From Mobula hypostoma (taxonomy: Eukaryota): a DNA stretch of 64,000 nt. Below are positions 1 through 64,000 of the stretch, piece after piece. A program made the translations under genes and the position numbers. The stretch covers positions 34,102,001-34,166,000 of the forward strand of contig NC_086097.1 in the NCBI RefSeq assembly GCF_963921235.1. The letters are read 5' to 3'. The notes under the pieces are model-generated. The model saw nothing but the letters and a program-made list of their open reading frames with translations. It was not told where the DNA came from and did no database searches. Within the stretch, counting starts at the first letter, position 1; each line of letters begins with the position of its first letter.

Positions 1-1411
1 TGTTTAATATAAGGAAATATTTTATTGTGTGAAAACAAGTCTGTAGAGTTACAAGAAGTTATGTTATTGTCATTTGTCATCTCAGTGAAAATATATTAAC
101 TGTTATAATTTCTTCTCAGGTGTGATGTGAAGAATGCTGGGACAAAAATGAATTGACATTCTAGTAATTTTATTTAGAGGTTAAGATAAGGAAACATTCA
201 AGCGTTTCCCAAGGGCAAGAGAGAGATGATTAAAATGCGTTATTCATAAATACAATTGTTTATTTTTGATTCTCCTAAAAAAAAAGCGACTCTCTGCAAT
301 GCACTTCATCATCTAATGCAGGATGCAACTGATGCCAGGACAGTTTCTACAGCTGACATGTTTGAAGAGTCATTGTTGTACCATGCAGGAGATTTCATTC
401 TTTAAGGAAGAATAATCTTTAAATCCTCCATTTTTCAATTTTCAAGAATTCACACGAAAATGGTTCTAATTATACACTGTCAGGAATGTCAGACTCATCA
501 TTCAGTGAGATTTTGATTTGATACCACATTTAGTACTGTGAGCGCTGATCTTAATTGGAATAGGATTTAGCCAGATAAGACAAACCTACAGCTAAATGCT
601 CTCGACATGGGGCTGAAGTATTTTAACTCCTGAGGCTCAAACTGAAGCTGGAAGCCAGTGATGATGTCCTTCGAACCTGGTAAAATTCAAGACCGCAGCG
701 AGTTGCTTAATTTGTAGTCATATAAACGGAAGCTGGTTATCCTGATTGCACGAATGACTATGATGAATGCAAGAAAATTACACCACCACGGGAGTGGAAT
801 TCATTCAAAGACTAAAGCAGCTTTTATGTCACTGCCGTTTCCCAGTGCAGAGATCAAATGAAAATCTGTAGGTAATCTAGAATCTTAAACTGACTTCCAG
901 TAAGGTCTTTCTGTTGGCAGATTCTCCTACCAACAGGACTTACTTACTTAGTGCCACAGGAGAATTGCTTAAGATAGATAGGTAAAGCACTGCAGAAATC
1001 AGACGCCAAAAATCAGAAATAAAAACAGAAAGCAGCAGATGTACCCAGCTTGAAAAACAGCACCTGGACACAGTGAGTGTGAGCTCACGCTGTAAGTCAG
1101 TGAGTTCTGATGAAAACTCATCTCTGAATAGACTTACACAATGAAGAATTTCCTTTCTTTCTCACTTACTTTGTGCTTTTATTTTAATTTGAAACTACCA
1201 TCTCTCTTTCAGATAGAACACACCAGATGCGGTACATGTTGGTTTTTGAAATATCCCAATGAATGAGGTCAAAAGGCCATTGGCTGTTGTGTTGCCATGG
1301 CTATGGGGGCAACGTAAGGGGTGATTGTGAGGTCCAGTACCACCCAGCCCATTACTTAAATCAACTATCAACAATATAATAAATATCTCATCATCATTTC
1401 CTCTCTTCCTT

Positions 1412-1856
1412 TTAGAAACATAGAACATAGAAATCTACAGCAGATTACAGGCCCTTCGGCCCACAATGTTGTGCCGACCATGTAACCTACTCTAAAAGCT
1501 GCCTAGAATTACCCTACCGCATAGCGCTCTATTGTTCTAAGCTCCATGTACCTATCTAAGAGTCTCTTAAAAGATCCTATTTTATCTGCCTCCACTACTG
1601 TGAAGGCAGTGCTTTGCACACACCCATCACTCACTGTGTGAAAAACTTACCTCTGACATTCCCCTTGTATCTACTTCCAAGCACCTTAAAATTATGCCCC
1701 CTCGTGTTAGCCATTTCAACCCTGGGAAAAGCCTCTGACTATCCACACGATCAATGCCTCCCATCATCTTATACAGCTCTATCAGGTCACCTCTCATCCT
1801 CCGTCACTGCAAAGAGTACAGTCAACCTATTTTCATAAGGGATGCTCCCCAATCCA
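1412..1856 (-). mobile_element. CR1 LINE 3' fragment
   Basis: Tail AGAAACATAGAACATAGAA followed by ACAGGCCCTTCGGCCCACAATGTTGTGCCG, the same 3' end as the CR1 copies at 19200 and 61946. Confidence 0.85.
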
Positions 1857-1929
1857 TTTTATCCCTCTATGACTTGTTCAGCCTTACATTCTCAATATCT
1901 CTGTGAATATTTCAGATTTCCAATATTTT

Positions 1930-2295
1930 CCGAGAGCAAGGAGCGACCCGAGATCTGGACGATTTAAGCGATCAGGCCAGATTGAAATGGTCGGGGAGTC
2001 GGGGTCAGAGGTGAGAGATGGGCTGGTTCGGCTTGCTGCTCTGCGGGGTTTGCTCAAATCTGTGCTGTGTCCTGCAACTAGTGGACGTCCGGATTGGCTG
2101 CATTGACGCCTGATGTTGTGAACTTCAGTTCTGAATGCTGTTTGCATGACTTGTTTTCTTTTCCCCCTTCCTCTCTGCACACTGGGTTTTGACTTAATGG
2201 GTTCTATTGCGGTCCTTTGTTTTGTGACTGCCTGTAAGGAGACCATTCTCAAGGTTGTATAAAGTATAAAGAGTACTTTGAACTCTGAACTTTTC
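1930..2295 (+). mobile_element. Short non-coding retroposon with Rex-type tail
   Basis: Ends in CTCAAGGTTGTAT...TACTTTGAACTCTGAAC; similar 3' ends occur near 26850, 50890, 54010 and 61195. Confidence 0.5.
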
Positions 2296-2809
2296 AACTT
2301 CATGTAAAACCCTAGCAATCCAAAATAGTTCACTGTGCCAGGTATATTCATGTCACACTAGTAGAAAGTAATGACCATAAACAACAAGGATAATTTTGAT
2401 CTCTTCATGTAATGCTATCATTCTCATTAAACTTCTCTTAATTCATGTGGTTATGGAATGTGGCCATGCTGCTATTCACTGTCCATTTCTAAATGGCTGG
2501 ACTGAGGAAGAAGTTGCGCATCACAGATCGATCAGACTGAAAAAGGATGGCAGATTTCCTTCCCTTCTGTTTACATAAACCTATTACCAATATTAGCAAT
2601 TTCTATTCTAGGTGTATTTAATTATCAAAATTTTATTCCTATTGATAGGATAAAATTCAAATCCATAAACCTGACCAGTAATTTAAACCCAAGTCCTGAA
2701 CCATCAATATCCTTGGGAACTCTTAGATACTGCAGGTACTGGGGGAGGTTAGGGGCGGGGTGTTCTATGGAAGGTGGCTCACTTTCTGACTCCACAAAAT
2801 CTCCTCATC

Positions 2810-3638
2810 ATTTACCTAGCAGCAGTGCGGCTGGGCACGGCTCAAATGTCATCTTTAAATTCGCCAGTGACACCATTGTTGATGGCAGAATCTCAGGAGG
2901 TGACGAGGAGCCGTGCAGTAGTGAGATAGATCCGCCTGTTGAGTGGTGTCTCGGCAACAACCTTGCACCCGATGTCAGTACTGACTGTGGACTGCAGGAA
3001 GGGGAAGTTCGGAGAACTCACATCAGTCCTCATTGAGGTGGAAAGGGTGAGGATCTTCAAATTCCTGGTCTCAATATCTTGGGAGGATCTTTCCTGGGGC
3101 CATGATGTGATCATGGAGAAGTCATGTCAGCAGACATACATCATGATTTTGAGGGGATTTGGTATGTCAGCAAAGGTTCTATCAAATTTCTACAGATTAA
3201 TTGTGGAGAGCATTCTGACTGGTTGCATCTCCATTTCGAGTGGGGGCTCCAATACACAGTATCAAAAGAGGCTGTAGAGGGCTGGCGTCTCGGCCAGCTC
3301 TATAGTGGGTACTAGCCTTCCTACCATCAAGAACATTTTCCAAAGGCCATGCCTCGAGAAGGCAACGTCCATCATTAAGGACCCTCACCATCTGGGACAT
3401 GCCCTCTTCTCATTACTACCATCAAGCTTGAAGACATACACTCGTCATTTTAGGAACAGCTTTTTTTCTGAATAGTCTATAAATCATGAACACTACCTCT
3501 TTATTCCTCTTTTTCACCATTTACTTTATTTTTTGTAGGAAGTCAATTAGTAATTTTTTAATGTCTTGCACTATCCTTTTGCCACAAAAAATACATTTTG
3601 CGACATATGTCGGTGATAATAAACCTGATTCTGATTCA
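2810..3638 (+). mobile_element. Rex1/Babar LINE 3' remnant (RT C-terminus + tail)
   Basis: Translates to SNVIFKFASDTIVDGRISGGDE (degenerate KFADDT motif) and NFYRLIVESILTGCI; ends TAATAAACCTGATTCTGATTC. Confidence 0.8.
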
Positions 3639-4033
3639 TAATGTAAATGAATTTATTTATACTGGACTGTATTGGTACAGCTGCACAATGCTAAAGAAGT
3701 GTGACACCATCAATGCCCCAGGAGCCATTCTGATCAACAGAACGAACAACAGCTAAACATTCACCATTTCCAATGCGGGAATCAGTATAATGCCACTTTC
3801 TCAATGGTAAATAGGAATGGTTAACAGTGATGCCTCCTTCTGATCAAGAAGAAAATAACTAATCTAAGTATACACCAATGCTGCTTTTAATTTTAACTGT
3901 TCCTTTGGTAAATAAGGGAATTGGCCTCATTCTTTCCTAAGTTTATTTTTAAATACATCTCCCAGTGGAGCAATGCACAAATAAACACACTAGGCTCAAC
4001 CAACTCACAGGGGACAAAAGGGGTTGCAATATA

Positions 4034-4350
4034 CGAGGGGTGATTGATAGGTTTGTGGCCTAAGGTAGAAGGAGTCAATTTTAGAAAACCTATCACATTT
4101 ATTTTTCAACATAGTCCCCTCCTACATTTACACACTTAGTCCAGCGGTCGTAGAGCATACGGATCCCTTCTTTGTAGAAGTCGGTGTCTTGGACCTCCAG
4201 AAAGTGGTCCACAACAGGGGTAATTGATAAGTTCGTGGCCTAAGGTAGAAGGAGATGAGTTATACAGCCCTCGTTACAAGCACATGCAGTTCAACTCTCT
4301 GAGTGATTATGCAGAAAGTTTGAAGTTAATAACTCATCTCCTTCTACCTC
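4034..4350. mobile_element. Mariner-like non-autonomous element, one end truncated
   Basis: TA|CGAGGGGTGATTGATAGG start; internal direct repeat GTGGCCTAAGGTAGAAGGAG (~4054 and ~4234); partial inverted copy CTCATCTCCTTCTACCT near 4333-4349. Confidence 0.6.
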
Positions 4351-4404
4351 CTTCTGGTAGTGACTAGGAGCAACAGCAGGAAGGAAACAGGAAGACTTCT
4401 TCGA

Positions 4405-4730
4405 TGATTGTCATCGGGTTGTGGTGGAGAGGCTTGTGAGTTCTTGCGATCCTTAGAGTGATGCCGTCTGGAGCATAGCTCCTGGTAGGGTCACTCATGC
4501 TGGTAAAATCAAAGGGGAGGTTCTGGACAAAGTGTGATCCAACAAAGACCTCAAGCTGGTGGAAGATCCTAACACATCTCCACGGCAGTGAAGGTGGAGG
4601 AAGGCTGCAACGGTGAGGGGTCCCCAGTCATCTTGCATTCCATGCCACGGGAAACTGACCCTGATCGGTCAAGGACTGTGTGTTGCTGCCCGTGCATCAG
4701 CTTCCCTACGTTAAACAAAGCCATGCACAG
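4405..4730 (+). mobile_element. RTE-clade LINE 5' end-like fragment
   Basis: GTTGTGGTGGAGAGGCTTGTGAG...GATCCTTAGAGTGATGCCGTC...CTGGTAGGGTCACTCATG resembles the RTE/Expander 5' UTR as I recall it. Confidence 0.4.
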
Positions 4731-5439
4731 ATTAAGGGAATAACCCCTTGGGAGAACATCATACTTGGCACGAGTGATCACACTAATTAAACAGGAAGAG
4801 TCACATCTTTGGCACCATGTACTGCATCTCCTTAACTTTAAATCGTAATGCAGTAGTGTAGCAGCCTGAATCTCATTTAGGAGTATTGCATAATATTTAG
4901 AGATACCAGAAGAGAACTTCAGACAAATGGCGTCCTTTATAATCACAGGCACTTAAACATTTTCTCTATTCTCCAAATACATTTACCACACTAAGCTGTA
5001 TTAAGATCTGCACATTATATCAATATGTGCCACATCTAACACTGAACATATTGTTCCCCAAGAGGGTCTGGGATTTAGTGCAGTCTTTTCTGTTTTTACT
5101 TCTGCAAGTGTACAACATGTCTGCATTTCTGAAACACTTCTATCAGAGCCCTCTTTAAAAGTGCTGCATGAACTGAATTGTATAATGTGCAGCTTACGTT
5201 TGTAAGTTTTGGGTCAGCCATGGAATAAAATTATCAGTTTGGCAATTTTCTAAAATTACTTCAAATAATGATCAATAAAATGATTTGTATTTCCAAAGAG
5301 AGTGATTGGTTAAATGACTGTCAGTGTTCTTCTTAATCACAAAATTCCCAAATGGTTCTCTGGCGTTCCTCACAGTCATTTCTCATTTTCTTGTTTGTAC
5401 TTTTTGGTTTTTTCTGGGGGGTACCTCTTGCCCATCCTC

Positions 5440-5752
5440 TGGGTCACCCCCCCCGTCTTTCTTCCCGGACCTCCTGTCCCATGATCCTCTCGTATCCCCT
5501 TCTGCCTATCACCTGTCCAGCTCTCGGCTCCATCCCTCCCCCTCCTGTCTTCTCCTATCATTTTGCATCTCCCCCTCCCCCTCCAGCTTTCAAATCCCTT
5601 ACTCACTCTTCCTTCAGTTAGTCCTGACGAAGGGTCTCGGCCTGAAACGTCGACTGCGCCTCTTCCTATAGATGCTGCCTGGCCTGCTGCGTTCACCAGC
5701 AACTTTGATGTATGTTGCTTGAATTTCCAGCATCTGCAGAATTCCTGTTGTT
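5440..5752 (+). mobile_element. Penelope-like element terminal (pLTR) fragment
   Basis: Pyrimidine-rich tract, hammerhead motif, then GATGCTGCCTGGCCTGCTG...TTTCCAGCATCTGCAG. This is the same terminus attached to the GIY-YIG-bearing fragment at 40745-41675. Confidence 0.8.
5620..5655 (+). ncRNA. Minimal type I hammerhead ribozyme motif
   Basis: AGTC-CTGACGA-AGG GTCTCGG CCT-GAAAC-GTC-GACT: intact CUGAnGA and GAAA boxes, GUC triplet, stem I AGTC/GACT, loopless palindromic stem III ACGT. Confidence 0.75.
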
Positions 5753-5984
5753 AGTATTTACTTGTTACCAGCTGGTTTTCCAAAACATGGGAATTGTGTC
5801 AGCTAAGTGGAACTTCCTCTAGGAGATAAAGGCATTTCACAATACCTGTGTTCCAGCAGAGATGGGAGAGTTTCTCAAAATCCCGTAGGGCATTCCTCTA
5901 TAACCAACAGATTGTGACCGTTCACAAGTCTCCACTAAGATTGGCAGCCAACGCCTGGCTTGTAGTCTGAGCTGCTCTGAGGAC

Positions 5985-6300
5985 AACATGGCAACATAAT
6001 GGTTAGCACAATCGCTTCACAACTCCAATGTGTACGATCGGGGTCTGCCCCCCGGCGCTGTCTGTAAGCAGTCTGTACATTCTCCACATGAACATGAGGA
6101 CCATCTTCAGATGTTCCAGTTTCCTCCTACATCCCAAAGGCATACAGCTAGGGTCACTGAGTCCCAGCATGATTACATTGGTGCCAGAAGTGTTCCAACA
6201 CGTGTGGGCTGCTCAGCACAGTCCTTGATGATATGATATGATGGATGCGTTTCACTGTATGCTTCAATATACATATGTCAAATAAAGCTAGTCTTTATCT
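5985..6300 (+). mobile_element. Degenerate tRNA-derived SINE (V-SINE/HE1-like)
   Basis: A-box-like TGGCAACATAATGGTTAGC and central TCCAGTTTCCTCCTACATCCCAAAG; a related 3' part lies on the minus strand at ~31390-31560. Confidence 0.6.
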
Positions 6301-6336
6301 ACTTATTCTGCCCTGCCGATGCAGAATCAGACAAGA

Positions 6337-6700
6337 AAATAGGAGCAGGATTAGCTTGTCTGGCTATTCTCTATGATCAGGGTCTGAAACATAGACTGTC
6401 TATTCCCCTCTAAACAAACTGCCTGACCTGCTCAGTTCCTCCAGCGTTGTGTGTGCGTTAATCATGGCTGATCTGCCCCACGGCTCAACTCCTCTTCTGT
6501 GTCAGTTCCCCACTGACTTTAATTCCATGATTTTTCAAATATTTTTTTCAATCAATTTTTAAAAATCCCTCCAGTGATCTAGCATCCACGACACTCTGTG
6601 GTCAAGAATTCCAGGGGATTCAGCACCCCCTTTGAGAAGAAAATCCGACACACCCCAGTTTTTAAATGAATGCTCGCTCATCTTGTAAGTACTTCACTTC
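6337..6700 (-). mobile_element. Old CR1 3' fragment interrupted by a Penelope-type terminus (~6378-6460)
   Basis: ATAGGAGCAGGATTAG CR1 tail; insert CTGAAACATAGACTG...CCTGACCTGCTCAGTTCCTCCAGC. Confidence 0.55.
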
Positions 6701-7054
6701 ATTGTAGGGTTGAGTCGTGCTGGAATCAGGTTTGGACACAGGTATACTCGAAGGCAGAAGCCTCAGATGCACACCCGACTGTTGGGCCACTCCCTGGATT
6801 CACCCGTGAGCCCAGTGACTCGCTGATCAATGAAGCCAGCTACATTTTGTACCCAGCCCCTCAACAGGGTGGGTTAGTGTACCAGTGATGACACCATCCC
6901 TTTGTTTGAGGGTCTCCGATCCTCTCGGCAAAAGATAGCCACAGGTAAACTTGTAATTCATTTGACTTACTTTGCTTTATGTTAACATTATTAGTGATTT
7001 CATTATTTTTTTTCAACTGTACAATGATATTTTTTTAAAATAGCAACATGTCAT

Positions 7055-10000
7055 CGGCGACAGAGTGGTAATCTTAAGGCTTTAGCTCTCTGAGGCTTCA
7101 CCGAAGAGGGGCTTCAGTCAGAGAAAGCAAAGAAAAGAAAAGCTCAAAGTTAAGTTTTTTTTCTCCTTCCTTCCTTCATATCTGCTCAGCTAGGACAGTA
7201 GAGATGCCAGGCAGGATGGTTGAAAGCTCCTCTGGCAGGATGTCCGAAGGCAGGGAGACCTCCAGTGTCGCCAATGACTACAACTGTGAGAAGTGAATCC
7301 AGCTGCAACTTCTAACAAGCCCCGTTGGAGCTGGAACTGGATGAACACCGGATCGTTCAGGAGGTTGAAGGGGTGATAGATAGGACATATAGAGAGGTAG
7401 TTACACCAAAGGTGCAGGACACAAGAAACTGGATGACAGTCAGCAAGGGGAAAGGGGTTACGGAGCCAGTGCAGAGTACCCCTGTGGCCATCCCCCTCAA
7501 CAACAGGTATATCACTTTGGATTCTGTTGTGGGGGGGGGGGTGTGATCTAACAGAGGAACTCACAGTGGTTGAGTCGCTGGCACTGAGTCTGCCTCTGTA
7601 TCTCAGAAGCTAAGTGGGGGGAGAAGAGGCACACTGTGGTGATAGGGGATTCGTTAGTTAGGGGAACGGACAGGAGGTCTGAGAACGAGAATGAGATTCC
7701 CGGTTGGTATGTTGCCTCCTGGATGCCAGGGCTCGGGATATCTTGGATCGAGTCCTCAGCATTCTTAAGCGGGTAGGTGAACAGCCAGAGGTCGTGGTTC
7801 CATGTAGGTACCAATGAAATGGATAGGACAAGTGATGAGGTTCTGCATAGGGAGTTCAGGGAGTTAGGTGCTAAATTAGAGGGCAGGACTTCCAGTGTTG
7901 TGATCTCGAGATTGCTATCCATGCCACGTGCTAGTGAGGCCAGAACTCGGAAGATTACACAGTTAATACATGGCTAGTGTATAATATCCTAGTGGGAAGG
8001 TTTGCTAGTGCTGTGGACAGTGGGGTTTAAACTAGAGTTGCAGGAGGATGGGAACCGGAATGCCAGAACAGTTAGTGGAGAGGTTGTGGAGGGAGATATT
8101 AGTAAGACCTCAGACAGAGTTAGGAATCAAAAGGCTGAGCATGGTGCAACTAGTGTCCTGAGCTGTATATCTTTCAATGCAAGAAGTATCGTAGGAAAGG
8201 CAGGTGATAGTGCTGAAGATGAGGTAGCTGGTTTACAACCAGAGGAAATGTGAAGTGCGGAGAGGCTGCGATAGGGCAAAATTGTAGTCAACAGGGTGAG
8301 TTACAATGTAAAAGGCGGACAAAATCAAAAATGGTGAATACAGGACTGAAGGCGTTACATTTGAAGGTGTTAAACAGAATAAAGTAGCTGAACTTGCAGC
8401 ACAGTTGCAGATTGGCAGTTATGATTTTGTAGGCATCACTGAATCATGGCTGAAAGAAGATTATAGCTGGGAGTAGAAGGTAGGGGAGGTGGTGTTGCTC
8501 TATTGGTAAAAAATGAAATCAAATCATTAGAAAGAGGTGACATTAGGTCGGAAGGTATTGAAGTACTGTGGATAGAGCTAAGGAGCTCAAGGGTAAAAAG
8601 GCTCTGATGGGATTTGTATACAGACTCCAAAACAGTAGTAAAGATGTGGCCTATAAATTAGAATGGGAGATAGAAAATGCATGCCAAAAAGGCAACATTA
8701 CATTGGTCATGGGGGACTTCAATATGAAGGTAGACTGGGAAAACCAGGTTGGTGCTGGATTCCAGGAGGGAGAATTTCTAGAATGCCAACTAAAGGACGG
8801 CTTTTTAGAGCAGCTCATGGTTGAGCCCACTAGAGGATCAGCCATTCTGGATTGGGTTTTGTGGAATGAACCAGAATTGATTAGAGAGCTTAATGTAAAA
8901 GAACCTTTAGGGGTATGTGATCATAACATGATTGAATTTACCCTGAAATTTGAGAAGGAGAAGCTAAAGTCAGATGCATCAGTATTGCAGTGAAATAAAG
9001 GGAATTATGGAGGCATGAGAGAGGAGTTGCCAGAATTGATTGGAAAAGAACACTGGCAGGGATGACGGCAGAGCAGCAATGGCTGGAGTTCTGAAAGCAA
9101 TATAGAAGGCACTGGACAGATACTGTACATCCCTAAGAGTAAGAAGTATTCTAAAGGCAAGATGAAACAATTGTGGCAAACAAGAGAAGTCAAAGTCAAC
9201 ATAAAAGCCAAAAAGAGGTCTTATAATAGAGCAAAAATTAGTGGGAAGTTAGAATATTGGGAAACTTTTTAAAACCCACAGAAGGCAACCAGAAAAGTCA
9301 TTAAGAAGGTAAAGGTGCTACAAGAAAGTAATCTAGACAATAATATTAAAGAGGATACCAGAAGTTTCTTCAGATACATAGTGTAAAAGAAAGGCAAGTG
9401 TGGATATCGGGCTGCTGGAGAGGTAGCAATGGAGGACAATGAAATAGCGGATAAACTGAATAAGTATTTTGTGTCAGTCTTCAATGTGGAAGACACTAGC
9501 AGTATGGTAGAAGTTTTGGGTGTCAGGGGCCATGAAGTGTGTGAAGTTACCATAACTAGATAGAAGTTTCTTGGGAAACTGAAAGGTCTGAAGGTAGATA
9601 AGCCACCAGGACCAGATGGTGTACACCCCAGGGTTCTGAAAGAGGTGGCCGAGGAGATTGCGGAGGCATTAGTAATGATCTTTCAAGGATCACTAGATTC
9701 TGGAATGGTTCCAGAAGACTTGAAATTACAAATGTCACTCCACTCTTTAATAACGGACAGACTTAGAACAAAGGAAACTATAGGCTAGCTAGTCTGACCT
9801 CAGTGGTTGGGAAGGTGTTGGAGTTGATTATTAAGGATGAGGTTGCAGGGGTGCTTGGTGGCACATGATAAAATAGGCTGTAGTCAGCATGGTTTCCTCA
9901 AGGGAAAATCTTGCCTGACAAATCTGTTGGAATGCTTTGAGGAAATAACAAGCAGGATGGACAAAGGGGAAATGGTTGAAGTTGTGAACTTGGATTTTCA

Positions 10001-11146
10001 GAAGGCCTTTGACAAGGTGCCACACTTGAGGCTGCTTAACAAGCTATGAGCCCATGGTATGACAGGAAAGATTCTAGCATGGATAAAGCAATGGCTGATT
10101 GACATGAGGGAAAGAGCGGGAAAAAAGGGAGCCTTTCTGATTGGCTGCCAGTGACTAGTGGTGTTCCACAGGGGTCTGGGTTGGGACTGATTCTTTCTAC
10201 ATATTATGTCAATGATTTGGATGATGGAATTGATGGCTTTGTTGCAATGTTTGCAGATGATATGAAGGTAGGTGGATGAGCAAGTAGTTTTGAAGAAGCA
10301 GAGAGGCTACAGAAGGACTTAGACAGAGTAGAGAATGGCCAAAGAAATGGCAGATGGAATACAGTGTCAGGAAGTGTACAGTCATGCACTTTAGTAGAAG
10401 AAATGAAAGGGTTGACTATTTTCTAAGTGGAGAGAAAATACAAAAAAACGGAGGTGCAAAGCTACTTGAGAAACCTTGTGCAGGATTCTCTAAAGGTTAA
10501 TATGCAGGTTATGTCTGTGGTAAGGAAGGCAAATGCGATGTTAGCATTCATTTCAAGAGACTAGAATATAAAAGCAAGGATGTAATGTTGAGACTTTATA
10601 AAGTGCTGGTGAGGCCACAGTGGAGTTTCTGAGCAGTTTTGGGCCCCTTATGTACTGAAACGAGAGGGTTCAAAGGAGGCTCATGAAAATGATTCCAGGA
10701 TTGAATAGCTTGTCTTATGAGGAGCATTTGATGGCTCTGGACCTGAATTCACTGTAATACAGAAGAATAAGGAGTTACTTCATTACAACCTATTGAATAG
10801 TAAAAGGCCTTCCTAGAGTGGATGGAGAGTGGATGGAGAGAGGATGTTTCCTATGGTGGGAGAGTCTAAGACCAGAGGACACAGCCTCAGGGTAGGGGGG
10901 CATCCTTTCAAAATGGAGATGAGGCAGCCAGAAAGAAGTGATTCTATGGAATTCTTTGCCACAGTCAGCTGTGGAGGCCAAGTCTTTATGTATACTTGAG
11001 GTAGGGGTTGATCGATTCTTTATTGGTCAGGGCATGAATGGATACAGGGAGAAGGCAGGAGATCGGGGCTGAGGGGAAAACTGGATCAGCCATGAAGCAG
11101 CAAAGCAGCAAATGGCCTAATTCTGCTCCTATATGTTACTGTCTGA
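7055..11146 (+). mobile_element. Near full-length decayed CR1 LINE (ORF1 zinc finger + SGNH esterase; ORF2 APE endonuclease + RT)
   Basis: ORF1 motifs VVIGDSLVRG and HVGTNEM; APE motifs MGDFN, ILDWVL, CDHNMI; RT motifs SQHGFLKGKSCLTNL, LDFQKAFDKVPH, FADDMK; 3' end GGCCTAATTCTGCTCCTAT. Many stops and frameshifts. Confidence 0.93.
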
Positions 11147-14100
11147 TAGAAATACATTTCCAAGACCTTTGACAAACAATTAGTTAATAAAACCCATCAA
11201 AGCTTCCTGGAGGTCTCAGGATTAACTGTCTGCAGCCTACTTGTCCCTAGGAATCTACTCTGCCTCATGGGATGCCTATTGGTCCAGCTCATCGAGTCCT
11301 CTATATCTGTCCTCCATGTGACTGGGATGAGAACTTAGACGCTGGATCCAGCATGATCTAAGCCAAGATGAGTCTAAGTGATGTTACTGGGGAACTAAGT
11401 TATTTTTGAATTGTTTCTATTTAGTGACCACATTACAGAAGACCGACACAAACAAGCAACTTTACTTTGGGTTGTCTGCAAACCCGAGATGCATTGTCAA
11501 CTTTAAAGTTGTGAAGGGCTCACTTTAAATCAAATGTTTTACCACTTCCCTCGATACTGTGAATAAACGAGGACGATTGCTTTCTGTTAAACAATTTGAA
11601 ATGTAATGATAATTGCAGAATTATACATAGGACAATGAAATAATTTCTTGATATTTATATGCCTTCAATCACCAGCAGAAATGTAGGAGAGAACTGTCCA
11701 CTGATTATATCGCCTCCCCATAGCATTGCATACCCGCTTTTGTCACTGGCAAAGCAAATTTTCCCATCATAATATGGGCAGAACTGTAGGGACAACATCT
11801 GGGTAGATGATTTGTCGATCCAAGTTATAGTGGTTGTGTTTATGTTTGCCTCATGATCAATAATATTGGTTTAAATTTATTAATTCAATCTAAATTATAC
11901 ACATCGCATCAAGTTGTTAGCCATATTGCCTCATAAAGTCACAATAAACAAGAATCCTTTGGGAATATCTATGAGATTAGCCACTTCTAGGTATAAATAA
12001 ATTTTCCTAGAGTTTTGAAATTAAAAATGAATCTTTCCAATCAATCTTTAAAATCCAATTATAACTGAAGCGGCCCAGAACCAAATATGTAACTCTATGT
12101 AATTCCCTTATCAAGTTACTAAAAGTGGTTACCTCATTAAAACTTGTTCTAATATATGGCAGAGAGATCATACTTTCTAAGATTATAACTAGTTCAATCT
12201 AAATTCCTTGAAGTAGTTGGAATTTCAGAGTCAGTATTACAGCTAGTTACTCAATGTTTGGAACTTCACTTCCTCCAGTTAAAAAATATCAAAGTTTCTT
12301 TTATTGTGTAAGTTATGAGTTGATGGAACCTGCAGTGGAGTCTTAAAATGCCGCTCAGTCTACTGAGTAGACTATACTGCAGCCACAAAACAAGTTTCAT
12401 GATATGTATCAGTGATAAGAAACCTGATTCTGACATATATTGTTGCCCTCTCAATATCTTCAGTACTGATTCAGCCTGGTTGTTCTAGTATCTTGTCATT
12501 CTGACTTTCACTATGAGCATGGCTGGTCCTCTGTCTCAATACTACGTATATTCCCATGCTCTCTCCACACCCCCTCATGCATTTGTGCCCAGAAATGACA
12601 CAGAACACGGTCCTTCAACCCAACTTGGCAAGGCCAATCAAGATGCTATCTATACAAATCCCATTTGCCTGCAGTTGGCCTCATCTTTATAAGCCTTTCC
12701 TGTCCATGTAACCATTTAAGTGGCTCTACCACTTCCTCTGAAAGTGGAGTCAGAAGTAGACAGGATGGTGAAGGAGGCTTTTGGCACAACGTCTTCCCTA
12801 AGTCAAGGCACTGAGTATAAAAGTTGGCAGGTCATGGTGCAGTTAGGAGTATTCTGTTCAGTTTTGGTTGCCCTGCGATAGAAACGATGTTATTAAACTG
12901 TAAAGTGTGTAGAAAATACTTACGAGGATGATGCCAAAGTTACAGGGGGAGGTTGGACAGAGCCATAGAGCCATAGGGCATTATAGCACAGAAACAGGCC
13001 CTACGGCCCATCCAGTCCATGCCAAATCATTAATCTGCCCAGTCCCATTAACCTATACCTGGACCATAGCCCTACAGACCACTCCCATCCATGCATCTAT
13101 CCAAATTCCTCAGAAATGTTTAAATCAAACGTGCACCCACCACTTCTACTGGCAGCTTGTTCCACACTCTCACTGTGCTCCGAGTGACGAAGTCCCCCTC
13201 ATGTTCTCCTTAAACGTTTCACCTTTTAACTCACCATGTTAACCCATGATCTCTAGTCTGAGTCTCACCCAACCTCAGTAGAAAAAGCCTACTTGCATTT
13301 ACCCTATCTATACCCCTCGATCAAATCTCCCCTCATTCTCCAACCCTCCGGGAAATAAATTCCTAATCTATTTATTCTTTTCCTATAACTCAGGTCCTCA
13401 AGTCTCAGCAACATCATTGTAAAATTTCTCCGCACTCTTTTAATCTTATTTACAACTTTCCTGGAGGTAGGTGACAAAAAATGGATACAATACTCCAAAT
13501 TAGGCCTCACTAATGTCTTATACAATTTCAACATAACATCCCTACTCTTGTACTCAATACATTGATTTATGAAGGCCAGTGTACTAAAAGCTTTCTTTAC
13601 GACCCTATCTACATGTGACATCATTTTCAAGGTAACTGTATTCCCAGATTCCTCTGTTCTACTACACACCTCAGTGCCCTACAGCGCATCATGTAAGACC
13701 TACCCTGGTTTTTGTTCACAAAGTGCAACACCTCACACTTGTCTGCATTAAACTTCATCTGCCATTTTTCAGTCCATTTTACCAGCTGGTCCAGATCCTG
13801 CTGCAAGCCCTGATAGTCTTTCTCGCTATTCACTACAACGCCAGTGTTGGCGTCATCCACAAACTTGCTGATCCAGTTTACCATTTTCTTATCCAGATTG
13901 TTGATACAGTTGACAAATGGACCTGGCACTGATGCCTGTGGTACGTCACAAGTCACAGGCCTCCAGTCAGAGAGCAAATCAACTACTACCAATGTCTGGT
14001 TTCTCCCACAAAGCCAATGTCAAATCCAATTTACTACTTCATCTTGAATACCAAGCAACTGAACCTTCTTGACCAACTTCCCATGTGGGACCTTGTCAAA

Positions 14101-14918
14101 GGTCTTGCTGAAGTCCATATAGACAACATCCTCCGCTTTGCCTTCCTCAACTTTCCTGGTAACTTCCTCAAAAAACTATAAGATTGATTAGATACAGCCT
14201 ACCAAGCACAAAGCCATGTTGACTATTCCTAATCAGTCCCTGTCTATCCAAATACAGTGTATTCCTGTTAATTGGGAAACATTGGGACCAGTACATTTTG
14301 GCCCATGTAAGTGGCAGTCTCAATTAACCGAAGTTTTATGGAAATAGTCAAAAAGATATAAAAAAGACAAACTGAGTAACAAATTATGTATTTAAATGAA
14401 ACACAGATCAAATTAGAACACTACAAATGGTATTACAGTGCTATAAAACTCTGTTATCAAAAGAGGAATTCACTCAGTGAACACAGTAAACAAAATTAGT
14501 GCAGACACTTAGTGTAGATAATGAACTGGCCATCGACAATTGCGTACTCCAAATCTTCATTTCATTGCAACATTCAAGATGATGTATCGATAGTTTCAAA
14601 TTCTTTGTAGTTCCTAACTTGTTGAAGTACTGAAATTGTTTCAATTTCACACCCGCCCATTTCACGCATCTCTCATCCTGAATGCTTTAGACTGTAGTGA
14701 ACGAAACAGTTTTGAATCGTTTTACAGCTTATATCTTGCAAACTATCAGTGACAAAAATCACTGCTTTTTGAACACAAACACATGCAACTGACACTACTT
14801 TACAAACTGTTTGCTTTAAGCATGGGTAGTGTCTGCTGCCACTTCAGTGGCACAATCTCCAAATATCTTCTTGATTTGTTTTTGATCTTTAAGAGTTGTC
14901 TCCTATAATCAGCTGCCC

Positions 14919-15090
14919 CGTACTGTATGGGTCTATTTCTTTTAGCACAGTGCCTCCCCTTAGCACTGATTATGGACTGATAATTATGCATATGCATTGA
15001 TCTCTCTCCTCAATGTGAATATACTAATTAAATCCATCTCCGCATGGGTGTCTTTATTTAATTGTTTTGTATTTGCGCAGAGACACAACA
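14919..15090 (+). repeat. 5' LTR
   Basis: (C)GTACTGTATGG...GACACAACA aligns with 22588-22781. Confidence 0.85.
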
Positions 15091-15897
15091 AATTGGTGAC
15101 AAATAGGAACCTGAATGTCAGAGAATATCACCAACTGCACCGACAGTTATTAGATCACAGACTTCGGAGGAAGGGAAAGAGACAGTGGGAGGAAAGGGTT
15201 AAACAGTATGGAGTAGGCCGTCACGGACGCTAACAAAGGGACGTGTGGGTAATAGTGCACAGTGTACAGTGAGAGACGCACAACCAGCAATGTTAAAGTG
15301 AAAATAACGTTACGATGGCCTTAGTTGATGAATTTGATAGTGCTAATGAGGACTGGGGATCGTATACTGAGAGGGTTGAACTGTAGTGTAACATGAACAA
15401 TGTGGATGAGAAAAAGAAAACCTCTTGGCTTAATGGGTGCTAGAACATACAGGCTCTTATGCAACCTAGTAACTCCTGAAAAGCCAGCAAGACATTTGAT
15501 GAAATTGTTACAATTATACAAAATCATCTGAGCCCTAAACCGCTGGCAATAGCTGAGAGATCTAGATTTCACAAAAGGTACCAGTCAAGGATGGGAGCAT
15601 TTCTAAATACATTGCAGAAGTGCACAAGCTTTCCCAATACCGTGACTTCAGAGATAGACTTTCTGATGCCTTAAGGGATGGGCTTGTATGTGGCATGGAT
15701 AGTCAAAGCACTCAAAAGGGGCTACTGTTGGAAAGAGACCTAACCTTAGAATGGGCATTAATCATCGCAGTATCGTTAGGGACTGCAGCAAAGGATGCAT
15801 CAGAACTACAGGAAAAGAGTTTAGAATGTGAAATGCACAAAATGTCCCAGAATGGTGCAAAAAGTCAAATCTTCCTGTGATGCAAATGACTATTGGT

Positions 15898-16440
15898 CAC
15901 ATGGGAGGGTGGAGCTTAGTCATGATGGCGCTAAACGGCGACTCCTCTGCTTGCATCTTCAGAAATAGCTCTATTTCCAACTTTAATAGCTCTATTTTTC
16001 CCTTTCAGGGTTCTTTTGAAGACCCTGACCTGGAGTTACACGCTGACTTCAGTTCTTTGTGGGAATGTGACCGGCTCTCGGGTTTCACGACTGGCCATTA
16101 TTTGACATGCCGAGGACGCGGCCTAAGGGCTTCGATTGCCTTTGGAGGTCTGAGAATTCGTGGCTCCTTAGATGGGTGGAACGAAGGTTGGTGTCCAGGC
16201 CAGGCCAGGGAGATTGGTGTGTTGTAGGAGTCGGAAGACCTACGGCTGTGTGCCCAGAGACCTGAGATCTTTGGACACAGTGGTGAGCTGGGTGGGGGGT
16301 TCTTTGGGGTTCTAATATTTAACTGTCATTCATTCTTTGGGGTCACTCCTCTATTTTTGTGGATGTTTGCGAAGAAAAAGCATTTCAAGATGTATATTGT
16401 ATACATTTCTCTGACATTAAATGTACCTTTGAAACCTTTG
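15898..16440 (+). mobile_element. Short non-coding retroposon inserted in the Gypsy gag zinc-knuckle region
   Basis: GGGAGGG...GATGGCG head and ATTAAATGT(ACCTTTGAA)2 tail; separates gag DANDYW from EKVCSKCHRQG. Confidence 0.65.
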
Positions 16441-17055
16441 AAGAAAAAGTTTGCAGCAAGTGTCACAGACAAGGCCAACACAGAGAAAGCATGCAAGTCA
16501 GACAAAAAGACAGACAACCATAGAGAAAAACCGCACAGAGTGAAAAGTTTCAAACGCAGACAGTAGGCAAAGAATGGTTTTAGACGGGTCATATTCTGCA
16601 TGGAGGCCGGTGACCAGTGGTGTGCCTCAGGGATCTGTTCTGGGACCCCTACTCTTTGTGATTTTTATATATGACCTGGATGAGGAAGTAGAGGGATGGG
16701 TTAGTAAATTTGCTGATGACACAAAGGTTGAGGGTCTTGTGGATAGTGTGGAGGGCTGTCAGAGGTTACAATGGGACATTGATAGGATGCAAAACTGGGC
16801 TGAGAAGTGGCAGATGGAGTTTAACCCAGATAAGTGTGAGGTGGTTCATTTTAGTAGGTCAAATATGATGGCAGAATATAGCAGTAATGGTAAGACTCTT
16901 GGCAGTGTGGAGGATCAGAGGGATTTTGGGGTCAGAGTCCATAGGACACTCAAAGCTGTACTCAGGTTGACTCTGCGGTTAAGAAGGCATATGGTGCACT
17001 GCCCTTCATCAGTCATGGGATTGAGTTTAAGAGTCCAGAGGTAATGTTGCAACTA

Positions 17056-18694
17056 CAGTTGAAGTCAGAAGTTTACAAACACCTTAGCCAAATACATTTA
17101 AACTCAGTTTTTCACAATTCCTGACATTTAATCCTAGAAAACATTCCCTGTCTTAGGTCAGTTAGGATCACTACTCTATTTTAAGAATGTGAAATGTCAG
17201 AATAATAGTAGAGAGAATGATTTATTTCAGCTTTTATTTCTTTCATCACTTTCCCAGTGGGTCAGAAGTTTACATACACTTTGTTAATATTTGGTAGCGT
17301 TGCCTTTAAATTGTTTAACTTGGGTCAAACGTTTTGTGTTGCCTTCCACAAGCTTCTCACAGTAAGTTGCTGGAATTTTGTTCCATTCCTCCAGACAGAA
17401 CTGGTGTAACTGAGTCATGTTTGTAGGCCTCCTTGCTCGCACATGCTTTTTCAATTCTGCCCACAAATTTTCCATCGGATTGAGGTTGGGGCTGTGTGAT
17501 GGCCATTCCAATACCTTAACTTTGTTGTCCTTAAGCAATTTTGCCACAACTTTGGAGGTATGCTTGGGGTCATTGTCCATTTGGAAGATCCATTTGCAAC
17601 CAAGTTTTAATTTCCTGTCTGATTTCTTGAGATGTTGCTTCAATATATCCACATTATTTTCCTTCCTCATGATGCCATCTATTTTGTGAAGTGCTCCAGT
17701 ACTTCCTGCAGCAAAACACCCCCACAACATGATGCTGTCTCCCCCATGCTTCACGGCTGGGGTGGTGTTCTTTGGCTTGCAAGCCTCACCCGTTTTCCTC
17801 CAAACATAACGATGGTCATTATGGCCAAACAGTTCAATTTTTGTTTCATCAGACCAGAGGACATTTCTCCAAGAAGTAAGATCTTTGTCTCCATGTGCAC
17901 TTGCAAACTGTAGTTTGGCTTTTTTATGGCAGTTTTGGAGCAGTGGCTTCTTCCTTGCTGAGCAGCCTTTCAGGTTATGTCGATATAGGACTCGTTTTAC
18001 TGTGGATATAGATACTTCCCTAACTGTTTCCTCCAGCATCTTCACAAGGTCCTTTGCTGTTGTTCTGGGATTGATTTGCACTTTTCGCGCCAAAGTACGT
18101 TCATCTCTAGGAGACAGAATGCGTCTCCTTCCTGAGCGGTATGACGGCTGCATGGTCCCATGGTGTTTATACTCGCGTACTATTGTTTGTACAGATGAAC
18201 ATGGTACCTTCAGGTGTTTGGAAATTGCTCCCAAGCATGAACCAGACTCGACATCATTTCCTGACCTCAATCTGATAGAAAATGTGTGGGCAGAGCTGAA
18301 AAAGCGTGTGCGTGCAAGGAGGCCTACAAACATGACTCAGTTACACCAGTTCTGTCTGGAGGAATGGAACAAAATTCCAGCAACTTACTGTGAGAAGCTT
18401 GTGGAAGGCAATCCAAAACATTTGATCCAAGTTAAACAATTTAAAGGCAACGCTACCAAATACTAACAAAGTGTATGTAAACTTCTGACCCACTGGGAAA
18501 GTGATGAAAGAAATAAAAGCTGAAATAAATCATTCTCTCTACTATTATTCTGACATTTCACATTCTTAAAATAAAGTAGTGATCCTAACTGACCTAAGAC
18601 AGGGAATGTTTTCTAGGATTAAATGTCAGGAATTGTGAAAAATTGAGTTTAAATGTATTTGGCTAAGGTGTATGTAAACTTCTGACTTCAACTG
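17056..18694 (-). mobile_element. Sleeping Beauty-subfamily Tc1 element with two right arms
   Basis: TA|CAGTTGAAGTCAGAAGTTTACA...TGTAAACTTCTGACTTCAACTG|TA; inner DR GTCAGAAGTTTACATACAC; the inverted repeats 17056-17490 and 18260-18694 both include the transposase 3' end. Confidence 0.95.
17284..18333 (-). CDS. Tc1 DD34E transposase ORF, 349 aa, with a replaced N-terminus
   Basis: Uninterrupted ORF with GRRR linker, WSDETK and MDND...34 aa...E, ending KGNATKY. The first 29 aa derive from the antisense strand of the duplicated arm plus filler. Expression unknown. Confidence 0.8.
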   Translation of the reverse strand: MFVGLLARTRFFSSAHTFSIRLRSGNDVESGSCLGAISKHLKVPCSSVQTIVREYKHHGTMQPSYRSGRRRILSPRDERTLARKVQINPRTTAKDLVKMLEETVREVSISTVKRVLYRHNLKGCSARKKPLLQNCHKKAKLQFASAHGDKDLTSWRNVLWSDETKIELFGHNDHRYVWRKTGEACKPKNTTPAVKHGGDSIMLWGCFAAGSTGALHKIDGIMRKENNVDILKQHLKKSDRKLKLGCKWIFQMDNDPKHTSKVVAKLLKDNKVKVLEWPSHSPNLNPMENLWAELKKHVRARRPTNMTQLHQFCLEEWNKIPATYCEKLVEGNTKRLTQVKQFKGNATKY

Positions 18695-21600
18695 TATATC
18701 GGACCCTGGTCAGACCCCACTTGGAGTACTGTGCTCAATTCTGGTTGCCTCACTACAGGAAGGACATGGAAACCATAGAAAGGGTGCAGAGGAGATTTAC
18801 AAGGATGTTGCCTGGATTGGGGAGCATGTCTTATGAGTTATAGGTAGAGTGAACTCGGCCTTTTCTCCTTGGAGCGATGGAGGATGAGAGGTGACCTGAT
18901 AGAGGTGTTCAAGATAATGAAAGCCATTGATCATGTGGATAGTGAGGCTTTTTCCCAGAGCTGAAATGGCTAGCACGAGAGGGCATAGTTTTAAGGTGTT
19001 TGGAAGTAGGTACAGAGGAGATATCAGGGGTAAGTATTTTTACCCAGAGAGTGGTGAGTACGTGGAATGGGCTGCCGGTGGCGGCAGTGGAGGTGGAAGT
19101 GATAGGGTCTTTTTAGAGACTCCTGGATGGACACATGGAGCTTAGAAAAATAGAGGGCTATGCGTAAAGCCCAGGTAGTTCTAAGGTAAGGACATGTTCG
19201 GCACAGTTTTGTGGGCCGAAGGGCCTGTATTGTGCTGTAGGTTTTTATATGTTTCTATGTTTTTCTATGTTTCTATGTCTCACAAAACTAAATAAATCCA
19301 CAAAGTGACTGAATCTGAAAGTGAATCTGACAACACAGAGTCTGACAAAGGCCTAAAACTGCATAGCATTACTGAAGCAGGTTGCAAAATCATATGGATC
19401 ACAATAGCCATGTCTGGTGTAAAACTGAAAGTAGAGCTGGATACAGGATCGGCTTTGCTTGTAATTTCTGAGACAGACTACAACAGACTGTTTTCTAAGC
19501 TACCATAAGAAAAGACTTCCGTGACACTAAAGACCTATGGAGGTGAGAAGGTGTCTTCGAAAGGCAAACTCTCAGTGAATATGATGTGTGGAGGCAAAAG
19601 ACAGCAGTTAGTGCTTTCTGTGCTGAAAAGCAGAGGGCCAGCACTTTTTGGATGTAAATGGTTGAGAAAAATTCAACTAGACTGGCACACTATCAAAGCT
19701 CTCCGTCTGGCATCAACCAGCAACTGCAGTTCCAATGGCTACCCTAACCAGAGATTATCACAGCTGCTTAATCCTGCTGAGAAGGTGTTTAAGAAGGGTA
19801 TTGGTAAACTCAAAATTGAACTGGATGAAGCAACAACACCAAGATCCATGAAGCATGTCAGTGCCTTATGCACTATGTTCTAAGGTGGATGCTGAACTTT
19901 AGAGCTTGGAGGTATCTGGAATTCTCACTAAGCTTGTGTGGAGCGATTGGGCCACGCCCATTGTCCCAGTGATCAGAAAAGGGAAGGTCAGAGCTCTTCA
20001 CATATGTGGGCACTCCAAAATGAGCATCAACCCTGCACAGTATCCCCTGTCACAAACAGAAGACATCTTTGCATCTTTGGCAGACGGGGAGAGGATTTCA
20101 AAGATTGACTTGTCACAAGCCTAACTGCAAATGGAGATCGAGGAGTCAAGCAGGAAGTTCCTCAAAATCAACACTCACAAGGGACTGTTCCAGTATAACC
20201 ATCTTGTCTTTGGCGTCACATCAGCTCCAGCAATTTGGTGAAAAAGTAATGAATCAAGTGCTCCAAGGTATCCCAGGAATACAATATTATCTTGATGACA
20301 TCATCGTGACGGGCAAAGAAGTGATGAAGAGCATCTCCATTTCCTTGGTAAACTGCTTACTAGGCTGAGTGAGCATGGCCTGAGCACAAAGAGAGAGAAC
20401 TGAGATTTTCAAGAATGAAATCTCATATTGTAGACATGTCATTGACAAGCGTGGCTTACATAAGACACAAGAGAAGATTGAAGCAGTGCTACAGGCACCC
20501 AAACCAGAAAATCAGTCACAACTCAGGTCATACGTGAGCCTTGTAAACTACTACCACCAGTTTCTCTCAAACATTGCTACAGCACTGCATCCATTGAATG
20601 CACTGTTACAAACAGGAGCAAAGTGGGAATAGTTAGAAAGATGTAAAAGAGCATTCGAGGAAACAAGGACTGATAGTATCAAATGAACTACTCATCTATT
20701 ATGACTCACCCTGCCCATCAGACTGGTGTGCGATGATTCCCCTTATGGCATTGGAGCTGTTTTGTCACACATTATGAAAGATGGATCTGAATGTCTTTGC
20801 TTCAAGTCACTGATGAGTGCAGAGTACAACTATTCAGAGATTGACCGAGTGGCCCTCAGTTTACTATGGGGAATAAAGAAGTTCCACCACTACCTCTACG
20901 GACAAACGTTTACACAAATGACAGATCACCAGCCCCTTGTGTACATTTTCAAGGGAAGGGAATCCCTGTGAAGTCTGCTACCTGGTTGCAATGTTGGGCA
21001 CTTTTTCTAGGAGCCCACTCTTATGACATAGAGTTCAAGGGTACCAAACAACACAGCAAAGCTGACGGCTTGTCACATTTTCCGCTATCAGCAATTGAAG
21101 AAGAAAAGTCCTCATACTGTGACCCAGCAGAAGTGTTCCACACAGCATTGGTGGACCATTTGCTAGTAACAAATTCTGAAATACAAAGAAAAACAAGGAA
21201 TGACGCGACAATGTCAAAAGTCTATGACATCACCATGGCCAGCTCATGGTAACCCTATGTTTCCAGAGTTCTCAGCGAGACGAGACCAACTGTCAGTATG
21301 CCAAAGAACACTGATGTGTGGATCTCACGTTGTGGCGCCCTCTAAACTGCACACCAGAGTGTTAGAGAATCTGCATGAAGGACACGTGGGTACAGTTAGG
21401 GTGGAGAGTCTTGCCAGGAGCTACATGTGGTGGCTGGGAATAGATAAACAGATTGGAGGCTTGACCAAGAACTGTTTAGGATGCCACAAAGTTCAAAACG
21501 CACCCCCACAGGCACTGTCACACCTGTGGGAGTGGCTGTCTTCACCAAGGCAAAGAGTACGTATTGACTTTGCTGGGCTATTCATGTTTCTGATTGCTGT

Positions 21601-22587
21601 GGATTGCTGTGGATGCTCATTCAAAGTGGCCTGGGGTCATACCACTGAAGCGAACCGCATCTGAAAAGACAGCTTCTGCTCTGAGAATTACCTTCACCAG
21701 AAATGGCTTATCAAAACAAATTGAATGACAGCAGACCACAATACACGTCAGAAGAGTTTAGACTATTGATGAAGAAAAACGGCATCAGACATTTCAAGCC
21801 AGCTCCTCACCACCCAGCAACGAATGGGTAGCTGAAAGTTTTGTCCAAACCTTCAGGAAGTCCACTAAAGCAATGGACAAAGAGGGCATATCTCTATAGC
21901 ACAAAATGGACAACTTCCTTTTAGTGTATCAGACCTCTGTTCATGCGACAACAAATCAAACACCTCCAATGCTGTTCATGAGCAGGAATCTGAGATCTCG
22001 CATAGACCTCCTGAAACCAGATCTATGGAGGGAAGTACAGAATAAACAATTCAGCCAGTTGCCAAGTGAATCAGCGAGATGCTTCAAGATTGGACAGGAA
22101 GTCCTAGCGTGTGATTACCGAGAAGACAAGTGGACACCCAGTAGGACAGCTACAAGAACTGGACCACTGATCTACGCAGTGGATGTTGGCGATCAGACAC
22201 GGGGACGTCATGTGAACCAGATACTGGATGTTCAACTGAAGAATACACCTGAATTGACTGGTTACCATTAAGCTGGACTCATTACAGCTACTGGAGTTAC
22301 CTCTCAGTAATGATCATGTCACTAACAGCAATGTGACACCTACAACAGAGAAAGTTGTCTTTGACACCACACCTGCCCAACCAGATGCCACTCCACAGGT
22401 CCAAAGGTTTTATCCTGAAAGAAATAGAGCAGCACCCAAAAGACTGAATCTTTAGTATAGTGAAGTTAGTTATGGACTGTTATTGTGAAAGCATGTTTAT
22501 TTGAATATAGGTTGTTAAAGGGAAATGTAATATTTTGTTACATACTGTATACAGTTTTATGTTTTGTTAATCTAAAGGGAGCGGAAG

Positions 22588-22781
22588 TGTAAAGTATGGA
22601 TCGATTTCTTTAGCACAATGACTTCCTTTAGTACTGATTACTGACTGATAGCGACACATGTGCATTGATCTGTTGTCTACGCATGTGCATCTCTTTCTCT
22701 CTGCAATGTGAATATACCAGTTAAAGTCACCTCCCCAGGCGTGCCTTTATTTAGTTGATATGTAGCTGCACAGACACAACA
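22588..22781 (+). repeat. 3' LTR
   Basis: TGT...ACA termini, directly after the PPT; ~22 bp longer than the 5' LTR. Confidence 0.85.
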
Positions 22782-24494
22782 GCCCAAGTTAACAGTAGGC
22801 CCAATTAACCAGATCCACTCTACTTATATAACCAGACCTGTCTCTTTCCCTAATACAAAATCTAGTATTGCATTCTCTCCATTTGGGACTTCTATGTACT
22901 GATTCAGGACATCTCCTGAACACATCTGACAAACTCTTTCCCATCCAGCCCGTTTACAGTACGGCAGTCCCAGTCTATCACAATCTTGGGTTTCTTGCAA
23001 TAGTCTGCGATCTCTCTACATATTTGTTCCTCTAAATCCCATGGACTGTTGCATGGTCTATAATATAATCCCATCAATGTGGTCATACCTTTCTTATTCC
23101 TCAGTTCCACCCATAAAGCCTCACAGTGAGCTCTCCAGTCTGTCTCTCCATTTAAGGTGCAAACCACCCACCCTGTACTGGTCCTGCCTTCCCTGGAAGA
23201 GTGGCCAATGATCAAAAAATCTGAAGCTCTCCCTCCTACACCATCTCCTTAGCTATGTGTTAAACTGTACCTTCCAATTTCTGGTCTCACTAGCACTTAT
23301 CATGAGTAGCCTGAGATCACAAGCTGGAGGTCCTGTCCTTTAACTTAGAACCTAACTCACTTTGCAGGACTTTGTCACCCTTCCTACCCATGTCATCAGT
23401 ACCGATATGGACCACGATCTCTGGCTGCTCACCCTCCCACTTAAGAATGCTGTGGACCGAAATGCCCCAGATCCTGGTACCCAAGGATGGAACGTACCAT
23501 CCTTGAATCTCATTCTCATCCACAGAACCTCCTTTCTCTTTCACTAAACAATGAATCCCCTATAACTACAGCTCGCCTCTTTTCTCCCCCCCTCCCCACT
23601 TTCCTTCTAAGCTACAGAGTCTGATTCAGTGCCAGGGACCGGACCGCTGTGTCTTTCCTCTGCTAGGTCACGTCCCCCACTAGTTTCCAAAACAGTATAC
23701 CTGGTGTTGAAGGCAATGGCTAAAGAGGTACTCTGTACTAGTTGCTTTTCCCCGTTCCCCCACCTGACGATCACCCAGATAGTTACCTGTGTCCTGGATC
23801 AGGTGCAACTACCTCCCTGCATGTCCTGCCGATCAACCCCTCAGCCTCCAGAATGACCCGGAGTTCATCCATCTGCTGGTCTGTTGGAAGCTGCAGCTGG
23901 ACGCACTTGTTGCAGGTATAGTCATCAGGGACACTGGATGACTCTCTCTGCCTTCCCACATCCTGCACGATTCCACTATCCTACCTAGATCTCCACTGCT
24001 CTAAATGCACAATAAGAAAGAAAGAATAAATAATGTCAGGCTGAAATTTATTCCACAGAGCATGGGAAACTGAGAGGTCATCTTACAGAAGTGAATAAAA
24101 TCATGAGGGATATAGACAGGGTGAATGCCCTTGATCTTTTTTCCCAGGATTGGAGAATCAAGAACTAGAGGGCATAGGCTTAAGGTGAGAGAAAGATTTA
24201 CTCGAAACTTGAGAAGAAATTTTTGTTTACACAGAAGATAGCAAATATGTGGAGTGAGTGGCTGGCAGAAGTGATAGAATAACAGCTTTTAAAAGACAGG
24301 TGGACAGATACATGGATTGGGAAGGCTTAGAACATTATGGGCAAATGGGACTAGCTTGGATGAGTTGCCTTGCTAGGCGTGGACCAGTCAGGCTGAAAAG
24401 CCTGTTTCAGTCTTATATAACTGTGTGACATTATTGGCTTCTTCGTGCTCATGTACCAACCATTATTTCTTGGTCTTGTGAAGGATTTTTAAAA

Positions 24495-24712
24495 ATTGAG
24501 ATACAGTACGGAATAGGCCCTTCCAGCCCTTTGAGCCGCCCCACCAAGCGGTTCCCTCAATTTTAATCCTGATTGGTAGATTAATCCCCCAATTAACCTA
24601 CCAACCGGTATGTCTTTGGACTGTGAGACGAAACCAGACAGCAGCAGGAATTGAACCTGGATCACTGGTACTGCAAAGCGTTGTGCTAACCACTATGCCA
24701 CTGTACCGCCCA
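24495..24712 (-). mobile_element. tRNA-derived SINE with CR1-like tail, internally deleted
   Basis: Minus strand carries A box TGGCATAGTGG and B box GGTTCAATTCC; 3' end is the reverse complement of GAATAGGCCCTTCCAGCCC. Confidence 0.7.
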
Positions 24713-25115
24713 ATATATTTATTTCCCACCACAATGCTGTTTTGTATTTTTCTTCATTCAATTATGTCGCTGCTAGTTTCATATCTTGCCAGATTTGGGC
24801 CTTCCATTATTCGCTGTATTTGGTAGCATTTGTAACTGTTTGGAGAAGGCTATATATAAAGTCATGCCCTCATAGGTAGCGTAGGGATTCAGTGGTGAAT
24901 TCATATTATTCCATGAACTCAGTAAATTGCCTAGAGGTGATTTGGGTTCCAATGTCACATAACCATTTCTCAGTAATCCTTTGAGTTGTAAGCAGAATTC
25001 AAGCTACTGGTGTAAAATGGGTAGGGTTCTCAAGACTTTCATCCTGATGAATGGGATCTTCGGAGAGTCGCCCACAACTATAAGTTACCATTTTTGTAAC
25101 CCAGCTCCCAATGTA

Positions 25116-25661
25116 CAGTACTGTGCAAAATTCTTAGACATATATATATATATACTGTATATAGCTGGGGTGGTCAGACTTTTGCACAGCACTGTATTTG
25201 TCAACGTGGAGTGAAGAGTGCGTTTGTAAATCCAGCAGGAGCAAAGTCTGTTGGGAATGGCGAGGGTGGAGTGCTGCGGGAGAGGTGTGGGACAGGTGGC
25301 AGAGAAGGAGTGCCAGGGCCGGGGGGGGGGGGCGGTGGCCTGAGACACCGAGCAAGGTCACCTGATTCCAAACAATTGGCTTATTGGTCAATACAGGATG
25401 TCTCTTTGGTGCTTCACAGTCCAAACCCTCTCCCTTCCCCTTTCCCCAGTCATGATTCTCCTCTCCCTGCCCCCTTCTCATTCTCAGTCCACAACAGAGA
25501 CCCACATTAAAATCAGGTTTATCATCACTCACATAGATCATGGTTTTTCTTTGTGGCAGCAGTACAATGCAATACATAAAATTACTATATTACTGTGCAA
25601 AAGTCTTAGGCACCCTAGCTATATATACTGTATCTGTGACTAAGACTTTTGCACAGTACTC
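25116..25661. mobile_element. Tc1-like non-autonomous composite with palindromic termini
   Basis: TA|CAGTACTGTGCAAAA...TTTTGCACAGCACTG|TA (25116-25194) and an inverted counterpart at 25588-25661. Confidence 0.65.
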
Positions 25662-26253
25662 TAGGCCATATACTTAGATCACTTTTTTCTATAAATCACC
25701 TTCTACAGAAATGGATTTGTGGCTACTAACAGCTCTGCTATGTTGCCACACCTTTTTTTTTGTTGGTGTGAGTGCTTAAGAAACAAAACATTGTCAGCTT
25801 GCAGCTTTTACTAAGGCTGCTCCTCTGTGTTTAATAGGCTTCTACCTGTAAAATGATGGAGGGCTTCCTATTGTAAAGCAGTATTTCCAGCTTATTCCAA
25901 TGTGCGTCACCATTTCATTAGTTCCCTAGAGTTTGCTTATGTATGAAAAACAGAAGCAATCGTGTACAAACATAGGTCTTCAGTTCTTTCTTTTGCTATC
26001 ATCTCAGTAATAGATACGACCTTTACTGGGGTTAGGTGAACTTCGCCTGCTATGCATGCCCTTCTGAAGATTGGGCATTCTTTCTCCTTCATGCTGCATT
26101 TGTCTGTATTTCAAAGTTAAAGTCAAAGTAGTTTTATATTTAAAGTACATATATGTCACCATACATTACCTTGAGATTCATTTTCTTGTAGGCATTTACA
26201 GGAAAATAAAGAAATACAATAGAATTTATGAAGAACTATTTAAGTAAACACAA

Positions 26254-26533
26254 CAAAATCTGCAGATGCTGGAAATCCAAGCAACACACACAAAATGCTG
26301 GAGGAACTCAGCAGGTCAGGCAGCATCTATGGAAACAAGTAAACAATCAATGTTATGAGCCAAGACCCTTCATCGGGACTGGAAAGGAAGAAGGAAGTAT
26401 ATAAACAAAGGGTCCTGACGAAGGGTTCCGGCCCGAAACGTCGACCGATCTTTTCCACGAATGCTGCCCGACCTGCTGAGTTCCTCCAGCGTGTTGTGAG
26501 TGTTGCATTGACCCCAGCATCTGCAGATTATTT
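26254..26533. mobile_element. Palindromic Penelope-terminus derivative
   Basis: AATCTGCAGATGCTGG...GGAGGAACTCAGCAGGTC on the left is mirrored by GACCTGCTGAGTTCCTCC...CCAGCATCTGCAGATT on the right. Confidence 0.8.
26411..26446 (+). ncRNA. Minimal type I hammerhead ribozyme motif
   Basis: GGTC-CTGACGA-A-GGG TTCCGG CCC-GAAAC-GTC-GACC; all core positions intact. Confidence 0.78.
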
Positions 26534-27639
26534 TGTGTTTATATAAACAAAGAACTGTCAAACAGCCAATTTACAGAAGAAGACAAATTATGTGAATGTT
26601 TTAAAATAAATAATAAATTTAGATTGAGCCTAAATTTAGTTTGAACTGTACTGAAATATGCCTCTTGTGTTTTATATTCTGTGTTTTCCATCTTTTTTTT
26701 TTGTTACTGTTGCACGTGGAGGGACGGGGTTTGATGTTTGTTGTTTTTCTTTGAATGGGTTCCACCGCTCTTTGTTTCGTGACTTTCTGTGGGGAAGATG
26801 AAATTCAGGCCTGTATACTGCAGACATGTTTTGATCATAAAGGAACTTTGAACATTTCCACTTCTTTCTATCAACTGATAGGGATGACATCTGTGGCCTT
26901 TATGATCTGCTCTGGAGATCTGAATGTCAGTTCCTATGCCAGCTGTCACCTTGCATCCTCCACAAGTCTCACCTGCTTTCTGCTGAAGAATCTCTGAAGG
27001 TCAAAATGTAAACAACAGATCTTGCAACATCCAAGTGGTGTTTAAGGATCTTGTCAACAGTACGGAATCTCATCGAGCTTCATAATCCAGTCCTTGTTCT
27101 TAGCACCAAGCGTGCTGAAAACTTTGGTGTCTGACAATGCCAGCATTATTTCTTCCTCTGTTGGAGCTGAGGAGTAGTTCCTCTTCATTACACATCTTCA
27201 GCAAATCATGAGGCTTCTCGCTCACTGCAATCAAGTTCACCCATCAGTGGGTTTAATGGTTTTGCCCTTTCTGCCTCATCTTTAGAGAATAGTTGTGGAA
27301 CATTGAGTAAACTACAGTACCATAATCTAGAGCACAAAAGTTTCTGCAGATGCACTATAATCTGGAAGTCTAATCTAACAATCTAGAGTTCAAATTTCAC
27401 TATGGTAGCCGTGTCAACTAAATTCAGTGAATAACTTGGAACAGCATCTACTCATGAATATCCTCCTAGGATTTGGTCTAGTTGTACTTCTAGAGACAGC
27501 TCATGTCGTCTAAAATGTCCTAGAAAGTCACTCAGCTATCATCAACACATTCCCCTTCCCCATCTCATTAGACTGCTTTCATATCCAGATCTGTCAAAAT
27601 CAAGCTATGAATGTAATCAATGACTGAGCAATCACTGTC

Positions 27640-28440
27640 TTCTACAGTAAAGTTTTCCAAACTTTTAGAATCCTTTCACTGAAGGCTTTTTCAGTCCTAA
27701 ATAATCCACCCCTTATTTTGAACTAGCAATTCCCCCAATTACAGACTGCTTAGCCAGGGTAAAAACATTCTCCCTGCAACCACTCCATTGAACCCTCTAT
27801 GAATTTTGTACATTTAAATGATGTTACCTTTTTTGGATGTAATGTCTATGTGAGAGCTATTCTACTCAAACCACTTCTCATGTGTCAGGTACATCGTCCC
27901 AGAAATCAGACTGGTGAATCTTTGTTGACTTCTTTCTAAACCCAATACAAGTTGTTCCTAGGCAAAGAAACCAAAATTGTGCAGGTTTGCTCTCAAAAGG
28001 AATCAACAATTGTGGCAAGACAGCTTCACTTTTGAACTCTAATGTACTTGCAATAAAAGCCAATTTGTTATTTCCTTCCTAATTATCTGGTACATCTGCA
28101 CATTCGCTTTCAGTGACTTGTGTACAAGGATAACAGTTCTTCTGAATATCAGTATTTTCTATTTCCTCAACTTGTAAAAAAGAACCTTCAGCATTGTCAA
28201 CTTTTCTACCTTCAGTATTGTACTCTATACATATATTAGATTATTACCTCCTCACCTATTTTGTCCTATTTCCTTGTGAACCCTCATACAATATTACCAT
28301 CACTTACATTCCCACTTAGCTTCTATCACCTCCAAATTTGGAACCTTCAACCAAATGGTTGCTATAGAAAGAGGTCCAAATAGAGATCCCTGCTTGACCT
28401 CAGTACGCCAAACTGAGGACACGTTTATTTCTTCTTTGTT
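27640..28440 (-). mobile_element. Old CR1 RT fragment
   Basis: Minus ORF MAFIASTLEFKSEAVLPQL...QFW resembles the CR1 LAFISRGIEFKSREVMLQL...QFW segment. Confidence 0.6.
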
Positions 28441-28704
28441 GTTTAATCTTGTTCACCAACCTGTGTAGAATCTATCAATCTGAAAATCTAAATTAAATTC
28501 GAAGTGGCCCCCAATCCTCTAATACGCTGAGCTGGAAGTACACTAAGTACAAGCTGTGAACCTTCTGCCTGCTATCTTTGTAAAAACTGGCTTGTAGAGA
28601 GCCCATGCTTGCAAGCCAGCTTTAGCGTAATGGAGCTTCAAACAAGGCATCCAAAGCCTGCTTGGGTAACGTAGTGGTATCCAAAGCCTGCTTGGGTAAT
28701 GTAG

Positions 28705-28880
28705 CAGTGCACTTAATATAGAGTTGTTGCCTCAGAGCTCCAGTGGCCCAGGTCCAATCCTGACTTCCAGTGCCATCTGTGGGGAGTTTGCACATTTTCC
28801 TGTGATCCTTGGGATTGCCCCCAGTGTTCCATTTTCCTTCTACAGCCCAAAGACCTGCTGATTGGTAAATTAGTTGTGAA
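28705..28880 (+). mobile_element. Degenerate tRNA-derived SINE
   Basis: B-box-like GGTCCAATCC, then TGTGGGGAGTTTGCACATT and TTCCATTTTCCTTCTACAGCCCAAAGAC. Confidence 0.6.
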
Positions 28881-30319
28881 GATCATAAAACCACTGGACA
28901 TAGAACCAGAATTAGGCCATTTGGCCAATTGAGTCTGCTCCGCATTGGAGATGCCAGTGTATGAAGGATTCTTCTCTCAGAAGGTAGTACGTTGCCGAAA
29001 TTTGGGTGTGAGTGATCTACTCCAGCTCCAAACTCCAGTGTTCATGGAGCAATGAATGACATTGCCTCGAAGCTAGTGTTCTCCACAGCTCCTCCTGATC
29101 CTCTACTAAAGATAGGTCAAGTCATTGATGGGGCCAAGCAGAGAGTAGGTTCCACTAACTTCTCCTCTATCATCATCACTGGATGGTAGGAGCTTCTCTC
29201 CATTTATTCCTTCAGGATGTAATGGGAAATCGGAAAAACAACGAGGAATGTTGACGGCCAGTCGATCAATTCTCAACCCAATTTTCCCAAATGGTATAAT
29301 TGATTGATTCTTTGAGGTGAGTAATCTAAAGGCTGAGGTTAAATGGAGAAACCAATAAAAGTGGAAGGCATATTAATAATAGTCTTAAAACAGCATCAGT
29401 GCCTTACTTATCTATAGTCCAAAATATGGATTCATGATAAAATCTCATTTAGCTTTACTCCAAACTTTGAGCTGAGATTTTGAAGGACTTTAGGAGTGCA
29501 GTTTCTCAATCTCTATGAGTTGTTACTTAAGGGGATATATGACGAGGTGAATAATTCGTCATCCTAATCTCAATCCACAATTACAGAAGCATCAATTTAA
29601 AATATTACATTAAGTTCATGATTGTAATTATGAAGAGCTTATAATAGATATGAAAGGCATTTGGAAAGGTTGGAGAAAAAAAATGTAATTGACCTGCAAT
29701 GAGCTTTAGGAATGGCAGTTAAATTATTTGTGGTAGGTCTTCCAGATGGTGTATGGGTAAATGTGCACTGGATCACAGAACTAAATCCCTCAAAGAGACG
29801 TCGAAAGGCTGAGAAACCTGTTTCATTCCAGAACTAGTGCTCAAGTGTGAAATGTAAATATTCTCAGCATTTTGCCCCCAGCTCCGTGGTTGCCAGCTGG
29901 GGACGGAATGCATTGCAAATTACTGACGTCAAGAATCTGGGATTGTCACAAATTGTCATTGTAATTGCGGCAATATGGGACACAGAATGAGCAAGCCCTC
30001 TATGCCGGTTTCGATGGGATGGAATAGTGGTACGAATATGGATTAAGTATTAGGAATCCAATCAAAGGACTTCTAGTGCGCTTTGAAATTTGGGCACAAC
30101 ATATAATGCATGCCAACATGGGACTGCATCAAGCACTGGCAAATGTTCAACTGGCATCGTTCTTGAGTTTGATGCAGAACCACCACACACTTGGAAAGAA
30201 AGTCTGCTCACTTTCATGTCATTTTAACACTTCCGAGCTTGGGTGACTGAGTTATAAACTAAGCTGATTGAGAGAAAAGATATGGATCTCAGTGTAAAAC
30301 CATCACATGGTCACATACA

Positions 30320-30905
30320 ACATAGAACAGTACAGAGCAGAAACAGGCCCTTTAGCCCACAATGTTGTGCTGAAAAACTTGAATTAGCTGTCAAATGCCC
30401 AACTAAACTAATCCCTTCTGCCTACACAATGTCCACTTCCCTCACATTCACATGCCTATCTAATAGTTTCTTAAAAGTCCCTAATGCACCTGCCTCCACC
30501 ATTTCCCCAAGCAGTTCCCGGCACCCTCTGTACTCTCTGTATAAAACTTGCTCCTCACATCTCTTTTGAACTTACTCTCTCTCACCTTAAGTGCATGCCT
30601 TCTGGTTTTAGGCACTGCAACGCTGAGAAAAATATACTGTCTTTGTCTGTTTCCCTATGCCTCTCATAATCTTACAAATTTCATTCAGATTTCCCCTCAG
30701 CCTCTGCTGCTGCAGGCAAAACAATCCACGTTTGCCCAGCCTCTCATTATAGCTCATACCCTCTAATCCAGGCAGCATCCTGGTAAACCTCTTCAGCCTT
30801 GACATCATTCCCATAACGGGGCAAACAGAACTGTATACAATACTCCAGATGCAGCCTACTTAGAATGTTATGAAGCTGCAACGTAACTTCCTGACTTTTG
30901 AACTC
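30320..30905 (-). mobile_element. CR1 3' fragment
   Basis: CATAGAACAGTACAG tail; RFTRMLPGLEGMSYNERL. Confidence 0.85.
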
Positions 30906-31789
30906 GGGAGAGAGGCTGTAAGATTCCTGCAGCCTTGCAGAGGCATCAGCAAACCCAGCGCTTTGTCACTTAGTTACACACAGAGGATCTGATGGCAGCT
31001 CAGGGAACTGATCATATGCCAGAGGCAAGGCAAGATCGCACCCTATGCCCTGACTCACCAACATGACACAAAATAGCATTTCACAGGCTGGAAATCAGAA
31101 GAAATTAGTCTTTTGTTTAATAGTAGTTTTTTTTTAACATCTTATGGAGCGGGCGTCTCTATGTTCTAAGAGACTAATTCCCAGTCATCATTTCATCTTC
31201 GTTATTTTCTCCTCTCTTTGGGGTACATTGCCCACAAATCACATGCAGAATTCTACTGTTGACGTCTTGAAGAAACATTTCCAACCAATGGACCACAGCA
31301 GGTCATAAAGGCAGTTCACCAGCACCTTATCAAGGGTGACAAGGGACCTTAACAACCATCCCTTCCCCTAGTTGTGTGTGGGTAAGGATATCATTTAGAT
31401 TGATCTGTTAGCCACACGTATATTGAAGCATACAGTGAAATGTGTCCTTTGTGATAACAACCAAAACAATCTGAGACTGTGCTGCGGGCTGCCCCAAGTT
31501 TCACCACATAGTCCAGTTGAAATGTAGCCTGCCCACAATGTTCAACAGAACAACACACAGCCAACGTACAACTAGCAAGTAACGGCAGCAAAACAAACCC
31601 CTTTCCCACCCCTAACCCCAGCCACACACACAGGCGGGCCTCGGACCCGACAAAAGATTTGGATCTCAACGTAGAACTATCACATGGTCAATGGTCTGGC
31701 TCACAACATAATGATCTGAGAAACTCTCTCTTTCTTCATACGGGCCAGTTATTATTGATTGAGCTCTAACTTGGTTTAAGTGGCCTACC

Positions 31790-32100
31790 ATGAGACCATA
31801 AATATACTGAATCTATAAGGAGGCCATTTGGCTTATCTTGTCTATGCCATCCCTCAAGGCATCCCCTCAGCTGCATTCTCCCACATTTTCTCTCACATGC
31901 CCATCAATTCCACCCTAATTCTCCTACCTACTAGCTAGACTAGGGGCCTGTTAACCTACTCTCCAGCACATCTTAAGGATGTGGGAGGAAAACAGAACAC
32001 CTAGGGGAGCCCATGTGAACCAGAAGAAATTATGCAAAACCCACACCTATGGTCAGGATAAAACCATCGTCAGTAGGCTTCAAGGCTGCACCACTGTGCC
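31790..32100 (-). mobile_element. Degenerate SINE with CR1-type tail
   Basis: GGATGTGGGAGGAAAAC core and CTGCACCACTGTGCC head, both in reverse orientation. Confidence 0.55.
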
Positions 32101-32777
32101 AAACTCACAGCCCCAAATAGGTGATCCTGAATTTTATACCGGGCGTCAAATCTTTTCTGAAGGTGGTCTGCGAGAAAGTCGGATCAACACAATCAATAAA
32201 CACACCTTATTCTCACCTGCTCCGACAACTGTGTAAAGAAATCTCACAGGACTGTTGGAGTGGAGTCTGTGGCGGTGGATCAGTTTAGGACTCGAAGACA
32301 TGGTTTGAATATTGGACTTTGAAAGGCAGGCCTTTCAGGTGTGACATTTGGAAACACATTTTCAAACAGAGGGTAAGAAATATGTGGAATAAATAGTAAA
32401 CATTGAACTGTCAACAGTAAATTTTAAATCTGAAAGCAAATAAAAAATATTGGACTACCGTTTCATCGATCACAGGAGCAGCTGAAAATCAAACTACCGA
32501 CATATTTCTTATTTGAAGTCAAGGTCCATCTTGCACACCTGAGCTATCAACCTCGCCACATTCTTGTATCTTTAGCCCAATATGTCTTTTCTTGCTCTGG
32601 TGCTCAATGAATATATGTTCTGCTTTTAGATTTAGGATTGTAATCCCAAACACAGTCTTTATTTGTTACAAGATGTTTTAACCTTAACCTTAAGATAGGC
32701 TTTATTTTTACTACTTCCTGACCAAAATGATTATAGAGTGACCGTTTTTTCCACTGTTGTCTCAATCTCAATGTAAT

Positions 32778-33360
32778 AAGACCATAAGACATAGGAGCAG
32801 AATTAGGCCATTCAGCCCATTGAGTCTGCTCCGCCATTAATCATGCCTGATCCATTTCCCTCGCAGCCCTATTCTCCTGCCTCCACCCCATAACCTTTCC
32901 TGCCCTGACTTATCAAGAATTGACCAACCTCCACTTTAAAGATGCTCAATGACCTGGCCTTCACAGCCAACTGTGGCAACAAATTCAACAGATGCATTGC
33001 CCTCTGGCTAAATAAATTCCTCCTCATCTCCACTCTAAATGGACGTCCCTCTATTCTGACATTGTGCCCTCTGATCCTAGACTCCCCCACCATAGGAAAC
33101 ACCCTCTGCACATCCACTCTATCTAGGTCTTTCAACCTTCAATAGGTTTCAATGAGTTTCTCCCTCATCCTTCTAAATTCCAGCATGTACAGGCCTAGAG
33201 CCATCTAATGCTTCACATATGATAAACCCTTCAATCCTGGAATCATGAAGCTCCTTTGAACCTTCTCCAATGTCAACACATCCTTTCTCAGATAAGGGGC
33301 CCAGAACCGCTCACAATACTCCAAGTGAGGCCTCACCAGTGCCTCATAAAGCCTCAGCAG
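32778..33360 (-). mobile_element. CR1 3' fragment
   Basis: AAGACCATAAGACATAGGAGCAGAATTAGGCC tail; [19 protein letters not shown]. Confidence 0.88.
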
Positions 33361-34425
33361 TGAGACTGTGTACTGGTGCTGATTTGCCAGTTCATTAAAT
33401 AGCAATTCTTCAACTAAACAATTAACTTTGCCACACATTAATAAGAATTATGATATACCAAACAAGACCAACAGATGTGAGCATTAAATGCAATATCACT
33501 AAAACATAATACATCAGCAATGACGTTCTCACAGCAAGTTCAGAACTAAAACTTTGTAAACTTTAGATGGTAAATTCAAGATTATTAGTAAAGTGGATTC
33601 AATGGTTCCATCTTATTCGTAAAATCTACAGAGGTAATTTTCTCAGTGATAATGGAACCAGTTATACATAGTGGAAGATGGCAATCAAAGTTTGAGTAGA
33701 CAAGTGGTAGCAGGAGAGATTTTTGGTAAGTTTAGGCATTAACAGAGAGCTGAAAGAAAGTTCTCAATCTTTGCACTGGACTGCTTCCTCAAAACAATAA
33801 ATATCAGTGATTATAAATATGTTTCCGATTCTTCGTTAATGCAGCATCTCCAGATTTTCCCTTGTTTAGGATCTTGCAGTAGCATTTCACTCTGATTCAA
33901 CCACTACCAGATATATTACCTTTGAACTAAAGGTGCACAGCTACATGCTGCATAATTCTCAACAAACCAAAAGAAATACATGGCATTCCAGAGAGAAAAT
34001 TCACCCCTTCCACCACTGACACCGTCTACACTCTTCACTTGCCAGCATCTACACCAGTCTTAGTCAACACCACAGGTGTCAACTGTGCTTTTGGATAGTC
34101 CAACAAGTTCTTTACTCCTTGCAATTGATTGCACTTAGCAAATTACTCAGTGTTATCCTGAAAACTTAAGAGGAAAGAGCTCACTTGAGACCAATGAACC
34201 AATGTACCGATTAAATGTTCCCCCTCTCTAGTGACTACATTTTAGGTAACAGTTCCTTAAAGCCACTGATCATTTTATGGACACTTAACACTGAGTTCAA
34301 TAACTCCTGCTGAGGTGTTTGTACTTCTTTCATCTTCTGCTTTTTAACTGTAGATTTACAGTGTTTCCCTTTTGATACACTATTTCCCTTTTGCAATTTT
34401 CAACATCACCTCTGCTCATCAACCT

Positions 34426-35065
34426 CAGTGCGCGTGGCCTCTCCAGTGAAATGATATCGTATTTATTAAATAGGGGCTGTGCACAATTCTGATTTGATGG
34501 AGACAGACATGAGAAGCACAGAGGAACACCTGGAGAAACTTCTGAAATGCCCGGTTCGCTGCCGCTGCTACTGTGCGATCGAGAATCTCCAGAGGGAAGG
34601 TCCCAAATCCTCGGCTTTGCCTGTTGCTGGCGGCCGGGGCTGGAGTCGAAGTGCTCGGCAGAGATGGTGCTCGGTGTTCGGTGTCGGAGGCTCGAAGTTT
34701 TCGGACGACTCAGAGTCGGACTGTGGTCAGGTGCTTCCAGGATGCTGCATCGGCAAGTTTGCGGCACTGGAAGCTCATGGCGGGGAGAGTTTTCTTCCTT
34801 CTCCCGTCTGTGAGAGATGGTGGGACTTTCGAGAGACTTTGAACTTTTTTTACCGTACCCGTGGCCTGTTCTTCATCAAGTTACGGTATTGCTTGCACTG
34901 TTGTAACTATACGTTATAATTATGTGGTTTTTGTCAGTTTTCAGTGTTGGTCTATCTTGTGTTTCTGTGATACCACGCTGCAGGAACATTGTATCATTTC
35001 TTAATGCATGCATTACTAAATGACAATAAAAGAGGACTACGTGTCCTCATAATCTAATCTAATCT
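34426..35065 (+). mobile_element. (AATCT)n-tailed retroposon, copy 1, slightly 5'-truncated
   Basis: Aligns along its length with copies 2-4; ends AATAAAA GAGGAC-TACGT-GTCCTC AT(AATCT)3. Confidence 0.85.
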
Positions 35066-36069
35066 AGTTTACACATCCTTTGGTCTGATCCTAAGGTCCT
35101 TCACTTGTCTTGTTGTACACTGCAATTTATTTTTCTGTCACCACACTGCACCAAACTCCTTTTAATCCTTTAATCTCTCCTGCCTTCGACCCTATCACAA
35201 ACCTTTCCTTCCTTTGCATCGTAAACCATATTTTTTTTAATCTCCAACTTTTTCCAATCCTCATAAAAGGTCATCAGACAGAAACTTCAGTTCTATTTAT
35301 CTTCCTATGAAAGAGAGACCACTGAGGATTTCTAGTGATGTAGGAAACATGTATCTATTTTCAGTCTGTATTGTATGTTATGGTATGTTTATTATGGTAA
35401 CTTGTCATGTGGGTTGGGTCGTGGTAGAAGCAAATAAGTATTCTCACTTTGTCTAAGCCAGGTCATTTTAGTCTAGTTGAATGAGGTTGAGAAATTGAGA
35501 TTTTTTTTTGTTGACTGCTAAACTTCACTTAGTTACGCCAATTGGAATGCTTATTTCATTATTATGTTAATTCTGTTCTGTCATTAATTTTGTTTTGTTA
35601 GTTTTTTTATTGCTACAAAATCATTCATCTTTGCTGGTTTCATATTAAGGGGATGGAATGTACTTCCCTCAATTGGGAAATTGTTATTTGGAAAAGCGTC
35701 ACACAGAGTCGATGACCCTGGCTTAGTCCCTCAGCAGTTTTGGTTTGTTTTCTAGTACTTTCTTATTTTATTCTTGTTTGTTACCTGATGCTAATTGGCA
35801 GCTGTAATAACTCATTTGGGGCACAAATATTCCATTCAGGGAAGTTGTAATGAACTCCAGAGAAGCAGCAAAGACTTCATCAGTGAAATATACTCTACTT
35901 AATAATAAGTTCAACTGATCCATTATGGGAGGCAAACAACAATAAAGTTCATAAGCCCTCCTGGTGAAGTCTATAATGCAAGTAATCACCTTTGCACGCA
36001 TATGTTTTTTCACTTCTAGAAGTAAAAGAAGAACCCTAAGATCCAACAATATTGCAAGCAGATATTTCC

Positions 36070-36345
36070 TGTGAACCTCCTTTGAATCCTCTCTAGTTTC
36101 AGCACATCCTCTCTGAGATAAGAGGCTCAAAACTGCTCACAATACTCCAAGTGAGGCCTCACCAGTGCTTTACAAAGTGACATTACATCCTTGCTTTTAT
36201 ATTTCGATCCTCTTGAAATTAATGCTAACATTGCATTTGTCTTCCTCAACAGAGACTCAGCCTGCAAATTAACCTTTAGGGAATCCTGCACAAGGACTCC
36301 CAAGGCCCTTTGCACTTCAGGTTTTTGTATTTTCTCTCCATTTAA
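36070..36345 (-). mobile_element. CR1 RT fragment
   Basis: LGVLVQDSLKVNLQ...[12 protein letters not shown]. Confidence 0.8.
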
Positions 36346-36699
36346 CTGTACGTAGTGAAAATGCAACTCTCTATTAGAAAGGAATAATTGTGAACTTCTC
36401 CTGTTCAGCCAGTTTAGTAATTCCACTACCATAACTGGCTGAGAATAATTTTACACACATAGTTCATATGTAACTATCCACTACATTTTCCAGAGAAAGT
36501 GCTTTCATTGCTGTATCTTCTGTCATAATTTCTCTTTCCAATTTTAAATGGATTCCGCTGGATTCAAACATATTAATGATGGCCTCTGGACCTAACCATC
36601 AGATCACCCTTGTTCTTGACTTTTCAATTCCATGCACACAATAAACCCTTCATATAGATCATGGTCTCCACATCCCCACTGAAGCAGACACTCTTACAA

Positions 36700-38020
36700 A
36701 CCTCTGCAGATGTACTGTTGAAAGTACCTGACTGGTTGCAATTTGGTCTGCTGTGGCAGTTCAAATGTACGAGAACTTGGGAAGCTGCAGAGAGTAGTGG
36801 ATTCAGCCCAGTATACTACGGGCACATCCTCCCTGAACACTGTAAGTATTTAAGGGGGTACTGTCTCAATTATCAAAGACCTCATCATACAGACTATGTC
36901 ATCTTCTTGCAGCTACCATCAGGCAGGAGGTACAGAAGCATGAAGTCCAACACTACCAGGTTCAAGAATACATACTTCCCTTCAACCATTTGGTTCTTGA
37001 ACTGGAAAACTTTAATCACTACAATTTAGCAAGGCTAAGACCATTTTGATCAGTTTGCACAAAAATTGACTTTTTTTGTTCGAGTGAGTTGGTGATTTCT
37101 ATAAAAATTGTGTTTGATGAAGGAGAGATTGTCTAAAATATTCCCTAATGTTGATAGTTATTGTGATAGATGTAAAACTGAAACAGCTACACCGACACAC
37201 ATGTTTTGGTCCTGTTCTATACTGGAACAGTTCTGGAAGTCAGTTTTTTCTACAATTTCTAAAACACTTAAAATTAATTTACAACCTAAGAAATTAACTG
37301 TGCTTTTTGGAATAATTCCTCAAAATACCCGCAGTATCTCTTTGTCTGACCAACATGTTATTGCATTTGTTACATTGATAGCTAGGAGGGCCATTTTGTT
37401 GAAGTGGAAGGATACATCGGCTCCCACTTTGTCACAATGGTTCTCTCAAGTGATGCTATGTCTTAGTTTGGAGAAAATTAGAAGTTGAACTTTTGAACCT
37501 ATGTTTGATTTTGAGAAAAGATGGGGTTCATTTGCTCGTTACTATCATTTGAGTTAATTGATAGATTTCCTCCATGATCTAATTGTAAATTTTTGGTATT
37601 TTTTTCTTGCTGGCGGTTTGTGTTTATCTTTAGAAGCTTTTTGTATGACGCATGGCTCCGGGGTTGGACACCTAATGGGGGTTTTTTTCCCTCACTTTTC
37701 CTTGCTTAGTAGGGGTTTTTTTCTCTTTCATTTTGTCACCAAAATTTTTTCAATCTTTAAAACAATGTTTTTTTTTTCTTGAGACATTGTAAGTGTTGCC
37801 TGCTTCGATGTACTCGTGTTAATTTTGGATAATAATAATAATAAAAACATTTGAAAAGAAAGAAAGAGAAAAATTGTGTATATTTATACTTAGTTTTTCC
37901 GTTCCTTGTGAATACTGCTTATCTGATGTTACGCTCCTGTGATGCTGCTGCCATTAAGTTTCTCATTGCACCTGTGCACACACGTACTTGTGCATATGGC
38001 AAAAACTCAACTTTGAACTT
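36700..38020 (+). mobile_element. Rex1/Babar 3' remnant interrupted by L1
   Basis: LPSGRRYRSMKSNTTRFKNTYFP; tail AACTTTGAACTT at ~38010. Confidence 0.75.
37114..37868 (+). mobile_element. L1-clade LINE 3' fragment
   Basis: ORF2 C-terminal zinc knuckle CDRC...HMFWSC; T-rich 3' UTR and A-rich tail; 11-bp TSD AAAAATTGTGT (37103-13 and 37869-79) at a T/AAAA site. Confidence 0.85.
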
Positions 38021-38639
38021 ACTCAAATCCTGTTACCACGATCACTGAAACCACAACCCTGCTCTCTGCTCTCGCAAGAGTAGGGACTCCCCACACAGCT
38101 CTGTCATCCATTGGCCAAAACTCTGCCCACGTGGCAGGCTTAATCGGGCCTCCAGCTGCCAGTCCTCTTCCCAGTGTTCCCAAGCACCTCATCTGAGCAT
38201 CAAAGTTAATGCTGAGTTTACTGTCATATGCACAAGCACATGCATGCTTAGGTGGAATGACAAACTTACTTGCACATAACATCAGAAAAACAGCATTCAC
38301 AAGGAACACAAATTAAACACAACCTTTAAAAAAGAGCACAATTTGAACAAGGAAGTCCACTGTGGTGCAAAGTGATCCAAGTGGTGGCACAAATGCTGCT
38401 GGAGAGAGGCAGCTAACAACATGGCTTCATACATGTGATCTGACCTCTTAAACCTATTCTCCTTCATGCAGTGTTAACAACTGAGGCCTCAGAGTCTTCA
38501 GAAGTTTGCAGTCACAGACAGGTTGAAAAATGATTGAAGCAGCCCACATCACAGAGTGTATGGCTTTAACGTGGGATTGTAATTTTGACATCTTCTGGAT
38601 AGCCCACAAAAATGTCTGTTTTACTTCTTTTAGATCTGT

Positions 38640-39568
38640 TTTTCACCTTAAATGTGTTTCTGGGACTGCTAGAGCCTGCGATTTACAGTTTGGGAAGCAA
38701 CTGAGCGATCTAGCGCTTTGCTGTCTCCGAGAAGATTCAGGGAAGCAAGCACGTGCTCAGATGGCCTTGAGGCGGAGAGATTTTGAGACAGGTGTGAGCT
38801 GATGTTTGTCTTTATTTCACCATTTAAAGCATCCATTAATCGTCAATTAAGGCGTTGAGGAGAATTGAGACATCAAGACGAATGAGGAAGGCAAGGGAGA
38901 ATTCAACACCGACTGCCCGTATTTTGATTGCTGCCACAAAAGGAATCTGTGGGCGGCCTATCACTGTGTGACTCACTGTGACCTCTCTGCCTCATGTGGT
39001 ATCCCTCTCTTTCAATGGTGGAGGATGTTACCCTAGTCCTGCGGGATTATTGCGTTTATGGACTGTAGACTTTTTTCAGATTTACGGTTTTTATATTCTG
39101 TGTTTTTTTGCCCATTCCTTTTCCATTTTGTTGTGTGAGGAGAGGGAGTTAGTTGGGGGGGGGTGTTAATATTCTTTTGTGCGGGGGAGGGAGATATGAG
39201 GGCGGGTCAATGTTCCCGTTTTTTTGTACGGGGGCAGGGGGTTTGGGGGTTGATGTTTTTGTTGAATTCTGTTAGTTTTTTTGTGCAGTGGGGGGTATTT
39301 CAGGGTTGATGTTCTTGTTGCATTTCGTGTGGGGGTGGGGGATATGGGGGTCGATGTTCTTGGTCCCATTTTGTGCAAGGGGAGGGGGTTTGGGGTTTGA
39401 TGATCAGGATGCTGTTATTTGTGTGTGTGTGAGGGGAATGGGTTTGATGTTTCTCTCTAAAATTACTTTCATGTTCTTTCTTTGTTTCGTGGCTATCTGG
39501 AGAAGACAAATCTCAGAATTGTATATGGATACAGACTTTGATAATAAATAGACAGTTGAACCTTTGAG
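38640..39568 (+). mobile_element. Non-coding retroposon with G/T-rich internal repeats
   Basis: Imperfect GGGG...GATGTT...TTTT units at 39150-39460; tail TTTGATAATAAATAGACAGTTGAACCTTTGA. Confidence 0.45.
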
Positions 39569-40021
39569 TTTCTGCGTTTCTGTTTTCCGAGTAAATTGAT
39601 TTTCTTTGCTGAACAATCAACCATGAGCCAAGTTAAACTCTGCCTCCTACTCACTGGCTGAGCCACTGGTTAGTATCCTATCTAATCACAGGAACACTTC
39701 CCTTTGGGATAATTGAGGGGCAGAGGGTGGATTTCTAGGCTGCACAAATAATCCCAGGCCCTTCCCTTTCTAATCTTGAAACAGTAGCAAGCACTTCATT
39801 TTGTCATGAGCCTGACGGGCAGTATGCTGACCTCCAGGTCACCCAGTCCAGTTATGCCATGGGCAGTGAGCTGCTTCTGACAGGCAGGTGGCCAGTCAGC
39901 TCTCGATGAAGCTTTGTATGACAGTAGAAACAGACTGGGCCTCAAACCTTGGAGTCCACCCTCCCTCCCCACTGCATGTGCTGCCTTGGTATCCTTTACA
40001 CTGGCAATAATCACTCTAAAT

Positions 40022-40101
40022 CAGGAGTTCCCAACCTCTTCTATGCCATGGACCCTTACCATTAACTAATAGTTCTGTGCACCCCAGGATGGAAACTCCA
40101 G
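40022..40101. mobile_element. hAT/Charlie-like 80-bp MITE
   Basis: CAGGAGTTCCCAACC start; flanks CTCTAAAT/GTCTACAT; same family as 47546 and 63457. Confidence 0.7.
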
Positions 40102-40744
40102 GTCTACATCAGCGCAAACTTAACCACATCAACCCTGCACCAAACAGCCGATGTCAGAACAGTTCTGAAACCTCACAGTTTCAAACATGAACACCACTGG
40201 AGCTCTAATAGAAAATTACCTTCTGAGCATACAGTTGCCATCGGAATATAAAATGATCTATTGAATTCAGTGGATAATCAACCATTTTAATGTGAATAAT
40301 TTATACAACATTGCCAATTGGAAGATTTGAGTAAAACAGATAATGTTTACCCATTATCTAAAATTGCAGTGATTTCTTATGTGTTAGATGGTGACTTGTC
40401 ACCCGTTTCAATATACTTACAATGCAAGTACTTGAAACTTTGCAAAATGAACGATAACGTGGTCTCCTCTAATGATTTTCAATACTGTGTGATGTGCCTA
40501 CACTCTAAAAAATAATAAATATTAAAAAAGTAATTGGATATAATGCCTATAAACTTATGATTTATGATCCTTCCAGCTTGTAAGAGTCCCCAGCTGTAAT
40601 TTATCTTGGATTAAGCAACTATCAATGGGAGTATGGGCTGTGAACATTGTATCAGATTGTACTTCAATAAATTAAAATATGTCTAATATCTCCCCAAGCC
40701 TTTGTTTCCTCATCTAACAAAATGACATTATTGTAGGTTCTAAA

Positions 40745-41675
40745 CAAGGGAAAATCTGCAGATGCTGGAAATCCAAGCAACACACACAAAATGCTGGAGG
40801 AACTCAGCAGACCAGGCAGCATCTATGGAATAGAGTAAACAGTCGACGTTTCGGGCCAAGACCTTTCAGCAGGACTGGAGAAAAAAAGATGAGGAGTCAG
40901 TGTAAGAAAGTTGGGGGAGTGGAGGATGAACCTCAAGGTGATAACGAAAACCAATTTCCCCCGGGATCAATAAAATATGACTATGACTATGACTATGACT
41001 AGGTGAAACTGGGAATGGGGGAGGGAGATGGGTGAAGTAAAGAGTTGGGAATTTGATTGGTGAAAGAGATACAGGACTGGAGAAGGGGGAGTCTGATAGG
41101 ATAGGACAAAAGGCCATGGAAAAAGGAAAGTTGGTGGGGGGGGGGGAGAGAAGGAGCACCAGAAGGAGGTGATGGGCAGTTAAGAAGATAAGGGGAGAGG
41201 GGGAAATGGGAATAGGGAATGATGAAGGAGAAGGGACATTACCAGAAGTTTGAGAAATTGATGTTCATGCCTTCAAATCGGAGGCTACCCAAATGGAATA
41301 TAAGGTGTTGCTCCTCCAACCTGAGTGTGGCCTCATCATAACAGTAGAGGAAGCCATGGACTGACATGTCGGAATGGGAATGGGAAGTGGAATTGAAATT
41401 GGTGGCCACTGGGAGATCCTGCTTTTTCTGGAGGACAGAGCATAGCTGCCTGGTGAAGTGGTCTCCCAATCTGTGTCGAGTCTCACCGATATACGGGAGG
41501 CCACACCAGGAGTGCCGGATGCAGTAGATGACCCCAACAGACTCACAGGTGAAGTGTCGCCTCACCTGGAAGGACCGTTTGGGGCCCTGAATGGTAGCGA
41601 GGAAGGCGGTGTAGGGACAGATGTAGCACTTGCTCTGCTTGTAAGGATAAGTGCCAGGAGGGAGATCAGTGGGGA
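40745..41675 (-). mobile_element. Penelope-like element 3' part (GIY-YIG endonuclease + pLTR)
   Basis: ORF 41239-41685 reads TCESVGVIYCIRHSWCGLPYIGETRHRLGDHF...LEEQHLIF. A short (ATGACT)n-tailed insertion sits at 40944-41000. Confidence 0.88.
40840..40877 (-). ncRNA. Hammerhead motif with a mutated core
   Basis: Minus strand CAGTC-CTGCTGA-AAGGTCTTGGCCC-GAAAC-GTC-GACTG; CUGA has become CUGC. Confidence 0.6.
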
Positions 41676-42209
41676 AACTGTACAATCAATGTTGCCCCCA
41701 CAGCAGGTTCAAAGCCAGCCCAGCCCCAGTCATCGAGCAATAGTAGAAAGGTGATACTTGCAGCAGCGCATAGTTGGAGACTAAGCTCTGAGTTATCACC
41801 ATTTATTCACTGAAGAATAGGATCTTCATTTAACATCTGCAAAGCAAAAGACTTTAAACAATCTGCCCACATTGCAAAGCTCCATCAATCCAACAAAGAA
41901 GGTCCATGATTAAACATATAAAGGCACAGATGTCACCTTGTGGGTGTGGACATAATATTGTGGGTGGACAAAGATGACATTCATTGGTGCGCCAACAGAT
42001 TCTTCTTTCATTTGAAGAAAAGTATTTGAATATCTTACACTCAGTACAAAGCTCACAGTCTACCAGGCAGCAGAGACCTCTGTCCTCCTTGCCCATTGGC
42101 TGTTTGTCCATCTTGGTGTGCAGTTTTTCATTGATTCTGTTGTGTTTCTTTGTATTTACTGAAAATGCCCACAAGAAAATGAATCTCAGTATACTTTGAT
42201 AATAAATTT

Positions 42210-43985
42210 AAGACCATAAGCTATAGGAGCAGAATTAGGCCATTTGGTTCATGGAAATAGTTTTATTTCTTCTACCAAAGTGCATGACTAAACACTTCCC
42301 AACAATGAATTCCATCTGCCACTCCTTTGCCAAATCTTCTAATCTGTCTAAGTCCTTCTGTAGACTGTTTGCTTCCTCAACATTGCCTAAGCCTCCATCT
42401 TTGTGTGGTGCACATACTTGGCCACAAATTCACAAATTCCTTCATACAAATCACTGGACATATATCGTAAAAAGAATTGGTCACAACACAGACCCATGGA
42501 ACACCACTAGTCACGGGCAACCAACCAGAATAAATTCCTGTTATTGCTCCTCTTGCCAATCAGCCAATGCCCTATCCATGCTAGTACCTTTCCTATAATA
42601 CTACGGGGTTCTTAACTTGTTTAGAAGCCTCACATACGGCACCTTGTCAAAGGTGTTCTGAAAATCCAGATACAAAACATCCATTGAATCTCCTTTGTCT
42701 ATCCTGCTTGTTATTTCTTCAAAGAATTCCAACTGATTTGTCAGGCAAGATTTTCCCTTGAGGAAACTGTGCTGACAATGGCCTATTTAGTCATGTGCCT
42801 TCAAGTACTCTGCAACTATATCTTTAACAATCAACTCCAACATCTTCCCAACCACTGAAGTCAGAACATCTAGCCTATAATTTATTTTCTTCTGCTTGTA
42901 TCACTTCTTGAAGAATGGAGTGACACTTGCAATTTTGCAGTCCTCTGGAATCATGTCAGAACCTACTGCTTCTTGGAAGATCATTACTAATGCCTCCACA
43001 ATCTCTTTAAACTCCTCTTTCAGAAAAATGGCGTGTACACCATCTGGACCAGGTGACTTATCTACCTTCAGACCTTTCAGTTTCCCAAGCACCTTCTCCC
43101 TAGTTTATAGGCAACTTCGCCCACTTTTGCTCCTCACCACTGTCAAACTGCCTGCTTATCGCTAGTGTCTTTCACAGTGAAGATTGATGTAAAATACTTA
43201 ATCAGTTCGTCTGCCATTTCCTTGTTCCTCATTACTACCTCTCCAGCATAATTTTCCAGTGGTGAAATATCTACTCTCACCTCTCTTTTACACTTTATGT
43301 ATTTGAAGAAACTTTTTGTTCTCTTTAATATTATTGGCTAGTTTACTTTCATATTCCATCTTTTCCTTCTTAATGACTTCTTTAATTGTCTTCTGTTGGT
43401 TTTTAAAACCTTCCCAATTCTCTAAGTTCCCGCTAATTTTTAACCTATTATATGCCCCCCCGCCTTTGGCTTTTATGTTGGCTTTGAATTTTCTGTCAGT
43501 ACAATTACATCATCCTACCTTTAGAATACTTCTTTTTCTTTGGGATGTATCTATCCTGTGCCTTCTGAATTGCTTCCAGAAATTCCAGCCATTGCTGTTC
43601 TGCTGTCAACCCTGCTAGTGTTCCCTTCCAATCAGTTTTGGCCAGACCCTATCTCATGCTTCTGCTCTTCATACTAATTCCCTTTACTCCTCTGTAATCC
43701 TAATACATCTGACTTTAGCTTCATCTTCTCAAATTGCAGGTTGAATTCTATCATATTATGATAATTTCCCCCTTCAGCTCTCTAATCAATTCTAGTTCAT
43801 TGCATAATACTCAATCTAGAACAGCTGATCCCTTAGTGGGCTCAAACACAAGGTGCTCTCAAAAGCCAGCTTGTAGGTATACTACAAATTCCCCTCCTGC
43901 CCCCACCACCCCCAGATCCAGCACCAATCTGATTTTCGCTGCATATTGAAATCCCCCATGACTATCATGACATTGCTCTTTAGAC
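42210..43985 (-). mobile_element. CR1 ORF2 remnant with internal deletion
   Basis: AAGACCATAAGCTATAGGAGCAG tail; LKVDKSPGPDGVH; end of the APE domain near 43950. Confidence 0.85.
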
Positions 43986-45402
43986 ATTTACTTTGAACTT
44001 CATACAACAATCGTGAGGCATGAGTTATCTGCATGCAGCAGGCACTGGAGATAATGGAGAGAACGCTGTCTCTGCAAGATCTCCCAGATCCACAAAGGAT
44101 ACATGAACCAGGTCAGCATCCTCAGCAAGGAAAGACTAAATGCACTCAGTCAACACATATTCAGCTCCAACCTACACTATAGCTAGAGATTTTCAGGAAA
44201 ACAGAGGAATGATTCAAGGATGTTCTCAAAGTCTACTTCAAAAGTATAACATCCCTGCCAACTCTTGAAAATCCCTGGCCCATGACCTTTAGTAGAGAAG
44301 AAACATTTGGGTTGGGACTGTGGACCTCAAGTTCCTTCATCAGGACCACATGAATGCCTGGTGAAAGACAGCAAAATGATTGCACCTTCTTCCTAATTAT
44401 TCATCCGCATTCCTTATCTAGATGCTCCACCAGGTCTGAAGGTCTCATATTGGACTCAGCCACCTCGGAACCAACAGAAATGATATGGGAGAAAGTTATC
44501 ATCAGGGTCAGCCTAAGAGGAAGCCGGTGGAAACTGTCTGTACATTTAATCAACAGAGCACTTAAATGAATTAAAAATGAAGTGCTGGAAACAGTCTACA
44601 GGTCTGCCAGAACTTGTAAAAAAGGAAACAGTTACTGTTTTAAGTTTTATCAGAACTGGGAAAATGAGGCTATCCAATTAGTTTACAGTAGTAGAAAAGG
44701 TGGAGGTGTGACAGTTAGAACAGATAGTAAAAAGGAAAAAAATATATTCCTTAAATTAACGCTGTCAGTTAACATCCAAATAAATGTAAAGAATAATGAC
44801 AAGAATGATTTAGAAAGAGATAAAAGAGGAAGTGTCCATTTAAGCTCTTTCCACATCCTCTTCAAAATATCCAAAAGTAATTTACAGCCAGTGGATTACC
44901 TTTTAAGTAGAGTCAGTATCGCAAAGTGGGAATGCAATAATGAATAGATAATTTTGTGATGATGTTGACAAGGATAAATATTGGCCTGTACATGATAACA
45001 GTTCCCAACTATTTTTAAATAGTGCTCTAGGATCCTTCATACACTTTGAAGAGAGCAGATGGGGCTTTGGTTTCACTCCTCATCCAAAAGACAGCATACC
45101 ACTCCATCAGTATGCACAGAAGATCCAGCCAGGGCTTCTGTGCTCAGTCTCTGAAACATCTGACTCCCAGGCAAGACTGCGCCACACTGTGCCACAAGAG
45201 GAAGAATGCAATGTATGTACATATGTGGCTGCTGAATACTTTCAACCCAGACAATGCAGACAAGAAGAGCAAAGCAAAGAAACATGAGAGTTATTAGAAA
45301 CGTGTGACTGATTCATTCAACCAGCAAGGTCTATTTGCACATACATACGTACATGCCGAACACATGTCTGATACCATGCATACGTCCATGTCAGATAAAC
45401 AG

Positions 45403-46169
45403 TCAGTGGCTAACAAAATGTCCATTGAGTGTATTTTTGTATGTTCGTGGTCTGTTGCTGCTGTAACTGATCCACTTCAAGGTCTGATGTGTTGTGCTTT
45501 CAAAGACGCCCTTCTGCACACCACTGTTGCAATGTGTGGTTATTTGAGTTACTGCCACCTTCCTGTCTGCTTGGACCAGTCTGGCCAACCTCCTTTAACC
45601 TCTCTCATTAACAAGGCATTTCCGTCCACAGAGCTGCCACTTACTGGATTTCTTTTATTTTGTTTTTCACACTATTCTCTATAAACTCTAGAGACTGACA
45701 TTGCATGAAAATCCCAGGGAATCTGCAGTTCCTGAGATAGTCAAACCACCCGATCTGTCACCAACAATTACTCCCTGGTCAAAGTCACTTAGATCATATT
45801 TCTTTCCCATTCTGATGTTTGATCTGAACAACAGCTCAGCCCCTTGACCATGTCTGCATGCTGTTATGCATTCGATGGCCACTTTAATAGGTATCATTAA
45901 TGTAAATATCTAATCAGCCAATCACGTGGCAGCATCTCAAAGCATAGAGGCATGCCTTGATAATGAGAGAGGTGAGAGGTGAATGGCCAGACTAGTTCAA
46001 GCTGACAGGAAGGAGACAGTAACTCAAACAACCACATACTACAACAATGGTGTGCAGAACAGCATCTCTGAACACACAAAGTTTGAACTGGATGGACTAC
46101 AGCACTCAGCGGCCACTTTATTATGCACAGGCGATACAGTATAGAATAAAGTGACCACTGGGTGTATAC
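45403..46169. mobile_element. Rearranged Tc1-derived fragments in both orientations
   Basis: MGKKYDLSDFDQGVIVG...ISGTADSLGFS; TIR-like ACTCAGCGGCCACTTTATT and AATAAAGTGACCACTGGGTG|TA. Confidence 0.75.
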
Positions 46170-47545
46170 ATGTAATTTACTGCTTTTCCTTTTGTTGGAA
46201 AAATTCATATACAGTATTCACATTACATATGGTTTTAACTTATTCGTGGGCATTTTGATCCCTTTTATTTTTCTCAAAGGCACACATTGTTAGTGCTGTA
46301 TCCATCCCTTCCTTGAAGAAGGCATTGAATCTTGATTGGACTTAGCAGAAGCTTGTGTTGTTTCTCTCACATTTTCCACTGGAACAACTTCTGTTATTCA
46401 CGTAATCCTGTAACTCTCTGATATTCTCTCACACTCTTCCTGCAGCAATTTAGTGATTTCAATTCTAATGTTTGGAAAGGTTTTGTTGGCCACTTCCAAC
46501 TCTGTAAAAGTGCTTTTGCAGCCTTCGTTTGACAGACTGCATGCTTACATATTAGAGCTTAGAGATCTTTGACTAAGCCTGGCCAACACACTAACTGCCT
46601 CCTTGCTCGCAATGCAAGTTCATTCTGTATGGAACTCTTCTAAAAACGGTTTTCTCAATATGCATGGTGCAATAAGTTCACGTCTCCATTTAATGACCTT
46701 GCTTCAATGACAACGCACATTTTTAGCTTGAAGAACAAGGCCTGAAACTTGGCACAAGGCTCATGGTTTAATGAGAAGCCTTCCTCTGTGCTTCAGTACA
46801 ACTACAGCAGGCAACATAGAGCACTGAGTGACAGAGCAAACACCGGAATGTCTGCTGCATCCGAGTGTATTGCCATCTTTTTGGTAAGATGGCAGCCCAC
46901 TTGGATGCAGCAACCACTCCGGGTCAAATCAAAAGTGTTTTTGTTCATCTTGTATGTCTTTTTTTATGATCACAGGTCACTGCTGGATGCTAAGAAGATC
47001 AGGTATTGTGGGACTATCTGATCAGTGAGTTGCTCTTTAGTGATGGAGCTGGATTTATTATATATTGTTGTTGTGTTGTCACCTGGACTTGTTGTGTGCC
47101 ATTGTGCTGAGAAGATGCATGGTGCAAGTGATTGGCTTGGACATTTTTTATTACGATCACTAAACCCCGTTGGGCATTGGTAAAGTAGAACACTGCAGGT
47201 CCTGTTCACTGGTTCATTGCAAGACTGTGGGTGAGCTGCATTGCCTTGACTGTAACGAGGACGAAGCCTAGGCCAAGGCTGCAGGGTGACCTGTGGCTGT
47301 CGGCCAATGGAAGAGACGCTGAGGTGGTGCTGCCCCCTGGTGTTCACTTGGTAGAAGAACAAACTGTGCTGGAGAACTTAGTCATGCCTCACAGGGACTT
47401 GCGCTATATTACCACCTCAAAGATTCAAAGTCACTCTCAAAACATTGAGTAAAGATAATGTCATGCTGGTATCTGGAAATCCTTGGCACATGACCACTGA
47501 AAGTGCAGAAGGAACATTTGGAGCCTCGAGTCCATGCAACTAGAG

Positions 47546-47625
47546 CAGGGGTTCCCAACCTTTTTCATGCCATGAACCAATACCATTAAGCAAGAGGCCT
47601 GGGGACCCCAGTTTGTGAACTCCTG
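47546..47625. mobile_element. hAT/Charlie-like 80-bp MITE
   Basis: CAGGGGTTCCCAAC...GTTTGTGAACTCCTG; 8-bp TSD AACTAGAG/AACAAGAG. Confidence 0.8.
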
Positions 47626-47959
47626 AACAAGAGCTTCTGGAAGTCCAGCATAAAATGATAGGAGTGTACCATCCACCAAACTATCCACCTCCTTGTGCCA
47701 ACTGATACTTCTTGTCCCCTCTGTGATGGAGCCAGCAAGTTCTGTCTCGCTCTCATCAACCAAAGAACCCACAGTACTGTAGAGGAAGCAAGTCCGTCAA
47801 ACTCAAGTGATTGTCAAAGACAAGGGAGTAGTAACTTTTCTGGATAGACTGTGGCATCAAGACATTTTAAAGTTTATTGCATCCTCATTTTGGGAAAAAA
47901 AAACCTTTTTATGTCTGCTCAGCTGTTTCCAATGCTGTAACAAGAAAACCATCTTCAGA

Positions 47960-48330
47960 TCAGAAGCTGGTTTATTTATTATCAATGACCTAGATGGCAT
48001 AAGAGCTGTTGTTTTAAGTACAGAAATATAAATGAGAAAATAAAGCAATAAACGGTGCCAAAAAAGATGAATAGCAAGGCAGTGTTCATGGACTGTTCAT
48101 AAATTTGATGGTGGAGGAGAAGAAATTGTTTCTGGATCATTGAGGGGTGGGTCTTCAAGCTCCTGTTCTTCCTCCCTGATGGTAATAATGAGAAGAGGGC
48201 AAGTACCAGGTGGTGAGGGTCCTTAGTGATGGATGCTGCCTTCTCGAGATATCACTTCCCGAAGATATCCTTGTTGGTGGGTTGGATTGTGCCTTTGACA
48301 GACTTTACAACCCTCTGCACATATTCATGT
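47960..48330 (-). mobile_element. Rex1/Babar 3' remnant
   Basis: Contains GAGGGTCCTTAGTGATGGATGCTGCCTT, the reverse complement of the segment at ~3358-3390. Confidence 0.7.
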
Positions 48331-48585
48331 TATTCAAGATTGATTATTTATTTATTGTCATTCTTCAGTGCACAAGTGTAAAGGAGAATGCAATGATAGC
48401 TATTCAGAATCCAATGCAACACAAAAAGATACACAATAATCAGAACGAAGACAATCAATATAATAACACAAGATCAGCTTGTATACATGGACAGACTGCA
48501 TGTGCCCTTTCTCTGAATTCACACCCGACAACCATGACAATGTTTCTGTGACAGCATTCTGCTTTCAAGTATGAGGCAATATAAA

Positions 48586-49223
48586 ATTAGATTAGATTAG
48601 ATTAGATTATGAGGACATGCAGTCCTCTTTTATTGTCATTTAGTAATGCATGCATTAAGAAACGATACAATATTCCTCCGGTGTGATATCACAGAAACAC
48701 AGGACAGACCAAGACTGAAAAACTAACAAAAACCACATAATTATAACATACAGTTACAACAGCGCAACAATACCATAACTTGATGAAGAACAGGCCATGG
48801 CACAGTAAAAAAGTTCAAAGTCTCTCGAATGTCCCACATCTCACGCAGACAGGAGAAGGAAGAAAACTCTCCCTGCCATGCCCGACCACAGTCTGACTCT
48901 AAGTCATCCGAAAACTTCGAGCCTCCGATCAGCCCTCTGACACCGAGTACCGAGCACCATCTCTATCTGAGCGCTTCGACCTCAGCCTCAGTCGCCAGCA
49001 GCAGGCAAAGCCGGGGATTTTGGGGCCTTCCCTCCGGAAGATTCTCGATCGCACGATAACAGCGGCAGCGAACCGGCATTACAGAAATTTCTCCAGATGT
49101 TCCTCTGTGCTTTCACGTCTGTCTCCATCAAATCAGAATTGTCCTCAGCCCCTATTTAACAGATACGATACCATTTCACCGGAGAGCTGTGCGCGCTGCG
49201 TCGCACTGCCATCTTCTCCTCCC
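48586..49223 (-). mobile_element. (AATCT)n-tailed retroposon, copy 2
   Basis: (ATTAG)n ATTATGAGGACATGCAGTCCTC...GCCATCTTCTCCTCCC. Confidence 0.88.
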
Positions 49224-49630
49224 AGAGGGCACTGACTCAAGAAGGCAATATTTACCATCAAAGATCTCTACTGTTTGGGCTATGAAATCTTCTCACAGCT
49301 ACCATCAGGCAGGTGGTGCAGAAACCTGAAGCTTCACACCTCGAAGTTCAGGAACAGTTATTTCCCTTCAACCATTTGTTTCTTGAACCAACTGGCAAAA
49401 CCCTAACCAGTATACTACGAGCACTTTGATTGCTTTGCACGACATCTAATTTCATTTTGAATTGTATTCTTTCTTGTACAAATTATATTTAATTGTGTTT
49501 AATTTATCTTTCTTTTGTGAATGCATGACTGAATGTTGCTGCTTATATGATGCTATGTGGCTGTGATGCTGCTGTAAGTAAGTTTTTCATTGCACCATGT
49601 ATGCAAGCACTTGTGCCAATGACTTTGATT
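49224..49630 (+). mobile_element. Rex1/Babar 3' remnant
   Basis: SQLPSGRWCRNLKLHTSKFRNSYFP; 3' UTR similar to 37880-38020. Confidence 0.72.
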
Positions 49631-49744
49631 GTGTAGTTGTAATGAGATAAGGGAACACATTACTGTTGCATCTCTACACAGCCATTATTGGCATTATCCC
49701 TAAAAGTCCTAATAAGCTAGTGTCCAAATCAAGTGATTTGCCAC

Positions 49745-50420
49745 GGAAATAAAAAGGCATTGGTAAAAATGCTCAGCCGTATCTGTGGAGGGTAAAAATA
49801 GGGCTTAGGTTTCAGATTGATGAGCTTTTATCAAACTAGGCAAACATACAAAATCCAACAACTTTTAAATTGCAAAGATGAGGGAGAATTGCAGAGACAA
49901 GGGAACAATTGTGTTAATTTGAAGACCAAGAGATTCTGAATGGTACAGGTGGCGGTGGTGTTGGCTGAGAGGATGGTGAAGTCTAATCGCAGCTGGTGTA
50001 AGTGGAGGAGGTGTAAATGGAAGTTTAAAAAAAAAACGCAGAAGCTAAGGGAAATGAAACAAAGGGGGTAAAAGAAAACATCATTGGAAATCTGAAGCAC
50101 GTGCAAAGCTCCATGCCGGTAAAGTAAATTTGAAATACGATGTGGCCAATTCTGACACAGGCTGGAATGGCTGATTACATGAAACTGATAAATTTGATGT
50201 TAAGTTCTGAGGTGATGCCATATGCCAAGTTGAAAGGTGTGATGTTGCTACTTGAACTTACATTGGACTTCAATGGAACAGGGTAGAAGACTAAAATCTG
50301 AGAGATCAGAGTGGGAGTGAAATGGAGAATTAAAATAACAAGCAACTGGAAACTTGCGATTACCCTCACTGATGGAATGGAGATGTTTTTCGAAGTGGTT
50401 ACACAATCTCCATTGGGTTT
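49745..50420 (-). mobile_element. Old Penelope-like fragment
   Basis: Minus strand FPVACYFNSPFHSHSDLS matches LPVATNFNSTSHSHSDMS in the 41.2-kb copy. Confidence 0.65.
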
Positions 50421-50899
50421 CACTCCAGCAGCAAGGTCTAGGCCTGGAGTGACTGGCTGTGGCGGGGCCCAGCTCCTAGTGCGAGGTTTGAACAATTTAA
50501 ATGCCGGCCCAGATAGTCCAGGGGCTCCTCTTTCCGCGACGCTACGATTGTGAGACTATGCCCGGCTGCTGTGCTTTGTATCTGTGAACTTTGCAGTGAC
50601 TTGCCCCACTAATATGAAGAATTGAATGCCAAATCTTTGAGCCTACTCAGAGCTGCTCTGTGGATTTGAACCTAAGGACTGAATTTGGTTCGGAACGCTG
50701 TTGTTGTTGCTCGATTCTCTTGTTCTCTTGATTTGTTCTGTTTTTTTTCTTTCTCTATGGGCACTGGGGGTTGGTCTTATTTTTTTTAAAATTCAGTTCT
50801 TTTGGGTTCCTTGCTTTGTTACTGCCCGTTAAGCAAACAAATCATAAGGTTGTATAATTTACACATTTGTTGATAATAAATGCACTTTAAATCTTTGAA

Positions 50900-51560
50900 G
50901 ATTTGCCTGATAGGAACTGATGGAATCTTCATCGGATCCCTTTTTCATTTTGGTCATTTCTTCGTTAATGTATGTGATATGAGCACAATTGAGTTTTACT
51001 GACATTTTGTCCATCACGTGACTTTTTGCACCTCCCACTTCACAATATGAAGCTTTGTATCTATGTTTCATCGCTGATACTGTATCATATTACTGTATAC
51101 TCAAAAAAACTCTCTTTCTAAATGCATTTTACACAAGCCATACATCTTTCGCTTCTCTTTCCCTCGAATTCACCTTTTGCCTTTCTTCAACCGTTAAACA
51201 ATGGCATTAAGTCAAGCAGTACAATGTCCAAGAATGACCTAACCTCTGCTTTTAGGTTTCCTTGCCTTTACTATAGCTTCCACTGCGTTTTCCCCTGCTG
51301 ATTGTAATCTATTTTCATCTACTTATAGCCTCAAAATAAATGAGGTCTTTCAGTATCTATGTACCGTATTCTCGCTTCTTGAGCTTTATTTTGTGTTTGT
51401 GTAGCCATCTGAACATTTCTTCTAATACTCAAAGATTATTTTCTTCAGCATTTGTACATCACTTCAATTGCTTTGACAATATCTTGTCCACGGTGGTTTG
51501 AAGGAGCTTGGTTGATAATCTCATAGTGTAAATCTAGTTTTGTGCATGAATAAAAACCAA
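50900..51560 (-). mobile_element. Very old Gypsy RT/RNase H remnant
   Basis: LQTTVDKIL, LEEMFRWLHKHKIKLKK, VEAIVKARKP, EVRSFL, and KASYCEVGGAKSHVMD (cf. DASPYGVGAVISH). Confidence 0.6.
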
Positions 51561-51599
51561 GATATCAGATTATAAAAATAATCGTGCCCTCTACTTATA

Positions 51600-52640
51600 G
51601 AGTTATAAAGAGGTATGGCATAGAAAAAAGGCCCTTTTCCCCGCTATGACCATTCCAACAGTTTACCACATCTAAACTAATCCCATTTGACTACATTGGA
51701 ATCATATCCTTTTATCCCTTACCCATTCAAATGTCTGTCTAAATGTCTATTAAATGCAGTATTTATATCTGATTCTACCTCCTCTTCTGGCAATATGTTC
51801 CAAATACCAACCATTCTCTGTATTAAAAAAAATTACCCCTCAGATACCCTTTAAAACACTTTGCTCCTTAAACCAATGTCATGTTGTTTTTGATACCTCT
51901 TCCACAAAAAAAAAAGATTTGACTATAAAGTCATAGATTAATACAGCGTAGCAACAGGTCCTTCCGTTCATGCTGACCACAGCACCCTCCCTGCTAGTCC
52001 TAGTTACCAGCATAACCCGCCAAGCCCCTCTCCTCCATGCACCCATTGCCTCATTGCCTCATGAATTTTGCAATCATACTTGCCTAGAGTCATGTCCTCT
52101 GGAAGCTCGTTCCAGATACTCGTTACACTCTATGTAAAGAAATTTCCTCTCAGGTCTCTTCTGAATCCCTCCCTTCTCATCTTGTATCTGTGTCCTATAG
52201 TTTTGGACCCCCAGCCCTGAGGAAAGGTCTATGACCATTTACCTTATCCATACCCTCGTGATTTTATAAGCATCTATGATGTCACCCCTCATTCTCCTGC
52301 GAACCGAGGAATGAAGATCCAGAGTAGCCAATCTCTCCCTACGGCCCAGGCCCTTTATCTACATACCTGTATCGGGTATTCCAAAGAACACAAACAAACA
52401 GGGCCAGTTTATCCAATCACCCCCATAACAAAAATCCCCCATTCCAGGCAATCCTAGTGAACAAACAGTCTGCTAGAGGAATTCAGTGGGCTGAGCAGCA
52501 TTTGAGGGGAGAAAGGAATCCCATTCCCTTCACACATACTGCTTGACTTACTGAGTTCCTCCATCAAATTGTTTGTTGCTCTAGATTCTGGCATCTGCAA
52601 TCTTTTATGCCAAAATCCTAGTGAATCTCTTCACCCACAG
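51600..52640 (-). mobile_element. Two old CR1 3' fragments with a palindromic Penelope derivative at ~52459-52605
   Basis: CR1 tails at ~51600 and ~51930; insert CTGCTAGAGGAATTCAG...CTGAGTTCCTCC...GGCATCTGCA. Confidence 0.6.
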
Positions 52641-52769
52641 CACAGCAGCCAGGCCTGGTTACTACTAAATGGAGTTCCCAGATCCCACAATATGTAGAGC
52701 TGGCATTGTTACTGATCCCATGGAGCTAAGACCAACCATAGGCACGAGTATAGCTGAGCTGTACCCTCG

Positions 52770-54015
52770 ATGCACAATGGAGAGTATCCTGGCTGGTTGT
52801 ATCATGGCCTGGTGTGGAAACACCAGTGCCCAGGAATGGGAAAGCCTACAAAAAGAAGTGGATATAGCCCAGCCCAGTCCTGAACAGGTAAAGCCCTCCC
52901 CACCAATGAGCACATCTCATTGGGGGAGAAGATGGCGACACGACGCAGCGCACACGGCCATTCCGAATTGATATCGATATGTGTTAACTAGGGGGCTGTG
53001 CACAATCCTGATTTGATGGAGACAGCCATGAGAAGCACAGAGGAACACCTGGAGAAACTTATGAAATGCCCGCTTCGCTGCCGCTACTACTGTGCGATCA
53101 ATAATCTCCGGAGGGGAAGGCCTCAAATCCTTGGCTTTGCCTATTGCCTGTTGCCGGGGCCAGGGTCGAAGCGTTTGGCAGGGATGGTGCTCAGTGCTCT
53201 GTGTCAGAGAGCTGGTCGGAGGCTCGGAGTTTTCGGACGGACTCAGAGTTGGACTGTGGTCGGGTGCTTCCAGGATGCTGCATCGGCAAGTTTGGGGTGC
53301 TGGAGGTTCACCGTCTGTGCGAGATGATGGGACTTCCGAGAGACTTTGAGTCTTTTACCGTGTCCATGGTCTGTTCATATCAAATTATGGTATTGCTTTG
53401 CACTGTTGTAACTATATGTTATAATTTTGTGGTTTTTGTCAGTTTTTAAAGCCAGTTTGTCATGTGTTTCTGTGATATCATTTTGGAAAAACATTGTATC
53501 ATTTCTTAACGCATGTATTACTAAATGACAATAAAAGAGGACTGCATGTCCTCATAATCTAATCTACAAGGAGCGCCGCCACAAGAAAGCAGCATCCAGT
53601 ATCAAAGACCCCTATCATCTAGGTCATGCTCTCTTCTCACTGCTGCCGTCGGGAAGGTAGGTACAGGAGTCCCACACCACCGGGCTCAGGAACAGTTATT
53701 ACCCCTCAGCCACTGGGCTGCTGAACCAGTAACTTCACTCACCTCAACTCTGAACTGATTTCACAGCCTACAGACTCATTTTCAAAGATCCCACTACTCA
53801 TGTTCTCAGTGTGTTTCATTTACTTATTGATTGATTGATCGGATTTGCACAGTTTGTTTTCTTTTGCGCACCGGCTGCTTGTCAGTCTCTGTGAGTAGTT
53901 TTTCATTGATTCTATCGTATTCCTTTGTGAATGCTTGCAAGAAAATGAATCTCAAGAGTAGTATAAGGTGGCACATGCCTATGCACAGTAGTTTGGTAAT
54001 AAGTTTACTTTGAAT
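52770..54015 (+). mobile_element. Rex1/Babar 3' remnant split by copy 3
   Basis: RCTMESILAGCIMAWCGNT...GAGCACATCT|ACAAGGAGCG...; tail AATAAGTTTACTTTGAA. Confidence 0.8.
52918..53565 (+). mobile_element. (AATCT)n-tailed retroposon, copy 3
   Basis: GGGGGAGAAGATGGCG head; GAGGAC-TGCAT-GTCCTC AT(AATCT)2 end. Confidence 0.88.
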
Positions 54016-54049
54016 TTTAAGCTATCAGATATTATGTCCATTCATGGAG

Positions 54050-54265
54050 AACAGGAAGCTACAGATGCCGGAATCTGGAACAACACACAATCTGCTGGAA
54101 GAATTCAGCTAGTCAAGCAACATCGGTGAGAAAAAAGAAATCGTCAACATTTTGGTCTGAAATCCTGCATCAGGAATGAGCGAGGAAAGTGGAGATGGTT
54201 ATCTTGCGTCTCCACTCTCAGTCCTGATGGAAGGTTTCAGTGAGTTTTTCCAGCAGATTTTGTGT
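54050..54265. mobile_element. Palindromic Penelope-terminus derivative with decayed hammerheads
   Basis: ACACAATCTGCTGGAAGAATTCAG ... TGAGTTTTTCCAGCAGATTTTGTGT; CAGTCCTGATGG at ~54219. Confidence 0.6.
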
Positions 54266-54284
54266 ATAGTCATTCCATAATATA

Positions 54285-55283
54285 CAGTGGCATGTAAAAG
54301 CTTGGGCACCCCGGTCAAAATTTCTGTTACTGTGAATAGCTAAGCGAGTAAAAGATGAACTGATTTCCAAAAGGCATAAAGTTAAAGATGACACATTTCT
54401 TTAATATTTTAAGCAGGAAAACTTTTTTATTTTAATCTTTTACAGTTTCAAAATAACAAAAAAAGTTCTATTCAAAAGGTTCAAAGGAACATCTAAACAA
54501 GCCTGATGCATTTTGGACTGTGGACTGATGAAGGTAAAATAGAACTTTTTGGCCGCAATGAGCAAAGGTATGTTTGGAGAAAAAAGGGTGCAGAGTTTCA
54601 TGAAAAGAACACCTCTCCAACTGTTAAGCACTGGGGGGGATCGATCATGCTTTGGGCTTGTGTTGCAGCCAGTGGCACGGGGAACATTTCACTGGTAGAG
54701 GAAAGAATGAATTCAATTAAATTCTGGAAGCAAACATCACACCATCTGTAAAAAAGCCGAAGATGGCTTCTACAACAGGATAATGAACCTAAACACACCT
54801 GAAAATCCACAATGGACTACCTCAAGAGGCCGCAGGCTGAAGGTTTTGTCATGGCCCTCACAGTCCCCTGATCATTGAGAATCTGTGGATAGACCTCGAA
54901 AGAGCAGTGCATGCAAGACAGCCCTAGAATCTCACAGAACTAGAAGCCTTTTGCAAGGAAGAATGGGTGAAAATCCCCCAAACAAGAATTGAAAGACTCT
55001 TAGCTGGCTACAAAAAGCGCTTACAAGCTGTGATACTTGCCAAAAGGGGTGTTACTAAGTACTGCCATGCAGGATGCCTAAACTTTTGCTTCGGGCCCTT
55101 TTCCTTTTTTGTTATTTTGAAACTAAGAGATGGAAATAAAAAAGTTTTTTTTGTTTAAAATATTGAAGAAATGTGTCATCTTTAACTTTATGTCTTTTGG
55201 AAATCAGTTCATCTTTTACTCACTTAGCTATTCACAGTAACAGAAATTTTGACTAGGGGTGCCCAGACTCTTGCATGCCACTG
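54285..55283 (+). mobile_element. Internally deleted Tc1 element (second family)
   Basis: TA|CAGTGGCATG...CATGCCACTG with ~180-bp TIRs; WTDEGKIELFG, TVKHWGGSIMLW, QDNEPKH; N-terminal half missing, frameshifts present. Confidence 0.9.
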
Positions 55284-57109
55284 TTTTAAATCTCCACCAA
55301 TGCACAGGGAGTTGTAGGACAGAAGGAAACAGTCACCGTTTCCTTTATTCTGAATCAATATTTCGTTTGTAGTCACATAAGCCAATCAGTATTAACCTTA
55401 CCAGGAATAAAAACAGAAAATCAGAAGGACAGGCAGCATTTTCAGAGGGAGAAAGAGTTGATGTTTCAGGTCGACCGTGAAAAATTAGCATTGATTTTTC
55501 TTTTCAAAGATACTACCTGAATGTTGAGCGCTTTTTGCACAGTCTGTGTTTATTCCAGATTTCCAAGAGCTGCAGTATTTTGCTTTTTCATTACGACCTT
55601 ATCTAGGACTGGCAACTAAAGGGTGAAGGCCAGAGTTAAAGGTTCACAATCAGCCTGGATCCTGCAAGGCAATACTTTAATTGCAAAAGCAATACTCAAT
55701 ACAATGCCAAACTTGACCTAAAATCTAACGGTAAACTGAAGAAAGGACAACCTAAATAAAGTGTCACTGCTTATTAGAACTCCATTTTGACCTTAAAGCT
55801 TTTAACAGGAAAGTAAGTGCCATTCAAATAGTCAATTAAACCACTTGTAAACAGAATTTAATCAAAGCACCGCTCACTCTCTTTTGTAACTCTGAAAGGT
55901 GTAATTATAACTGCATTAACACAATGCATTACGGCAAACAATTAATGCTACTTTTGAAGGTTCTCAGCTTGATTACTACTAAAAATTTCAGATTTTAAAA
56001 AAATAACATAAATGCTCTAGGATCCTATAATTTTAAACATAGTAGGCTTAGAAATTCTCTTGCATAATTTAATACTCCTATGTGATGTGCAAAGGGAATC
56101 AATTGAAACTTTGATGGTTAAATGTCATGAGGTGATTTAGACTGTGGTTCCTGTAGTTTCCTCAGTTTGTTCTAAGATGTGTGTATATGTCATGGTACCT
56201 TTACTCAACAAGTGAGACCAGTTTTTCCAATATTTGAAGGAGGTCAACTGAACTTGCATGTGACTATGGAGTTTAGTCTATAAACGGAGTCTTTATTCCT
56301 ATCATATCTTCTCAATATGGGTGTCCATTGTGTTACTGTCAGAAGACCCTTATCCAAGTGCATCCTCCAGGTGTCCTGTCCGTTGTGGTCACAACCACCA
56401 CCCAACCCCAATTAATTCCCCGGCCCAAACCTGATTGCCCCTTCCCGGCTTGTGAAGGTCCTATTCACTGGGCCTCTCTGCCTAGCTGTTCAGACCCACA
56501 GTCTCCAAAATCCCCGTTACCCCTTACTACCTATAGGGCTCATACAGGAAAGGACTGTGTACACATTTGGATATGTAGTTGTCACTCCATTGAATCTTGC
56601 TGTGAGGGGACAACCCATAAAAAATAGGTTGGTTCCATGACCACAAAAGTTTAATTCACATTTTGAGAGGGAGAACAATGCCTAGGCCAAGCTGGTAGAA
56701 GTATAGTATAGCTCAAATACTTGGCAGCACATACAGCCCATAAAGCTCAATACTATGAAGAGGAAGTACACACATAATTCTCCATCATGCCACCCGCCAT
56801 GAGAGTAGGGGGCTGTGTTAGTGGCAGGATCAAGTGACAGGAACATTTAAGGAAAAAATAAGTTAATCAAATTAGGATCCTGTAAATTGTTTGAGACCTG
56901 GTCTCAACTTTTTTTGTATATACTTGACAGTTCTCTTATAAACTAAAAGGGGTCACTGTTCTGGTCTTTGGCAGATGCCATTTTGCTTGCTTTCTATTTA
57001 AGATCTATGCTTGCAGACATGCGCACTGAGTAGGTTTGACAAAAAGAAATAAATCTCTGAGAACAACAAAACTCACCCTTTACATTTGCTGCAATGTTAT
57101 AATCCAATG

Positions 57110-58600
57110 TCCAAAGTAAAATTTATTATCAGACTACATACACGCATCCACATACAACCCTGAGATTCTTTTTCCTGTGGGCACACTCAGCAAATCTATA
57201 GAATAGTAACTGTAAACAGGATCAATGAAAGAGCAAGAGCACAGAAGGCAACAACCTGTGCAAATGCAAATATATATAAATTGCAATAAATAACGCAAGC
57301 ATGAAATAGCAAGCTAAAGAGTCCTTAAAGTGAGTTCATTGGTTGTGGGAACTTCTCAATAGATGAGTTTAATTATCCTCTTTTGTTCAAGAGCCTGTTG
57401 GTTGAGGGGTAGTAACTGTTCTTGAACCTGGTGGTGTGAGTCCTGAGGCACCTGTGCCTTCTACCTGCTGGCAGCAGCGAGAAAAGAACATGACCTGCGT
57501 GGTGAGGATCTTTGTTGATGGATGCTGCTTTCCTATGACGGTGTTTCATGTCGATGTGCTCAGTGTTTGGGAGGGCTTTACCCATGATGTACTGGATGTA
57601 CTTTTTGTGGGATTTTCCATTTGAAGAGGAGAGGGGAGAAGATGGCGGCGCGACGCAGCGCGCAGCAGCCACTCCGGTGAATGATATCTGTTATCTGTCA
57701 AATAGGGTGCCGTGCACAATCCTGATTTGATGGAGACAGATGCGAGAGAACGGAGGAACATCTGGAGAAACTTCTGAAATGCCTGTTTCGCTGCCGTTGC
57801 TACTGTGTGATCCTGAATCTCCAGAGGGGAAGGCCCCGAGTCCTCGGCTTTGCTTGTTGCTCGGCGGCCGGGGCTGGGTCGAAGCACTCGGCAGAGATAG
57901 TGCTCGGTGCTCGATGTCAGAGGGCTGGTCGGAGGCTCGAAGTTTTCGGACAGACTCAGAGTCAGACTGTGGTCGGGTGCTTCCAGGGTGCTGCGTCGGC
58001 AAGTTTGCGGCGCTGGAGGTTCATGGCAGGGAGAGTTTTTCCCTTCTACCGTCTGCGTGACATGATGGGCTATCAGGACTTTGAGACTTTTTTTTTACCG
58101 TGCCCATGGTCTGTTCTTTATCAAATTACGGTATTGCTTTGCACTGTTGTAACCATATGTTATAATTATGTGTTTTTTGTCAGTTTAAGTCTCGGTCTGT
58201 TCTGTGTTTCTGTGATATTATTCTGGAGGAACATTGCATCATTTCTTAATGCATGCATTTCTAAATGACAATAAATGAGGACTGAGTGTCCTCATAATCT
58301 AATCTAAAAAAAAAACATTGGTGTTCCCTTACCAGGCCATAATGCAGCCAGTCAGCACACTTTCTACTGCACATCTATAAAAATTTGTTAAGGTTTTTGA
58401 TATCACACCAAATCTCCACAGACACCTGAGGAAGTAGAGGTGCTGTGGTGCTTTACTTGCAATTACATTTTCATAATGGGTGCAGGACAGGTCCTCTGAG
58501 ACAGTGACACACAGGAATTTAAAGTCACTGATCCTCTCCTTCTGTGATCCTCCAATGAGTACTGGCTCATGGATGTTTGGTTTCCTTCTCCCTCTCTTAT
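57110..58600 (-). mobile_element. Rex1/Babar 3' remnant split by copy 4
   Basis: FKFLCVTVSEDL, NFYRCAVESVLTGCIMAW, LPAGRRHRCLRTHTTRFKNSYYP. Confidence 0.82.
57627..58315 (+). mobile_element. (AATCT)n-tailed retroposon, copy 4
   Basis: GGGGAGAAGATGGCGGCG head; ATGAGGAC-TGAGT-GTCCTCAT (AATCT)2 followed by A10. Confidence 0.88.
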
Positions 58601-58651
58601 CCAAAAACAAGCGCCGTAGTGCAATACTTTGAGATTAATTCATGGAACTTA

Positions 58652-58805
58652 CAGACATCCCACCCTGCAAAAACTCATTTCAGGGAAGTACCACCACCAT
58701 TTCAGGGAGGTAGAACCCTCCCCCCCCCGCCCAAGGGCGCATGTATATGGGACATTTGATTATGAAACAACACAACAATTTATTTGACACATATTGAAAC
58801 CATTT

Positions 58806-58837
<32 letters not shown>

Positions 58838-59691
58838 TCCTTGTTGAGTATTTTGTTGGCAATGCCAATGCCAATGCAGATAGCTTTTCTATTTCTTTTG
58901 CAAACTTTCCTTGTACTGTGATGTGGCTCTGCTGAAAAGAACTGTGAAATTCTTGAGCAGCCTTCCCTGCGATTAGCCTCCCTAATATGTTGTGGTCCCT
59001 AAAAGAAATAAAAGCATAAGGTGTATCCTTAATATATTGTCTTATGTAATACTTTGTTTAGTGATTTTGTCTAATCCGTAAACCAATCTGTAATCTGTTA
59101 ACTGGGTATATGCAGAAAATGTACATTAAAATATATACTTATCATGGAGTCGTTTTTAATTCTATTACAACTTTAAGCACGTCTACAGGGAGTTTGGCCT
59201 CATCACGTAGGACATCAATAGAGTAGCTCCTTAGCAGCCAGCCAGCTAGTTTAAATAACGTTAGCTATGCTAATGAACGAATGACACCTGTTAAACTCAC
59301 CTCAACATGTCTTTTACAGTCATTTGGGCAATAGAAGTGTCACTGTTGCAAACAGTGCAGCGAGCAACACTGTCATTATTTTGAGCCCTATTAGGCAGGG
59401 GTACACTTTAGTGTAGTCTGGGAGTGCGTTTTATATTTTCTTTTTTTGAAACACTGCCATGGCGGTGCAGGACACTAAACTGAACAGATGGAGAGACGGG
59501 TCCACTCTAAAGCCCACCCACAGAGAAAACTGATAGGTCGACATATCACAAAGAGAGACCAATCAGGATGCTCACTCCCGCTCCTTCTCTCCCTCTCATT
59601 TCCGGGATATTGTATATAATTTGCAGCCATCAGGGAGCTGCTATTAATATGCGGGAGATTCCCGGAACTTCCAGGAGAGGTGGGATGTCTG
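58652..59691. mobile_element. Non-autonomous TIR element with a 6-bp TSD
   Basis: AACTTA|CAGACATCCCACC ... GGTGGGATGTCTG|AACTTA. Confidence 0.75.
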
Positions 59692-59697
59692 AACTTA

Positions 59698-60440
59698 GAA
59701 CAGTATAGCACAGGACAGGCCCTTCAGCCCATGAGCTGTGCCAATGTTTTAACTACGTTACGATCAGTCTAAACCTCCCCTCACACATAGCCCTCCATTT
59801 TTTCATCCTAGTGCCTAACTAAGAGTCTCTTAATTACCACTAATGTATCTATCTCCACCGCAATCCCTGGCAGTGCATTCATGCACTCACCTCTTTTGAT
59901 GTAGAAAACCAACCTCTAACATCCCTCTACTTTCCTTGAATCACCTAAAAATTATGCCCCCCTGTATTAGTTATTGCCCCCTGGAGAAAAGGTACTGGCT
60001 GTACACTCTATCGCAGCCACATTTCATCTTATACACCTCTATCAAGTCTCCTCCCATCCTCCTCTGTTCTAAAGAGAAAAGCCATCGCTCACTCAAACTT
60101 CTCTCAGAAGCTATGTTCCCCAATCGAAGCAGCACCCTGGTAAATCTCCTCTACGCCCTCTCTAAAGCTTCCGCATCCTCCCTATAATGAGGTGACAAGA
60201 TTTGAAAACGATACTCCAAGTGTGGTCTAAATAGAGTTTTATAGAGCTGCAACATTACTTTGGGGCTCTTAAACTCAAATCCCCAACTAATGACAACCAA
60301 CATGCAAAGAATCACAATAAAATTCTTAAACTTACTGTCAACTTGCGCAGCAACTTTGAGAGATGTGGACTGCAATATCCCTCTGTTCTCCATACCGCTA
60401 AGAATCCTGTCAGTAACATTGTACTCTGGCCTTCCAAAGG
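59698..60440 (-). mobile_element. CR1 3' fragment
   Basis: VMLQLYKTLFRPHLEY; its tail is interrupted by the TIR element above. Confidence 0.85.
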
Positions 60441-61945
60441 CTATTACTTTGAGTGGTTTATAGTTAAGTAGACCTAACAGGAGACTAGCTGCATTGAGGA
60501 AGCTATCACAAGATTGCAATTACGGTAACACACTCTCTGAAGTGCTCCGGGATGAGGTCGTGAGTATAATCAATGATGAACAGGCCTAAGAGAAGTTCTT
60601 ATCAGAGGTGAGTCTAACCTTAGAAGGCACTGAAATTTGACCAAGCAGTACAACTGCAAGTAAAAACTGCAGCGCTTGGAGCTGGGCTCACCAGTTCCAC
60701 AAAACAGCATGCAGAACAGACACGGTCAAGGCAAACCGAACATCATTGTAAAAAGATAAACAAAGGCTGTTACTGCGGTGGAATGAAACATATGCTACTG
60801 AATGCTTGTGGGGTTTAGAGGAACATGACGCCAGCACTTGAAAGAATAAGTATATAAAGTTGAGTCGATAAAATGGAGGTGAGAAAATAAATGCACTATC
60901 ACCATTCTCATGACAATTAGAGACTGCAGTATGTACAGGGAAAGTTTTCATGATCTTTAATTTAAAAAACTAGCTGACTTCACAAAAGTAGAACCATTCA
61001 TGTTTGTCATAAAAGTGATTAACAGTAGTAAATTTTGAGTTGAACTTTGGGTTGAGCATTATGCAGATGAACCAGACCGACTTCTATTGTGATTCTTCCA
61101 TTTCTTTGTATTTACCGTGAGTGTTCACAAGAAAATAAATTTCAGGTTGTGTATGATGACATGTATGTACTTGGCTAATAAATTTACTTTGAACTTTGAC
61201 TATGCCGAGAACAATGCAGCTGAACAATGCAATGGTTGGACTCGATATAAGTGAAATAGAAATGACTTTTCTCACTTTGTGTGGGTTGTCGATCTGACAG
61301 GAAGTGACTAGCTGAATGAAATTCTCTTCAACTAGAAGAAAAACTTTTGCATTAAGTGAGACTGGAGCATTACCTGGGATGCTACAGAGACAGGAAAGGA
61401 TTTACAAGGAAGAGATGGGAATATTGAAGAGTGTCCATGCTGAAATCCAAGTTTGATGACAATACTGACCTACAGTTCTTCAAGCTGAAGTCAGTGCCAA
61501 AGCTAGAAGGAGAAATTGACAAACTTCTCAGAGAAAACTGCCACTGAATTAATTAGCTACTCTGCGTGGGCAGCACACACTGTGTCAGTGCTAAGACATG
61601 ATTGATCCATCAGAATTTTTTGAGATTACAAACTGACTGTTAGTTAAGTCTCGACTGTGGAATTGTATCCCGTTCCTAGAATGCAAGACTGATTTATAGT
61701 TTTGATCGAAGGTCAACCGTTTACTTGGTTGGATGCGAGTCATGCACGCCAACAGAGGGTGTTAGAGGACCAGCCTACGAAGTTTAGCTACGTATCTCCG
61801 AGCACTCTTTGGAGTTTCGTCTGCACCTGCTTTCTGTCAGGGAATAGTGCAGGGTTTACTGCAGGACATTTCCATGGTCTCTGCAGACTTTGAGAATATC
61901 CTGGTTATGAGTCTCAAGGCGTACAGAATCTGGAGCAAGTGTTGA

Positions 61946-63419
61946 ACATAGAACATAGAATAGTACAGTACAGTACAGGCCCTTCGGCCCACAATGTTGT
62001 GCCAACCCTCAAACCCTGCCTCCCATATAACCCCCCCCCCACCTTAAATTCCTCCATATACCTGTCTAGCAGTCTCTTAAATTTCACTGTTGTATCTGCC
62101 TCCACCACTGACTCAGGCAGTGCATTCCACGCACCAACCACTCTCTGAGTAAAAAACCTTCCTCTAATATCCCCCTTGAACTTCCCACCCCTTACCTTAA
62201 AGCCATGTCCTCTTGTATTGAGCAGTGGTGCCCTGGGAAGAGGTACTGGCTATCCACTCTATCTATTCCTCTTATTATCTTGTACACCTCTATCATGTCT
62301 CCTCTCATCCTCCTTCTCTCCAAAGAGTAAAGTCCTAGCTCCCTTAATCTCTGATCATAATGCATACTCTCTAAACCAGGCAGCATCCTGGTAAATCTCT
62401 TCTGTACCCTTTCCAATGCTTCCACATCCTTCCTATAGTGAGGTGACCAGAACTGGACACAGCACTCCAAGTGTGGACTAACCAGAGTTTTATAGAGCTG
62501 CATCATTACCTCGCGACTCTTAAACTCTATCCCTCGACTTATGAAAGCTAACACCCCATAAGCTTTCTTAACTACCCTATCCATTTGTGAGGCAACTTTC
62601 AGGGATCTGTGGACATGTATCCCCAGATCCCTCTGCTCCTCCACACTACCAAGTATCCTACCATTTACTTTGTACTCTGCCTTGGAGTTTGTCCTTCCAA
62701 AGTGTACCACCTCACACTTCTCCAGGTTGAACACCATCTGCCACTTCTCAGCCCACTTCTGCATCCTATCAATGTCTCTCTGCAATCTTCGACAATCCTC
62801 TACACTATCTACAGCACCACCAACCTTTGTGTCATCTGCAAACTTGCCAACTCACCCTTCTACCCCCACATCCAGGTCGTTAATAAAAATCACGAAAAGT
62901 TGAGGTCCCAGAACAGATCCTTGTGGGACACCACTAGTCACGACCCTCCAATCGGAATGTACTCCCTCCACCACGTCCCTCTGCCTTCTTCAGGCAAGCC
63001 AATTCTGAATCCACCTGGCCAAACTTCCCTGGATCCCATGCCTTCTGACTTTCTGAATAAGCCTACCATGTGGAACCTTGTCAAATGCCTTACTAAAATC
63101 CATATAGATCACATCCACTGCACTACCCTCATCTATATGCCTGGTCACCTCCTCAAAGAACCCTATCAGGCTTGTTAGACACGATCTGCCCTTCGCAAAG
63201 CCATGCTGACTGTCCCTGATCAGACCATGATTCTCCAAATGCCCATAGATCCTATCTCTAAGGATCTTTTCCAACAGCTTTCCCACCACAGACGTAAGGC
63301 TCACTGGTCTATAATTACCTGGACTATCCCTACTACCTTTTTTGAACATGGGGACAACATTCGCCTCCCTCCAATCCTCTGGTACCATTCCCGTGGACAA
63401 CAAGGACATAAAGATGGGA
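61946..63419 (-). mobile_element. Relatively young 5'-truncated CR1
   Basis: Long ORFs (NYRPVSLTSVVGK, MDFSKAFDKVPH, LVSPHLECCVQFW); (ACATAGA)n tail; GTTGA TSD at 61941-45 and 63420-24. Confidence 0.93.
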
Positions 63420-63456
63420 GTTGAGAAGACAGGAAAAGGCAGGCTTATGTCTAAAG

Positions 63457-63532
63457 CAAGGGTTCCCAACCTGGGGTCTACAGATCCCTTGGTTAATGAC
63501 AAAGGTCCCATAAAAAAAGTTGTGAACCACTG
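63457..63532. mobile_element. hAT/Charlie-like MITE
   Basis: CAAGGGTTCCCAAC...GTTGTGAACCACTG; TSD GTCTAAAG/GTCTAAAA. Confidence 0.78.
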
Positions 63533-64000
63533 GTCTAAAAGGAAATATACACCTTCTTGGTATATGAAATACAGGACTTGTACATGTACACCTCTTAGGT
63601 GCTAAGGGCTATGCTGTGTTCAGGGAAAGGTACAAACCATTGCTAATGCCTATGTTCAATTAAGGTAACTGAGCTGAAGGCATAGCTAGGATTGTTGAAT
63701 TATTTTAACAAATGCTTGTCAATTCTGGCAGTGTTCTAAGCTGGATTACACCAATTGCAATGAATGAATGTGAAATGGAAGTGGACCAAATTTCAAGGAA
63801 AGACTTTATTGCTTTTGAAAGAATAGCTACAGTTTGCTATTAGTACAGTTAGTGCACCATTCTCTGCAAAGAATGTCTCATCTTGTGCACATCATCATGC
63901 AGATTTGGTGCAGTCGTGTTCAAACAGATGGAATACAATACTGAAATGTCAACAATGTCTGCATCCAAAACACTGACAATAGCATGGTAAATATACCCTT

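Follow-up and report, generated by a model that had tools for sequence, protein, structure and literature searches.

The window analysed here, a 64,000-nt stretch of the Mobula hypostoma genome (NC_086097.1, 34,102,001 to 34,166,000, forward strand), contains at 17056-18694 a Tc1 element of 1639 bp, which in self-comparison of the window is bounded by TA dinucleotides. These form a TA target-site duplication (17054-17055 and 18695-18696) within a CR1-type LINE on the plus strand, whose 5′ part, with the RT domain, occupies 16593-17053 and whose 3′ part occupies 18697-19262. Removal of the element plus one TA leaves a site with a gap-free alignment to another, paralogous CR1 of the window, and the CR1 reading frame continues across the rejoined site; the clean TA flanks and exact rejoining of the host claimed in a sequence-only reading of this DNA are thereby borne out. 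A CR1 protein from the window has its top match in Hypanus sabinus (87%), followed by named Stegostoma and Mobula proteins. Degraded gag/pol pieces like those of LTR retrotransposons, recognized by eye in the translations, flank the CR1 at about 15560-15870 and 19300-22270. The nesting order suggested is Tc1 in CR1 in LTR element.

The ends of the Tc1 element are inverted arms (17054-17486 and 18264-18696) with 15 mismatches and no gaps over 433 bp. Both ends resemble the right IR of the canonical element L001, whose left IR is unmatched, and the two right arms in mirror image that had been read from the sequence are therefore real. Two canonical elements, L001 and L002, were recovered, each 1639 bp, and alignment to L001 carries the duplicated arm to 18260, in agreement with the 435 bp originally proposed for it. 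Each end has two DRs which, together with the TA duplication, give the IR/DR organization of the Sleeping Beauty (SB) family. The native right IR/DR is the outer part of arm 1 (17056-17287, minus strand), with its outer DR at 17056-17087 and its inner DR at about 17253-17287; a change private to this arm lies at 17078, in the outer DR core, and may have immobilized this copy. The transposase remnant (17284-18249, minus strand) retains canonical codons 20-340 plus the stop, with no indels. At the other end, an inverted duplicate of the 3′ arm (18261-18694, plus strand), comprising codons ∼273-340, the stop, and the right IR/DR, replaces canonical positions 1-260 (left IR/DR and the start of the UTR). 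Read in the transposase orientation, the inverted 3′ arm (431 bp) is followed by 15 bp (18263-18249) and then by codon 20 and the rest of the ORF. A gain of 431 bp is offset exactly by losses of 260 and 171 bp, and the rearranged element has exactly the canonical length (1639 bp, as for L001 at 1613-3251 and L002 at 32-1670); this exact match may be a matter of chance.

About 11 bp at the join had been taken for filler, which they are not: the join holds a 15-bp remnant from the 5′ UTR that the element once carried (18249-18263, minus strand; canonical positions 261-275). In the transposase orientation this remnant shares 13 of its 15 bases with the UTR of both canonical elements, L001 and L002, a match equalled by 2 of 1000 shuffled cores. 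Both mismatches (18249 and 18260) belong to the window copy; a second organism, C, described below, has the UTR base at each. We rejected derivation of these bases from an inverted piece of the start-codon region, since the same-strand UTR matches better (13/15, versus at most 11/15 elsewhere in L001). The junction is two joins with no filler: the arm meets the remnant with 3 bp of microhomology, and the remnant meets the ORF with 2 bp of microhomology to codons 19-20, with 171 bp deleted after the remnant (canonical 276-446, i.e. the rest of the UTR, the start codon, and codons 1-19). At 18260, where the UTR base is found in organism C, the window copy has a base that adds one more position to the match between the arms; it is possibly another footprint of the arm conversion discussed below.

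The ORF translation contains DDE_3 and HTH_Tnp_Tc3_2 domains (Pfam) and matches HTH_SB partially, only from position 20 of the 53 in the profile. It strongly matches the catalytic domain of SB100X (E = 9e-127) and is 83% identical over the alignment to P0002, a protein of the salmonid SB type to which the L001 protein is 99% identical; its DD34E signature is that of the SB family. The body plus native arm (17056-18248) differs from L001 at 75 of 1193 bp, without an indel (93.7% identity). The element thus resembles SB and other salmonid-type Tc1 elements in its IR/DR ends, TA duplication, DD34E triad, and DNA identity, but lacks the left IR, native start, and first 19 residues, and has an elasmobranch host. 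Alignment-based scans for related loci returned L001-L003 plus the distant loci L004-L005, while single-protein scans for related loci in genome and viral contigs found none. In Table 1 of PMC9777934 the SB family is listed only for ray-finned fishes and one mollusc, and our literature search, in which subscription journals are thinly covered, found no report of SB in elasmobranchs. Because such identity spans bony and cartilaginous fishes, we infer from the sequence comparison that an SB-family element likely entered an elasmobranch by horizontal transfer; if this holds, the locus is a record of an SB-family element in an elasmobranch. Table S1 of PMC9777934 lists SB TIRs of up to 415 bp, and a form similar to the window element may be among its entries. 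A partly Tc1-derived Mobula protein, P0075, has residues in common with the window transposase. It is a gene model named LACTB2 isoform X2 that consists mostly of sequence from the Tc1 family of the window element, either as an annotation artefact or through exonization.

Contigs from four of 24 listed sequencing runs were compared with window positions 17500-19300. Three of the runs are from organism C (X21 and X22 from one sample, X17 from another study), which carries both the host CR1 and the SB-type Tc1 family, and is probably a related species, since it contains only around half of the words sampled from the window; the control, X23, carries only the Tc1. In organism C, bridging contigs (counted from the variant table, with flanks unlinked) cover 18249 and 18260 in 22 and 24 cases for X21, 29 and 29 for X22, and 5 and 12 for X17, the junction positions lying up to 33-46 letters inside contig ends. 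Junction depth summed over contigs, which is not equivalent to copy number, reaches 3,800-5,600 in the DNA runs, as compared to 10-80 for most single contigs listed. In X23, depth at 18260 is 0, and the canonical sequence has loose ends exactly at 18248 and 18260. The arm/body depth ratio, which likewise does not measure copy number and is given little weight, is 3.4 in X21, 3.1 in X22, 0.95 in the control X23, and 1.1 in X17. These data point to multiple copies of the junction in organism C. Because the same junction occurs in many organism C contigs and is absent from the canonical-only control run, it is very probable that the symmetric form transposed as a whole, as the sequence-only reading had supposed. 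Within the window, the junction search retrieved only the copy at 17056-18694; in plasmids it found no match, and in metagenome contigs there were 0 matches to a pattern that fixed the window base at 18260 and would miss the organism C form. Junction coverage in X17 was considered as a sign of transcription and rejected, the RNA label of that run being a guess.

Relative to L001, nine changes are private to arm 1 and eight to arm 2 (counting two boundary sites), and 22 are shared. Comparison with organism C covers four of the 22 shared changes, among the variants listed: at 18332, 18410, and 18451 the L001 base makes up 88-100% of organism C depth, while at 18612 organism C agrees with the window. 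Because the junction is older than derived bases now found in both arms, copying from one arm to the other must have taken place in the window copy or an ancestor, judging from at least three derived bases common to both arms. Divergence between the arms is 3/231 in the IR and 12/202 in the coding part (p = 0.015); the IR is richer in AT and has fewer CpGs than the coding part. Our literature search, with its thin coverage of subscription journals, found no paper on arm conversion in Tc1 elements.

An ORF of 349 aa (17284-18333, minus strand) joins 28 junction-derived residues to transposase residues 20-340. It is stop-free and has the equivalents of D153, D244, and E279 (the DD34E triad), as the sequence-only reading had described. 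Its in-frame ATG (18331-18333, minus strand) is indeed supplied by the antisense of the duplicated arm, but it is not a feature of the family: it depends on a derived base at 18332, which has its mirror image at 17418 in arm 1. At 18332 the canonical base (C) accounts for 99.8% (X21), 99.9% (X22), and 100% (X17) of organism C depth, and for 97.8% of depth in X23. The remainder in X21 (∼360) is far below the junction depth, and most junction copies therefore do not have the ATG. The ATG is a derived point change, limited to the window copy or to a small sub-lineage. Within the arm it is preceded by four out-of-frame ATGs, and in the predicted RNA fold it pairs with the ORF's own 3′ end.

Substitutions in the ORF show a neutral pattern. 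Against organism C, 24 coding sites (drawn from the 40 of 248 variants listed, and classed on L001 codons) divide into 15 nonsynonymous and nine synonymous, with 72% nonsynonymous expected under neutrality (p = 0.36); this count excludes site 18089, at which organism C largely shares the window base. Against L001, the ratio is 43:22 (p = 0.20-0.33). Of 41 amino-acid differences from the L001 protein, 12 fall at residues at least 90% conserved, as compared to a background of 37% of columns, conservation being scored on 50 full-length homologues of the 120 listed; six residues invariant in 50 of 50 homologues are altered (G95V, R131K, T184A, G190D, G202S, and Y323N). Under neutrality, 30-65 substitutions would leave the frame free of stops with a probability of 4-26%, disregarding indels, and the open frame is somewhat lucky but unremarkable. 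The ORF appears to be decaying neutrally, on the evidence of these sequence comparisons. With residues 1-19 lost, the PAI subdomain is incomplete. The SB promoter is located in the left IR/5′ UTR (PMC10138897), nearly all of which is gone from the rearranged element. Protein searches found no database protein with a junction-type N-terminus; one candidate, P0126, corresponds only to the 3′ arm read in antisense. Most likely the seemingly new protein arose by accident in the window copy, and the finding gives no new gene.

We interpret the element as a non-autonomous derivative of an SB-family Tc1, with long TIRs and multiple copies, that moved in trans, a reading to which we assign a probability of about 80%. 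It would have had a single origin, perhaps in microhomology-mediated template switching during gap repair, or alternatively in a deletion between two opposed copies, as has been proposed for other elements (PMC4678618). The product would have kept two complete IR/DR ends, allowing the family transposase to move it in trans into many TA sites, including that of the host CR1. After this spread the derivative would have decayed neutrally, and at some stage conversion between the arms would have fixed three or more derived bases in both, one of which reads as an ATG in antisense. Such a derivative would yield no useful protein, and any transcript of it would be expected to fold back.

The architecture itself is already known from published precedents. 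In Rpmar49 of Rhodnius prolixus, 13 independent copies amplified from one progenitor carry 221 bp of the 3′ part in place of the 5′ part, and Rpmar17 of the same species has 227 such rearranged copies (PMC4678618). Both resemble the window element in having an inverted 3′ part in place of the 5′ part, long TIRs that contain transposase sequence, and a non-autonomous state, but they are simple-IR mariners, mostly below 1 kb, whereas the window element is a vertebrate IR/DR Tc1 (DD34E) that keeps the full canonical length and a UTR remnant at its join. As in Rpmar49, one end has been replaced by the inverted other end including coding sequence. Many organism C contigs, with unlinked flanks, have one breakpoint in common and may represent several independent insertions. 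Among Drosophila mariner MITE sublineages, seven mirror-image cases including Dromar7/11/28/36 are described in PMC4161770; they are similar in that one end is the inverted other end, with long TIRs and amplification in trans, but they have the opposite polarity (3′ replaced by 5′) and are shortened. The same paper calls the formation of such rearrangements elusive, and the resolved junction described here, with two microhomology joins around a UTR remnant, informs how they form. At 1639 bp and with 321 transposase codons, the window element is not a MITE in the strict sense (short, without coding remnant); with positions 1-260 absent, it also lacks the distinct left IR with enhancer and the 5′ UTR promoter of an autonomous SB element.

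Other readings have to be weighed against this trans-mobilized derivative. The left end might have been overwritten in place after insertion of a canonical element, or an assembler might have mirrored one arm; in-register replacement from the end would likewise preserve the TA flanks, and the total length is the canonical 1639 bp. Such a one-off event or misassembly is nonetheless very unlikely, given that the arms differ at 15 sites, with private changes in each (9 and 8 against L001), and that the junction recurs in two organism C samples with ancestral bases at 18249 and 18260. The sequence-only reading had also suggested a binding-impaired, possibly inhibitory transposase. That the new ATG provides an N-terminally replaced protein inhibiting the family is in keeping with the open 349-aa frame, its DD34E triad, and the absence of indels in 1193 bp against L001, but we consider it hardly credible: the ATG is confined to the window copy or a small sub-lineage, the six invariant residues are altered, the four upstream ATGs are out of frame and the start lies within the stem, and the junction N-terminus is absent from database proteins. 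As a property of the form, such a protein lacks support: the ATG base is rare in organism C, substitutions are neutral and alter invariant residues, the promoter-bearing end is lost, and the start is predicted to fold into a stem with the 3′ end of the ORF.

Compatible with the preferred reading of a derivative moved in trans, yet unlikely, is a role as a non-coding silencer of the family, in which transcripts, from read-through or driven from the ends, would form a hairpin of ∼430 bp, ∼200 bp of it transposase sequence, from which siRNAs or piRNAs would arise. A fold-back RNA with a coding stem of this size is structurally possible, the predicted structure for 17330-18420 being very stable (MFE −480 kcal/mol); the junction is present in multiple organism C contigs, and conversion between the arms would preserve pairing along the stem. 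On the other hand, the native promoter region is lost, and poly(A)-like hexamers on the sense strand (17238/17226) could shorten the stem. Our literature search, thin for subscription journals, found no paper on right-IR promoter activity. The fullest conjecture, of an enhancer-less, two-right-end SB derivative that spread in rays after transfer from bony fish, keeps its arms matched by conversion, and silences its own family through self-made small RNAs, is more doubtful still. Only through a silencing role, if true, would the finding have broad importance.

Two points sit uneasily with a derivative mobilized in trans: its stop-free frame has only that chance of about 4-26% under neutrality, ignoring indels, and a two-right-end form missing the SB left-IR enhancer is expected to serve less well as a substrate. 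In L001, only the left IR shows a half-DR-like motif, and we take this motif to be the enhancer. Two right ends are reportedly the weaker pair, a result attributed to Izsvak in 2002. The SB left IR bears a transposition enhancer and shortened SB substrates transpose poorly (PMC5224488), and SB performs best when its preferred end is present twice (PMC4505599). Yet a two-right-end IR/DR element without the left-end enhancer has apparently been amplified, which is mildly unexpected because of this enhancer and end preference. Our search of the literature, where coverage of subscription journals is thin, found no report of two-right-end SB elements in nature. If the interpretation holds, it extends a decay route of insect mariners to a vertebrate IR/DR element, and provides a natural test of the SB rule on the importance of the left-end enhancer.

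The window also contains a second, different Tc1 copy (54284-55285) of ∼1 kb, with ∼180-bp TIRs that are 90% alike; its transposase is without the 5′ part, and it is ∼75% alike to the first Tc1 over 154 bp. A ∼630-bp repeat is present in four copies, in both orientations and 78-85% alike (34437-35066, 48593-49222, 52922-53569, and 57633-58309), and self-comparison of the window reveals short self-inverted elements at 25585-25664 and 26239-26547.
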